Of a DNA stretch of 64,000 nucleotides, positions 1-64,000 are shown piece by piece. Position 1 is the stretch's first letter; each line of letters begins with the position of its first letter. A program made the position numbers and the translations under genes. The notes beneath the pieces are model-generated. The model was not told the DNA's origin. It saw only the letters and a list, made by a program, of their open reading frames with translations, and did not search any database. This DNA comes from Paecilomyces variotii (Eukaryota), in assembly GCA_004022145.1 (NCBI GenBank), contig RCNU01000002.1, one strand, 5' to 3'.

Positions 1-26
1 TCCTTCAGACGAGAATAAACGCTGAA

Positions 27-33
27 TCACGTG
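27..33. promoter_or_regulatory. TCACGTG E-box (Cbf1-like) upstream of methionine synthase
   Basis: Exact TCACGTG about 460 bp upstream of the MET6 ATG. This is the Cbf1 site of yeast MET genes; function here is untested. Confidence 0.25.
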
Positions 34-485
34 CCTGGAGATCGACATAAGATTCCCTAGTGACACTAGCACTACCAAAGTCCGAGACTCTGCCGGTCTA
101 GCATAGGCTGCATAGCAGAAGTGTCCGAATAGGGGCCCTCGATTGCGCGATTTCCGGTGGAAACAGAAATTATTAAGAGCTAGACGCTCTGGATTCCGTG
201 ACCGGCACGATTCTGACGAGTCAGGCTCACCGACGTCCCGTCCGTAGCTTCGCCGCGGGGATCTCCTCCCGCTGCCCCAGTCCGGCGTTTCGGGGCTACG
301 TATATCCGTGACCAGATCTGACTGTCATCGCGGGGCTTAGAAAAACTCTTTCCCCCTCCTCTGCGTCCTTTTTTTTCTTCTTTCTTTCCTCATCACTCTT
401 CCTTCTCTCATATTTGGCTTCTTTTTGCTTGGAAGTCAAATATTTTCTACCTATTTTATTCCATTCTTTGTCATACAGAGCCACA

Positions 486-2792
486 ATGGTTCAGTCTTCC
501 GTTCTGGGTTTCCCCCGTATGGGAGCCCTGAGAGACCTCAAGAAGGCTACTGAGGCTTACTGGGCGGACAAGATCTCTCAGGCTGATCTCCTGGCTGAGG
601 GAAAGAGACTCCGTGCTGCTCACTGGAAGATCCAGAAGGATGCCGGTGTCGACATCATCCCTTCCAATGACTTCTCGTACTACGACCAGGTCCTTGACCA
701 CATCCAGCTCTTCGGTGCTGTTCCTGAGCGTTACAGCGCTCAGAAACTGAGCCCCCTCGACGAGTACTTCGCCATGGGCCGTGGTCACCAGAAGGGTGGT
801 GTTGATGTGCCCTCTCTGGAGATGGTGAAATGGTTTGACAGCAACTACCACTACACCAAGCCCACCGTTAAGGATGGCCAGACTTTCACCCTGGCCAAGG
901 ACCCTAAGCCCGTCCGGGAGTTCCTCGAGGCCAAGGAGGCCGGAATCAATACCAGACCCGTTATTCTGGGACCTGTCTCTTTCCTTGCTCTGGGAAAGGC
1001 CGACCGTGGTTCCACCGTCGACCCCATTTCCCTGATTGACAAGCTTGTCCCCGTGTATGTCGAGCTTCTCAAGGCTCTCAAGGCTGCTGGTGCAGACAAT
1101 GTTCAGATCGACGAGCCGGTTCTTGTTTTCGATCTGAGACCCGAGGTCAAGGCTGCTTTCAAGCCTGCCTACGAGACCATTGGATCCCTCGGTGCTGCCG
1201 CACCTGAGCTCATCGTGGCCACTTACTTTGGAGACATTGTTCACAACTTCGATGTTCTGCCTGCTTTTGCCAACCTTAAGGGTATTCACGTTGATCTGGT
1301 TCGCAACCCCGAGCAGCTTGAGCCGGTTATCAAGCAGCTCGGTCCCAAGCAGATTCTGTCTGCTGGTGTCGTTGACGGACGTAACATCTGGAAGAACGAC
1401 TTCAAGAAGACTCTTGACATCCTCAACACCGCCATCAGCGCCCTCGGCAAGGAGCGTGTCATTGTTGCTACTTCCAGCTCCCTCCTCCACGTTCCCCACA
1501 CCCTCGCCAACGAGAAGAAGCTGCCCGAGGAAGTCTACCAGTGGTTCTCCTTCGCCGTCGAGAAGGTCCGTGAAGTCGCGATCCTTGCCAAGGCTGTTAC
1601 CGAAGGCCCTGCCTCTGTTCAGTCCGAGCTTGACGCCAACGCTGCTGCCATCAAGTCTCGTGCTGAATCTCAGCGTACCAACGACCCCAAGGTTAAGGAA
1701 CGCCAGAGCCAGGTCACTCCTGAGATGCACAACCGCAAGTCTCCATTCGAGACTCGCTATGCTCAGCAGAAGAAGCACCTCAGCATTCCCCTCTTCCCTA
1801 CGACCACTATCGGCTCCTTCCCCCAGACTCAGGAGATCAGAATCCAGAGAAACAAGTTCACCAAGGGTGAGATCACTCAGGAGCAGTATGACGCATTCAT
1901 CCGCAGCGAGATCGACAAGTGCATCCAGATTCAGGATGAGCTTGGCCTTGACGTCTACGTGCACGGTGAGGCCGAGCGTAACGACATGGTGCAGTACTTC
2001 GGAGAGAGACTCGAGGGTTACGTTTTCACGACCCACGCTTGGGTCCAGTCTTACGGATCTCGATGCGTTCGTCCCCCGATCATTGTCGGTGATATCTCCC
2101 GCCCCGCTGCTATGACTGTCAAGGAGAGCAAGTACGCTGCCTCGGTCTCTAAGAAGCCTATGAAGGGTATGCTTACTGGACCCGTTACTTGCCTTCGGTG
2201 GTCCTTCCCTCGTGTCGACGTCCACCAGTCTGTTCAGGCCCAGCAGCTTGCCCTTGCCCTCCGTGACGAGGTTGTTGACCTTGAGAAGAATGGCATTTAC
2301 GTCATTCAGGTTGACGAGCCAGCCCTTCGTGAAGGTCTGCCCCTTCGCTCTGGCAAGGAGCGCGATGCCTACTTGAAGTGGGCTGTCGACAGCTTCAAGC
2401 TCTCCACTGCTGGTGTTGAGGATTCCACTCAGATCCATTCCCACTTCTGCTACTCTGAGTTCCAGGACTTCTTCCACGCCATTGCTGCTCTTGATGCTGA
2501 TGTCCTCTCCATCGAGAACTCCAAATCCGACGCCAAGCTTCTCAAGGTCTTCATCGACGAGGCTTACCCTCGCCACATCGGACCTGGTGTCTACGATATC
2601 CACACTCCTCGTGTCCCCTCTGAGGAGGAGATCAAGCAGCGCATCTCTGAGATGCTTCAGTACCTCAAGCCCGAGCAGTTGTGGGTCAACCCCGACTGTG
2701 GTCTGAAGACCAGAACCTGGGATCAGGTCAAGCCTGCTCTGACCAACATGGTCAACGCTGCCAAGTCTTTCCGTGAGCAGTACAAGGCTTAA
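486..2792 (+). CDS. MET6: Cobalamin-independent methionine synthase (5-methyltetrahydropteroyltriglutamate-homocysteine methyltransferase)
   Basis: Start MVQSSVLGFPRMG in CACAATGG context. Motifs KWFDSNYHY, TTTIGSFPQT, HGEAERNDMVQYF, WVQSYGSRCVRPP, Zn ligands HFCYSE and WVNPDCGLKTR. No intron in CDS; strong C-ending codon bias. Confidence 0.98.
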   Translation: MVQSSVLGFPRMGALRDLKKATEAYWADKISQADLLAEGKRLRAAHWKIQKDAGVDIIPSNDFSYYDQVLDHIQLFGAVPERYSAQKLSPLDEYFAMGRGHQKGGVDVPSLEMVKWFDSNYHYTKPTVKDGQTFTLAKDPKPVREFLEAKEAGINTRPVILGPVSFLALGKADRGSTVDPISLIDKLVPVYVELLKALKAAGADNVQIDEPVLVFDLRPEVKAAFKPAYETIGSLGAAAPELIVATYFGDIVHNFDVLPAFANLKGIHVDLVRNPEQLEPVIKQLGPKQILSAGVVDGRNIWKNDFKKTLDILNTAISALGKERVIVATSSSLLHVPHTLANEKKLPEEVYQWFSFAVEKVREVAILAKAVTEGPASVQSELDANAAAIKSRAESQRTNDPKVKERQSQVTPEMHNRKSPFETRYAQQKKHLSIPLFPTTTIGSFPQTQEIRIQRNKFTKGEITQEQYDAFIRSEIDKCIQIQDELGLDVYVHGEAERNDMVQYFGERLEGYVFTTHAWVQSYGSRCVRPPIIVGDISRPAAMTVKESKYAASVSKKPMKGMLTGPVTCLRWSFPRVDVHQSVQAQQLALALRDEVVDLEKNGIYVIQVDEPALREGLPLRSGKERDAYLKWAVDSFKLSTAGVEDSTQIHSHFCYSEFQDFFHAIAALDADVLSIENSKSDAKLLKVFIDEAYPRHIGPGVYDIHTPRVPSEEEIKQRISEMLQYLKPEQLWVNPDCGLKTRTWDQVKPALTNMVNAAKSFREQYKA

Positions 2793-3864
2793 ACATGCCT
2801 TATAACTTCTTTCAGGAACTTATCAGTTCCATTTCCTTTTCAACAAACTTTCAACACATTATGAATTTGAGATGATGAGATGATGATGATACCCCAAAAT
2901 AGGCGCCATTCTCAACGCGGCGTTTTTTCGGGCATGGAGACGATCAAGCTATATTTGCTTCAACAAGTTGCAATTGGGTGGTTAGGGAATAGGCGTTCAA
3001 CATGTCTGAGACTATGATCCCTTCAACAAGAGATCCAGTCCTGAGCTAGCATAAAAGCGGATTTGATGTATTAAACGGCGTCACAAAATAGAATTTCTAA
3101 TGGTGCAGGCTTATGGAACCGCATGGACGGTCCGCAGCCTGCTCGATATCAGCACCACAGGTTTCCTCCGGGAATTAACTCTTTTTTTTTCGTATTTCTT
3201 CACACGTCATTGGCATCATTAATCTTGCAACTTTAGTAGGCCTCAGAAGCGTTGGTTTTCCATACTTCACGCTGTATGTACGCTCGGTAATTCCTAGACG
3301 CGAGACAGTATTCACATTAACAGACCCTTTTGTTAATTCCAAGAATTGCAAACAGACGTAGTAGCGGAGTTAAGTAATACTTGAATATATGGAGATCATC
3401 TAGAATTGCTGCTTAAGGGGTAAAAAAAAAAAGAGAGAGAGAGAAATCGTAGGACGCTCTGTAAGTATGGTCTGCCGTGATCTTGTTCTTATTGGCTCCC
3501 CACTGTCAAGGTCGAACCGAGCGCCGTCATCATCCGGGTCGCTGCAAGCTCTACCTAATAATAGCTGCACTGCTACTAGCAAGATCTGTATCTTTGCAAA
3601 GACTATACCATACCTTCAACGGCCATCTTCCTGGGATCCATTTTTCGTGTTCCGAGGAAAATATTCGCTGTCAGGGTCGAAGAGAAACACTTGCTACAAT
3701 TCACTTGCAGTGAGCGAGAGCGATGGTCCAATGACAGCAGCCGTCAGGACACAGGAACTGTCCAAAACCTCACAGACGATCCGGGGCAGGACAATAGAGC
3801 ACCAAGGAGTCATTTCTCCTATACTTCCATCAGACTCTGTGAAGATTCACAATCCCTACCCATA

Positions 3865-5349
3865 ATGTCGGCAGACTTGTTGGCCGAATTCGGCTCGGGC
3901 TCGGGCTCGGAGCCTACTCAAAATGCCTCGAGGCAGTCGCAACAACGTTTTCAGAATGTTTCTCTCATTCCTGATCTCGATTTCTCCGGAGATGTCCCGG
4001 CACAGCCTTCCAGCAGTGACTCAAAGACCGTTAACTTTGGGTCATTTCAAGGAGCAGGGCACACCAGTGCCAAATCACCTATTTCAAGCCCGCCTTTGGC
4101 CGAGAGTATTTGGCGCCACGACGACAGTGGTGCTGATGTCTTGTTTGATGCGACCATTGAAGATGCTCCTCCTGATGACGATGATGAATGGGGTGAATTT
4201 GAGGCCCCAGAGACTACGCCTGATGACCAGGAAGATGTCTTCGCCCCAAACGTGAGCTCTGCTCCGAAGGTGACCCCTGCACCAAATCTGGCTTTCGCCC
4301 AAACTGCGGCAGCCCCAAGAGCACCAATTGGCACAAATTCGACTAGTAAAACTGTATCTGGAAGCTCTTCTGGAGTTACCCATTTGATGGATCTACTGTC
4401 AGTCGAAGATAACGCACCGCCAGTCGAAACGAGGCAACCGTCCGCAAGTATAAACGGCAAAATTTCTACGGAAGATCGTTCAAGTCCCCGAGGCAACACT
4501 CTAAGTACTCTGCAAGCGCCTATTGCCAAGGACGAGCAAGATTCCTTCGATGAATGGGGAGACTTTGTTGATGCCGACGATTGGAAACCTACCACCCAAG
4601 AGCCACTCCCTGATACGCAAGTTAAGAAACAGAACTCGAGTAAGCGCACTGTGAATGATACACCAGCGCCTTCACTCCCTGCAGCTGCGAGTTCCAGAAG
4701 TGCACGCACGCCTCAGACAAGCCAGGTCTCGCAATCACAGGTTCGACCGACCAATATACCTCCACCATCTGTATTACTACAGTTGTTTCCTCCACTATTT
4801 GAGCGCCTTCAAGAAGATACTACTGAAGCAAAGAAAGATCCCAATAAAGGCGCGATGTCCCTCTATTTGGTCCTCAACCTTGCTTGTACACTGAAAGTGG
4901 CTTCCAGAATCATTGCTGGCCGCACTCTAAGATGGAAAAGAGACATTGTACTAAGCCAGAGCACTAAGATCGGCCCGGCTCGTTCTGGAAAGCAAGGCGG
5001 GATGAAGCTCAGTTCTGTCAGCAAAAGTGAGAACGTTAAGGAGGAGCAGGAGGCTGTGGAAGTACTAGACGCCTGGCGTCGACGGGCTGCGTTATTCAAC
5101 TCTTTGATAATATCAGCTGGGGAGCGTCCAATCCCAGTTATAGCAGTGCATGCACCTGTGGATACTGTAAAGGGTGCCTTGAAGGCCCCGCATGCATGCG
5201 CCCTGTGCGGGTTGAAGAGAGACGAACGATTGCCAAAGATCGATGACAACGCTCAAGACAGTTTTGGAGAGTGGTGGGCAGAATACTGGGGACATACCGA
5301 CTGCAAGCAATTCTGGGAAGAACACTCCAAGTCCCTGAATCAACGCTGA
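3865..5349 (+). CDS. Conserved fungal hypothetical protein (disordered N-terminus with DEWGDF-type motifs, Cys/His C-terminal domain)
   Basis: ATG at 3865 (MSADLLAEFG). Acidic DDEWGEF and DEWGDF motifs; conserved-looking C-terminus RIIAGRTLRWKRD...CALCGLKRDER...DSFGEWW...WGHTDC. Confidence 0.8.
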   Translation: MSADLLAEFGSGSGSEPTQNASRQSQQRFQNVSLIPDLDFSGDVPAQPSSSDSKTVNFGSFQGAGHTSAKSPISSPPLAESIWRHDDSGADVLFDATIEDAPPDDDDEWGEFEAPETTPDDQEDVFAPNVSSAPKVTPAPNLAFAQTAAAPRAPIGTNSTSKTVSGSSSGVTHLMDLLSVEDNAPPVETRQPSASINGKISTEDRSSPRGNTLSTLQAPIAKDEQDSFDEWGDFVDADDWKPTTQEPLPDTQVKKQNSSKRTVNDTPAPSLPAAASSRSARTPQTSQVSQSQVRPTNIPPPSVLLQLFPPLFERLQEDTTEAKKDPNKGAMSLYLVLNLACTLKVASRIIAGRTLRWKRDIVLSQSTKIGPARSGKQGGMKLSSVSKSENVKEEQEAVEVLDAWRRRAALFNSLIISAGERPIPVIAVHAPVDTVKGALKAPHACALCGLKRDERLPKIDDNAQDSFGEWWAEYWGHTDCKQFWEEHSKSLNQR

Positions 5350-6809
5350 CTTAGGCTATCTCCTCTCCACCATCCCTGATCGCGAACAGCTCGAGGGGAC
5401 TTGGGCAATATGTCTGAGTGTATCATTGTCCAAGATACCCAATGGCTCTGCTACTCCTCACCATTTCCGATATATGATCTTATGACAGTCAATACGAAAT
5501 TAAACCATCTATGTTCATGCCATTGTCACCATTTGCCGTAAACCTCCAAGTGTGATTACCAGCAGCCCATCCGGAGCAAGGATACGAACTCTAGTCGATG
5601 CGGCTTCAAGTTGATTACAAGGTCACGGTATTTATAGTCGCTTCAGTATACGTCTGTCATGGAAACATAGCTGACGTCGGATCGCTATAAATAGTAACAT
5701 AGTATCGTTTCGAATATGGTCCTGCAGGACTCGTTAATCTGTAAGCCAATGTTTTAAAATTGTTGTTGTATAGGAATATTGTAACCACATCCAGCTAATC
5801 TACAACCAGGAGGTCTTAACTATGCAAGGTAGACAGGATTCTCTGTGTAAGTCCATGTGAGCTCGTCAAGGTGTGGATATTTACTAGAAGCGGCGTGCCG
5901 GATAAGGAACGATAGGGGGGAGTTGGTCGGCGGGTTACTGATAAGCAGGCACGACTCGAGATAGCTGGATGGCCTCCCGATCCGGGTGCTGGTAGGGCAA
6001 TCCAGTGCTCGTGCTACACAGTATCTTAGCCTCTTTTGACTTCTCTCTCATTTCTCTTTAAAATGACCATGATCCGAATCCATCTGTCTTAGTCGCGCGT
6101 GGGCCGAAGCTTCTTCCCATGGGGTTCCAGTTGCACCAAAGTTAAGCGTGACACCGCCCGGCGGGTGCTTCTTCCACCCCGGCAGTGCAAGTCACCCGAT
6201 AACTCCATCCTGCCATCTCTCTCGTCCCCGCGACGATCCAAGATCCTGAGTCAGAGGCCTCATTTGGAGCGATAGGGTGGTGAGCCCGTCAACCCGGATA
6301 GGTACTTGAAACCACCACATCCCGCCAGACCTACAGCCCACGGCCGAACGCACGGGTGCCACCTTTCAGGCTTCAGCTCACTTACTGCGGCGATCCTTCA
6401 GGAAGGAACTCCGCATAAGAGAGCCGTCGTTCTGGTTATACAGTTCCAGGCTGTCCTGAGCTGAACGCAGTGACATTCTAGGACTGTGATCCAGCTGAAA
6501 CTGGTTCCTCTTTAAGTGATCATCTTCCCCGGACAGCGGGTGGCTATCAGAATCCAGATTCCCCGCGCGGCACGAGTCTCTACCACAACCTCAACCCACG
6601 CAACATCTCTCAGAAAGAGCTTTACGAGGATTTCCAGTCTTCAAATCGCTCTCGTACGCTGGTACTAGAGTTCCGATAGAGTTCCGACTACCCGCCCAGA
6701 AGAAAATCCGCCAGCACCTCTTATTAGGCCTCCGGAGGCTGACGGTACAACGCCCCCTTCCAGGCAAGACGTGCAGGACATAGCATACATAAGGGAAAGA
6801 GCCGACATC

Positions 6810-7227
6810 ATGGGTCTCTCGTACAACGTCTACCTCACTTCGAATAAGATTTTTGGGTGCAAGCACTGCAAAACGCACTTGGCGGACTACAACGATATCA
6901 TCAGCCGGGTAAGCAGGCCTCCAGTGTCTTTTGTATGACTGGCCGTTTGGTCGGTTCCACGGGAGCTTTCGCTGATTGCTCTTGGATGTCTAGAATTTCC
7001 GCGGTCAGCATGGTAAAGCGTACTTGTTCAACACAGTAGTCAACATCACCCAAGCCGAGGCCGTCGAACGCAACATGACGACTGGTCGACATGTGGTCCG
7101 AGACATCGCCTGCAGGCAGTGCAAAGAGACGGTAGGGTGGAAATATGACAAAGCATACGAAGGCAGTGAGAAGTACAAGGAAGGGAAATTCATCCTAGAA
7201 GAGGAGCTACTCTGCGTGGTGTGCTAG
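6810..7227 (+). CDS. Yippee/Moh1 family zinc-binding protein (2 exons; intron 6909-6993)
   Basis: MGLSYNVYL...FGCKHCKTHLA...ISR|NFRGQHGKAYLFN...MTTGRHVVRDIACRQC...GWKYDKAYEGSEKYKEGKFILE. GTAAGC...CTGAT...TAG intron restores the frame. Confidence 0.95.
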
Positions 7228-9019
7228 AAGCACGGCTATCTGCGGAAGGGCTCGCTCGAGAGACTCCCAGGGAGCCCAGATTGGAATGAACCTTCGTTGG
7301 CGCTCAGGACGAAATACGATTCAACAATCCCATCAGACCTTCTGGAAGGCGCAATAACTTGATTTCGTTTCGGTGGATGGTCCGGACGAAGGCGTTTGAG
7401 GGAAACATGCACCTTCATCAGAACATTCGGAGTTGACTGGAAGACTTGGAGGCTTGAGATTTAGGCGCGATTTGACGTTTAGCTTGGTGAAATCATGAAC
7501 TCTCCCACTGTTACTCTCACATCGTCATGGACGATTTACATGTCAGTCTTGCATTTTCATGTTGTTCCATCCTGGGATTATAGATTTTCGCAACAGCTTT
7601 GGATTCCAAAAATCTTCAGTTCATTATATCAGAATGAACGCTTGTTAGGATGCCGGACTACTTGTAACTCCGACGAGGCAGCAAGGGAACTTGATATATG
7701 CGTAATATGAATGAAATATCATCGATACTCCCTGTGCGAGCATATCTTGCGGCCGGGGCCGGATAAGCAGAGGGTTAGTGATAGGACCTATAATCCCAGC
7801 CGTCGTTAGGGACTATGTAGTAGTCTTATCAAGGCAGTATAAATATCTCCTGAGACTTGACCCCTATAACTCCATCAAGGCGTGATGGTCGGTCGTGAAT
7901 TAACTAACCGACAAAGCTTCGGCTCTGTCCGTCCAACGCCTGTCACACGCAAGTACTCTTAACAATCCCGTCCATCCCCTAACTCACTCCTTCGGGCTTA
8001 GAAGCAAACGCACTGCCCCTCCCCCGCACTTTTTCTTTTGCTTTTCAGCCAACCCTGCAAAGGAATGACGCTTCGCTTCGATCATTTGGTCGTAGTTCAT
8101 AGAGTGAAAATGCACATGCAGGAGAAGATTATTGGTCTCTCATACGATACAACATTCAGCCTTGAGAAGGTTGAATCAATTTCTTGCCTGGATGGGTTAC
8201 CTAGCTGAGAAGGGGGAAAAAACGGAATAATCTCGGTCCGAGAAGTAATCAAATACCTAGTATCAAACAACCCTTTTCGGGACACAAAAAAAAAGGCGCC
8301 AAATAAGGAACAAGTACGTACTACTTTTCGCGGTAATTAGCTAGTAGTAGTAAATGAAGGATTGGGAGGTGACTGTCGAATACTCGCGATTACTGGATCG
8401 ATCGGACTCCATGTGGACATTCGGGATGAAATGCGAAGTGGCCCAACTGGGGCACTTCGGAGGAAACGCCGGATGGCCAAGAAATGATGGTAGTGATGGT
8501 GGTCATGGATAGATGCGGCAATAATGCGTGAAGTTGAGAATAATATGTTGGATACAACTGCATTTCTGTTTTGATACTATAAGTCAGATCGGGATTGTTG
8601 CCGATATAAAGATTGATCTTACTACTTACACTAATTATCATCTTAGCCCAAGAGCAGGGGTCTTTCTCCTAAGTAAATACCGTATAATACATCATGGTTC
8701 CAACTTCCTAGAGTGCCCCGGGTTCCCCGCTTCGGGATCCAGAGAATGGTTTGCTTGGATCCCAGAACCGCAGACTCCTGTAGATCGGTCATCGTATCCC
8801 AAGAAGAAAAAAAGTTCAAGTTCCAGAGCCGAGGGATCAACCCCGCTTCCCGCACCTCCGCAGATCCGTCTCGCTGGGATATAAAGATCGCATGGGACAA
8901 TAACACGCCTGGGGCGCTTGCTGTCTGAGAAAATTCGTCGCTATTTCCTTTCATTGGTGGCCCTTGGGATCTCTGCTGCGAGCTTCTAACACAGCCCGCG
9001 CCAAGATTTCCTGACTGTA

Positions 9020-9053
9020 CTCTCTCCTTCTCTCTCTCTCTCTCTCTCTCTCT
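9020..9053. repeat. (CT)n microsatellite in the leader/promoter of the dehydrogenase
   Basis: Visible CT dinucleotide run. Confidence 0.85.
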
Positions 9054-9187
9054 TCGGCTCGGAGGTTGCGTAGCTTAACTATCAGGCTCGTGACTTGTAT
9101 CAGCGAACTGTTGGAGGATCAGGTTTTCCAAGGAAATCAGTGATACTTGAAAACAGCGGAGTTCGAACTCTGTGACAGATTAGGAAA

Positions 9188-10614
9188 ATGGCCACCAAAG
9201 ATACGATGAAGGCTGTCGTCTTTCACGGCCCAAAGAAGGTTGCTCTTGAGGAACGCCCAGTCCCCAAGATCCAGGACCCCACAGATATCATTGTCAAGGT
9301 GTCATATTCGGCGTTGTGCGGCAGGTAAGTAGAGATATGTTCCGTGTCCGGATGGTCTGCAAGCGACATCATATCCAAAAGGTCAGAAATTGCTAACTGA
9401 GGGGTAGCGAACTCCATGTGTACCGCGGTCACCAGAAGTCAGCACCAGGCTTCATTATGGGCCACGAGTTTACCGGTGAAGTGGTCGAGGCTGGCAGCGC
9501 AGTGAAGACAGTGAAGAAGGGAGATAGGATTGTGACTCCTTTCACGGTTTCTTGGTATGTAACCATCAGCCGCAGTCGATATAGAGTAAACGGGAGAGAT
9601 GCTATAAGTAGCTGTCTGTTGGACTTGCGGGGATTTAAACTAGTGGGGGATGACAGATCTTTGAGGACCTTGGTTGCTAACGTCAGTCCATTTTAAAAAC
9701 AATAGCGGCGAATGCTACTACTGCAAGCACGGCTTCTCCTCTCGATGCGAGAAGTGTCTTCTCTTCGGCTGCCCTCTGCTGGACGGAGGTCAGGCTGAAT
9801 ATGTGAGTGACCTCAACCATCATATTCCGGTTATTGCTTCTCAAACAGATACTAATCAAGTTCCTCATAGGCTAGAATTCCTCTCGCTGATGGAACCGTC
9901 ATGAAGGCCCCCGAGGGCATTGACGAGAAGGCCCTTGTCCTCATGGCCGACATCTTCCCCACCGGGTACTTTGCCGCTGCGAATGCTTTCAAGGAGTTCA
10001 AGAGAGAGGAGGTCGCCGATCTCACTGTGGTCCTCATCGGATGCGGACCGGTTGGTCTCTGTGCACTGATCAATGCACTCGAGTACAAGCCCAAGCATCT
10101 GCTTGCTGTCGACTCTGTGCCTTCGAGACTTGACCTTGCCAAGTCTCTCGGTGCTGAACCCTGGAACTTCCAGACTGACAGGCCAGGACTCGATAAGCGA
10201 GTCAAGGAGCTGACAGACGGACGCGGCGCGGACGTTGTTATTGAAGTCGTCGGACTGAGCCCTGCCCTGAGAACTGCTTTCGACCTGCTTCGACCGTGGG
10301 GAACTATCAGCAGTGTGGGAGTGCACAATGCAGAGATCCCGTGGACCGGAAACGAGGCCTACGGTAAGAACCTGAAGCTGCAGATGGGCCGCTGTCCCGT
10401 CAGATCCATCTTTCCTCAAGCGTTGGAGATGCTGAAGAAAAACCAACACAAGCTGGGGTAAGTGACCTGGAAACCCTGGGTGCGATTCATCGAGCTAACG
10501 AATATAACCAGATTCATGGCAGACAAGGTCATGCCTCTCAGCCAGGCCGTGGAGGGATACGATCTCTTTGATAATATGAAAGCTCAGAAGGTTATCTTCG
10601 AGGCCGACAAATAA
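9188..10614 (+). CDS. Zn-dependent medium-chain alcohol/formaldehyde dehydrogenase-like protein (5 exons; introns 9325-9407, 9555-9705, 9803-9870, 10458-10511)
   Basis: Catalytic ALCGSELH and MGHEFTG, structural Zn CGECYYCKHGFSSRC, ADIFPTG, Rossmann IGCGPVG. Canonical introns join all exons in frame. Confidence 0.93.
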
Positions 10615-11938
10615 AAAGCTTTCGCGCTCTCTGCAATATATTCAACGTTGCAGAGTTGTTTGAGCTGGTCTGCGTATCTGTCTGTTGGTAAATTACAATA
10701 GCAAGGCCAAGGCTCAGCCTATCTAATGAGAATTATGTGAAACTTGTATATTACCAGCCAAATATTCGTCATCATGCATACGTAGCAAGCTCAAAAGATG
10801 TCCTGCATGTATGGATATCGATTCAGATCGGGTATTTCTCGGCGTATATCGCAGTAAAGCCTCCGCCAGCGACCTGGATCTTGAGCATTCAAGCTCTCGG
10901 TTCACGTCATGAACAAGGAACCTAATAATCAAGAGATAATCCGGCACGGTGATTTGAGGAAGCGGAACGGACCAGCATTTGTTTAACTAACAGGGATAAG
11001 CGGTTGAAACGCGGATCTACACCAACGCCGGTCAGAAGCAGAAAGAACAAAGCGGGGTTAGCTCGAATTGCTCGATTAATCCCTCCTCTCGCTTGCACAT
11101 GGCGGGCGCAGCTTCGAGAAAAGAGGGAGAGAGGCGTGTGTCTATAACCAAAGTGTGGCGGGAAGAAAGCTAGTTTATTTAGCTGGTCTCCGGAGGCGGA
11201 CAAGAAGACCGTGGGACCATGTACTGGTACTGTACATAATGAGTAGAGAACACGCTGAAACGGATTATCCAGTTAATAAGAAAAGGACCAAAGCAGTATA
11301 CATTGGTGTTGGATGAAAAGAATAGGCTGAGAATAGACAGATGGTCATTGACAGAAGAAGAAGATGAAACATGCAAGCTCAGCAAGTTGTTCCTTCTGCG
11401 CGCTCACGCCTCCCACCACCAGCGCCCTCACTCTTCTCCATCCTCTCCGCCGCCTCCTCATCCTCACCTCTCACCTCCTCCTACCCACCCACATCTCTCT
11501 TCAACCACGCTTCTTTCATCCTCATCCTCTTTATCCCATCCTCTCCTCCTCTTCCTCCCTCAGCAACCCTTCTCTCCCCGCCGACTCTCCTCCCGAATCC
11601 TCTCCGTCGTCATTCTCCGCCCGCCACTTCTCCGATTCTCTATCCACCTTACGACCACCTCTCACCTCATCCCCCTCTTGCTTTGTGCCGGTATGTCCAT
11701 ATTTTCTTTATATCCGATCTTGTATCCGGAAACTTGCGTGCTGTTGTGTCTTTGAAGCACAGTGTCGCAGTTTCATGCTGTCGATAAGCAAATGCGCATT
11801 TTGGACTCGTTTGACCGTTCTTCATCTGCGGTGCCTCCAAACATCTGACGGCAGACACTGATCGGTCCTCCACCAGAATTACCCATCTTATCGTCGATCA
11901 AAGCTTATATATTTCGATAATTTGTCATTCTGTCAACA

Positions 11939-13119
11939 ATGGCTACTACCGAGACCAACGAGAACCCCGCCGTCGTGGATGAAACCCTCAATGATTCCTT
12001 TAACCGCGTCAACCTGGGTCAGCAGGCTGACTTGGAAGGCGTTCCCAAAACCGACGAGGAATATGCGCAGTCGATGCTCACCCTGCGCGCTATCGTGTCC
12101 TCGAAGGAAGCAGGCGTTATTATCGGCAAGGCTGGCAAGAATGTCGCGGATCTGCGCGAGGAGACTGGTGTCAAGGCTGGAGTGAGCAAGGTCGTGCAGG
12201 GTGTCCATGACCGTGTCTTGACAGTCACCGGTCCCCTCCAAGGTGCTGCGAAAGCCTATGCGATTGTAGCCAAGGGTCTCCTCGAGGGTGCCCCTCAGCT
12301 AGGCATGGGGGGCATTGTTGCGAACAACGGGACTCACCGTAAGTGGACTGTTACTCGATTTCATTCTAGCATTGACATGCAAATCATCACTATCTTTGAA
12401 TACGAACTGATTCGGGTACAGCTGTTCGTCTGCTCATCTCTCATAATCAGATGGGAACCATTATCGGACGCCAGGGTCTCAAGATCAAGCATATCCAAGA
12501 TGTATCCGGAGTGCGCATGGTGGCACAGAAGGAGATGCTACCTCAGTCAACTGAGCGAATTGTTGAAGTCCAGGGGACCCCAGAAGGTATCGAGAAGGCT
12601 GTCTGGGAAATCGGAAAGTGTCTAATCGATGATTGGGAACGGGGAGCCGGTACTGTTCTGTACAACCCTGCAGTTCGTGCCTCCACTGGTCCAGGAACAC
12701 TCAATGGTCTCGGAGGATCCTCCTCCATTGGTGGTAGCTACGGTCGTCCGTACAATCGTACTGGAAATGGTGCGGATTTCAGTGACCAGACTGGTGGCTA
12801 CAGCAGACGCTCCAACTCCGACGCTGGCAGCCGCGGCATTCCTCTTGTCACTGAAGACGGCGAGGAAGTTCAGACCCAGAATATCAGCATCCCTTCAGAC
12901 ATGGTCGGGTGCATCATCGGTCGGGGCGGCAGCAAGATCAGCGAGATCCGACGGAGCTCGGGCGCTCGTATTTCCATTGCCAAAGCTCCCCACGACGAGT
13001 CTGGCGAACGCATGTTTACGATCATGGGCAGCGCCCAGGCTAACGAGAAAGCCTTGTATCTCTTGTATGAGAATCTCGAGGCTGAGAAGATGCGCCGCAG
13101 CCAGCAGCCGCAGGAGTGA
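11939..13119 (+). CDS. Triple KH-domain RNA-binding protein (Rnc1/Hek2(Khd1)/Pbp2-like); intron 12339-12421, probable 5'UTR intron ~11691-11876
   Basis: Three GXXG KH motifs: AGVIIGKAGKNV, MGTIIGRQGLKIK, VGCIIGRGGSKISEIR; LPQSTER; C-terminal ALYLLYENLE. Confidence 0.93.
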
Positions 13120-14608
13120 GAGACCTATTGGTGCATGTGACAGACGGCGCTTCTATATCAACACCCTCTCGTCACGCTTCATGGTCTAGTGCCCTATGTC
13201 CTGGGCGTGTGTCCGTCAGAAGCTATCCATGGCTCACTGCGACCATTATCGGCTGTTTTTCTAAAAAGTGATTCCCATTTCCAACCATTATTTTATTGCC
13301 ACTATGCGGTGTCTTGATATTCTTAGACGAGGTCCTCGCTCGACGCGACTGTCATTATTTGACGACGCCACCGCGGCCATTTTAGCCTCCCGGTAATTCA
13401 CATTATCGGACTCCAGTTGCAAGACTCGCCTGGCCACGTCTTCAGTGCAAGGCTTCAGGCCATCTTATCAGGCTCGTCGCCTCTTGAGGCATTTTCTCTC
13501 CTCGACCCGTCTTCTCTCCTTCCTTCCGCTACCTTTCCCCTAATCATCGTTATCCGCAAACAATACGCCTGGGCGTTTGACGCTCCAAGAAAATTCACTA
13601 CTGTCTCCAGTCTCCCTTCTATTCCTTTGTCCGTGAACGCACGCCGATCCTTGAATTTCTCCACCTTTTTCTCCTGTCTCATCCAAGCTCTACCTATCGT
13701 CTCCTACTTGATCTCTGAATGTCCTTGCGCTACCTGCACCTCACGCACGAAAAAATATAGTCTCCGTCGACTCATCCCCGACCACTCTCACTTCATGTCA
13801 CTCATCTTCCCCCATGCCATTGGACGTGGATGCCCAGGAATATTCTCTTTTGCCATGACAGTCACAAACAGACAAACCGTTACGAAAGATGTCACCATCT
13901 GACCTGATGTGGAGAACGGGATTGAACGGTAGACAATCAATATGACCTATAATCAATAATAAATGCAGAGTCATGTTTGTCAGGAAACAGCTCGAAACGT
14001 AGGTGGCGTTGGTAGCTCAATAAGAAGGCGGTAGGGCTGAAAGTACCTCCAGTCTTAATGGTATACCTACAGTAGCAGCCTCAGTAGATATTGTGAGTCA
14101 CGGGAGATACTAACTTTGCTGTTGCATAGTTGATGACTCGCCAATGATGAAACAAGTCAGATCCGCCTATTTGTACGTGTATCCAGGGGTGCATTATGTG
14201 TACGTAGCGCTCATAGTTCTAGAAGATCCATTTTTACGTGGACGCTCACTCCCGCGCGGGGTCCCAAAGAGGAATAACAACCGCCGGGGCTCCGCCGTTC
14301 CAGATACGTCTGAACATAAAAAGCTTACAAGGTCCCGGTCTTTTGAATTGATGATACATTGCTATCTCTGTTGTATTGGAGCAGTGCGTGGTACTTTGTG
14401 CTTGGCTCTTGAAGACAGATATCTCATTCCATCATCTTCCTTCATCCACCTTTTACTTGTCCGGTTTTTATACATCGAGAGGAATTCAATCAGGCCAGGG
14501 AGGTCCCCGTTTACATTTTCCTATTTCATATCCTGAATAGGAACAGAGAAGAAAACAAAAAAAAGAAAAAAAAGAAAAAGAAAACTTCAAAGACAAAAAC
14601 TAAGCAAA

Positions 14609-15339
14609 ATGCCCAATCCCAATTTCCACCTCCTCCCCGCTAAACCAGAAGACATCCCTATCTTCGCGGACATCTTCTTCAGCGCCTTCCAGAGCTTTTT
14701 CATTCACGAATGTCTACCCGACATCCCATCCGTGCGAAACTGGTGGATCAAGAGCCAAGAAAAAGAATTCCAAGATCCAGATAACCTGTTTCTGAAAGTT
14801 ATTGAAAAGAAGGAGAAGCAGAACGATGGAAGCAACGACGAGGAGGATCCCATCGTGGCGTTTGCGAAATGGACTAAACCCGTCAAGGGAAGGAAAATTC
14901 CTCCTCAACCGGAGTGGCCAGAGGGTTGTAATGCGCAGTTGGCAGATGCTTTTTTTGGGACGTTAAGCGATGGTCATGCGCGGGTGATGGGGGAGAGGAC
15001 GCATTGGTGTAAGGTTTCCTATTTGAAATTCCCACTTTTTTTCTTGAATTAAGTTAGGTACTTATGTGGGAATTTCTATTAGTTCTTGCGTTGTTGGGAA
15101 CTCGCCCTTTGTACGAGGGGCAAGGTGCCGGGTCTATGCTTCTGGCATATGGCCTCCGCAAGGCGGACGAGGAGCAGCTCGATGCCTTTTTGGAGGCATC
15201 GCCACCGGGAGAGCCGCTGTACCTGAAGCATGGGTTTGAAGTTCAGGAGAGAGTAAGTGTCATGGTACCGGTTGACGGGCAGCTGAAGCCGTATAAAAAT
15301 GCTTTGATGGTGAGGAAACCGAAGCCTCTAGTAGCGTGA
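14609..15339 (+). CDS. GNAT family N-acetyltransferase (intron 15009-15082)
   Basis: IVAFAKW; spliced HWFLALLGTRPLYEGQGAGSML (acetyl-CoA motif A); FLEASPPGEPLYLKHGF (motif B). Confidence 0.9.
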
Positions 15340-15650
15340 AATGGCTGCTATTAAGCTGGCATATGGGTCTTTCTTCTACTCTTGAGCGAGAATACAGAAG
15401 ATTTGTTTCCGATTTTCACATCCAGGAGTATCAATGAGATGATATCCAACGATTGTTCATATGAACGTCCGCTTATAAACAGCACATTATTATACAAGTT
15501 GGGTATATATATAAAACATTTTCCACGCCCACAACGCCATCTGAACACCACTCCCATGGGGGAAATATACACCACGAGGGAAGAGGATATACCCTGTACA
15601 CAAAGACACGGTCACCTCATCCTCATCTTTTCAGGAAATGTCTAGCTTAG

Positions 15651-18641
15651 CTAAACATATAACCGCACCGGACTAGGCGCAATAACATCCCCGGACGTAA
15701 AACTGCAATGACCATACTGCCCTTCGTCGAGTTTGGCAGTATAATGCCAAGGACTCGGACTATTTTCAATTGCATCATCGTCATCAGCAGCATCCGCCAC
15801 TAGCTCACGCGTTCTTATTATTTCGTAATCTTTATTTCGACTCGGTAAGGAAGAAGTCGGGCATGCAACCCGATCTGGTGAGGAAAGCCTTTCTCCTATT
15901 AAGGCTTTATTATCCTCCTTTCGGATAGGGATTTCTCCCCACATGATCGGCTTGAGCGCATGCTCGTTATCGTCGGTTAGGGGGTGACATGCCGCGCTAA
16001 TGGCAGCGCTACAGCCATGCACGAGAGGCATATTCGATTGATACCATCTCAACCCCAGACCCAAGACGGCGAATACCATGAGACACCCCAGACCGATAGC
16101 GAAAATAATCGCGATCGGTGAAAACCCGCACGTGACGATACGGTCGTTGGACATGAGCTTGCCGTACATATTGAACTGAAGGATTTCGACGTAGAAGATA
16201 CTTTCAGAAACGAGCCAGTGCAACATGGCGGAGACGATTAGGAGGGGGATGCCGTATCGATAGGGTAAGCTAAGATAGTATGTGGAACGTTGTTGGCCCT
16301 TGGGCCAGGAGACTCGTAAGGGTTTGCGGGACATGGCGTAGTCGTCGTATTCGGCGGCGAGGAGCATGTTGGTCAGGAGGCCGTTGTAGAGGAAGTAGGC
16401 GGTGGAAACGAGGAGTTGGGGCACGTTTGCGAGGAGGATCATCCCGATGAAAGAGGAGCTGCCGCCGGTTGCGCTGAATGCGGTGATGAGGGTCGTGGGA
16501 GTGGCTGTTCCGAAACCCAGTTGCCAGAGAGCCGGTAAGGCTGCGGAGCTGCCGTAGCTTGTGATGCTGGCGATGCCGTCAGAGAGGAGGAAGCCAGTGA
16601 CAGAGAGCAGGAAGACGCATCTGCGTGGTTGGTCAGTAAAGCTGTGAGGAAGAACTGCAAGCCATGGGCTCAAAAGGAACCCACAAGGTAATAGTTACGA
16701 CCCAGCGCCAGATACTCACAGCTTGTATCCACCTCGTTCTGGGAGGGAGGACATCTGGAATCCTTGATGGTGGTGAATACTTCACAGTGGTGGTCTGCTT
16801 ATTCGGAGAAAGAGGGTTCTTCCACGACCAGGGACCTTTGCTGATATTCTTCATTGACAATAGACATCTACCCTCTGTAGTGGGATCAGGCCTGGTGAGG
16901 AAGGACGATATGGCATCTCCAACTGTCAGGAAGATCTCCTTCCGGTCATCCCGAGCCGTCAAGAACATGCAGACGATCTTGGTGAGATTGCAGAGAATAA
17001 CAGCGATGCAGATAGGAAGGCTGAATAACAGCTGGCAGTCTTGCTCTGTCGTCTGGCTGAGACAATGGTCGACTGGTGCTGTGTTGTAGCTTCCGGTGCC
17101 TATCTGAGATGCACAAATCGTTCCAGTCTGACTGACATTCGCTCTCCTGGCCCAAGTGGCATTCCGCCAGGCGGTCCCGTTGTCAAGATCCTGTCGCAGA
17201 CCTGCCTCGGAAGAAGGATATTGCCATAGTATGTTCTCCAAGTTGTGTATATCGAGGCATAAAGCATCGTCCTGTCCATACTCACAAAGGTCCGGATCCA
17301 TTGATGTCGAGCTAAGCTTGACAGGCCCATAAGGCCCATCCACCGTCGCCTGAAGTAGAGGATATGTCCAATTCTCTATCGCTACAGACCAATTATCGAA
17401 AGATGCCTGTACAGAATCCTTGTTGCATCGCCCCCAAGAATCACGCAACGAGGAACACATCCATAGATAGGATTCCGTTGCCGTGAACATGTCTCCAATG
17501 GCATTGCCCGTTCCTACCCAACGTAAAGACTGGTTTCCGATAGTGGATTGATCGTTAGTCACGACAACGAGTGTTCCTCGACCAGAGGGGTAATCAACAG
17601 CGAATGTGTCGATGCATTCTTGTTTGGTAAGCCTTTCAAATCTCCCCTGCGACATGTTGGAGTAGAAAGCGTCCATGGTCGCCGCGATGCTAGGTTCAAA
17701 GCAGTTTATATAGTCCTTGGTATGGTTGCCCGGATTATTAAAGTCAAAATCGGAAGACACAGCAACAACAGCATATTCGTTCGTTCCTACTGTAGGGAAT
17801 ACAGCCGAGTTATATCTGCACGGAAACCACAAATCAGCACCGAGTCGTGATCAGAGAATCATGTTTTCCGTTTCTGCCATCAAACCCACATCAAATGAAT
17901 AGGCAACGAAGTCATCAGCAACACGAACCACAGTACGAATCTTCTTCGTCCGACAAAATTAAAATTCCCAATACTCGGCGTTCCAATATCCAGCCACGTC
18001 CTCTGAGCATGGGCGCGGTCGACATCTTCGCGGGACGGTGATCCCAAGCACTGCATGCAGTAATTACTCGCCCCCAGAACGAGCGTACTCAGCACGTTGA
18101 TGACTAAATGGATCCCGCTGGCCCAACCTTTGGTCCTGGAGCATTCTCCCTGGTAGAGCACTGAAGCACTGGACTGCTGCTGCTCGTCTCTCGAGTATGC
18201 GATGGCGGTGGCCACGATGGTGAGGATGATATTGACGAATAGCACGACGGAAGTCACACAGGCACACACGAGCACGCCCTTAACCCATGCTCGTTCATGA
18301 GTAGGTTGAAATCCTCTGCCGGCGTTGATGAGGTGTATTAATCTCGGGGATGGTTTGTCGGTTGACGCATCTGGTGAAATAGGCGAAGTTGCTTCATGGA
18401 CATGTTCTGTAGAAGAGGAGCGACTCTGACCTTCACTATCATCAAGATAGATATGTCAGTCAATAGGACAGGGCAACTTGATACAAGATACGGTCGGTAT
18501 ATTCAACCTTTGAGGCGACAATAGATCCAAATCGATCCAACCCTTCGAATCTTCCAACCGGCCAGAATCATCGCGCTCAAACGGCCAGAACGAAGAACGC
18601 CTTCTCTTCCGGGCCGTCGGCAGTAGTAGTGTCTCATCCAT
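15651..18641 (-). CDS. Multi-pass membrane protein, DUF6536-like (introns 17816-17889 and 16621-16684; first exon and start uncertain)
   Basis: GIHLVINVLSTLVLGASNYCMQCLGSPSREDVDRAH...WLDIG, spliced SLPIHLIYNSAVF, LTVGDAISSFL, ANVPQL, QRSTYYLSLPYRY, CSAAISAACHP. These motifs are typical of this fungal family. Confidence 0.8.
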
Positions 18642-20139
18642 AGTACTCACTCACCCGCCGTTCCCTCCAGCCTCAGATAACGCCGAAAACCAAGCTTAAG
18701 CGATGCGTGAGACCCCAAGTTCCAGAAGGAAAAGAAGACAAAAACATAATTTCGGACGAAAAGCTACTCATTTCATGACTTTCTGATTCACTATTATTAT
18801 GATCTACTCGAATCTAAGCCTTGTCAGGGGCAGAGAGACTCCTGGGGAGATCTTTTGGGGGCCTTAAAGTGGAGTCTGCCAATACACTTACGGAGCAACT
18901 GTTCTGGTCTTAGCTTAGATAGCCGGATTCTTGTCGCAGGAGGTTCAGCCTCATGGGGCCTGTTGGTTCGAACTTCGTGCTGATATCCAGAGAGGCCGCT
19001 AGGTTCAGACAACGTTAATAATGTTTATGATGAGCGTGACGACGAAGGCATCCTAAATCCCAGAATCCGGAAGAAGGAAGTTCTACAGTAGACTAAATTA
19101 GTTGCATAGAATAGGTAAGTAAATGCATATATAGACAGTGCCTTGGGTAGAAGGGGATACTCACAGATGAAGTTCACACCAGCCAGCTGCTGCTGAGCTT
19201 GAACAGCGCAACCAGTGGCAAGGCGCTTGCCCAGGCTACCGTACAGGGTCTCAGACCAAGAAGTCGCAGCCAGGCTCATCTCAAACTCGTGATTTGGTTC
19301 CTGAACAAGTTCGTTGCCATTTGGATGTCTAGTTATCTGTTTCTAGAAAGTGATCCAGTGATCATTGCCGGGTTAGCTTAGGTAGCTATGTAGTTGTCTT
19401 CTCTTGGTTAGTGAACGGACATCTCGGACCAGGTCTGTGAAGGTAAATGGCCGCTGGCCTAAATATATCTGATCCAGTGACATATTTTCTAATCTTTCAA
19501 CTTGTGAAGTAACTATATTTCCCTCGCTTCAGCTGCTAATGGAAGTCCCTACGATATATACAAGTATGTACAATTCAGAGACTGTTTATAGATCCTGTTT
19601 AGGACTACCTACGGAGATCAGAAAGATCGAAATAGATATATATTCACTGTAAAATTGTTTGTATACACACATGCAAAAATGTACAAGCCAAGTGCAAAGC
19701 CCAGCGGGCCAATAACATCGCAAAATGCAGCACAAGGATCCAGAAGCACCAACACCGTGGCTGTGCAAGCAGAAGAGACACAGCTAATTTGCCCGGGTAT
19801 CTCGATCATGAAGGAAACCACGAGTCTAGAACTCCGCACTTTGCAACCGTTTCGGTAATCCAGTGCCTTTTTGTCGAAAACTAAACGCCCTCAGATGTCC
19901 GTTTCAATATCTTCGTCAGGCTGAAATCATAGAACATGTGCTGAAACTGTGGGACGCCTTGAAGATAAGTTACAGTAGGTGTGATCGATCATTAGATCAT
20001 GAGAAGCGCCACTTTTGATGGTTTCACCGCACCGCAAAACGCCAGAACGAGCAAATATGGAACGCGAGTAAAAGCGACGCAGCGCTATGCAAACAACGCT
20101 ATGTAAATGGTTGAGTAAAATGCACAATCAATAAACGCC

Positions 20140-23057
20140 TTAACTGACTGGATTGGCAACGTCTCCTGAAGCATTCATCGTACGTTGCCGAAGACCAAGT
20201 CTCCGTGCACCAAGGCTGTTTGTCCGAATCCGTGGCTGCTGAATGCTAGTATAACTCGTTGCCGTCTTATTTGACGGCGCAAAAATGCGGCTTGGAGTCT
20301 GCTGGACCGAGTCTCCTCCGTCGACCGGTCCAGCTGTGACATCCTGAGGACTTTGGACCATGGCAGAGGAAGCCAAGTATCTGCGAGAACCAGGCTGTAC
20401 ATTCACGCCGGAGACGGAAGGAGCGTAGTTGCTTGCAGGCGATAAAATACTTCTGCGGAGAGGAATAGCGGACGAGACTGTCGGCGTACGTGGCTGCAGC
20501 CGTAGTTGCTCTTGCCGGGGTGATAAAGGTTGTCCCTGCTGAGATTCCGATGCACGACGAGAAGCATATTCACGAGAAAGCCGCTCCCGCGCCGGAAGCC
20601 GGCTTCCTGGCGTTGCATTTCCGGCATCTGTTAGACTGCGCGCAAGAGGACGGCCCAAGGTGATGGTCTTATCATCAGCGTCCTCCTCGCCGCGCTGTCG
20701 CTTAGAACGAAACGAGGTGGATATACGCGAGAGCCTACTTGGGGGAGTAGGTGTCTGGGTGGACTGGGTATCCTGGGAGTGTGACGCAGCCCCGGTTCCA
20801 ACAGTCATCATACTCGCTCTCCGCGTCTCCAGTCGAGTTGGGACGCGAGAAGATGCCTGGAAACGATCCAGGTCTTCTGGCTCCTGGCTGATACCACGAC
20901 GATATGAGATGGGAGGGTTTCGCTGTTCCGTTTCCGTGGTATTTGTTCGGTTAGGGTCAGCCGTCGTTGCATCCCGGCTCCCAGGACGTGTTTTTGGTAG
21001 AGAGATCAGTCGTTCGTCCGCCAACGCGAGACAAAGCTCGGTCAAACTTCGACACATATTGTCTGCTTTTCGCTTCGCTTGTCGCTCCGACGCAGTGACG
21101 CCGTTAACGACGGAGACACTTCCGGACGGCGACGCGGTGGAACCCAACATAGTGACCAGAGTCAGCGCATCATTAGCTGTGGTCTCCAGTGCCTGATACA
21201 CTTCCCCGTTGAGGACAGTTTTTGCTTTGGCTAAAGCTGAGTGCAACAGTGGATGGGTCTGGCTGGAAGGGGCCGTCCCTTCCGCGTCGAGGACCGGAGC
21301 GCTTGCTTTTCTACGGTGCTGTTTGGGAGAAGGTGACAATGTCGTTACTGTTGTAGTAGCTGTCTGAGGCCGTTCTCCGGACGCACTGGATATGGCGGCT
21401 GCAGACGACGGCGGTAATTTTCCGGTCAGTTCTAGTTTCCGGATTCTCGACTTCAAGTCATCCAATTCATCCCAGACCGTCGAAGGAGCATTCGTCGACA
21501 GCGTCGATTCGGTACCTTCCCGCGTTGATCGATCAGTGTCGGGCTTCGATCGTTCGGCTGCGTCTGATTTTGAAGCCTGACGAACGGTGTATGAACTAGC
21601 AGTTGTTGAACGTCTATGGAGGCGAGCATCATTCAATGATGCCCGCTTATCGGCGGAGGTAGACAGTTCCGGGGATGCATCCTGGTTGAAACGACTGAAC
21701 CGACTAGAAGGCAGTCCGATTGTGGACCTGGCGCTGGAGCCGTTGAAATAACGGATGCGATTGGGCTCGTCCAATGGATGCGCTGAAGCTGGCGTGGAGA
21801 AGCCACCAAAGCTGTGGCTGAAAGGCAGTGACGGGGGATTATCCTGAGAATATGATGGAGTCTTTTGCTGGGCCAGTTGCGATTGGTCCGGAGAAGGGGT
21901 CTGCTCGTTGACTCGAGATGCGCGGGATGAAAGCGCGGAGATTGCGAATCTGGACGACTGCACAGTCGTTTGCCTTTTGTCAGCGCTTATTGGAGAGGAT
22001 TTGCGCATCAGGAATGGCAAAAATCATGGCAAAGGCCATGCTACAACAAAGCGGGATATGAGCTTACCCTACGACTCGCGGAGTCCCGACGGTTCCCACT
22101 GGATTTGGCGATGTGGAGGAAGATGTCTTCGTTCTTCGACCGATTTTCGTCTGCACTCGAGTCCTTGCTACTATCCTCCATACTTCGCCTCGCGAGGCTG
22201 CGCGCCAATTGATCTCTGTCGGAGGTCTGGACATTGCTGCCCAGATAAGTCGAAGACATTGTGTTCTTGGAAGCCGTAGGAGCGGCCGTCCGGGGCGAAG
22301 ACGGCAACTGTTCACGGCGCTGCGCAGCGGAAGGGTCGTTGTTCAGAATGGCATCGATGCTCACGGACAAACGGCTCTTCTTCCTGGCCGGAGAGGCCAG
22401 CTGCGACGAGGACGCTGAGCGGGTGATGGGAGAGAGATCCAGGTTGACGGAGGGCCGGCGTGTCTTGTCCTGCAAGAGCGAGCGCCGGGTGCTCAGGGCG
22501 GGCGGCGGACCGTTGGCGGTTTCGATGCCGTAGCTGCTGTGGGACGCGGGCGCCCTCCTGAAGTGAAACGACCTGGAGTCCGCAGCAAAGAGGAAGGGCT
22601 GGATGGCGTTGTTGGTGGTGTTGGTGATGGTGGTGCTGGTTGCTGGCGATGCGCTGATGTCTCCCGATGTTGACGATGGAGAGAATCCGGCACGCGCGCG
22701 GTCACGGGAATCGGGGCTGTTCGCGACGGCAACACTGAGAGACGACGACTGCGGCGAGGGAGGAGATGCTGGCACAAGAGAACCGGTCGAGCTGCGCAGG
22801 TTGAACTTGCGCGAGGAGATCTCCGCGAAGGCAGGATTCGACAGTCCGTGGACGCTCAGGGGCGAGACGATCTGGGGTTCGGGCGGCGGGGAGAAGCACA
22901 CGGAGTGGCGGGCGGGCTCGCGCAGAGGGAATTCTGACGATGCCCGCCGTCGCACTGCTGAGTCGGTTTGTCGTCGCGGTCGTCCCCATGGCCTCTCTCT
23001 GTCAGTGTTCCTCGTGGTGTTGAGTTCCGGCACCGAGGGTACCGTCTCGAGGCGCAT
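20140..23057 (-). CDS. Mto2/Spa18-like microtubule-organising-centre protein, largely disordered and Ser/Arg/Pro-rich (intron 21958-22067)
   Basis: Short conserved blocks WDELDDLKSRIRKLEL, LLHSALAKAK...ALETTANDALTL and ADNMCRSLTELCLAL match my recollection of S. pombe Mto2 blocks. GTAAGC...CTGAC...CAG intron joins the two ORFs in phase 0. Start codon is approximate. Confidence 0.72.
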
Positions 23058-26000
23058 TCTTGCGGCGGGCGCATCCACGGGCGCATCCAAAAAAAAAAAA
23101 CTATCTATCCGATTACCGTTTTTCTCTTCCTCTCTCTCGCGCACACAAGATCAATCCCGACGGCGAGGATGGCGGGACAAGACAGCCAGCAACCCTGTCA
23201 AGTGCGATATTGGTTTCCTCGAGGATACACAGGCATTGGGGATCTGAAAGTCAATCGGGCACAAGATGAAGGATAAGAATAATAATAGTAATCATGGGGT
23301 TCACTCGCGCCGGTGTCAGTGACCGCCAGTTTTCAGACACGACTGGGGCACTCTGAACGATCCACTGCTGGCCAGTGCTGCACAACCTGTCAGGACTTAG
23401 GAGAGAGTCTCGTTTGGACGCCTCAAACGAACAGCAAACAGTTGCCACGGCATCACTCGAGCAACCTGGTGGCTGCAATCGATGTGTTGAAGTTTACGCG
23501 GTAATATCTCCTACTCTATTTGTGTGGCCGTCCGGTCTACAGAATCAGGATGTTGGGGGCTTCACAATGTCCCCAATCAATCGCTAACTATCCCCAAAAA
23601 AATAAGAAAAAAGGGACACACACACATATGAGATATATACACAAAACTACATAGCTGTCACAGCTATACCAAAACAATCGCGATCCTCGGTTCGTGACCG
23701 TATGGTCTTCCAGTGAGGGCTGTTTGAAGTCCGTCGCGCCATGGTTCGCAACCGTCTAGGTGCTCGGTCCGCCGCAGCTAAGTAGGTGAGCTGTCATGAA
23801 GGAGAAAAGAGCCGGAGGGAAGATGGGTCTTAAATCATAACAACGACACAGTCTGCCTGATAATTGCCTACCTTCCCTGGCAAAATTTTTATGCTTGGGA
23901 TTCGCAGTCATTGCTCTCACCTGAGTCACTGCAGATACATAGTTACCATCTCAAGTCCTGCAAGACCTTGGTAGTTAGTCCGTACGGCGCTACCCAATTC
24001 GTTGAGTCGTTGCACGTTTCACTCCCCATTATTATGCTACCAACTCCCCTCTCTATTGAAACCTCTAGACAATTGACAGAAAACTGCGAGAATGGCTGTC
24101 GGAAAAGCTGTCTAGTGTCTAACTTAAGGGATAAGGATCAGATCAATCTCTGTCGCACAACTTGAACTAAAGTACTGCCATTATGCAATGCTCACTGGGG
24201 GCCGAGAAAAACCGATGTGGTGTGCGCCCATCCAAACCACGAATGAGTTCAGATAGTATCTCAATCCCGCATCAGATGGAAAAAGACAAGTCCCAGATGC
24301 TCCGTAGATAGAGTACGTAGTCTAGAGCTACAGGATAAAATCTGCACCGTCGACCACAGCAAAGACCAACTTCGATCATCATGTCCGTCCCTGCCGAAAG
24401 TCTATCTCAGATAAGCTCCCCGCAAAATCCGACCTCGACATCACCCACGTGTGTCTTATCAACACGTCCACGTTGCCCCGTTGAATGCCACTGCCGGTAC
24501 ACCATACAGTGATTCATCCATTTAATTACCGTGGCGATCGGGGGCAACAATTGACAATGACAATGACATGCTTGAATGAATGCATGCATGCCACTTGTGC
24601 CAGGTTTTAGCATATCTGAATATTGGACTTTTGCATACTCTACATTAACTGGCTTAGCCCATGGCGATAATTAATGAAGTTGCTTGCCTTGTAGGATGTC
24701 TCATTCTTCCCTGTATTTGAATTCATTCATTCATACGGACTGGCTGGAATATTGACCAGTACCGGTCCGTAGTAGTAGATTCGATAGTTAAAACCTCTAT
24801 TCGTCGCGTGATGTCAAAGAGTTAAAATGTCTTGACGACGGAGTGATCCTCCTAGGGTTTCTTACCCCGTTTGAATAGAATCCTTGTTCCGCAATGCATG
24901 CTGCTGACGGACCTTATCCGCGTGACCTGTAACTATGGTACGTGGTAATCGACAATATCCGTATCCGGATCGTAGGATGGGAATGTCGTTACGGTTCCTT
25001 GCTCTCACAACCTTCCAAGCGGAAAGGCATAAGCAGGTGACATATAATCAAAACAATGATTGCATCATTTGAACATGACCAACGCTTCAATAGTACGAGA
25101 AACAACGGTGATCCATCAGAGCATACGGAGTGACTCGAGGTTCAAAGAAGCTCCTGGCATCCCGCTAGAGCCGAGACGACGATCATACGGACGGTACTCC
25201 GCGTGGAGCACTTCATGTCGAACCGCTTAAACTTACATCCCTAAATCCGACTGAAGCGGTAAACATTCCTCAAGGATGATGACATGTATAGCTGTAGCGC
25301 TGAATCAAGGTCTTCACCAAACGCCTGGAACCGCTCATGTTTCAGTTACCTCGGTGGAAAAGGGGAGCCTAGACTCCTGTGAGCAAGTATATCGAGGAGG
25401 GCTCTCAAATCTACAGCTTTGGAGACAGGCTGCGGCGGCAGGTAGGTATACCCCTTGCTCTCAATCACGAAAATAGACACCCCTGGAGGCGGTAGTGGCG
25501 TCTCTGGGTTAGCTTAAGGGGTGCTACTCCATAAAACACCCTGGCAGTAAGCATCTATTTACGGTAGCTTGGGGTCCGTGACTCTGCGAGCGTCTCGGAT
25601 GAATGAATCAGCGCCTCACTGTCGGGAATGAGCAGGCTCGAGACGCGGAGCCAAGGTCATTGGAGAGGGTTAGCTCTGTTGACGGATGAGTTTACCCTCT
25701 TGCGTCCTCCACCAGCACTCGAAGCAATCACTGCATGGCATGTCACAGGAGGATCGTTAAGTCGACAGCCTGGCTGTTGTCACTTGAAGGGCCAAGAACA
25801 AAGGGCAGTTGTCTGCTGGATAGCAGGACAAGCAGAGACTGTAAGAGACATTGATATCGCCGGCTAGTACTACCGGAGATGTGGGATGCGACATAGTAGT
25901 AGTATGCTGCATGAGCTGGCAGATTCCTCGTAACAACATTTCGGGACATTTCTACCTTTGCGGCGGTACTTCATCTCCCTGCAGGGTTCTTCCAGGATTA

Positions 26001-28157
26001 GCTAGTGGGTGTTCCGGTACGCACTGCCAGATGGGGGTCCTCGCCTGCCTTAGCCTGCTCCTATCAAGTCAGCAACGATTGAAATCGGACCTGACTTGAA
26101 ACGCTGAACTGCCAGATGGTGCTATGGCGCAGGAAACAAGCAGTATGCGGCTCCGTACTCGTCTGCGGTTGCATTGTTCTTGGCTGAGGTACGACGCGTG
26201 GAGATGCAATCCTTCTGAGCATTGATGATGCAAGTTCGATACTTGACGCGACGGCTGGGGAAGTAGTAACTAGTGCATGTTGCTTCGAATATGGACGAGC
26301 ATGAACATTGAATCTGCCGTTCATGCTCTCCGGGATTATCAGATATTGTTTGCCCGGCGATCTTCGGGGATTGTCATCATTTTTGGCTTTGATCAAATAT
26401 TTTTTTCTTTCTGTTTCTTGTCTTGCGCGCCACGTGGGAGACGCGTTTGGACCGGGCTCGAGATTTAGAGCCGTAGAGTCGGACTACTGGGTGACGATAG
26501 TCCATTGTCCCATGGGACCAGTATCCTGTAAACTCCGCACTAGGGCCATCTGTCATTGTGATTGACACAATGAGGCGCTCGTGATCAAATGCCTGGTCGG
26601 GATCAAAGACACATCCGACAGAGCGGATGATCTGACAAGCACAGTCCACGAACGTGCCAGAGCTCTGTTATCTTGTCTGAACAGAGAAAGGAGAGTGTTT
26701 GTGGCGAGAAGAGAGAGCCATGGCGAGATGGAAAGCGATGACGGGAAATGCCATCATTGCCAGCCGATCCTGTCTGATCGCCGCGTCTGAGACACGCCAA
26801 GGGTGTGCACGTGACATTACCGGTCGCAGGGGCCATCGCGATGTATCGTCGATGTATGTTGATGGATCGTCTAGTCTGCTTCGCCCGTCCCTCGGCGTGT
26901 TTCAGGTCCGCACAAGCGTCCCTGAGACCCTGAAGGCCAAGTGAGGGGCGCTTCCTCCGCAAGGGCCATCACAGTATCGAATCTATCGACTGGCCGTCAC
27001 CAACAACAGCCCCAGCGCCGGCGTCAAACCAGACCAGACCCGTGCCGCATTTTGGCCCCAGCCCATGCTGCCGTCCCGGGATGGGGACATTGTGCGTCTT
27101 GCTTGTATTGTAGATTCTAATTTGACCAGAAGGGAGGAAACACGAGCAAGATCAGTGAACGAGGGGGTCCTGGTCAGCGGTGGCCAATCCTTCATGCCCG
27201 TTCCCCTTTTCTGTTTCCCTGCCATTTACTCACAAGCAGGTGTTGCAATTGTTTCCATTCCCCCATAGATAGCTTGTTGCAGTGATAGCTAGTAGCACCG
27301 TATCAATTGACCTGCCAGAGTCGGATTTGGATCGTGGAGCAAGCACCGGTCAATCTCCGTGTACTGTTCCATCCGATTGCAGAGGTATTATTATTCTTCT
27401 TCTTCTTCTGCTCAGCGGCTGTTTCCGGCGTACCGTGTTTGAGGATGGATCGACAGGGTATCGAAGCAGCGCTGTGACATCGATGCTCAATCGCACTGGA
27501 CACTGCATTGCTACTGACTTCCACGCTTGCCGCGGTCGTTTCTTCATCGTGTTTAACAGACTCGTATTATAACAGCGGAGAATCGGCTTGCCAAGGACAA
27601 GCTGGTTGCATCTCTCCCACAGCACTGACGAATCCAGGTGGTTCTTCTTGTTGGATCGCCTGCATCGTCTGGACGGACGGACCCTACCACTCATCACGGT
27701 CGAGTTTAATATCCGTCTCGATCAGACCTATTATTGACCGTGGGTTGTCCTGCAGTCGCATGGTGGATGACCAGGGCAATCTGAATCGGGACATTACAGA
27801 AAAAGAGAACCTGTGGTTTGACAAAGGTACGCCTCCACTGTCTTTCTCTTCTCTCTATCTCTCTCTTGTCTCTCTCCCTCTTGTCCCGATCCATTTCAGC
27901 CTTGCACAGGGGGCGGTGCCTCGATGGTGGAGCGAGCCCACGCTTTCCACGAGGCAGCACGCCGGTTTGCGCAACCTGAGCTGCGATGCGAAGCTTCAGT
28001 TTCTGCAGAGGGCATGGGATTCGTTCATGCTGTTTGGGTGCTCGGACAGGTTCATGAGAAGCGGCAGGCCTGGTGAAATCTGATTTGCGTGCCCGTTGCC
28101 GCCCGGGGAGGCATTCCAGAGAAAAGCCTCTGATCCAGCATCGCCCCCGAACAAGGG

Positions 28158-28167
28158 CTAAATTTAG
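28158..28167. promoter_or_regulatory. Rlm1/RlmA MADS-box site CTA(A/T)4TAG upstream of the MAPK phosphatase
   Basis: Perfect palindromic CTAAATTTAG just upstream of the CT-rich leader of the phosphatase gene. Confidence 0.5.
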
Positions 28168-29017
28168 AGCTGCGGTCGATGCCGCTAATGCGATTCCCTG
28201 CCTCGATTGGAGTCTGCTAAACTGCTGCGACTTTTGGCTGACCGGGGCTTTTGCTCCCCACTCCAGATCATCCTTTGCCGTCCGTTCCCAGAGTGACCCT
28301 CGCTCGCTCTCGCATCTCCATCAACCAAAAAGAATCTGCCTTCTCTTCTCGGCCGTCGGGGTTCTCTGTTCGACAAAAGAGAAAAAAAAGAAAAGAAAAA
28401 AATTCTCTCTCCTCTCCGTCGACCAGAAAGGGCCGTCCTCCCCCTTCGAGCCGCCTATTCTACCATCCTCCATCCCATCACCTATACTCCATTCGTCAAC
28501 CGGTCCTCCTTTCTCTCCTTCGCTATCCGTTTCACTTTGGTCATTCCCCGGAGGAACGACTGTTCCAAGGCTCATCGCGAGCGCGGGCGATAGGCTTCTC
28601 TCTTTCTTCTCTTGGTTCTCTTCCGTTCCCTTTCCTCCATACTCGGTGGGGGATATAGATTCATTCTCACCCTCGGTTCGACCGTTGATTGACAGCATCT
28701 CTTGCTGTGCAATCGATCAAGCCGCTCTTTTGCTTTCTCAATCCGAGTAGCAGTCCAGTAATTGATCCAAGGGAGGCTCTTTCCTGGGTAGTAAACGGTA
28801 TGTTGGAGACTCTCTGACGCTGTCTCTGCCTCACATTGTTTCGGGCGGAGTGGTGCCTGTCTCTTCCTCCCCCGCCAGTTGCTGTTTTGCAATTCGATCC
28901 CAAGCAAGCCATCAGATATATCATCGGTCTTTCTCCCGTGACTTTCTGTGGTAGAACTCTGGGGTCCCTTTTGGTCGTGGGCGGGACCCTCCTTCGCGCT
29001 GCTCTCATTCCACAGAG

Positions 29018-31279
29018 ATGTTCCGATACGCAAGGACCGAGACTGATGTTGCTCCTCTGAAAAGGTCATTTGCGCAGGTAGCAAATTCGACATTTTCCTG
29101 TCTCCCTGACTCCGGATGCGATCATCCATCCATGTTTTCGCATCCCTTCGAAGAGAGACATAACCCAGACAGGGTCACTCCCTCGAAGCGCAGGTCACGC
29201 TCCGCATCCCGGACCAGGATGCCTCTCCAGACCAGCGCGCCGTCCGTACCGGCGTCGTTTCCGTCGTTCATGTCGGTTTTCGGGGGAATATCGCACCTGC
29301 GTGTGGGAAGGAAGGAAGAAAGTATTGGTACACAGACGCTGGGGCGGCGACCGTCGAGGGTCACCGTCAACACATCGCGACATTTCCTCCCTTTCAAGCA
29401 CCGCGAGAGTGTCTCATCAGTCACGTCAGAATCCACAGACTCGTCACCAACCACAACGGTCTCGACCTTCGATTCACCCTCCGTCACAGACACGTCTCCC
29501 AGCTCGTCCCCGGAGTCACCTTCGTCCATGCCGTTCCACCCAAAGCTCGCATCATCGGAAAATGCCATCACACTCAAACGAACAGAGAGCTCTGTGCCGA
29601 CGAGCCAGTCCGACTCATCAGAGAATGCCCCCAAATCGACGCGAGGAGAGTCTCCCGGGAGACGAGCGCGGAACCTGAAGAACCTCTCACTCAAAATGCC
29701 CGCTCCTTCCCCGTCGCGACCTGCCATAGCCACTGCATCTGTGATGGAAACGGGTTCTCGTCATCTATCTGCTCCTCCCTCCCCAGTGCATCCAGTGAAA
29801 ACAGGTCGACGAAAGCCCGCCAACCTGACCATCCGTACCCCGGGCCTGGACAAGTCGTTCTCAAATGGCGGGATACCACCTCCGACGCCCTCTATGCGCC
29901 AGTCGCTGCGTCACATCGAGTCCTCGCCGTCTCTTCAGTCGGTCTTCTCCCCATCTACCGGGCCAGAGGGCGGAATGCAGCTGCCGCGACCCGCTACACA
30001 GCATGGTACTCGAGATATGCCTGGCACATGGGAGGAAGGTCTGTCGCCAATCCCTTCTGCGTCCACCTCGAAAGAGATCCTTCACGACCTGGCAGAGGAA
30101 GATGATCACCTTGATTCGAGAGAGTCCACCCGGAAGAATGAGCGTGGCTATCCGGATGGACCTACCTGCATTTACGACTCTGGTGTATACTTGTATCTCG
30201 AACCAACTGCGGAAGAAGCCTCGAAATTCGATGTTGTGGTCAACGTGGCCAAAGAAATCCCTAACCCGTTTACGAAACAACCAGAAAATAGTAATAGCAT
30301 AATGTCTACTTGGAGAAGTGCAGCGTCGGAGTCGAAGAGACAGTCGATGGTGGAACCGCAGACAGCATTCTCGGATATCTCCTTCAAATCGGCTTTGGAG
30401 TATCTGCCAGCCGAACCAGAGAGTGCGTCGACGCCAAAGACGGAACAGTCGAGACCGGAATACATCCATGTCGGCTGGGACCATAATTCAGAGATCCTTG
30501 ATGACCTCTACCCTCTGTGCGAACTCATTGACGATCGCATCTCCAAGGGAAAGAAGGTTCTCATACACTGTCAGCTTGGAGTTAGCCGATCGGCTTCCCT
30601 GATTATTGCGTACGGATTGTACAAAAACCGGGATCTGGATTTCAATGCAATGTACGGGATTGTGAAGTCACGGAGCTGTTGGGTTGGCCCCAACATGAGT
30701 CTCATTTACCAACTCACGGATTTCCGTTCTCGAGTCCTTCGTGGAGGTCCGTCGAAGCCAATCCCAGCAGAGTGGTTTATTCCCGATATTCCTTATCGGA
30801 AATCTGACCCCACACCTGCAGATTCGAGCACCACGCAGCCAAAGCCTGCTAGCAGTGAACGAGAGACAGGATCTCGTAGCGTTACTCAGGCTCCTCCCTC
30901 CGAGTTGGGCGTTCCCAAGTCCGACACTTCGCAGAAGCGGAACGTCTCTCCCCGACCGCTGCCATTCAGAGAGGGATACAAGGCGGCGGAGGCTTCGAAC
31001 AGCTGTTCCCAGCCGGAGACTACGCGGAGGGTGGAACTAGTTCGGTTTCCCACGGTGCAGAGGGACCTTGTCATGCAGGATGCGCCCGCTACATCTTCGG
31101 TATTGTCACCTCGGGAGGCAGACTTCATGCTCAATGGTTTCTCTCACGGAGTGACTGGGAACATGACAGTCAAACTCCCATCTGACTCCACCGGGCTTGG
31201 ACAGGAGGCGGTTGATCCTCGATCGCCTCCGCAAAGCAAAGAGCCCATCATAATGAGAAATATTGACGAATTCCTTTAA
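29018..31279 (+). CDS. pmp1: Dual-specificity MAP kinase phosphatase, Pmp1/Msg5 type (true start may be the downstream ATG at 29132 or 29219)
   Basis: Catalytic VLIHCQLGVSRSAS, general-acid loop YIHVGWDHNS, GPNMSLIYQL, docking-like RRARNLKNLSL and RRKPANLTIRTP, YPDGP motif. Confidence 0.88.
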   Translation: MFRYARTETDVAPLKRSFAQVANSTFSCLPDSGCDHPSMFSHPFEERHNPDRVTPSKRRSRSASRTRMPLQTSAPSVPASFPSFMSVFGGISHLRVGRKEESIGTQTLGRRPSRVTVNTSRHFLPFKHRESVSSVTSESTDSSPTTTVSTFDSPSVTDTSPSSSPESPSSMPFHPKLASSENAITLKRTESSVPTSQSDSSENAPKSTRGESPGRRARNLKNLSLKMPAPSPSRPAIATASVMETGSRHLSAPPSPVHPVKTGRRKPANLTIRTPGLDKSFSNGGIPPPTPSMRQSLRHIESSPSLQSVFSPSTGPEGGMQLPRPATQHGTRDMPGTWEEGLSPIPSASTSKEILHDLAEEDDHLDSRESTRKNERGYPDGPTCIYDSGVYLYLEPTAEEASKFDVVVNVAKEIPNPFTKQPENSNSIMSTWRSAASESKRQSMVEPQTAFSDISFKSALEYLPAEPESASTPKTEQSRPEYIHVGWDHNSEILDDLYPLCELIDDRISKGKKVLIHCQLGVSRSASLIIAYGLYKNRDLDFNAMYGIVKSRSCWVGPNMSLIYQLTDFRSRVLRGGPSKPIPAEWFIPDIPYRKSDPTPADSSTTQPKPASSERETGSRSVTQAPPSELGVPKSDTSQKRNVSPRPLPFREGYKAAEASNSCSQPETTRRVELVRFPTVQRDLVMQDAPATSSVLSPREADFMLNGFSHGVTGNMTVKLPSDSTGLGQEAVDPRSPPQSKEPIIMRNIDEFL

Positions 31280-33286
31280 TGCCGGGTTAATAACAGTGGG
31301 CATCGCAACATTCTCAGGGTAGAGAATCCCTGAGAGAAACAATGATGCGAGCTTCCTATTTTTCGAACTTTATTATACCAGTTCCCTCATGCTGAGAACT
31401 GCATAGGGAAGCATCATGACCAAAGCGGGCTTTGTTGTCGTTTTATTCTGCACAATCGTTATGCATACTTATTGGTCACTTGCATTTTCGCCTCTTTGGA
31501 TTCCTGCTGTGGGATTCGGTGCGATTTGTCTGTGTCTTTTCTTTTTTTTGTTTCCGCCGCTATCGTTTTGACTAGCATGGTGCTGGGTTGCTCTATTCTC
31601 CTTTTGCTCCTGGCGTTTTCGGTGTCCCAAAAATGACCCCGTGGGCTGCCCGATTGCGGCGCCCGGTAACTGTAATATTAGTTTGGGCCTGCATTTTCGT
31701 TCGCTGCTGGCATTTTTTTTCCTGCCATTACACATCCTCTCATTCGTTCTATTTGACTTCTTTCGTTTTCTTGTTCTTCTCTTTACTTCACCTGCGTGTG
31801 AAAGCCCATTTTCGATGTTTGACTGATGCGCTCATGACGTCGGGAACAGAAGTTGGATGCAGACCGGGTCATAGGTTTAATACTTCACCTGTGTTACCGC
31901 GACAAAATACAAGATGCATTTAACTCATCGTATCATATTCTTGAACTTTTAATTCTGTAGGCATTGACGGCTCTACTGGACTACGTATAGTGCTTATCCT
32001 TACCTTGGAATTGACGACAATGGCTGCCCTGTGGATAGTTCCTAAGAGGCCACGACCCTGCCACGTATGCATGTGCCTGTTGTTAGGATAGGAGGCCCTG
32101 GCATAAAACTCAGCCAGCTGCTTATCATGATTGACACCAGTGTCAGATAGATTCTGTCATATAGGAACTTTAGTCTAGTCATGTTTGAAACTCGAGCTCA
32201 TGCCTGATCTTTCTATGTTGCGTAGTGCGCTCCAAATACAGTCGAGAACCGCAGTGTATCTCCACAATTGAAGCAATATCATACGATGGCAGTCGACGAG
32301 CATCGTCATCATTTCGATGTCCGACATTGCGATCTCGAGACGAGACCAGTGACGGCGTGATTCCTCTTAGCTTCTCCTCCTCCGCACGAGACCAGCAGTA
32401 TCAACGACGAAGCTTGCTCACCCACGGGAAGGATATCTGCTTCATGTCGATTATCCAACGAAGAAGAGAGTAACACTGCCATATGGAACGAAGGCGGCGC
32501 TCAATGGCATGAAAATGGCCATTTCGGCCATATCAGCCATTTCATTATTGACCAGTTCCATGGTACATGCCCGGAAGAGATTTATTTAAATGCCAGCAAG
32601 AGACTCTTTGGTCCTACGCATCAATGCCTAGCCAATACTTACAAATAGGGCTGTTCCTGTGGAGCTGTCAATGGCAATGAGTTGAATTTGACGAGAAGTA
32701 AGATGGCGTTGGAGTTCTTCGCTTTGGATGATTTCACCCTATTATGCAGTCGCTTGGGTCGCCCGTTTCGATTCAATGTCAATTTTACTCTTCTTGTCGC
32801 ACCCAACTACTGTCGATAAGAGTGTCATCGTGCTGGGAATCGGTGGAGATTCTTGGTTATTCTTGGACTGAGAGACGTGAACAGATGCATGTATGAATAA
32901 AGAACTGGGTTTGTTCTTGTTTCTTCTATCCTTTCTGTCTCTTTCTGATATGGACGCACAGAGTGTAGAATTAGACACTTATACTAGACCTCGAAGGGAA
33001 ACGAAGATAGCTAGGTCGTTCCCTGGAAAAGGCCGCCAAATTGGGATTCGTCCTCGACTCGACATGTTAGGGTTGTTCCCGCGGGGAGCAGTCGGGTGAG
33101 AAGCCGAAAGAGATAACGATTGCTGTCCTTATCTTTGATGTCGGTTTGTCTGGCCGTCTTTGGCAGGTTTGTCCTGCAGAGTATTAAGCATAGTAAATAC
33201 AGATTAAGATCACGTGTATACAGAGTTGTAGATATATTACTCTGAGATCAGTCTTGATCACATCCAGCATCAACTAATCGAACAAA

Positions 33287-34304
33287 ATGACTCGCTTACC
33301 TCTGCCTGTTCCTCCTCCAATCGACCCCTCCTATCACCCCAAAGCATCGATAACTACAGTCCCGGCGAGCACCCCGGTTGATTATATTGTTGCGATCCTT
33401 GAGCGCGATGGCGGGGTTATCCTCAAGGACCTCGTGTCCCAGGATGAGTTAGACACTATCGAAGAGGAAGTCCGACCTTGGAGCAACAAATCGCGCGTAC
33501 ATGCAGACAATGCTACTAACGGAGACGCATTTCATATAATCCCGCCTCAGACAACCCTCGTGCCTGGTCTGGTTGGCAAATCCAAGACAGTGGCCCAGAT
33601 ATGTGAACGGCCTGTTCTAGAAGGGCTGCGCCAGAAGATCCTCCTCGAGGAATACGTAGCTAACCGCGAGGGTCACGTTGAGCCCACCGCTATTAGCCCG
33701 TTACTGAGTCTGAGTATGTCAATGAATATCGGCTATGGAGCACCTCGACAGCTCCTGCACCGCGATGACACTATCCACGGGATTCGCCATCGGTGGAATG
33801 TCTTCCAGCCATGGAGCTTCAAGCATGTCTCTCAGTTTGCGTGTCTTATCGCTGGATGCGAAGTGACGCGGGAGAACGGGGCCACGATGTTCGTTCCAGG
33901 CAGTCATAAATGGGACGATGACCGATGGCCGACTGCAGATGATGTCAGCTTTGCAGGTATTGTATTCTCTCTAGTGTTCTCATTTCGAAGAATAAATTGC
34001 ACTGACAACCGAAGAAATGTCCGCTGGTTCTGCCTTGATATTTCTTGCCGCTGCCTACCACGGTGGTGGCCACAACTCGGTCCCAGGCTCAGTCCGAACG
34101 ATGCACAGCCTGTTCTTTGTTCGAGGAAATCTTCGCACGGAGGAGAATCAGTTCCTTGCTATTCCCAGGAGTAAAGTGCGAGAGATGAGCCCAAAGATGC
34201 TGGAACTGCTCGGGTACAAGAAGCCCACGGCGAATTTGGGCCTCGTCGACAATATCAGTCCGCATGAGGATATAGACGGAATATGGGAGAGGGCCATGCA
34301 GTAA
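33287..34304 (+). CDS. Phytanoyl-CoA dioxygenase (PhyH) family 2OG/Fe(II) dioxygenase (intron 33957-34014)
   Basis: ILERDGGVIL, QLLHRDD (HxD), ENGATMFVPGSHKW, spliced AEMSAGS, YHGGGHN (distal His), LRTEENQFL. Confidence 0.92.
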
Positions 34305-35460
34305 TACTTTTCCTGTGGATGATAAATGATGGCTTTCTGCCAGTCGACCAAAAAGGAGAACTCCTTGTTGGTCTGCCTGGATCTCTAACAATAAATTAAA
34401 CGATATTATAACGGTTGGTAGTCTGAATGCATCTATTAAGGGACTGGCAAGTGGATGAGTAGGAACAGTAAGTTGTAATCTATCCTCTATAACCTTACGG
34501 AGGACTTATGATACCTGTCTCTTAGGTCAACCATGGACAGTCACAAAACAAGAACCCTGCATCGGAAAAGGTCTCTATTCCCTTTTCTATCTATCAATAC
34601 TGAGGATAAATGATCTCGTTTTCGGTCGGCAAAGGAGCGGAATGTTCTATATCGTTCTACCGGGAATAAAGCGATGTATCGAATGATACTATTTAGCAAG
34701 GCAAGTATAACCGGTTAGGACCACCCTCGCCCTTTGTCGAGTTCAAAGTGGGAAAGCATGGTCATATAATTCGAATCTCATTACTAATTGCGAGATTGAT
34801 TACTTGACTCTATATCTATATTATCTCTATAGCATACAAAGAATCCTGATGCTTTGGGTCGAACAAGTGTCGACGGCAGAACCCCGCCCGCCGATAAGTG
34901 AGGCAGCTCGCGAGCGTCTCTACAAGATGGCTAAAGCCGTACGCATCACTCCGGCCAGCATTGGGAGGAGGGCACATCCCTATTACTCGTGCAGATCTTA
35001 TTTTACGAGGGATGGATAGAATAAGACCGACCCTTACTGCAAGCTCGAAGGAATGATATGGTTAGACTTGGCCGTGTCGTAAATCCGGATAGAGTTTAGC
35101 TTTGTATGGAGATGTTCCAGAAGGCGCTCGTTTTACGGTGAAGAACGGTCACTGCTCCCATTCCTCTTACATACTATTATTTTATTTCCTTTTATTTCCT
35201 ATCCACTCTCCTTTGGCCAATCTTCAATTATCACCACTGAGACCTGACAGTTCCGTGCTCACTAAAGAATATTTTGCCCTAACCTTGCTCCACTGGTACC
35301 CGCCGATAGTTACATGTTCTCAGAAGGCGTCGCTATGCAGTATTTTGCAAATTGACACATGGATTTCAGGATATATAGATAATCTTGGGTATCCTAGGTC
35401 TATTATTCTCTAACTGAGTTGTGTTGAAGGAATTTGGCATCAGCGTTACCTGTTTCCATC

Positions 35461-37013
35461 ATGCGTGGAACGAAGGTTGCCACACGTGCTTTGCGCTTCA
35501 ATGCCTCCAGGAAGTTCGCTACCGTTACTCGGCCTCAAGGGCCATCAGGCCTGAAAATAAATGCCGAGAGACTTTGGGAAACGTTACATGAGACATGCAA
35601 ATGGGGTGAAGCCCATCGATATGGAGAGTATGCGGCCACCTCCTTTTCAAGTTGACCTTTCTAATACGATGAGATCCTAGTGATCCAAAGGAGACGGGTA
35701 TGGCACGTCTGACCCTCAATGATGACGACGCACGCATTCGACGCTGGTTTGCCAATGAAGTGCAGAATCTAGGATGTTCCCTCTCCGTAGACCAAATGGG
35801 AAATATGTTCGCACGGCGATCTGGCCGGCTGAGGTCCCCAGCACCAATGACTGCTATGGGGAGTCATCTCGACACCCAGCCTCGTGGAGGCCGGTATGAT
35901 GGTATTCTAGGTGTGGTGGGGGCAATTGAGGTTTTGCGAACGATGAAAGAGAACAACTTCGAGACTTACTACGATGTAGGAGTTGTGAACTGGACTAAGT
36001 GCGTATTGTTTGTCATTTCATTCCTGTTGAGCTAATTGCTGAACCACTTTTAGTGAGGAAGGGGCTCGATTTCCAAAGTCCATGTGCTCTTCTGGTGTTT
36101 GGGCAGGCATCATTCCGATCCAAGACGCTTGGGACCTGCGCGATATTCACGATCAGAGCGTGACTCTTCGATCCGAACTCGAGAGACATGGCTACTTGGG
36201 CGATATCGCCTGCTCGAGCGATCCAAAGTCAGGATACCCACTTGGTGCTCACTTTGAATTGCATATTGAACAGGGGCCTATTCTTCAAGAGACTGGTCGA
36301 TCAATTGGTATCGTTCAGGGAGCCCAAGGATACCGATGGCTGACCTTGACTGTCAAAGGAAAAGATGCACACACCGGGACGACTCCCTTGAGCGCTCGCC
36401 AGGATCCATTACTTGCCGCCTCTAGGATGATAGCCGCTTCCAACGATATCGCAAAGCGGCACAATGCATTGGCCTCAACTGGTATTATTAAGGTGCCATC
36501 AAATGCATCTACCAATACAGTTGCCTCCGAGGTGACTTTCACTATTGATATCCGGCACCCACAGGATAGCACTGTACATGCTGTTCAGAAGGAATGTCTT
36601 GAAGCATTCTCTACCATTGCGTCCCAGGATGGAAAAGGCGTATCGTTTGAATGGACACTAGATACAGACTCTCCGGCCGTGCAATTCGATCGGAACTGTA
36701 TAGCTTCTATTCAAGCAGCTGCAGAATCCCTTGTCGGACCTGAAAAATCGATGCTCATGACCAGTGGCGCAGGCCATGATAGTGTCAACACCAGCAGGCA
36801 TTGCCCATCAGCAATGATCTTTGTTCCTTGTCGGGATGGTGTTAGTCACCATCCGACTGAGTATTGTACGCCGGAAGATTGGTGAGTATCTCCCCTGATA
36901 GTTTCTGTATGAGCTCAGATTTTAACGTAAACAGTGCTCTTGGTGCTCAAGCTTTGCTTGAATCAGTTGTGCACTATGATAAGTTCCGGGCGCAAAATGC
37001 AGAGAAATCTTAG
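35461..37013 (+). CDS. M20 Zn amidohydrolase of the beta-alanine synthase / N-carbamoyl-amino-acid hydrolase / allantoate amidohydrolase type (introns 35628-35680, 35999-36053, 36882-36934)
   Basis: INAERLW, GMARLTL, VDQMGN, MGSHLDTQPRGGRYDGILGV, WTNEEGARF, HFELHIEQGP, AHTGTTP, SGAGHDS, GVSHHPTE. Arg-rich, acid-free N-terminus resembles a mitochondrial presequence. Confidence 0.93.
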
Positions 37014-37480
37014 ATTTGTATAATTATTTACTCGATCATTCCGCAACAAAATGTTGTAGTTCCACATAAAAAATTAGAAAGAAGAAAAAACGATTCTAGT
37101 ATTAATGGCTTTAGCTATATTTTCAACTAGGCTATCAGGCAAGATTCAAGGAGAGACGACTGAATGGATGAGCGGACATTGCCGATGTCTAGAGAAGGCG
37201 CCAGGAATCTTATCAGCGATCACAACTTTCGTCATGAGCTACACATTCGAAGCGATTTTTAGTTATTTTTATAGTTCACTCAGGTATGTGAGTTCCCCAC
37301 CTTCTTTATAGTAGGCGATGTCGTCGGAAGGCGCTTTGTGGTCCTCAAAAATTCTGGTCAAATGAAGTCGCAGGTGAGTACTTACTCAGGGGTACAAAGA
37401 ACATGCTGATATCGTCGATCTAGAAACACTTCTTGTGATCAATTGCCCATGCGGTACGCCTGCATCGCAAAACATTCAAC

Positions 37481-39748
37481 ATGCCGTCCCGACGACCAAT
37501 TTACTTCAATCCCGCAGCGGCACATGAGCGCTACAGTGCTGCACGAAGCGACAGTCCGAGGCAATTTCATCGATCGCTTCCTAACTATGCGCCTACATCG
37601 CTCGTATCGCTCCCTGGTCTCGCGACAGAACTAGGTGTCCGCGCTGTCTACGTCAAAGATGAAAGTAATCGATTTACCTTGCCATCCTTCAAAGTTCTGG
37701 GTGCATCATGGGGATGCTTTCGTGCTGTCACGTCGTATCTGGGATTGTCATCGACAGTTGACTTGAATGAAGTCGCGAAGCAAGCTAAAGACAGCGCTAT
37801 TACTCTCGTGGCAGCAACGGAGGGAAACCATGGGCGTGCTGTCGCGTACATGGCGCAATTGTTGGGCATTATTAGTATTATTTTCGTCCCGGATCATATG
37901 GACGAAAAAACACGTTCTCTTATTGCTGCGCAGGGCGCTCAAGTCGTCGTCGTGCAAGGAGATTATGATAGAGCCGTGCAAGAGGCATCAAGCCACACAC
38001 AGAATACCAGCGGTGCATTGTTAATTCAGGACACAGCATTTGAGGGGTACGAGGATGTCCCTGCATGGATTGTTGAGGGATATTCGACCATGATGGTTGA
38101 AATTGAAGAACAGCTGGGAGAGCTCGGGCTGCGTAGCAGTGTGGTGGTTACTCCTGTGGGTGTTGGTAGCTTAGCACATGCTGTGTCGAGATACTGCAAG
38201 GCCCAAAACCCACCTGTTTCGGTTGTCACTGTCGAGCCTGACTCTGCACCATGTCTGATATCGAGTCTAGATGCCGGAAAACAGGTGACATTACAGACAT
38301 CCTCAACAATTATGGATGGTATGAACTGCGGGACTGTTTCATCTATTGCATGGCCATACTTGCAGCGCTTCGTTGACGCTTCTGTTACTGTATCATGCTA
38401 CGAGAGCCATTCCGCGGTGCAGTATCTTTCTTCACGATCGGTTCCTGCTGGTCCCTGTGGGGGCGCGTCATTGGCTGCGTTGCGGCATCTTGCTGCATCG
38501 GGTGAAGCTACGTCGCTTCTGAACGAAGGCTCGGTTGTGGTTCTTCTCAGCACTGAGGGTAAAAGGGACTATCCGGCCGTACGCGACGTATCTGTGGATG
38601 ATGCTGTGAGCTTGACTCAAGTTCTCACACAGATAAACTCTTCGAACCCTACATTGTCCTTGGCGGACGGAGTGGGTGAGAATCAGATTGTTGACTATCT
38701 GGTTGCATGGCTCCGCCATCGTGATATTGAGTATCACCGGGTTGAGACTGTCCCTGGTCGACCGTCAATTATAGGGATCCTGCGCGGCGCTGGAGGAGGA
38801 AAATCATTGATGTTCAACGGTCATCTCGATACAGTCAGCCTGTCCAGCTACGAAACGGATCCTCTGTCAGGATCTTTGGGAACCAAAAATGGCAAACAGG
38901 TTGTGTTTGGGAGAGGTAGTCTTGATATGAAGGGTGGCTTGTCTGCAGCGCTCGCCGCCTTAGCCACTATCAAGACTGGCGGAAGTACCCTTCGGGGCGA
39001 CATGATTGTCGCTGCTGTTTCGGACGAAGAAGATGCTTCCCAAGGAACAAGAGACATCCTGGCAGCTGGTTGGCGTGCTGACGCGGCGGTCATTCCAGAA
39101 CCCACGAGGGGTGTCATTGCAACCGCACATAAAGGCTTTTTGTGGGTAGAGGTCGACATCCTTGGAGTTGCTGCTCATGGATCGGATCCTTCAAAAGGCG
39201 AGGATGCTATCCTCCATACAGGATGGTTTCTACGAGCTCTAGAAGAGTACCAGCGCCAATTGCCTGTCGACGATGTCTTGGGACAAGCAACACTGCATTG
39301 CGCCCTGATCAGAGGCGGCGAAGAGCCATCTTCCTATCCGGGACTATGCACGCTCACGATCGAATTTCGTACAATCCCGTCTCAAACCGAACAGTCTATC
39401 TTGCACGACATCACTGAAATACTGAGAGGCATCTCACAGGAGAATGCTCGGTTTCGATTCGCTGAACCTCGCATCAAATTATCCCGTCCCCCACAGAAAC
39501 TTGCTGCTAGTCATCCTTTTACAGAACAGCTTGTGGCCTGCGCGTCCAGGGTTTTGGGAAGACGACCAGAGGTTCAAAGCGTTCCGTTTTGGTGCGATGC
39601 AGCCTTACTCAGCGAAGCTGGGATCCCATCAATTGTATATGGTCCTGTCGGTGAAGGCCTACACAGTAAAGAGGAATGGGTTGAGGTGGAGAGTCTCCAG
39701 GAAATGGAGAAGGTGTTTATACAATTAGTAGAAGAATTCTGCTGTTAG
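37481..39748 (+). CDS. Fusion protein: N-terminal PLP-dependent diaminopropionate ammonia-lyase (DpaL/YgeX-like) plus C-terminal M20 ArgE/DapE-type deacylase; intronless
   Basis: DAPAL motifs YAPTSL, VKDESNRFTLPSFKVLGA (PLP Lys), TEGNHGRAVA, IQDTAFEGY, PVGVGS, TIMDGMNCG, LLSTEG. M20 motifs FNGHLDTV, GRGSLDMKGG, SDEE, PEPT, AAHGS, GLHSKEEWV. Confidence 0.92.
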   Translation: MPSRRPIYFNPAAAHERYSAARSDSPRQFHRSLPNYAPTSLVSLPGLATELGVRAVYVKDESNRFTLPSFKVLGASWGCFRAVTSYLGLSSTVDLNEVAKQAKDSAITLVAATEGNHGRAVAYMAQLLGIISIIFVPDHMDEKTRSLIAAQGAQVVVVQGDYDRAVQEASSHTQNTSGALLIQDTAFEGYEDVPAWIVEGYSTMMVEIEEQLGELGLRSSVVVTPVGVGSLAHAVSRYCKAQNPPVSVVTVEPDSAPCLISSLDAGKQVTLQTSSTIMDGMNCGTVSSIAWPYLQRFVDASVTVSCYESHSAVQYLSSRSVPAGPCGGASLAALRHLAASGEATSLLNEGSVVVLLSTEGKRDYPAVRDVSVDDAVSLTQVLTQINSSNPTLSLADGVGENQIVDYLVAWLRHRDIEYHRVETVPGRPSIIGILRGAGGGKSLMFNGHLDTVSLSSYETDPLSGSLGTKNGKQVVFGRGSLDMKGGLSAALAALATIKTGGSTLRGDMIVAAVSDEEDASQGTRDILAAGWRADAAVIPEPTRGVIATAHKGFLWVEVDILGVAAHGSDPSKGEDAILHTGWFLRALEEYQRQLPVDDVLGQATLHCALIRGGEEPSSYPGLCTLTIEFRTIPSQTEQSILHDITEILRGISQENARFRFAEPRIKLSRPPQKLAASHPFTEQLVACASRVLGRRPEVQSVPFWCDAALLSEAGIPSIVYGPVGEGLHSKEEWVEVESLQEMEKVFIQLVEEFCC

Positions 39749-40150
39749 ACTTCGATGACATCGTGGAGATAGATGATCCATCAACCATCAAGTGCGGGTA
39801 ATTGTGCAATGTTATATATGGCTGGAAGAATGACAGTTAGATGATAAAACCTGTACATAAGAGACTTCTCAGAAATCGAAGATTTTTGTAATTTCTCTTG
39901 ACTTTTCGTGAATAAATGATCTCAGATCATCCAGTCGATGTTGCATGGATTGAGAGTGGGCTAACTTGTTCGGGTTAGGTCACATGAGTCAATGGTCTGC
40001 AAAAGTACCTGTCGTCGAGCAATAATTCTACATCAGATACCAGACCAACTGATCCTTCGCCGGCTTTATGATCTTTATGATCTCAAATTCTATCAAATTT
40101 CCACGGCTTTTTTCTGTATCTTTGTTGGTTCTCCGTAGGATCGGGTGGTA

Positions 40151-41865
40151 ATGGATCCGCCATTTCCCTTCGACCCTCCTCATCTGGAGGATTCAGTTGA
40201 TCCTAACATTTTATACAATTTCGATCAGTACTATTCAGATAGTACTGATCAGAACGGAGTGGTTCTACCCCAAACAGAACAAAGTCAGGGACCTTTCCAG
40301 CCCTTACCATTGGTAAGTGACGCTCCTCCCATGCCTTCAGTCGGGACTTCTCCGTTACCTCTATCCCAGGAGAGTCTGGTAAATGTATCTCAATGGCTAG
40401 AGGGCTCGTATCATCCTCCTGTGCCCTGTGCCCACTGCCGCAAGTATCGATTGCAATGTCTCATTATTCGGACCACAGAGGCCAATCCAAACCCAACCAT
40501 GGCCTGCTCCAGCTGTGTAGCCCTCTTCCGGGAGTGCAGTTTAGCACGAGGCGAGAAACGCCACCCATCACAATTTGAGACTCAGTTTCCAGTATTAGGC
40601 CATCTCCATGGCTTGCCGGAAGTCGAAGATGGAGTGAGTGAGCAACATTCTATAGCGAGAAATGATCTAACCATGAAATTTAGAATAACACGCCAGAGCT
40701 TCCGTTCGACAATGTCAATAATAAGGCGCGCAAAGACTCTAAACATTTTGTGAGAAAAGGTGCCCGAATTCTCAGGGAATGGTTCTATCAACACCAGGAA
40801 TATCCGTATCCCACGGAAGAGCAAAAATCGCACCTGTCACAAGAGACCGGTTTTTCACAGAGAAGAATTTCGACTTGGTTTGCCAATGCACGGCGGCGCC
40901 AGAAACAACAGCTCCGTTCATCAACGCTTCCATCAGTCTCTCGTTTCCGTTCGGGGTCACCCATGATTACCAGTACATTATCGACGATGACTCCTCTGGA
41001 TCGTTGGCGAGCGTCACCTCCAGAAGATGAACCTGTCTCTCAATCTGTTATTCAGAATGCCATTGCCTCGGCTGCAATGGAGACTGACGCCCCTTCTGAT
41101 ATTCTCCCGATGGATGGATCTATGGAGGATCTGTTCGATTTTGATGAAGCCTCGTCACATCTAGCTTCTTCCGCCTCAAGCTTCGAAAGCAGAGCATCGG
41201 AAACATCCGATAGCGTTTCTTCAGCATACCACTCCGCAGGAGACGGAGAGTTGCCGTTTCCGCTGCTTCCCAAAAGGACACGGCCACGGCAAAGACGGCC
41301 CAGACAGGTTCCTGCAGGAGACGACGGTCGATATCAATGCACGTTCTGCACACGAACATTCAAGAAGAAACATGATTGGTCTCGGCATGAAAAGAGCGTC
41401 CACCTTCCACTCGATTCGTGGATCTGCGCACTGGATCTCAGCCATATTCAACAGCTTACGGAATCTGAACCACGCGAATGCCCTTTCTGCGAGATCCCAT
41501 TCCCTCCTCCTACCCACTGGGAAGAACATGATTTCCATACCTGTGCTGCAAAGCCAGTAGCCGAGCGATCGTTCAGTCGAAGAGACCACCTGTGGCAACA
41601 TCTCCGCAAATTCCATGGATGCACGAAAAGCCCCGTTCCTGATCTGGATGCCTGGCGCGGCACGGGCGCGGATATCCAGAGCCGCTGTGGGTTTTGCAAG
41701 TGCACGTTGCCCACATGGAGTTCGCGCGTAGACCATTTAGCGGAGCATTTCAAAGATGGATCTCGTATGCCTCAGTGGGAAGGAGACTGGGGTCTAGATC
41801 CGATTGCATCAAGCATGTTGCGAAATGCAGTTCTGCCGTCCCAACGGTCCTTGACGAGCTCATAA
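40151..41865 (+). CDS. Transcription factor with Cys6-like cluster, TALE-type homeodomain and C2H2 fingers (intron 40634-40683)
   Basis: CAHCRKYRLQC...CSSCVALFREC; LREWFYQHQEYPYPTEEQK...ISTWFANARRR; YQCTFCTRTFKKKHDWSRHEKSVH plus further C/H fingers. Phase-0 GTGAGT...CTAAC...TAG intron joins the two ORFs. Confidence 0.9.
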
Positions 41866-42057
41866 GGTTACCATTCATCATAGTACCTAATCTACAAATC
41901 CTGGCGGACCACTGAATATTTCTTGTCTATGAGAATGAAACTCTGTACCATAGCGCATATAAATAAAATATAGATATCAATGTAACTAATATTAATGAAC
42001 CGATCAGTCGTTAAAATTGTCTTTTCCCATACAGGTTAGATCTATGGCTGTCGTACT

Positions 42058-42107
42058 CCTTTCCGTCGTCCGTGCGTTCGTCCCTCGGCGAGTCGACGGC
42101 GGAAAGG
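42058..42107. other. GC-rich inverted repeat (13-bp stem, 24-nt loop)
   Basis: CCTTTCCGTCGTC (42058-42070) pairs with GACGGCGGAAAGG (42095-42107), with one G-T/U wobble. Confidence 0.75.
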
Positions 42108-42129
42108 TGAAATTCAAAATGTCGAAATG

Positions 42130-42670
42130 TCGGAATTTCAACGACAATTCCTTCTCCCACATATTAACCCTACATTCGATTCCTGAATTTCAATCGATTC
42201 CAAAGTATTCCCAGTCTCATTTCACTCATAAATCATTCAAATTCCCGAATTTCATGGTGGTTAAAAAGTTATTCCAGAATTTCATTTTTGAAATTCAAAA
42301 ATCCTACAGGGGAATTTCAGCATTTCTCCACTGACATTTTCTTATCCTGCGTTAACCCTGCGATCAATTTTTGGATTTCATTCACTTCTATATTCTTCAT
42401 AATCTAATCTCACTAGAAAACTACTCAAATAGTTATAATTCATGGTGGTTAAAAAGATATCCCAGAATTTCACTTTTTGAAATTCAAAAATCCTAACCGT
42501 GAATTTCATCCTTTTCCCACTGAAATTCTCTTATCCTGCATTCATCCTTCATTCGTTTTTTGAATTTCATTCACTTCCATATTCTTCATGATCTAATTTC
42601 ACCAGATATCTATTCAAAAAGTTAAATTTCATCGTGGTCAAAAAGATATTCTAAAATGTCACTTTTTTCT
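42130..42670. repeat. AT-rich tandem repeat, ~188-bp period: two full copies plus degenerate/partial flanking copies
   Basis: Units start CATGGTGGTTAAAAAG at 42253 and 42441 and CATCGTGGTCAAAAAG at 42630. Both full units contain TTTTTGAAATTCAAAAATCCTA, TCTTATCCTGC and ATTTCATTCACTT. Confidence 0.9.
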
Positions 42671-42844
42671 TTTCATTGCGTTTTTCTTTTTAGTTGCAGA
42701 TAAGCTCCGATAGGTACTTAGTTAGTTATGCGCTAGACGTCACTGCTCTTATGTTAGCGCCAGAGTTAGCATTTTGCGTCAGGAACCACTTCTCCATCCA
42801 CGAGAGAAGGGGAAAAGCAATCATACAGGAAAACAACTACCGCA

Positions 42845-44177
42845 ATGGCATCGGAAAATCCTCAGACGGAGGAGAGTCATCCTCAGCTTTTATCCCCGAG
42901 TGAATTGGGGACGAAGGAATAGTAAGTATCGGTCGTGATTTTTATTCTCTTTTTTTCTTCCCCGGTACCCCGCTATGCGACCCCTCAATTTCTGCGATAT
43001 CGATTTCGCCTTTCAGAAATTAGAATATATTATTTTCTACCAAAAAAAAATTAAATAAACTAACTCGTCCATTGGATACTCTAGCTGGGAAACCTTCTAT
43101 GACCGCAGCCTCTCCCACATCTCCTCGAAGCGCAAACCGGGCGCACACATAACTCCTACTCCCGAATACATCACCCAGAAAGCCCAGGGCAATAATGATT
43201 CTGACGATGAAGAGGAGGAAGTCGACGATGACGACGACCCCGGTACATCCTGGTTTTCCGAACACAACGCCCCCGAGAAAGTCCTCAAGTTCCTGACATC
43301 TGCGAAATTCCCGCTCTCGCCACGCAACACCCTACCGCGAAGCAGCACGTCCGCGACGAATAAGAAGAAAGGACTTGACAAGACGACGGAGCAGCCTAGT
43401 ATTCTGGATCTGGGCACTGGGAATGGGAGCATGTTGGCGCTATTGCGGAAACGTGGCGGGTTCAAGGGCTTGATGGTCGGTGTGGATTACTCGCCGCGAA
43501 GCGTGGAATTGGCGCGGGAACTGCAGCGGTTGAAGATCCATTCGGCGTATGAGTCGGATGATTACGATGATACCGATGAAGAGTCCTACACGTCTGATGC
43601 AGTGCAACCGCCGGAACCGGATGAGGAAGAGGATGATGTCGTCGTAGCGGATAATGAGAGCGCTACGGAGGCGATCCCTGTCCCTGATGAAGAAGAGAGC
43701 ACCGAGATTCGTTTCGAGGAATGGGATATTCTGGGCTCGACGGATCCCCTGACGAAAGAGGAAAAGAAAGCGCAAGGCGGAAAAGGTCTGGATTGGTTTC
43801 CCTATGAGAAAGGCGGGTTTGACATCGTTCTCGACAAGGGGACTTTCGATGCCGTGTCACTCTCGGATGAAGTCGTCGACGAAGGGGGCAAGGGCTCTGG
43901 CAAGATTGTCCAGAGACGAGTATGTGAGCGGTACCCGGACATTGCGACGCGGCTGGTCCGCAAAGGTGGATTCCTGGTTGTGACGAGCTGCAATTGGACG
44001 GAGGAGGAGCTCATACAGTGGTTTACCGGTCGCACAGGCGAAGAGGCAAAGGACGAGAATGGGGAAGATGGTCTGTACGTTTGGGGAAGAGTGGAGTATC
44101 CGAGGTTTCAGTTCGGAGGGCACGAAGGACAAGGAGTATGCACGGTTTGTTTTAGAAGGAGATGTGGGAAGGCTTGA
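42845..44177 (+). CDS. EFM4: Elongation factor protein-lysine N-methyltransferase EFM4/SEE1 (intron 42922-43084)
   Basis: Spliced PSELGTKEYWETFY, SWFSEH, ILDLGTGNGSML (SAM motif I), FDIVLDKGTFDAVSL, VTSCNWTEEEL, YPRFQFGGHEG. Confidence 0.93.
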
Positions 44178-45013
44178 TGCATGAAGCGTATAAAGAAAAA
44201 AAGAAACCCGGGATTTCCATCATGTCTAGAGCATTTACTTCGTGTGACATGATTCAAAAAGTTTTGCTGTAGATCAAACTCGGGATGAGCTAACTTAACA
44301 GAGAGGAAGAAGAGAATGTTTAGGACCTAAGCCTATTGTTTATTTTCAATATAGCAAGAAATACAATTAATATTAAGGACTTCTTCGGCATTTCCGGCCC
44401 ACCTATTTGAACAATCGCAAATACAATTACTACAAGAGGATAGAATTTCCCTTATTGATGCATTGGCAGCGCTGTATGTCGAATGTTGAATGGGGCACGG
44501 AAGCATGGGCAATTGATAGCTGCTTGCTGCTCGCTCGCTTGCTTGCCTGAATCTAGTTCTAGGGGGTCCTCGCATACAAAGAATCTAGATCCTAGTCATC
44601 TAGTAGGTTCCATCGGATAATTGCAAACGGATGCCTGCACCTAGCATTTTGTTGAGCTTTGGATCACGGAGTTGAGCGATGGTAGTAGGTATAGCTGCAT
44701 ATCCGTTGTCTCAGATAGCTACATAGCAAACAGGTGCAGCTCGGCTTCATACAGAGATCTGGAATCCGACACGGTTGCTTTGTACGCCGAGAATATGAGC
44801 TGACGACATTGCCTGCATCATTGCCTGACAAGAGTTATGTATGGGTGAGCCACAGATGCCTAGATAATTCCATATTTAAGTAGCATCGCATTCCGGCAAC
44901 TTCTCTTATACTACCTCATAAACTGGGACTATCCACGAGACATAGAAATATCAGCATTACTTAGCCCAAAAAGCCTTTCAGAATATTTCTTCGATAATAC
45001 AAAGATTATCAAA

Positions 45014-45278
45014 ATGCCGAACGAGATGACCAAGTCCGATTCAGCGAGGATCCAGTCCTCCCAGGTACCCGTTACGCTTCAGCTGAGCTTCACATCCAGG
45101 CTAATTCTGTGAATAATAGGCCAAAAGTGGTGGCGACATGTCCTCGAAAGGCTTTGCCTCTCGCGCTCAAGCAGCTGGCGACCGTTCGGCCAACTCACAG
45201 TCAGCGAGTCAAAGCACCCAAAGCCATAGTTCCTCGGCATATACCAAATCATCGGGTTCTACGGGGCGCTCTCAATAA
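45014..45278 (+). CDS. Small 69-aa seed-maturation-protein (SMP/LEA)-like hydrophilin (intron 45065-45119); not in ORF track
   Basis: MPNEMTKSDSARIQSSQ|AKSGGDMSSKGFASRAQAAGDRSAN...; AAAATG start; GTACCC...GCTAAT...TAG intron in phase 0. The MTxxDxxRIQS and GFAxRAQxAxD pattern is typical of fungal SMP-like proteins. Confidence 0.82.
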
Positions 45279-45495
45279 TGGCTCGTTGTCGCCATCTCCT
45301 CCCCAGATGAAACGGGCTGTTTCTATTTACTTTCTGGATGCCTTTGCGTTGGCGCGTGGGACTCGACGATGGTTTTCAAGACTATTAGTTCTGATTCCCT
45401 CGGGTTTTCAAAGAGGAATAAAACAGCTGCGTTGATGCTGTGTCTGGCAGCGCTCGGCGGTGGGGTTGATTTCTTTTTTTCTTTCTTTCTTTTTT

Positions 45496-45502
<7 letters not shown>

Positions 45503-45527
<25 letters not shown>

Positions 45528-45531
45528 CTCT
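45503..45531. repeat. (CT)n microsatellite
   Basis: Visible CT run following a T-rich tract. Confidence 0.8.
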
Positions 45532-45854
45532 CAGTTACAGATGCGCCAATGCGTAGTCGAAAGTGGCATGTGACTTGGGGGCGGTTTAGAAAAGGAGGCG
45601 AGAGCTGGGCCGTTTTACTTAGGGGGTTTAGAGATACTTGCATATGGCGACGCCGGATTCAACACGAGGCGTACAGCAAGAGTTGCACTGGTACAGTAAT
45701 TCAACATTAGCCGCTTACTTTCTTTCCAACTGAATTCTTCCTATATGTAGGAGTGTCTTTCAATGAGAGTGTATACAAGGAAGGCTCACTAGCAACGCTT
45801 GTACTTAGTCCACTGCTTTAGTCTCGAAAAGATCAAGCTTGGCTCACTGTCGTT

Positions 45855-48800
45855 ATGGCGCATTCAAATACGTTCCGCAATAGGCTGCGCCAACGATTCA
45901 ATCGCTTTCGAGATTCACGTGTTGGCTTACCACAGGACACCCAAACAAGACCAAGTCTTACGACCAAGTAGGTATCACGGCCCCATCAGTGAAGCGGTGC
46001 TAATCAGATAAGAAGTCCAAGATCATCTTCGCAGTCCGAGGCACGCACTGCCGGCTTGTTGTCTCTCAACGAAGAAGCGGGTGATGGCCATCGGGAGTCA
46101 GCCAACACTGTGAATGATGAGGGTCAAGTTCAAGCCAGTCAGAGCTCTCACCATCGGAGCAGTCTTGAACGGACCTTGAATCCCAACCAGTCGACTCTTT
46201 CGGGCGACAATGGCGACGTTATTGTGTCTTCAGACCTTTGGAGTGCAGCATATCGTGAGGCAGTTGAGAATCTTGGAGAGGACATAGACATTGCTATTTT
46301 ACAGGGAAAGAACGTCGCACAGCTATTCAGAAAACTCGAAGAGACTGAGAAAGATGTAAGCCAGGAGTCCACTTTCTTGAGGGGTGTGAGGTTCTTGCAT
46401 TCTTTACAAGTACCTCTTGAGAGATTCAAGCTAGCGTTGGATCTGGCAAGTCCGCTGGCAAGCATTGAACCAACTGCAACGACAGTTGTTGGTGTGGTCA
46501 GAAGTGTGACTGCGGTGAGTTCGATCCATAAACAAAATCATTTCTTTTTTCAGCGCAGGCCATTTATACCAGAAGTGCTGACTCGTTGTCTGTGTGTAGA
46601 TTGCTATCAGCATCGCAACTGCTGATGTGGACTTCGCGCAGCAAATTGCGGAAATGCTACAGCGACTTTCCTACATTGACGACTGTGACACGCTCGGCCA
46701 GAAAACGGGTAGGAAAGATATTCACAAGGTATACCTAAATATACATACATACATATACTGGCTTTTCTCGACGCCTTTCCTAACAATTTGCAGGCACTCG
46801 TACTGGTGTACCAAAAGATCTTGGAGTTCTATCAAGCTGCATATGACATATTGACCAGAAAAGGAGCGAGATTGATAATGAAAATGATCTTGGAGACTGA
46901 CCGCCTTCCAAACATCATCCAAGACTTCATAAAGTATTCAGATATTCTCCGAAACCTTGTGCAAAAAGCAACATGGGAGGTCGTGGAGGACATCAAATCC
47001 ATGCTCTACGATCATGAAAGTAAGTTTCCACACACCTATGAAATGCGCTACATACATTCTTATCCGGCCCAGTTTCCAGATGGCTAGGTGGTGACAAGAT
47101 GAGCCGCCAGACTCAATACCATTCGTACCTGCAGGATCTTCGAGATGATCAGGCTTGTGAATTCTTGCTGAAAAATACCAACTTCATTAACTGGTATCTC
47201 GCCCCCGATTCTCAGCAGCTGGTGATCCTGGGCGATATGGGCAGCGGAAAGACTGTCTCTATGGCATTTCTCATAGACGAGCTGAGTCGAAGAAATCAGC
47301 ATCAGCTACCTCAGCCCAAGATATGCTATTACTATTGCCGGGATGACGAGACAGGTAAGGCTATCTACATAGTCTCTGCTCTGGTTCTATCCCTGCTCGA
47401 GCAGCTCCCGGGCCTGAAAAAGCCCTTCTTCCAGTGGTACAAGCAGGCTCAGGCTTCTGGTATATTCGATCCAGCAACAAGCATCAAGAAGCTAGAAGAG
47501 TTCCTGGAGGGGCTTGTGGACGGAATTGATCGTCCAGTCTTTGTCATTATCGACGGTCTGGATGAGTTTCACAGCGCATCTCGAAATACTCTTCTCAGGT
47601 TATTGAAAACTTTATCGCAAAAGATTCCGGGATTCAAAACTATACTGTCTTCCCGTCCTGAGGAAGAGATCTTGGAGCAGCTGGACGGCATGGCTAGAAT
47701 CGAACTAGGCTCTGACGCTCAGCGAGATGCCATTATCGTTGAGACGACAGTTCAAAGGCAATTGTTTTATCTATCAGCAAATGTCAAGGCACTCGTCATA
47801 GAGAGACTATCTCGCTTAGCGCAAGGAAGCGCTATATGGACGAAGATGATCGTCGAGCTTATCGAAGTCCGCAAAATCAAAGCACTCGATCCGATGCGTG
47901 GCTTTCTGGAAAAAATACCCTTGCCTAAACAGCTCTCAGAGCTCTACGTGACGCTGTTTTCTCGTTGCACTTCCAATGATCCCGAAAATATAGAGCTTGC
48001 CAGTACAGCTCTGAAACTGCTCGCCGGCACACACAGGCCTCTTAGTATACTGGAGCTCGCCTGGGCCGCTACTTTGGGCGCAGCTCCACGCACTACCACC
48101 ATTGACGCTCTTGCTGAGCTGGTAGATCATCAAAGGGTTATGAGCCTTATTCATCCATTCATCGCTCGCGTCGATTTCAGTGACCTGAAGAAGCGCCAGG
48201 TTCGGCTCGTACACCAATCGGTGAAGGAGTTTATTATCAAAGAATGGACTTGTAGTCTTATGGGTCCCGCCTTGACAGAAACTGACAAGGTTGGTTCGAG
48301 TCTAGAGGCACTGGTATTGGATATTTGCATCAGATATCTTCTCCTGGATGATATTGGCAAGAAAGACCTGTTCTCCGAGGAGCAAGTGGCAATCGCAGAG
48401 CTACCTCAAGAATTTGACCTGTTCAACGATGATGACGAACCGGCCGATTACGATCCATATTGCACGTGGCAGTCGTGGGAAGAAAATATGACTCGCTACG
48501 ATCCAGCTGAGCGTGGCTTTGGTGAGTTCTTCGCCTACGCAGCGTGCTATTGGCTAGAGCATTACGGCGCCAGCACAGTCAACCCGCTTCCAAGCTTAGC
48601 AAGTATCGAGGATCTATGCCACGCGGGCTCGACTCGACTTCGCAATTGGATCCAACAGAATCCTCGCCCAGACTGCGTGATCACGGCTAGATTCGAATTT
48701 GACAGCAGGTTGTATGATCCCCTCAGCATCACTTCGCTCTATGGATCAGAAGCCATGCTACGCGACATGCTTGAGAATTCGGACTTTGACACGGACAAGT

Positions 48801-49481
48801 ATCTTCGAAACCCGGCTATGGGGGCCGCTGACCAGATTTTCCTATGGGGCGACGTATCAAGACTCGGGCTACTCTTCCTGAATGCTAAAATCGGCCCTCA
48901 ACTGCAAACTCTGGAGTTTTTTGACCTTGTCATAAGAAGATGGTCTGACCCCGTCCTATCACGGCACAACCATAATTGGGATCTTGTATTCGACCTCGTC
49001 GATCACATATCTGATAAATTGGTCCAGGAACAATGGGGAAACGAGCTCTTGTATATGGCTGTCGGTGCAGGATGCACGCCCCTGATCCGGCGGCTAATGA
49101 CGAGCGCACAGAATAAGCCAGAGCTTAGGAGTGAGTTGCTCCGTGAGGTTCGATCCGAAGGAACAAAAACGTTTCAACACATGACGGACCAATTGCATCA
49201 ATCGATCGGATAGGCCGTCTGGGGAAACCACATTGATGTGGTAGAATACTACTCCCTGTCGGAAGAGCTACTTTTACATAGGTAGTAATCGTGGTAATTT
49301 CAATCCCCGTTTCGCTCCTGTGAGGAACGATGATAATCATTCCTTTGCGCGCGGTTGTGCAGGTTGGTGATGTAGACAATGTGTGTGATCTCTTAAGTAC
49401 TCCGAGATGGCAACATGAATCAAATCCACTTTCAGCTCTGACCTGTGACAGCGAGGGTGGAATGCGGTTGAGAGATAGATA
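45855..49481 (+). pseudogene. Fungal NLR-like NACHT gene with N-terminal helical domain; premature stop at 49211-49213 and decayed ankyrin C-terminus (introns 45968-46012, 46515-46599, 46729-46793, 47020-47072)
   Basis: LWSAAY N-terminal domain, Walker A GDMGSGKT, Walker B FVIIDGLDE, ILSSRP, RPLSILEL, LVHQSVKEF, YAACYWLEH. After the TAG the frame continues AVWGNHIDVVEY (ankyrin-like), then breaks up; a later remnant reads PLRAVVQVGDVD. It could still encode a truncated protein. Confidence 0.75.
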
Positions 49482-52400
49482 GAAGCCCTGAAAACGAGGA
49501 GAATATGCCATAGATTTTTACAATTGCTCTGTTCAATATTGTCAAGATAGCGTCAACGTGTTAGTTTAGAAAAAGAGATGCTTTTAATAGTAATTCGTTT
49601 CAACATACAATAACTAACTAACTAGTAGTAAGTACTCTCCCACATTATTTATTGGGAACGTAATATTGTTGTGTCTAATTTCTGCCTCTACTTATTTCGA
49701 CGATCCGAATCTGGCATGTTTGCACCATTTGCATGTTTACAACTATCGTAGATATACTAAAACTTTCCGTTTAGCATCAAATTTAACTAGCCAGTAGTGG
49801 GTCATGACATAATAATAAGAACAGAACAGAAAAGAAAAAAAAGAGTAGAAATTGACCTAGAAGATTTTTCCCCGGACAAACTACCGAGTAAGTGGGACAG
49901 GTGGATCGTCGACTAAAGTACTCTAGACTAGAATAAGGGAGCTATATTAGTATATTTAGTCCTTTTAACTATTATTCCTGTTTGCAGAGTACCCAGATAT
50001 CTAGAGAATTATGACGCAATTTAGTCTATGGCGTTCCATGCGCGTCTTTCAGCGACAGACCGCGTCAGTCAGGTCTAACTCTAGCGATGGTCCTTTGTGG
50101 ATTACTTGCGGGCCGGCAGCAAGAGTGACTAACTGTCTGGATCCATTGTTGAGATTTCGTGTCAGACAATATTAATGAAGCAAGAAATGAATGTGCGAAT
50201 GGAATGGGGGGCAAGTCTCTAGTAGATAGGTAGAATTAGACGAAGGATGATGATAGTTAGGTAGGTAGGGTTTGGAAACAGACGTCTGGACTAGTAGCTT
50301 CGATTCCGGTCTGATTTGGTTGAGTGGGACCCGACTTCCCGTGGTTTTGGGTAGGAGTTTGCTATTATTATTATTATTATTATTCCTAGGTGATGATGGC
50401 TCATTTCCGACTGTTGAGAAATGGTATGAACATGTATGCCGGTCAATCTCCGAGATTACTGGATCTCGAGGCATCAAGAAGTCAGTCGAGACGACTGCTG
50501 GCATGAAACGAAATGTTCGGTCAGTACTGCTGATCTCAGCCTGTGCTTTTCTAAGCTGTTCGTATAAGGCAGACATCCTGTAAATATTGAGCAGTAATAT
50601 ACTTGAGACTGGATCCTGACGATAAACACTCTATACTCTCTCTAGATAGTATGTAGTACCATAGAGCTTCAGCCAGTGCAGCCACCCGGCATAGGGATCT
50701 CCTATTATCCAATAAGATGCGCTCCCATCTCGTGGGGGACGCGCCACATGCCACTGGGTCATCATCGGAGATGGAGATAGAGATCTTCAGGAAGATCATC
50801 CGTAATTAATCTTCGTGAGATCTTAACGAGATCTGAGCCGTTAGCGGAATCATCGAAGAGCCCCCAGACCGGTTCTCGAAGATTAATTACCATGCCTGGC
50901 ATCGGAGCTACACTCCGGCAATCGATAGCTACCCCGAGGATGCGGTGTAGGCAACTCAGTTGCCTCTGGCTTATGCCCTGGCGATTCATTCGCAGAGTTA
51001 GGACATGATGCAGGTGATTCTGATCGATTGGCTGCGGGGAACGTGCTCGACGATGACCATGCAGCAGGAGCTACGTGGTCCCCCGCAACTTGTGCATATT
51101 AAGCGGTGAGCAGCCCAGAGGATATTCTTCCTACGGTGTATTCTAACTAGTGAAAGGAGTAAGCTGGTATCATCACGAAATGAAGAAACAGAGCAAGTCA
51201 TCAATTGGTGGAAATGAAATGCACCTCCAATCTCATACAGCCAGCATGTGCCCCTTGGACCGCTCTCGTAGTGTGTAGGTGTGTGGTCGTTATATGAGCC
51301 AAGCATTGCTAAACGATATCATATCATCCGACATTTGGATAAAATATAAATAGTAAAATAATACGGAGTACAAATAGGATAAATCAACATGGCGCCATGG
51401 AATCGTCAGATGGGTCAAAGCTACCCCGGATCACTCGCGCCGCGAAACAGACGGACAGATTTCCAGCTGGCAGCAGCAGATGAAACGAGTTCTTTGGAAT
51501 AATTAATAGTTTCGGCGCTTGTGCACGGGTCGAACGAGGGCTAGACTAGACCAGGGGGCGGTTATGAAGATCGTTGGCTTAACTATCGCTGACGATCGGG
51601 GGGAGCCTATGGTAAGCTCCTCGGGCATATTCTGAAGATGAGATATGTACCATATTATCCCTGGAGGGGACTGCTCTGATTCGATGGCAGAGATCTCAGC
51701 GCCAGGTGTCCAGCAAGCAATTGACCACGACTGCTAGTGCTACCTGAAGCGGTACTACTAGACTATTACCAGTTAATCACTACTGTCTACACCGGATAGG
51801 CAGCAGGATATGCGTAGTTAGTATGGTATGCCCATGCTGTACGTCGGGAATCTGTGTCTGGCTGGTCCCCACCGGGTGCGTGTCATGATTCATGGGCGCG
51901 AGGCGATGCTCGACATGAATCCTAGTTCGTTGTTTTGGCGAGCAGCGGTTGCACACACACAAAACATTCTTGTTTCAGCTGGTGTGCCGTGGGTTGCAGA
52001 GCGCTTGCATTCCGGCAGTGGCTCAGAGTCTCAGACAGAGAGAGAGAGAGCATGGGGGAAAAGCAGCCGCCGGGGTGGATCCGGCCTAGACTTGCCAGTG
52101 CCTAGTCAGCAGTCGGGAGGACCATCCGACCGTTCGCGTATTATGGCATTGTCTAGAACGAGAGAGGTGAACCATGGGATGGGATTGCGATTGCGATTGC
52201 GATTACTACCAGAAAAGATGTTGTACCATAGAGAAGAAGAAGAATAGGTAATTATCGCAGGTCAGGTGCTTCTGGTCAGATGTCGAGTTGAGTTGGAATG
52301 GATGACGTCGCCATGTGACGGGTGGAGCACGAGGCGTGGAGGCCACGAGATGGATGATTATTATTATTTATTTATGAGTATAATATATTAATATTATAAG

Positions 52401-54426
52401 ACTATATTCATACTCTATCGAGGACTGCTGATGGGATAGATATTATTGTTCGAGAAAAAGAATAACAACAACAAAAAAAGTCCAGATCTGCCAGATCGCA
52501 ACTCCAGTTACCTGGACGGCCAACTTGGTCCGTCCGTCGCGCGTTCTCGTGGCCAAGTGGTCTTCGGTGGCCAGCGGGTGATCGTCAGGCAACGTGGATG
52601 ATCAGGATAAGTTACAGGGAAATGATTTCCTGGCGGCAGAGACATCGTCAGTTGAGTCTTCAGAGGTGAAGGGAGAGGAAAACGGGATTACTCGGGTCGA
52701 TGACGCGATACGGGACGAGGCGATGGGGGCAACCAAGGAATTGCTAACGAACGAATGAATGAATTAATATCGATCTATCTCCGTGTCTGATCTCATCTTA
52801 CTATTTATCTCCTTATCCATGACTAGTTATTTACTAGTTACTGCCTAGTGAATATGAATTTTGAAATGAGAGGAACGTGTCCTCATTATTATTATCAACT
52901 AGGTATTACTCCGTACCTGTCTAGGGGGGTAACTAGATAACTACTAGATAACCGACTGAGGTGCTCGTGTAAGCGCTGGGACGGCGAGACGCTGCATGCA
53001 ATGGGGGCGCTTGGATCGATCCAACGGGCGTCCAGCAGCCACCGGGCAATTAATTAATCACCTGCCCATGCAAGGGAACATTCTGAAGATAATGATAATC
53101 ATATCTACGAAAAATAAGAATAAAAGGTCGGAATGGAATCAGCGCAGTTATTTAGTTAGTCACGACTCACTTACTGTCTGGAACTCGAACAAGGTGGGGG
53201 AACAGCCCATCCGGATCCGGACGTGGCCAGTCCGCCCTCTAGTTAATAATATTAAACAATGATAACTAACTCCCGTCAGTAACTAATCAATGATAATAAT
53301 AATAATAAGATCCAATTCCACCAGCGAATTCAATCAATCCAAAAAAAGACACTAAAGAATGGGGCCGGCGAGGGCGAAAAAGAGGAGTTGCAGTGGATCG
53401 GCGACATCATTGCGCTCCACCAGCGAGAGAGCCAGAAAAGGCCAGATTCCGGTCTCACTGGCTGGCGACTCTTCAGCTGGAATTCCGCCCCGGCTGGACG
53501 AGACAATTTGTTCATGAATTAGATGAATTAGTTGGTTATTTTAGTTGGTGAGTTAGTTAGGTAGGTAGTTAGGTAGTTATCATCCTGCTCGGCTGGCTGA
53601 GTATTTTATTCTATTTTATTTTATTTATTATTATCTACAGTGACCATAGTTAATAATCATTAGCGCCTATCTTGTCTTGCCTTGTCTCTGAGTCTCAAAT
53701 AATTCCCTCCGAATCTATCTATCTTAGGTACCTAACCTAACATAACTAACCTATCGGCTCCACCACTGTCCATCCTGTTCTCCTTCTCTTGTCTTCCACC
53801 CTTTTAGTCAGGAACGCTTTCGGGTTCGTCATTCCAAGAAAATCCCAAGGAACAAAAAAAAAATAATATTAGGAAGACAGAGAGAATCCCTTCAATATTT
53901 TACTCTACTCTACTCTATAATCCATCCCCAGCAACACTCTAGCCGGCTACCAACTTTCGTCCCACTCGGTCGCACCGCACCGACAAGCCTCCTCTCTTCT
54001 TCCCCCCCGCAGATCCTCCTGCCAGTTAAAGACTCCCGAAGCCGTGGATGTCCTGGATCCCCGCAAATTGCCAATAAACCCGAGCTATTTTTACGGCAAC
54101 AGGAAAGCAAAAGCTCCCTTCTACATTTCAACTTTCCCTCTCCCGATTCTTCTCCTGTTCGCTCAAAGAAACCATTCTGTCTCCTGGCCGTTGCGCCATC
54201 GCTCCCCGTCTCCCTATCCAGATCCTCGCAATTGCTCGTCTAAGTCACCTGCATCGCCTATCTCGCACCACCCGCTGAATCGGATCGCTTCACCCCCGAC
54301 GGACGTTCTCTCTTCTCCCTCTCCCTCCCTCTCTCTCTCTCCCCTCCCCTCCCCCCGACCACCGAACTCCTCCGGCTGTGTGTCGTTGAAAAGGGGCAGA
54401 GAGCGCGAGACCTGACCTAGCACACA

Positions 54427-56102
54427 ATGGCATCCTTCAAGGTAACTTCCGTTGCATTTCACTGAAATCTTGGGAGGAACCGTCCCGACCGTTGCTGACG
54501 CGGGAATTGGTGCTGCTGGCAGGAGTCCTCCATATCGCGCCCGTTCCCTCAGTCGGGCCTCCCCGTCCGACAGAGCAATGCTCGAAACCATTCGCATGCG
54601 CACTCGATATCGCTGGGTGCCGTCAATACCAACCATCGCGTCACCCGTCGGAAGAGTATCGCCTCCGCCGCCGCTGCCAATGCCGCTGCGGCCGTTGCGG
54701 CCACCATGAAGGACAGCGGTGATCCAGTCACGATTCCGATGGCATCGCACCGGCGGAGTCTCGCTGGCCGCAAGGGTCTCGAATCGAGCTCCCTCGGAGC
54801 CACGTCCGCCCTGTCGTCCTCTCTATCGCGGAGCGTGAACGCTGGCTCGGACCGCAAGACCTCGCCCAACGCAATCGACGAGAACTCCGCAGCGGAGGGC
54901 AGCGCTTCCGGAGCAAAGCCCGTCAGCACCAAGAGCAGGAACCGACGCGCCAGTGAAGGGTCAAACCTGAACCGGGGCGAAGGGAAGCGGGTTGCCAGCG
55001 AACTCCGCTGCGAACGTTGTGGGAAAGGGTATAAGCATAGCAGCTGCTTGACGAAGCATATGTGCGTATACCCCCCTATCGTCCCGCTACCCGGCTCGAG
55101 ACGGGGTCCCATCGATACCGGCGCCCTCCATGTCGTTTGTCGTGGTCACCCATCTCTCCTCCAGATCCCTTGTAGTCTTTACTGCTAGTACTACTACTAC
55201 CACCACTACTACTACTACTACTATTCTTGCTCCTCTCACACTCCTCACCTCTCTTCCTTCCCGTCTATACCCAGGTTTGGTTTTGATTGACAGTTTGTGT
55301 GTTTTGGCTTAGGTGGGAACATGACCCAGCATGGCAGTTCACGTCGAAACTCCTCATCTCCAAGCATCAGCAAGTCCAATTGCTCGAGGCGGCCACCGTG
55401 CTGGTCAACATGAACCAAGAGCCTACCACCGAGATGGAGTCGGAGGACTCATCGGCCTCTCCCGCGACATCATCCGAACTCCGCGATGGACTAAGTTCCA
55501 CCGAGACGACGCCGCCCCCCATGGACGAGGACGGGCCAGAGTTGCCCGACACACCAGCCGGCTACGGGAAGCGCTATAGCGTCGCCAGCACCTCCGCCTT
55601 CTCGCGCTCCTACCAGTCCAGCTCCTTCGCCGACAGTGCGCCGCTGCATTCGCCCGCCTTCTCGCATTTCCGCCATTCCAGCATCGATACACGTCCCTCC
55701 ACTGCCGACACCGGGAGCAGCGACGACGACGATGAGGCGGATCTGGCCGCTGCCATCGGTCTGTGCAATTTTGGGACACCCCGCACGGGGCCCGTGCCCA
55801 TGTCGCCCGATGTACCTCCAGTGCCCCCACTGCCTGCTCGATTCCTCGGCCAGAACATTCACAGCAACCCTCTAAGCCAGTCGGCCGCTGCGGCCATGCC
55901 TTTGCCCAGTTCGGCCTCGACGATCTATGGATCATTCTCGTTGAACCCGTCGCTGTCGTACAAGGTCTCGGATGAACGAGATGTCAAGATGGAGGATGTC
56001 CACCGCGAGTCGAGACAGCGGCGCAACGCCGACGTTGATTTTGGCAGCCGTCACCATGGTGAAGACGATGATGACGGGGTCTTTGGCCTTATGGAGGAGT
56101 GA
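54427..56102 (+). CDS. Single C2H2 zinc-finger transcription factor (introns 54442-54522, 55062-55312)
   Basis: MASFK|ESSISRP...HSISLG...HRVTRRKS...RRASEG; the finger is split by an intron: LRCERCGKGYKHSSCLTKHM|WEHDPAW...LLISKHQQVQLLEAA. Confidence 0.88.
55186..55223. repeat. (CTA/CCA)n trinucleotide microsatellite in intron 2 of the C2H2 gene
   Basis: Visible run tactactactaccaccactactactactactacta. Confidence 0.85.
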
Positions 56103-56744
56103 ACAGAGTGGCAAGCTCCTCTGTTATAACTGCCTGTTTTTTCATACGAAGTGTGGAGACACAACGGGAGGGGGCAAGAAAACCCTCGCGTCGTCCCACC
56201 CATCGGTTAATGCCCATTTTGCACGAAAGTATACGAGCTTGAGCGGTCCTTTTGAGCAATCTTTGATGATGATTGTGCGTGTTGGCATATCCATGTGTGT
56301 TTTGGTCGGTCGAAATGACCGCAGGAGTGATTATCTATTCTTCTTTCTTTTTATCTTTGGTTGGGGCCCTTGGTGCCCTTGGCTGTACGGGATCAGGACC
56401 ATCAGGCTCTGTGTTCTTCTTTTTTTGGTGGGCAACACCACATCTTGGCATATCTACTAACCTTACCTCTCTCTGTATGTAACCTACGAACCAATGCCAT
56501 GAACATAACAACCGACAAGTCCTTCAAATACACTTACCAGTAGGATAATTTGCAGGGTAATAATGCATGAAGTTATAAAAATATTAGTGTTGAAAAAATA
56601 GAGTATCAAGTCATGATCCATTAATTCAATACAGAGATAGTAAAAATGATTGCTGTGGATAGTGCGCAACATTCGCTCGTTAAAGTGCAGTGTCATTTTA
56701 CGATCTTATCTAGCGATGTAATAACTAACCTATCATCCGAATAA

Positions 56745-56835
56745 CCCCCGATGGTCTAGTTGGATATGGCGTTCGGCTGTAATAGGATTTTCCATTGTTA
56801 CCGAAAGGTCGCCGGCTCGATTCCGGCTCGGGGGA
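56745..56835 (+). tRNA. tRNA-Tyr (GTA) with 17-nt intron (56783-56799)
   Basis: Acceptor stem CCCCCGA/TCGGGGG plus A73; A-box TGGTCTAGTTGG; anticodon stem TTCGG/CCGAA with loop CT-GTA-A^A; T stem GCCGG/CCGGC. T-loop reads CTCGATT (C54). Followed by an oligo-T terminator. Confidence 0.9.
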
Positions 56836-56844
56836 AAGGATTTC

Positions 56845-56863
56845 TTTTTTCTCTTTTTTTTTT
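56845..56863 (+). terminator. RNA polymerase III oligo-dT terminator
   Basis: A T6 tract and a longer T tract starting about 10 nt after the tRNA 3' end. Confidence 0.75.
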
Positions 56864-58142
56864 CGCTCCCGCTGAGTTACCTTGTTTCCGTGCGTAATGG
56901 TATTCTATGAATTTTCTTTTTCTTTTTTTTTTCCCACTTATAATTCCTAGAAATATGTTAAAATTAGGTATTTTTTTTAGAATATATCCTTCGTTGCGCT
57001 AATTGAATTAAGTATAGTCTGGAGTGTAGGTAAGTAGAGTTATATATATGCATTCCCGGGATAAGAAAAAAAAAAAAAGTTCGTATATGCATCGACCTAA
57101 CTAAGTAAGTAAGTAAGTATTTGTCGAGATTTAGGATCATGTTTGGTGCGTTGCAGTTCCTTCTTTTCTTTTCTTTTCCTTGTTTCTGAAGGAAATATCG
57201 TAAAGAGCTAACTCTGCGATAATAGTTATAATGCAACGACTGCTGAGTTATATAGAAGGACTAGGGAGAAAGGAAGGAAGAAAGGAAGGAAAGAAGGAGG
57301 AGGCAGTGCGACAATCCGGCTTATCGAGTTAATAGTATCGAGAGCAACTAGAATGGAAAAAAAAAATAACCATGCTAGAGTCCAATGACAAAGAGACGAA
57401 GGGTAAAGTAATGCAGAGTAGAGTAGAGTACCTAGATAGATAGAAGGGTAAGCCATCAACGACTAGACGGGATAGAATAGATCCCTTTGCAGATTATAGA
57501 CTAGACCTCCACTACGGGGCGCAGGAGGGAGATAACAGAAACCGATCAGGTTTCAAATAGAAAGATAATAAAAAAAAATTCGCATTGAGTGCGTGCATGT
57601 AACTTCTGCACGATGTGATGTGATATGATATGAAATGAAAATACATGAATAAGAAGAAGAAGAAATATGAACAAACAACCAACCAAACAACCTCGAGGTG
57701 CATAGACATGAGAAAAGAAAAAAGTACAAGAAAAGCAACCTCGTAAAGTAAACCCGAATCCCAATCCCGATATGTGTATGTGCGATACAGAAAAAAATTG
57801 ACACCAACTCCGTCATCAGGGTATAGTCCATCTCCATAAACTCCATGGGTATCTCAATACTGAACAGTTCGTCGTTCATTAATCATCAGTCATAAACATG
57901 ACTTGTCATCCCGTTATCCATAATCGTCCCCAATTCGTCACCAGTATTGTACATATGTACGTACTGCACATCTCCACCAGTATTGTATCTCTCGCACAAG
58001 TTATGCCCGTGTGTTTGGCATTGTGTCAACGTCTCGATCTCTGTTTGGCTTTTGAAAGTGTTTGCCGTGCCCTGTTCGCTCTCCGCGCTATGCATCTGCA
58101 TCTGCAGTGCTGTGTGTAAATGTTTGTGCGTCTGGAGGCTGT

Positions 58143-58175
58143 TGTATGTATGTATGTATGTATGTAGGTAGGTAA
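58143..58175. repeat. (GTAT)n/(GTAG)n tetranucleotide microsatellite
   Basis: Visible run tgtatgtatgtatgtatgtatgtaggtaggtaag. Confidence 0.85.
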
Positions 58176-59971
58176 GAAAGAAAGTGTGACCGCCGTAAAG
58201 AGGAATGTGTTGAACGGTATGTGGCAATGTAAATTGCTCGACGGTCTGAAGGGGCGAGGTGTCTGCCATGTCAATCGCAAAAGTCAGTGTACGCGCACGA
58301 CCGGCGGTAAGCGTCGAGTACTTACCAGAGAGAGTGAGAGAGAAAGAGCTGTCTATTCACGAGGAGTGGTCTTCCTCGAATCAAGAAGTCGATTCCGTAT
58401 TCGGACTTTTGCTCTGGCTTTGCAGTTGATACCGTGACTGCGGCGAATGTGTTTCGTTGACGCCCGTTCGTACGTCATTCTGTTGTGTCCGAGTATTGAA
58501 ACAGCGGAGCGAGAGGTCTGTTCCTCAGAAGATGTGAAAGAACTCGGAATCGTTTTGAAAGAATCGACAAGTAGATGATGTGATCGTAAGATGTGATGGA
58601 CGTGAAGACTCGTTACCATGTCGGCGGCAATGGAAGTGAAACGGGTGTCGGTATCGATATGCAGCCAGTAGCCCGTTGTACATGCGCGTCGATAACATGG
58701 TCCTCTCAGGAGAAGGTCGGAAAGTGATGTGTGAATCCAGAAGAGAGAACAGTGGTGAGGAGAGAAGTGTTCCGAGTCAGTCCAGATGATAAAAATCAGG
58801 TGTGGTTCTTCGTGACGAGATATTCAATAGCGAGTTGAATGATGTGATGAGAACACGCGAATGTCTCGTTGACGAGGTTGCGAAGGTCGGAGAGAGATGT
58901 GAAGCCGACAAGATGACAGAGTATCGTGATCATCGTAGCAACCGTCGTAAGAAGTTAATATCGAATCAATCCGAAGTGTGGTGAAGGTAGACAAGGAGAT
59001 TCGATGGACACGCCAAGGAGGTTGTTGGTGAAATGATGAAAGCAAGTACAGAAGTCCGTAGACTACGGTAGTTGCGTTGTACCGATGTCAACCTCAGCTA
59101 AGTATCCTGAGAAGCCAGTGAACAGGATGTAGAAACCTCAGCTAGTCGAGATCGTCGAAATCAAGGCACCGTCAGGTTATCGTGCCGACCGACAAAAGAG
59201 CTCAACTTGACTGAGGCAAAGTGGTGTCCAGAAGGAATATGAAGAACCGTAAATCTGCGAAGCACGACAAGTCGATCGAAATAGCCTTGACCGGGACGAG
59301 CATGGAAACGAGCACCGTCCAAGGAGACAAGACGCAGATAGAAGATCGATCGCCGTCGTCGTGATATCGCAGGAGCCTTTCTTCGCGCCGTATTCATCGA
59401 GTAGAAAAAGAACAACGCTCAACATCATGACCTGCTGGCGCTATCGAAGAAAGGCTTGAAATCGTCGTAAATGCGGCCTGTCGCTCGGAGCTGCGACCTT
59501 GGACCCTCTAACAAGGGCAGACGAAAACAAGCAACAAAAGACAAAAGGCCTATACCGATCAAATGTTGACATCCGTCAGCTGTTGTCTCTATACTGGAAG
59601 CAGATTATGAAGACACTCACCTCCGTACCGCATTTACGAGCCGTACGTCAACTCACTCCCGAACTCCATCGGCAACCGTTGGTCTCCGTGACTGTAAATT
59701 GCTCCGCGTACCCAAATCGACGTGCACTCAGCCTGCAAAGGTCGTGGAAGACACATTGAGAAGCCCATCGACCTGGCCACTTCTCTACCTCACGAGTCCA
59801 CCCGCAACAAACTGAAGGGACAAGCCCGCGAGGTTCCGCCAGAGGGCAGACCCAATCAGCGGACCTGTATACAGTCTGCGCAAAGCAGATCGGAGGCCGG
59901 TCCATGACCAGGCGGGACAAGAGCTCAAGGTCCCAACCGACAATCGCAAGGCGAGATGCTGTACTAGCGAA

Positions 59972-61492
59972 CTAGTACCGCCGGTAAGGGCCGTTTGGAG
60001 GCATATACGGTCCGTACTGCCAGTTGTACGGCGCCGAGTACCCGTAATATGCCCCGTACTGAGGCCCCTGAGCAGGCCCGTAGGCACCAGCCGGAGCTGG
60101 ACCATACGGACCAGTCTGAGGTCCTCCGTAGGGGGCATAATACGGAGTCGGAGCCGGGCGAGGACCATAATGCCCATAACCCGGGCCATAGTAAGAAGAC
60201 GCCGCAGGTGCCATCACAGGCCCCAGGTTCGGCGTCCGCGCCGGAGGAGCACTGGGCACAGGAGAGGCTGGTGTCATCGCGGCAGACTGTTCGATCTCCG
60301 CGATCAGTTTCCCCTGCTTTTCCCTGAGTGCCCTCCTTTGTTGGCGCTTTCGCTTCATCTGGCTGGGTCTGTTCCTATGGCTGGCCGGGGCGGGCGCATC
60401 TTCTGCCCCTTGGACGACCTCAATTGCCGTCTGCTGATCTGAAGAGGCAAGATGCCTCTCCCAGTTCGCAGCTAGAGCGCACACGAACTGGAACACCATC
60501 ACTGGCGCCAGATTCTCCGGACGGCGAACCACAAGGGCCCACTGCCGGGGCAGACGGAAGCAAGAATCGTCCTCAGATACATCGGATGCGTCCAGGGACT
60601 TGGTCGTGAAGGACTCGACGGCGCCATCGGCGGTAGCAGTCGAGCCCGCAGTGGTGCAAGATTCCAGCTCTGGGAATGCCGCAACCGCCCGTCGTCGCTC
60701 GAGACGAGAGATGGCCTCCATCACCTTGCGGTGAATCCAGACATCCAACGACTCTTGCTTCGTTGGGGGAACAACAGACACAGAGCTGGTGGAAGTACCC
60801 GCTTGATACCCGGTAGAATCCCCCGAGATCAAGGCCTCATTTCCTTCGACCAGGGCAACCACCGCGTCGTACGCAGATGGCACACCGTCGGCCACAAGGT
60901 AGTGGGCTACCTTGGGTGAGGACCAAGAGTCGAGAAGACTCTCCAGGTTGTCAAGGGCCTCTTCCAGTTTGGAAGCACCAAGGGAAACAAGTCCCGTCCA
61001 GCGGGCCCAGGCGACAGCTACCAAACCCACAGCTAAGACCAAGTAACCAGACGCCGACAGGGTGAAAGACGAACCCGATACCGGTGGTTCGTCAGAGCTC
61101 GTGTTGCCACGAGATGACGCCCCGGTCTCGTCGTTACCCAGCCGGATAACCAGGCTGAGTCCTGTCTCCACGTCGGTTGGAGTCACGATCAGTTCCTTGG
61201 AGCCGTCATAGACGACTCCGCGGAAATACGCCTCCCCGTACCCAGGAGGAACATATGCAGAGACAAGCTCTGCCAGGTCGTAGACCCCTTTTGACAGGGT
61301 CGTCGCGTGCATGGCGCCGGATAGTCGCTTCACGAAACCCTCTGAGGGATCGCTCAGCAGTGGCACGGGCAGGAACGTGCCCCAGAGGGCCACAAGGGCG
61401 AAGATCCCAACGAATGGGAACAACATTCTGGTCAATACAGCTGTGAGACAAGTCAGAAAGGACGTCAAAACGAGGATAAGGAGAGATATCAT
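59972..61492 (-). CDS. Orphan intronless protein: N-terminal hydrophobic segments, internal TM-like segment, basic patch, Pro/Tyr/Gly-rich tail
   Basis: About 506-codon ORF from ATG 61492 (MISLLILVLTSFL...). Preceded on the minus strand by TTAAAATA and a CT-rich leader. No recognisable domain. Confidence 0.6.
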   Translation of the reverse strand: MISLLILVLTSFLTCLTAVLTRMLFPFVGIFALVALWGTFLPVPLLSDPSEGFVKRLSGAMHATTLSKGVYDLAELVSAYVPPGYGEAYFRGVVYDGSKELIVTPTDVETGLSLVIRLGNDETGASSRGNTSSDEPPVSGSSFTLSASGYLVLAVGLVAVAWARWTGLVSLGASKLEEALDNLESLLDSWSSPKVAHYLVADGVPSAYDAVVALVEGNEALISGDSTGYQAGTSTSSVSVVPPTKQESLDVWIHRKVMEAISRLERRRAVAAFPELESCTTAGSTATADGAVESFTTKSLDASDVSEDDSCFRLPRQWALVVRRPENLAPVMVFQFVCALAANWERHLASSDQQTAIEVVQGAEDAPAPASHRNRPSQMKRKRQQRRALREKQGKLIAEIEQSAAMTPASPVPSAPPARTPNLGPVMAPAASSYYGPGYGHYGPRPAPTPYYAPYGGPQTGPYGPAPAGAYGPAQGPQYGAYYGYSAPYNWQYGPYMPPNGPYRRY

Positions 61493-62044
61493 GATGATCC
61501 TCACGTGTATTGAACCAGAGAACAGAGAAATCTCGTAAGAGCAGGTCGTTGTGATGCTGTGGTGTGCGTTGCGTGCTGACTCGATGAGATGATGAGGAGA
61601 AGGAGAGAGAGAAGGAGAGAGAGAAGGAGGAAGAGGGACGAGGGGGGTATTTTAACATCGAGAACTTGCTGGGGGGGCTGGGGCCAGCATTCACTGTTTT
61701 GAAAGAAAAACTTCCCAGATTGGGTAGGAGTAACACATTATGAGGAACACATCAGGGGGGGAGGCCGCCGAGGTGAAGTGAATCGTTTTCTCGAGGCCCA
61801 GGTAGAACTATCAGGGGCAATGCGGAATGCCATACTGAATTGAAGGGCAGATATATAGGGGCTCACGAGATGCATAAGAAAAGGAGGAACACAATAGAAG
61901 AAACTCGAGTCACTGATACTTGAATCCATTCCTTTTATCGATTGAGAATCATAATAAAACGAAAAAAGAAACCGAACTCCGTCCCGTAGGTGCGCAGAAT
62001 ATTTGTGCGCGGAATATTTGCCATAGAACCTCGTAAAACCACTT

Positions 62045-62880
62045 TTAGTCGACGTCCATTTCCTCCTCGATACCACCATCCACCAGCATCCTGGTCTTCT
62101 TCTTCTGTCTGAGCCTCTCCTCGCCGTGGACTCTGGATGCAACCTTGGCAGAATCCGCCGCAAGAGGCTGGCCCTCTTCTCTGTCGCGCAGCTCCTTCCG
62201 GATGAGATGCTCGCCCTCTGCAACGACTTTCCTGTCTTCTTCCCGCTTGCGGTCCCGAGCCAGCTTGCCTGCCAATCTCCTCTTTGTGAACACGTGCTCT
62301 CTGCGTTGTCTGATCTCTTCCACTCTCTCCATAGCCTTGACAGTGGCAGCAACGAGGTTTCTGTCGTATCTGACGGGGACGTTCCTCCTCTTGGCGAACT
62401 GTGACAGCAGCAGAGACGAGTCGACGATCATCTCCTTGCCGTGCGCCGCACGGTGAGCCTTGGTCCACTTCAACTTGCGGGGTTGTCTCTTCATCTGTAG
62501 AAGGAAAATATATTAGTATCGGTTCGCGAGTAGGAATCTCCGGTATCAAACACAAGGGTACCTTAAAGTTCTTGTGGCATTTTGAAGAGCCTGTATCGAG
62601 TTCCGTCAGTTATAATGTCCCACGTCGACCTTGTCATAGACGGAGATCGGAACACTTACAAAATCTGAACTGTTTTGCATCGAGACGGCAGAAGGTAATA
62701 CCCTTGCTGGGGTAAACCGGCTTCGAACATATATGGCACGTTTCGACACTGGAATTCTCATCAGTCTTGCTAAATCTTTTTTTTCTCTTTCAATCGTCGA
62801 CACAAGATTTATGGCAGCACATGAGCGAACTTCCTGGTGCCATCCACAGCTCATGGAAATATGATATATACATACCGCAT
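62045..62880 (-). CDS. RLP24: Ribosome biogenesis protein RLP24 (4 exons)
   Basis: [67 protein letters not shown]...[10 protein letters not shown]; three canonical introns. Confidence 0.95.
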
Positions 62881-63195
62881 GATTAATTAACTAGCCCCTC
62901 GATGTGGGCTGACTTCCAGAAAGATATGTCGCTGTCGGAAGATTTTGTTATCGCGCCGTCAAAAAAGGTCAGTATAAACTTTCTCGAGGTTCGGATGTGG
63001 AGCAGCGATTTGGGGGTGACTGCGCTAACCCGAAAAGGGCCACGAAAGCGCCGCCGAACGGTCCGACTTTTATCTCCATCCAACTTCTTTGCGCTTCCGC
63101 GACTTCTTCCTCAGCTCTAAACAGTTATCTCCTGCTCAATCCCTTCGATTCCACGGCCTGTCGTTCGTATTAGCTTGTTATTGCATTTCTGAAAA

Positions 63196-63695
63196 ATGAC
63201 CTCCACTCTCGCTGTTGGTTTGGGTATCGCTACGGCCGCGTTTCTGGTGAGTAGACCTCGGATCTCCGAATTCGCCATCGGCTATTGTTCAAGGATTGGT
63301 TACTGATGGACCATCTTACAGGGCCGCGCAGGACTTGTCGCATTCCGCCGCTACAAGGGAGGCGTTAATGCTGCGGGTAAAGCGTACTATAAAGGGTATG
63401 ATGATACTGGTTGCAGCCAAGGATCGTCTTTTGACTAACATGAGCGCAGAGGCTTTGAACCGCGGATGACTCGTCGCGAAGCGTCTCTCATCCTGTCGCT
63501 CTCGTACGTTGACTCTCATATGTTCATTCGAGAGACATGTGCTGACTGCAGAATAGCGAGCGTACCCTGACGAAAGACAAGGTTCGAAAGAACCACCGCC
63601 AGCTGATGCTCCTCAACCACCCCGACCGAGGTGGAAGCCCATATCTGGCGACCAAGATCAACGAAGCAAAGGAACTTCTGGACAAGACCACCTAA
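63196..63695 (+). CDS. PAM18: Mitochondrial import motor J-protein PAM18/TIM14 (4 exons)
   Basis: [31 protein letters not shown]...[21 protein letters not shown]|...[31 protein letters not shown]; contains the HPD motif. Confidence 0.95.
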
Positions 63696-64000
63696 ACAGT
63701 CTTCGATTCGGGATTGGAGAAGAGATAATGCGGTTAAAGCGCGTATAGACTTGTATTATACGAGAGAGAGAGATGGCTTTTGTGGGTGCATAGCGTGGCG
63801 TTGGTTCTGGGTTTATGAAAATGGGACCTCTTCTATACTCTTATCGAGTCATGTTGGGAAGTTCTACTGGACTGTATCGAGATCGCCGCTCCTGATATAT
63901 TTTCCATCGTATATAATACGACCTTACGTTGAACGCTCATACTTGAGCCTCCAGCAATTCCATCATTCCTTGCATACTATTCTCCAATATCAGTAGAATC

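Follow-up and report, generated by a model that had tools for sequence, protein, structure and literature searches.

A carbamoylase gene, a gene for a predicted diaminopropionate ammonia-lyase (DAPAL)::M20 fusion protein and a transcription factor (TF) gene make up a module of three genes that has been conserved across the Eurotiales and also in Xylona heveae, and we put at about one in two the probability that this TF-linked module unblocks ureido- or acyl-substituted 2,3-diaminopropionate (DAP) and breaks it down to pyruvate and ammonia. In the proposed pathway the carbamoylase would take the 3-ureido group off the beta-carbon of a compound such as albizziine or 2,3-diureidopropionate, the M20 domain would remove an N-alpha acyl or carbamoyl group of DAP, and the PLP domain would eliminate both amino groups of DAP to give pyruvate and 2 NH3, while the joining of deacylase to lyase would keep free DAP low. 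We favor this reading because of the linkage of the genes, their conserved active sites, the coupling of DAPAL to M20 genes, the known chemistry of albizziin, transcription of the locus and the room that exists for a metabolic role of the TF. Counted against it are the PYD3-like character of the carbamoylase, the variable Asp120 position of the lyase, a carbamoylase in only one of 25 bacterial loci, two species in which the best carbamoylase match and the fusion lie on separate contigs, the lack of a transporter gene in the window (the whole 64-kb stretch of DNA analysed) and the finding of no k-mer common beyond chance to the promoters of carbamoylase, fusion and TF. We found no fungal pathway of this kind described.

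Gene models and transcription of the locus

Gene models were made with a script testing GT..AG boundaries together with spliced RNA contigs, and families were assigned with Pfam and NCBIfam profiles scored against curated cut-offs. Four tandem, co-oriented plus-strand genes had been claimed in a preliminary description of the locus and were confirmed exactly within 33287-41865; its enzyme assignments were likewise upheld by the profiles and by solved relatives. The four genes and their flanks are:

28955-31279, dual-specificity phosphatase, upstream flank (from solved relatives)
33287-33956 and 34015-34304, plus strand, PhyH dioxygenase, 319 aa (PF05721; intron 33957-34014)
35461-35627, 35681-35998, 36054-36881 and 36935-37013, plus strand, predicted carbamoylase, 463 aa (three introns, 35628-35680, 35999-36053 and 36882-36934)
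37481-39748, plus strand, predicted DAPAL::M20 fusion, 755 aa, intronless
40151-40633 and 40684-41865, plus strand, TF, 554 aa (intron 40634-40683)
43059-44177, class I methyltransferase (putative EFM4), downstream flank

RNA contigs established that all four genes are transcribed and confirmed their introns, and every gene was found among the contigs of one culture run, which carry no expression levels. The carbamoylase is covered by spliced contigs from three runs with a poly-A tail near 37035, an unspliced contig spans 37911-39895 of the fusion region, and spliced contigs span the TF gene, with a poly-A tail near 41986, and the dioxygenase gene. The best solved relatives of the upstream phosphatase are yeast YIL113W and the MAPK phosphatases; a PDB relative of the downstream methyltransferase was sought and none was found.

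Conservation of gene order across fungi

The carbamoylase gene lies no more than three genes from the fusion gene in 11 other species, including X. heveae. The two are numbered consecutively, by locus tag or accession, in seven (P. hispanicum, P. capsulatum, P. macrosclerotiorum, A. hiratsukae, A. nanangensis, A. melleus and X. heveae). T. atroroseus and A. flavus NRRL3357 have them merged in a single gene model, and in A. oryzae and A. arachidicola their accession numbers differ by 2-3. The TF gene adjoins the fusion gene in six other species, consecutively in P. hispanicum, P. macrosclerotiorum, A. nanangensis and R. byssochlamydoides and in a merged model in A. pseudoustus and A. homomorphus; such adjacency of locus tags reports gene order, not co-regulation. 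In P. lecythidis and A. mulundensis the best carbamoylase match and the fusion are on different contigs. The synteny check across fungi thus found three genes co-linked in many species and the dioxygenase unlinked in all five testable ones, so that of the conserved four-gene cluster first claimed the carbamoylase-fusion and fusion-TF linkages stand and the PhyH linkage does not.

The DAPAL::M20 fusion

From its profile matches the fusion is predicted to join, in one polypeptide, an N-terminal fold-type II PLP domain of the DAPAL family (residues ~1-375) and a C-terminal ArgE/DapE-type M20 deacylase (~385-755). The PLP half passes the DAPAL equivalog NF006058 (295.5 bits against a cut-off of 276) and fails two other DAPAL models, the YgeX-type TIGR03528 (226 versus 532) and TIGR01747 (210 versus 274), while the M20 half passes TIGR01910 (219.6 versus 217.6) and fails the models of YgeY, a selenium-metabolism-linked M20 hydrolase, NF009555 (124 versus 321) and TIGR03526 (92 versus 321.5). 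The best solved relatives of the PLP half are two characterised DAPALs (E. coli 4d9g, E 3e-50; 5ygr, E 2e-45), trailed by threonine/serine dehydratases at E 8e-20 and weaker.

Lys77 and Asp120 have been named as potential catalytic residues of E. coli DAPAL (PMC4000059). The counterpart of Lys77, the PLP lysine K71, does not vary among the 20 fungal fusions and is kept in every bacterial relative having a residue at that column, and D184 of the PLP half is likewise invariant in the fungal set. The second residue is not conserved among the same 20 aligned fusions: the position of Asp120, which in the E. coli enzyme has a role in the reaction of the D-isomer, holds Glu in the window protein and Glu, Met and Lys in 14, 3 and 3 of the 20, respectively. 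Seven residues of the M20 half (H448, D450, D482, E516, E517, E540 and H728), which we take to be the metal and catalytic set, are invariant in all 20.

Bacterial relatives of the fusion

DAPAL and M20 genes are adjacent in 37 bacterial loci, and the coupling is independent of gene order (DAPAL first in 25, M20 first in 12). The fused form was found in none of these loci; the pair consists of two separate genes in all 37, often overlapping by a few bases, and its products share 40-46% identity with the two halves of the fungal protein. In the trees built for each half, the fungal clade lies alongside members of the Actinomycetota with DAPAL-first order. The fusion derives from a widespread bacterial-type two-gene DAPAL and M20 pair, the nearest sampled relatives being actinomycetotal. 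This uncharacterised pair, found in Micrococcaceae, Mesorhizobium, Bryobacterales and others, is homologous to the fungal fusion in both halves and differs in its company: in Micrococcaceae it is accompanied by RidA-family, transporter and LysR genes, whereas the fungal module has the carbamoylase and the TF. The RidA-family gene follows the pair in 8 of 10 Micrococcaceae loci. Rid-family proteins are enamine/imine deaminases, and such a neighbor fits the need of an aminoacrylate-releasing lyase.

The carbamoylase and its neighbors

The carbamoylase, identical at 459 of 463 residues to a protein of P. variotii P0123, is predicted to be a PYD3-like N-carbamoyl-amino-acid amidohydrolase of the beta-alanine-synthase-type M20 family. 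Its exon 3 alone scores 208.4 bits against TIGR01879, the model of the hydantoinase/carbamoylase-family amidases (cut-off 204), and its best solved relative, over the full length and with 366 bits, is the Saccharomyces (Lachancea) kluyveri beta-alanine synthase (SkbAS; 1r43/1r3n). All 11 metal, catalytic and substrate residues of SkbAS named in PMC12169670 are kept in the 1r43 alignment (H114, D125, E159, E160, H226, Q229, H262, N309, R322, H397 and H421). Orthologues are common in fungi (7664 matches), and the relatives in Sordariomycetes, where no DAPAL::M20 fusion occurs among the best 120 matches, are 65-68% identical. Because every beta-alanine-synthase residue is kept and such close relatives occur in Sordariomycetes, the enzyme may be simply an ordinary PYD3. 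What sets it apart from kluyveri PYD3 is that its gene is fixed here beside a predicted DAP-degrading fusion and a TF.

The same observations favor an explanation in which the genes are neighbors by descent rather than by function: the carbamoylase would be an ordinary PYD3 of pyrimidine (dihydrouracil) breakdown, a horizontally acquired DAPAL::M20 gene would have landed beside it and would work alone on N-acyl-DAP or a DAP peptide, and the TF would serve one of them or neither. The absence of a common promoter motif fits this explanation, as does the bacterial pair, which has no carbamoylase in 24 of 25 scanned loci. Against it, adjacency and co-orientation of carbamoylase and fusion persist in the 11 other species, which belong to Aspergillus, Penicillium, Talaromyces and Xylona (class Xylonomycetes), whereas the adjoining upstream gene, PhyH, does not stay beside them; and in the one remaining scanned locus, L094 of Arthrobacter, a carbamoylase-family gene 36% identical to the fungal enzyme has independently come to lie ~2.9 kb from the pair. 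We regard neighborhood by descent as possible but on the whole unlikely.

The substrate and the comparison with E. coli

Less probable still, in our judgment, is that the PLP domain acts on some other beta-substituted amino acid than DAP and that the module degrades a different compound, for instance a cyclic amidine or ureide after ring opening, much as in ectoine utilisation. The nearest bacterial operons, like many of the Micrococcaceae loci, contain genes for an M24 hydrolase and an EutA-like protein (162 bits against TIGR02990, whose cut-off is 318) that recall ectoine eut/doe clusters, and both the failure of two of three DAPAL models and the variable Asp120 position would suit such a substrate. 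However, the PLP half passes the third, equivalog model, and the two characterised DAPALs stand far ahead of the threonine/serine dehydratases.

For unblocking of ureido-DAP itself a chemical precedent exists, in that pyruvate is formed from albizziin in vitro by E. coli YgeY (M20) and YgeX (DAPAL) acting together (PMC12507026). Albizziine, 2-amino-3-ureidopropionate, differs from beta-ureidopropionate by one more amino group, at position 2. Both systems pair a PLP-dependent DAPAL with an M20 enzyme of the ArgE/DapE superfamily, in E. coli within the reductive urate (2,8-dioxopurine) pathway. In contrast to YgeX and YgeY, the fungal domains fall below the TIGR03528, NF009555 and TIGR03526 cut-offs and reside in one protein of an aerobic fungus, and no homologues of XdhD, YgfK, SsnA or HyuA were found in the window. 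The parallel with ygeX/ygeY drawn in the preliminary description survives as chemistry; the true counterpart is the other, widespread DAPAL-M20 operon pair, a nearer relative than ygeX/ygeY since both trees put the fungal clade next to Actinomycetota.

The transcription factor

The TF combines a TALE homeobox of the KN type (Pfam Homeobox_KN, E 3e-19) with C-terminal C2H2 fingers that match Pfam below cut-offs only and an N-terminal Zn-cluster-like motif, CX2CX6CX15CX2CX6C (residues 93-129), recognized by regular expression and giving no Pfam Zn_clus match. A Zn(2)C6-like region, a TALE homeobox and C2H2 fingers also make up A. nidulans HbxE (PMC7142095), so that the TF shares its domain layout with the class of A. 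nidulans HbxE and A. flavus Hbx3, 5 and 6. According to PMC5666362, deletion of seven of eight A. flavus homeobox genes, hbx1 excepted, had little or no developmental effect, and there is therefore room for a metabolic role of such factors, although the accessible parts of PMC7142095 and PMC5666362 describe none for this class. The HbxE-type TF is probably the module's regulator.

A broader and rather doubtful proposal is that fungi of the Eurotiales type possess a pathway dedicated to ureido-DAP (albizziine, 2,3-diureidopropionate) and controlled by the TF, built from an actinobacterial DAPAL-M20 operon fused in one gene, the fungi's own PYD3-type carbamoylase and an HbxE-type regulator that is pathway-specific and non-developmental. 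If it were true, the module would correspond, in an aerobic eukaryote, to the lower half of the 2,8-dioxopurine pathway of urate breakdown that was recently described in bacteria.

The PhyH dioxygenase as a local neighbor

The dioxygenase, for which cluster membership had been claimed, is a lineage-specific local neighbor that falls outside the conserved module, its linkage being kept in none of the five testable species (A. nanangensis, A. melleus, A. homomorphus, A. flavus NRRL3357 and X. heveae), where the orthologues map to a different contig or chromosome or differ by 146 in accession number. That it works at an earlier step, on a precursor with a ring or alkyl substituent that feeds the hydrolases, as a genuine four-gene cluster would have it, is highly improbable: its gene does lie 1.2 kb upstream of the carbamoylase on the same strand, is transcribed here, and is followed by a spliced plus-strand RNA contig (34361-35089) that covers part of the interval before the carbamoylase leader, but besides being unlinked its orthologues are patchy and differ in distribution from the fusion, and its closest relatives of known function are hydroxylases of an indolizidine alkaloid. 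The protein, of the PhyH family of Fe(II)/2-oxoglutarate dioxygenases, matches PF05721 (E 2e-16, 61.1 bits against a cut-off of 22), with an H-x-D...H iron triad seen by eye only. Unlike the swn system, the window has no ORF with an NRPS-PKS-type Pfam match (for example swnK). The best solved relatives are the swainsonine dioxygenases SwnH1 (9osa, E 1e-55) and SwnH2 (9otb, E 4e-51), aligned over ~210 residues in the PDB comparison; the PhyH protein is SwnH-like.

Gene content of the locus

The preliminary description had placed four plus-strand genes in 33287-41865 of the window, and identification and modelling of all four genes there confirmed this observation. Domain calls were made by Pfam and NCBIfam scans of open frames, and exact gene models were obtained with a script testing GT..AG boundaries; the models agree with spliced RNA contigs, which show that all four genes are transcribed but not how they are regulated, and whose depth is unsuited to ranking expression.

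Gene models of the region (window coordinates)
33287-33956 and 34015-34304, plus strand: PhyH, an Fe(II)/2-oxoglutarate dioxygenase gene, 319 aa; Pfam PF05721, E 2e-16
35461-35627, 35681-35998, 36054-36881 and 36935-37013, plus strand: carbamoylase, 463 aa; hydantoinase/carbamoylase family, TIGR01879
37481-39748, plus strand: fusion of an N-terminal diaminopropionate ammonia-lyase (DAPAL) domain (NF006058) and a C-terminal M20 domain (TIGR01910), 755 aa
40151-40633 and 40684-41865, plus strand: transcription factor (TF) with a TALE homeobox (E 3e-19) and C2H2 fingers, 554 aa

Exon 3 of the carbamoylase alone scored 208.4 bits against a TIGR01879 cut-off of 204, while the PLP domain of the fusion exceeded the cut-off of the DAPAL equivalog NF006058 (295.5 vs 276) and its ArgE/DapE-type M20 domain that of TIGR01910 (219.6 vs 217.6). 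The nearest named proteins came from Paecilomyces variotii, at 100% identity for PhyH (first 221 residues queried), 99% for carbamoylase exon 3 and 96% for the whole fusion. The upstream neighbour encodes a dual-specificity phosphatase; among proteins of solved structure, yeast YIL113W and the MAPK phosphatases match it best, and the downstream neighbour was called as a class I methyltransferase in the Pfam/NCBIfam scan. Searches of the region for tRNAs and against Rfam gave no match, and no transporter was found in the 64-kb window.

Linkage across fungi

Fungal linkage was assessed indirectly from protein collections, through merged gene models and through locus tags or accession numbers that follow one another, and could be compared only in species whose listed proteins came from one assembly; locus tags give gene order, not function. 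The carbamoylase and fusion were consecutive in P. hispanicum (N7459_001483/84), P. capsulatum (N7492_009437/36), A. hiratsukae (CNMCM5793_006032/31), A. nanangensis (FE257_012211/10), A. melleus (N8T08_002237/36) and Xylona heveae (KZF24825/24), and a single predicted protein comprises both in A. flavus NRRL3357 (P0113) and in T. atroroseus, where P0093 shares 74% identity with carbamoylase exon 3. In A. oryzae RIB40 and A. arachidicola the accession numbers of the two genes differ by 2-3, and P. macrosclerotiorum has the carbamoylase as N7462_007541, with the fusion accession immediately preceding that of the TF, N7462_007543. Possible exceptions were P. lecythidis and A. mulundensis, in which the best carbamoylase match and the fusion are on different contigs. 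Orthologues of the genes also exist in A. nidulans. The TF and fusion were consecutive in P. hispanicum, P. macrosclerotiorum, A. nanangensis (FE257_012209/10) and Rasamsonia byssochlamydoides (VTN77DRAFT_8341/42), and merged in A. pseudoustus (P0120) and A. homomorphus (P0369); ten TF representatives were checked, five of them from species in which the position of the fusion is known, and all five were adjacent to the fusion or merged with it.

PhyH behaved differently from this linked trio. Its orthologues (at least 60% identity) occur patchily, and it was unlinked to the fusion in 5/5 testable species: the two genes are on separate contigs in A. nanangensis, A. melleus and A. homomorphus, and 146 accession numbers apart in X. 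heveae, while in A. flavus NRRL3357 PhyH (G4B84_007310) is evidently on another chromosome than the fusion (G4B84_001071), with ~6,200 locus tags between them and longest contigs of 4.81 Mb and 6.51 Mb, respectively. Thus, the four-gene cluster that had been proposed contracts to a conserved carbamoylase-fusion-TF unit, hereafter the module; its three-gene linkage is solid, and PhyH is not part of it. A metagenome scan for fungal synteny returned distant relatives only, among them two fused, eukaryote-like contigs (L001 and L002) without other module genes.

In Aspergillus section Flavi, a gene for an ERG3-like sterol desaturase/fatty-acid hydroxylase apparently sits between carbamoylase and fusion (A. 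arachidicola PIG80978-PIG80981; A. oryzae BAE56077-BAE56079), and the ERG3-like proteins are oddly listed within the 90% cluster of the fusion.

Bacterial origin of the fusion

Scans of metagenome and prokaryote genome contigs yielded 160 loci, to which HMMs of both fusion halves were applied. Both halves were adjacent in 39 loci, 37 of which were bacterial and carried two separate genes (DAPAL first in 25, M20 first in 12); the remaining two, L001 and L002, were single ORFs. Two apparent bacterial fusions were rejected: the 751-aa ORF of L133 arises because high-GC DNA leaves an upstream frame open, the DAPAL part being in another frame, and L114 is the same artefact. The ESM Atlas has one fused cluster, whose 61 members are all Eukaryota with Ascomycota the commonest phylum.

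Quick maximum-likelihood trees, midpoint-rooted and with SH-aLRT support only, were built from loci pre-selected for similarity to the fungal protein. In the DAPAL tree (62 rows) the sister group of the fungal clade has Actinomycetota alone among its named members (joint support 98); in the M20 tree (69 rows, with 23 of 69 unpaired bacterial rows kept) the fungal clade fell within a 22-row clade containing actinobacterial DAPAL-first pairs (support 95). The concordance of the two domain trees argues that a bacterial operon pair became one fungal gene, and we regard this descent from a DAPAL-M20 pair as solid; the ancestral pair was probably of actinobacterial type. The locus is a clean example of two bacterial operon genes merging into one in a fungus, where the product was afterwards linked with a native enzyme and with a regulator. 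Both fungal domains fall below the cut-offs of the YgeX-type and YgeY models, and therefore the E. coli ygeX/ygeY pair, to which the locus had been likened, stands as a functional analogue and not as the nearest relative.

The 10 Micrococcaceae loci scanned placed a RidA-family gene after the DAPAL-M20 pair in 8/10 and a LysR regulator just downstream of the pair in 9/10 (upstream in the tenth). Close by are transporters of the amino-acid permease, MFS or Na:alanine type; 6/10 loci have an M24 creatinase/prolidase-like hydrolase and 5/10 an EutA-like protein. RidA, a Rid-family enamine/imine deaminase, is expected beside an enzyme that releases 2-aminoacrylate. The layout of M24, EutA-like, PLP and deacylase genes resembles ectoine utilisation clusters and, by analogy and as speculation, the substrate in bacteria may be cyclic, with ring opening giving an N-acyl derivative of 2,3-diaminopropionate (DAP). 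In two Pseudarthrobacter loci the M24/EutA-like/DAPAL/M20/RidA/LysR unit lies between transposase genes (L108) or on a plasmid (L123), settings that suggest a mobile catabolic island.

A carbamoylase-family gene was near the pair in only 1/25 bacterial loci scanned (L094, Arthrobacter sp. SW1; product 36% identical to the fungal carbamoylase), and pairing with the carbamoylase is therefore a fungal innovation and not operon inheritance. At a separate metagenome locus (L049:4588-8294) an M20 gene of the carbamoylase family, with 30-33% identity to the fungal carbamoylase, adjoins an ArgE/DapE-type M20 gene; an HMM search of translated ORFs of at least 150 aa from all retrieved loci placed no L049 DAPAL among the best 60 rows or the matches of at least 150 bits.

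Catalytic residues and proposed pathway

The DAPAL domain aligns with E. coli DAPAL (4d9g) at E 3e-50. The potential catalytic residues of the E. coli enzyme are Lys77 and Asp120 according to PMC4000059. The PLP lysine aligns to K71 of the fusion and E. coli Asp189 to D184, both invariant in 20/20 fungal orthologues. The position of Asp120, which we take to serve the D-isomer reaction in E. coli DAPAL, is Glu (E114) in the window fusion (E 14, M 3 and K 3 of 20 fungal proteins); here the fungal domain truly differs from E. coli DAPAL, which may reflect L-specificity or a shifted substrate. Seven residues of the M20 domain (H448, D450, D482, E516, E517, E540 and H728), presumably the metal and catalytic set, are likewise invariant in 20/20 orthologues. 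The database labels of the fused gene, 'threonine dehydratase', 'peptidase M20' and 'succinyl-diaminopimelate desuccinylase', need correcting.

The carbamoylase aligned with S. kluyveri β-alanine synthase over its full length (366 bits) and retains 11/11 of the residues listed for metal binding, catalysis and substrate anchoring in PMC12169670, grounds on which it is, by sequence, a bona fide N-carbamoyl-β-amino-acid amidohydrolase. It may be nothing more than PYD3, and a preference between β-ureidopropionate and its 2-amino derivative albizziine is beyond what sequence alone tells. Its N-terminus (35461-35540) opens with ~26 residues in which Arg, Lys, Ser and Thr predominate and acidic residues are absent, a composition that by eye resembles a mitochondrial presequence. 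Judged by their conserved catalytic residues, the module enzymes look active.

According to PMC12507026, E. coli YgeY and YgeX convert albizziin to pyruvate, and the bacterial reductive urate pathway unblocks 2,3-diureidopropionate stepwise to DAP. For the fungal module we propose that the PYD3-like carbamoylase would take off the 3-ureido group, that the M20 domain would liberate the α-amino group required by the PLP domain, and that the PLP lyase domain would then release pyruvate and ammonia, with the TF governing the carbamoylase and fusion set. Our literature search found neither a fungal catabolic pathway for DAP or albizziine nor a study of the fused gene. The DAPAL/M20 chemistry is known from bacteria; the fungal version is fused and comes with an enzyme of PYD3 type and a putative regulator of the homeobox class. 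If correct, this would be the first described eukaryotic breakdown route for DAP and its blocked forms, among them the toxicologically relevant non-protein amino acids albizziine, β-ODAP and possibly BMAA from plants and cyanobacteria.

The transcription factor

The domain layout of the TF is that reported for A. nidulans HbxE in PMC7142095. Residues 93-129 form a CX2CX6CX15CX2CX6C motif that could be read as a Zn cluster, with Cys spacing as the only basis for this reading; Pfam Zn_clus gave no match on TF exon 1. According to PMC5666362, A. flavus grows and develops almost or entirely normally after deletion of any of 7/8 homeobox genes, hbx1 being the exception, and these weak phenotypes are compatible with a metabolic role for the TF without demonstrating one. 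The regions upstream of carbamoylase, fusion and TF had no common 8-mer or longer, and shared 7-mers were at shuffle level. The proposed regulation, if true, would give a candidate function to fungal homeobox/C2H2 factors that lack a developmental deletion phenotype.

Transcripts and intergenic elements

An 8445-nt contig from RNA run X2, a food-fermentation metatranscriptome, spans 34340-42305; considered as a transcript, it proved unspliced and DNA-like, with 251 differences from the window, and was excluded from the RNA evidence as sequence from a related strain. Right after the PhyH stop codon, at 34327-34390, lies a 64-nt element with an imperfect 13-bp hairpin. Its depth in the RNA runs is very high, and in all four runs it recurs in other contigs that continue into unrelated sequence. 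The element had no Rfam match and its 42-nt core no second copy in the window (at most 3 mismatches); it resembles a palindromic repeat that is dispersed and transcribed.

A plus-strand spliced RNA contig at 34361-35089 (intron 34468-34525, GT..AG) spans a large part of the interval from PhyH to carbamoylase and overlaps the carbamoylase's long 5' leader, which starts at or before 35042. The contig may represent a long leader, read-through transcription or an independent non-coding RNA. The public Paecilomyces variotii PhyH model P0244 (331 aa) takes its C-terminus from this same stretch, and the RNA contig backs the 319-aa form instead.
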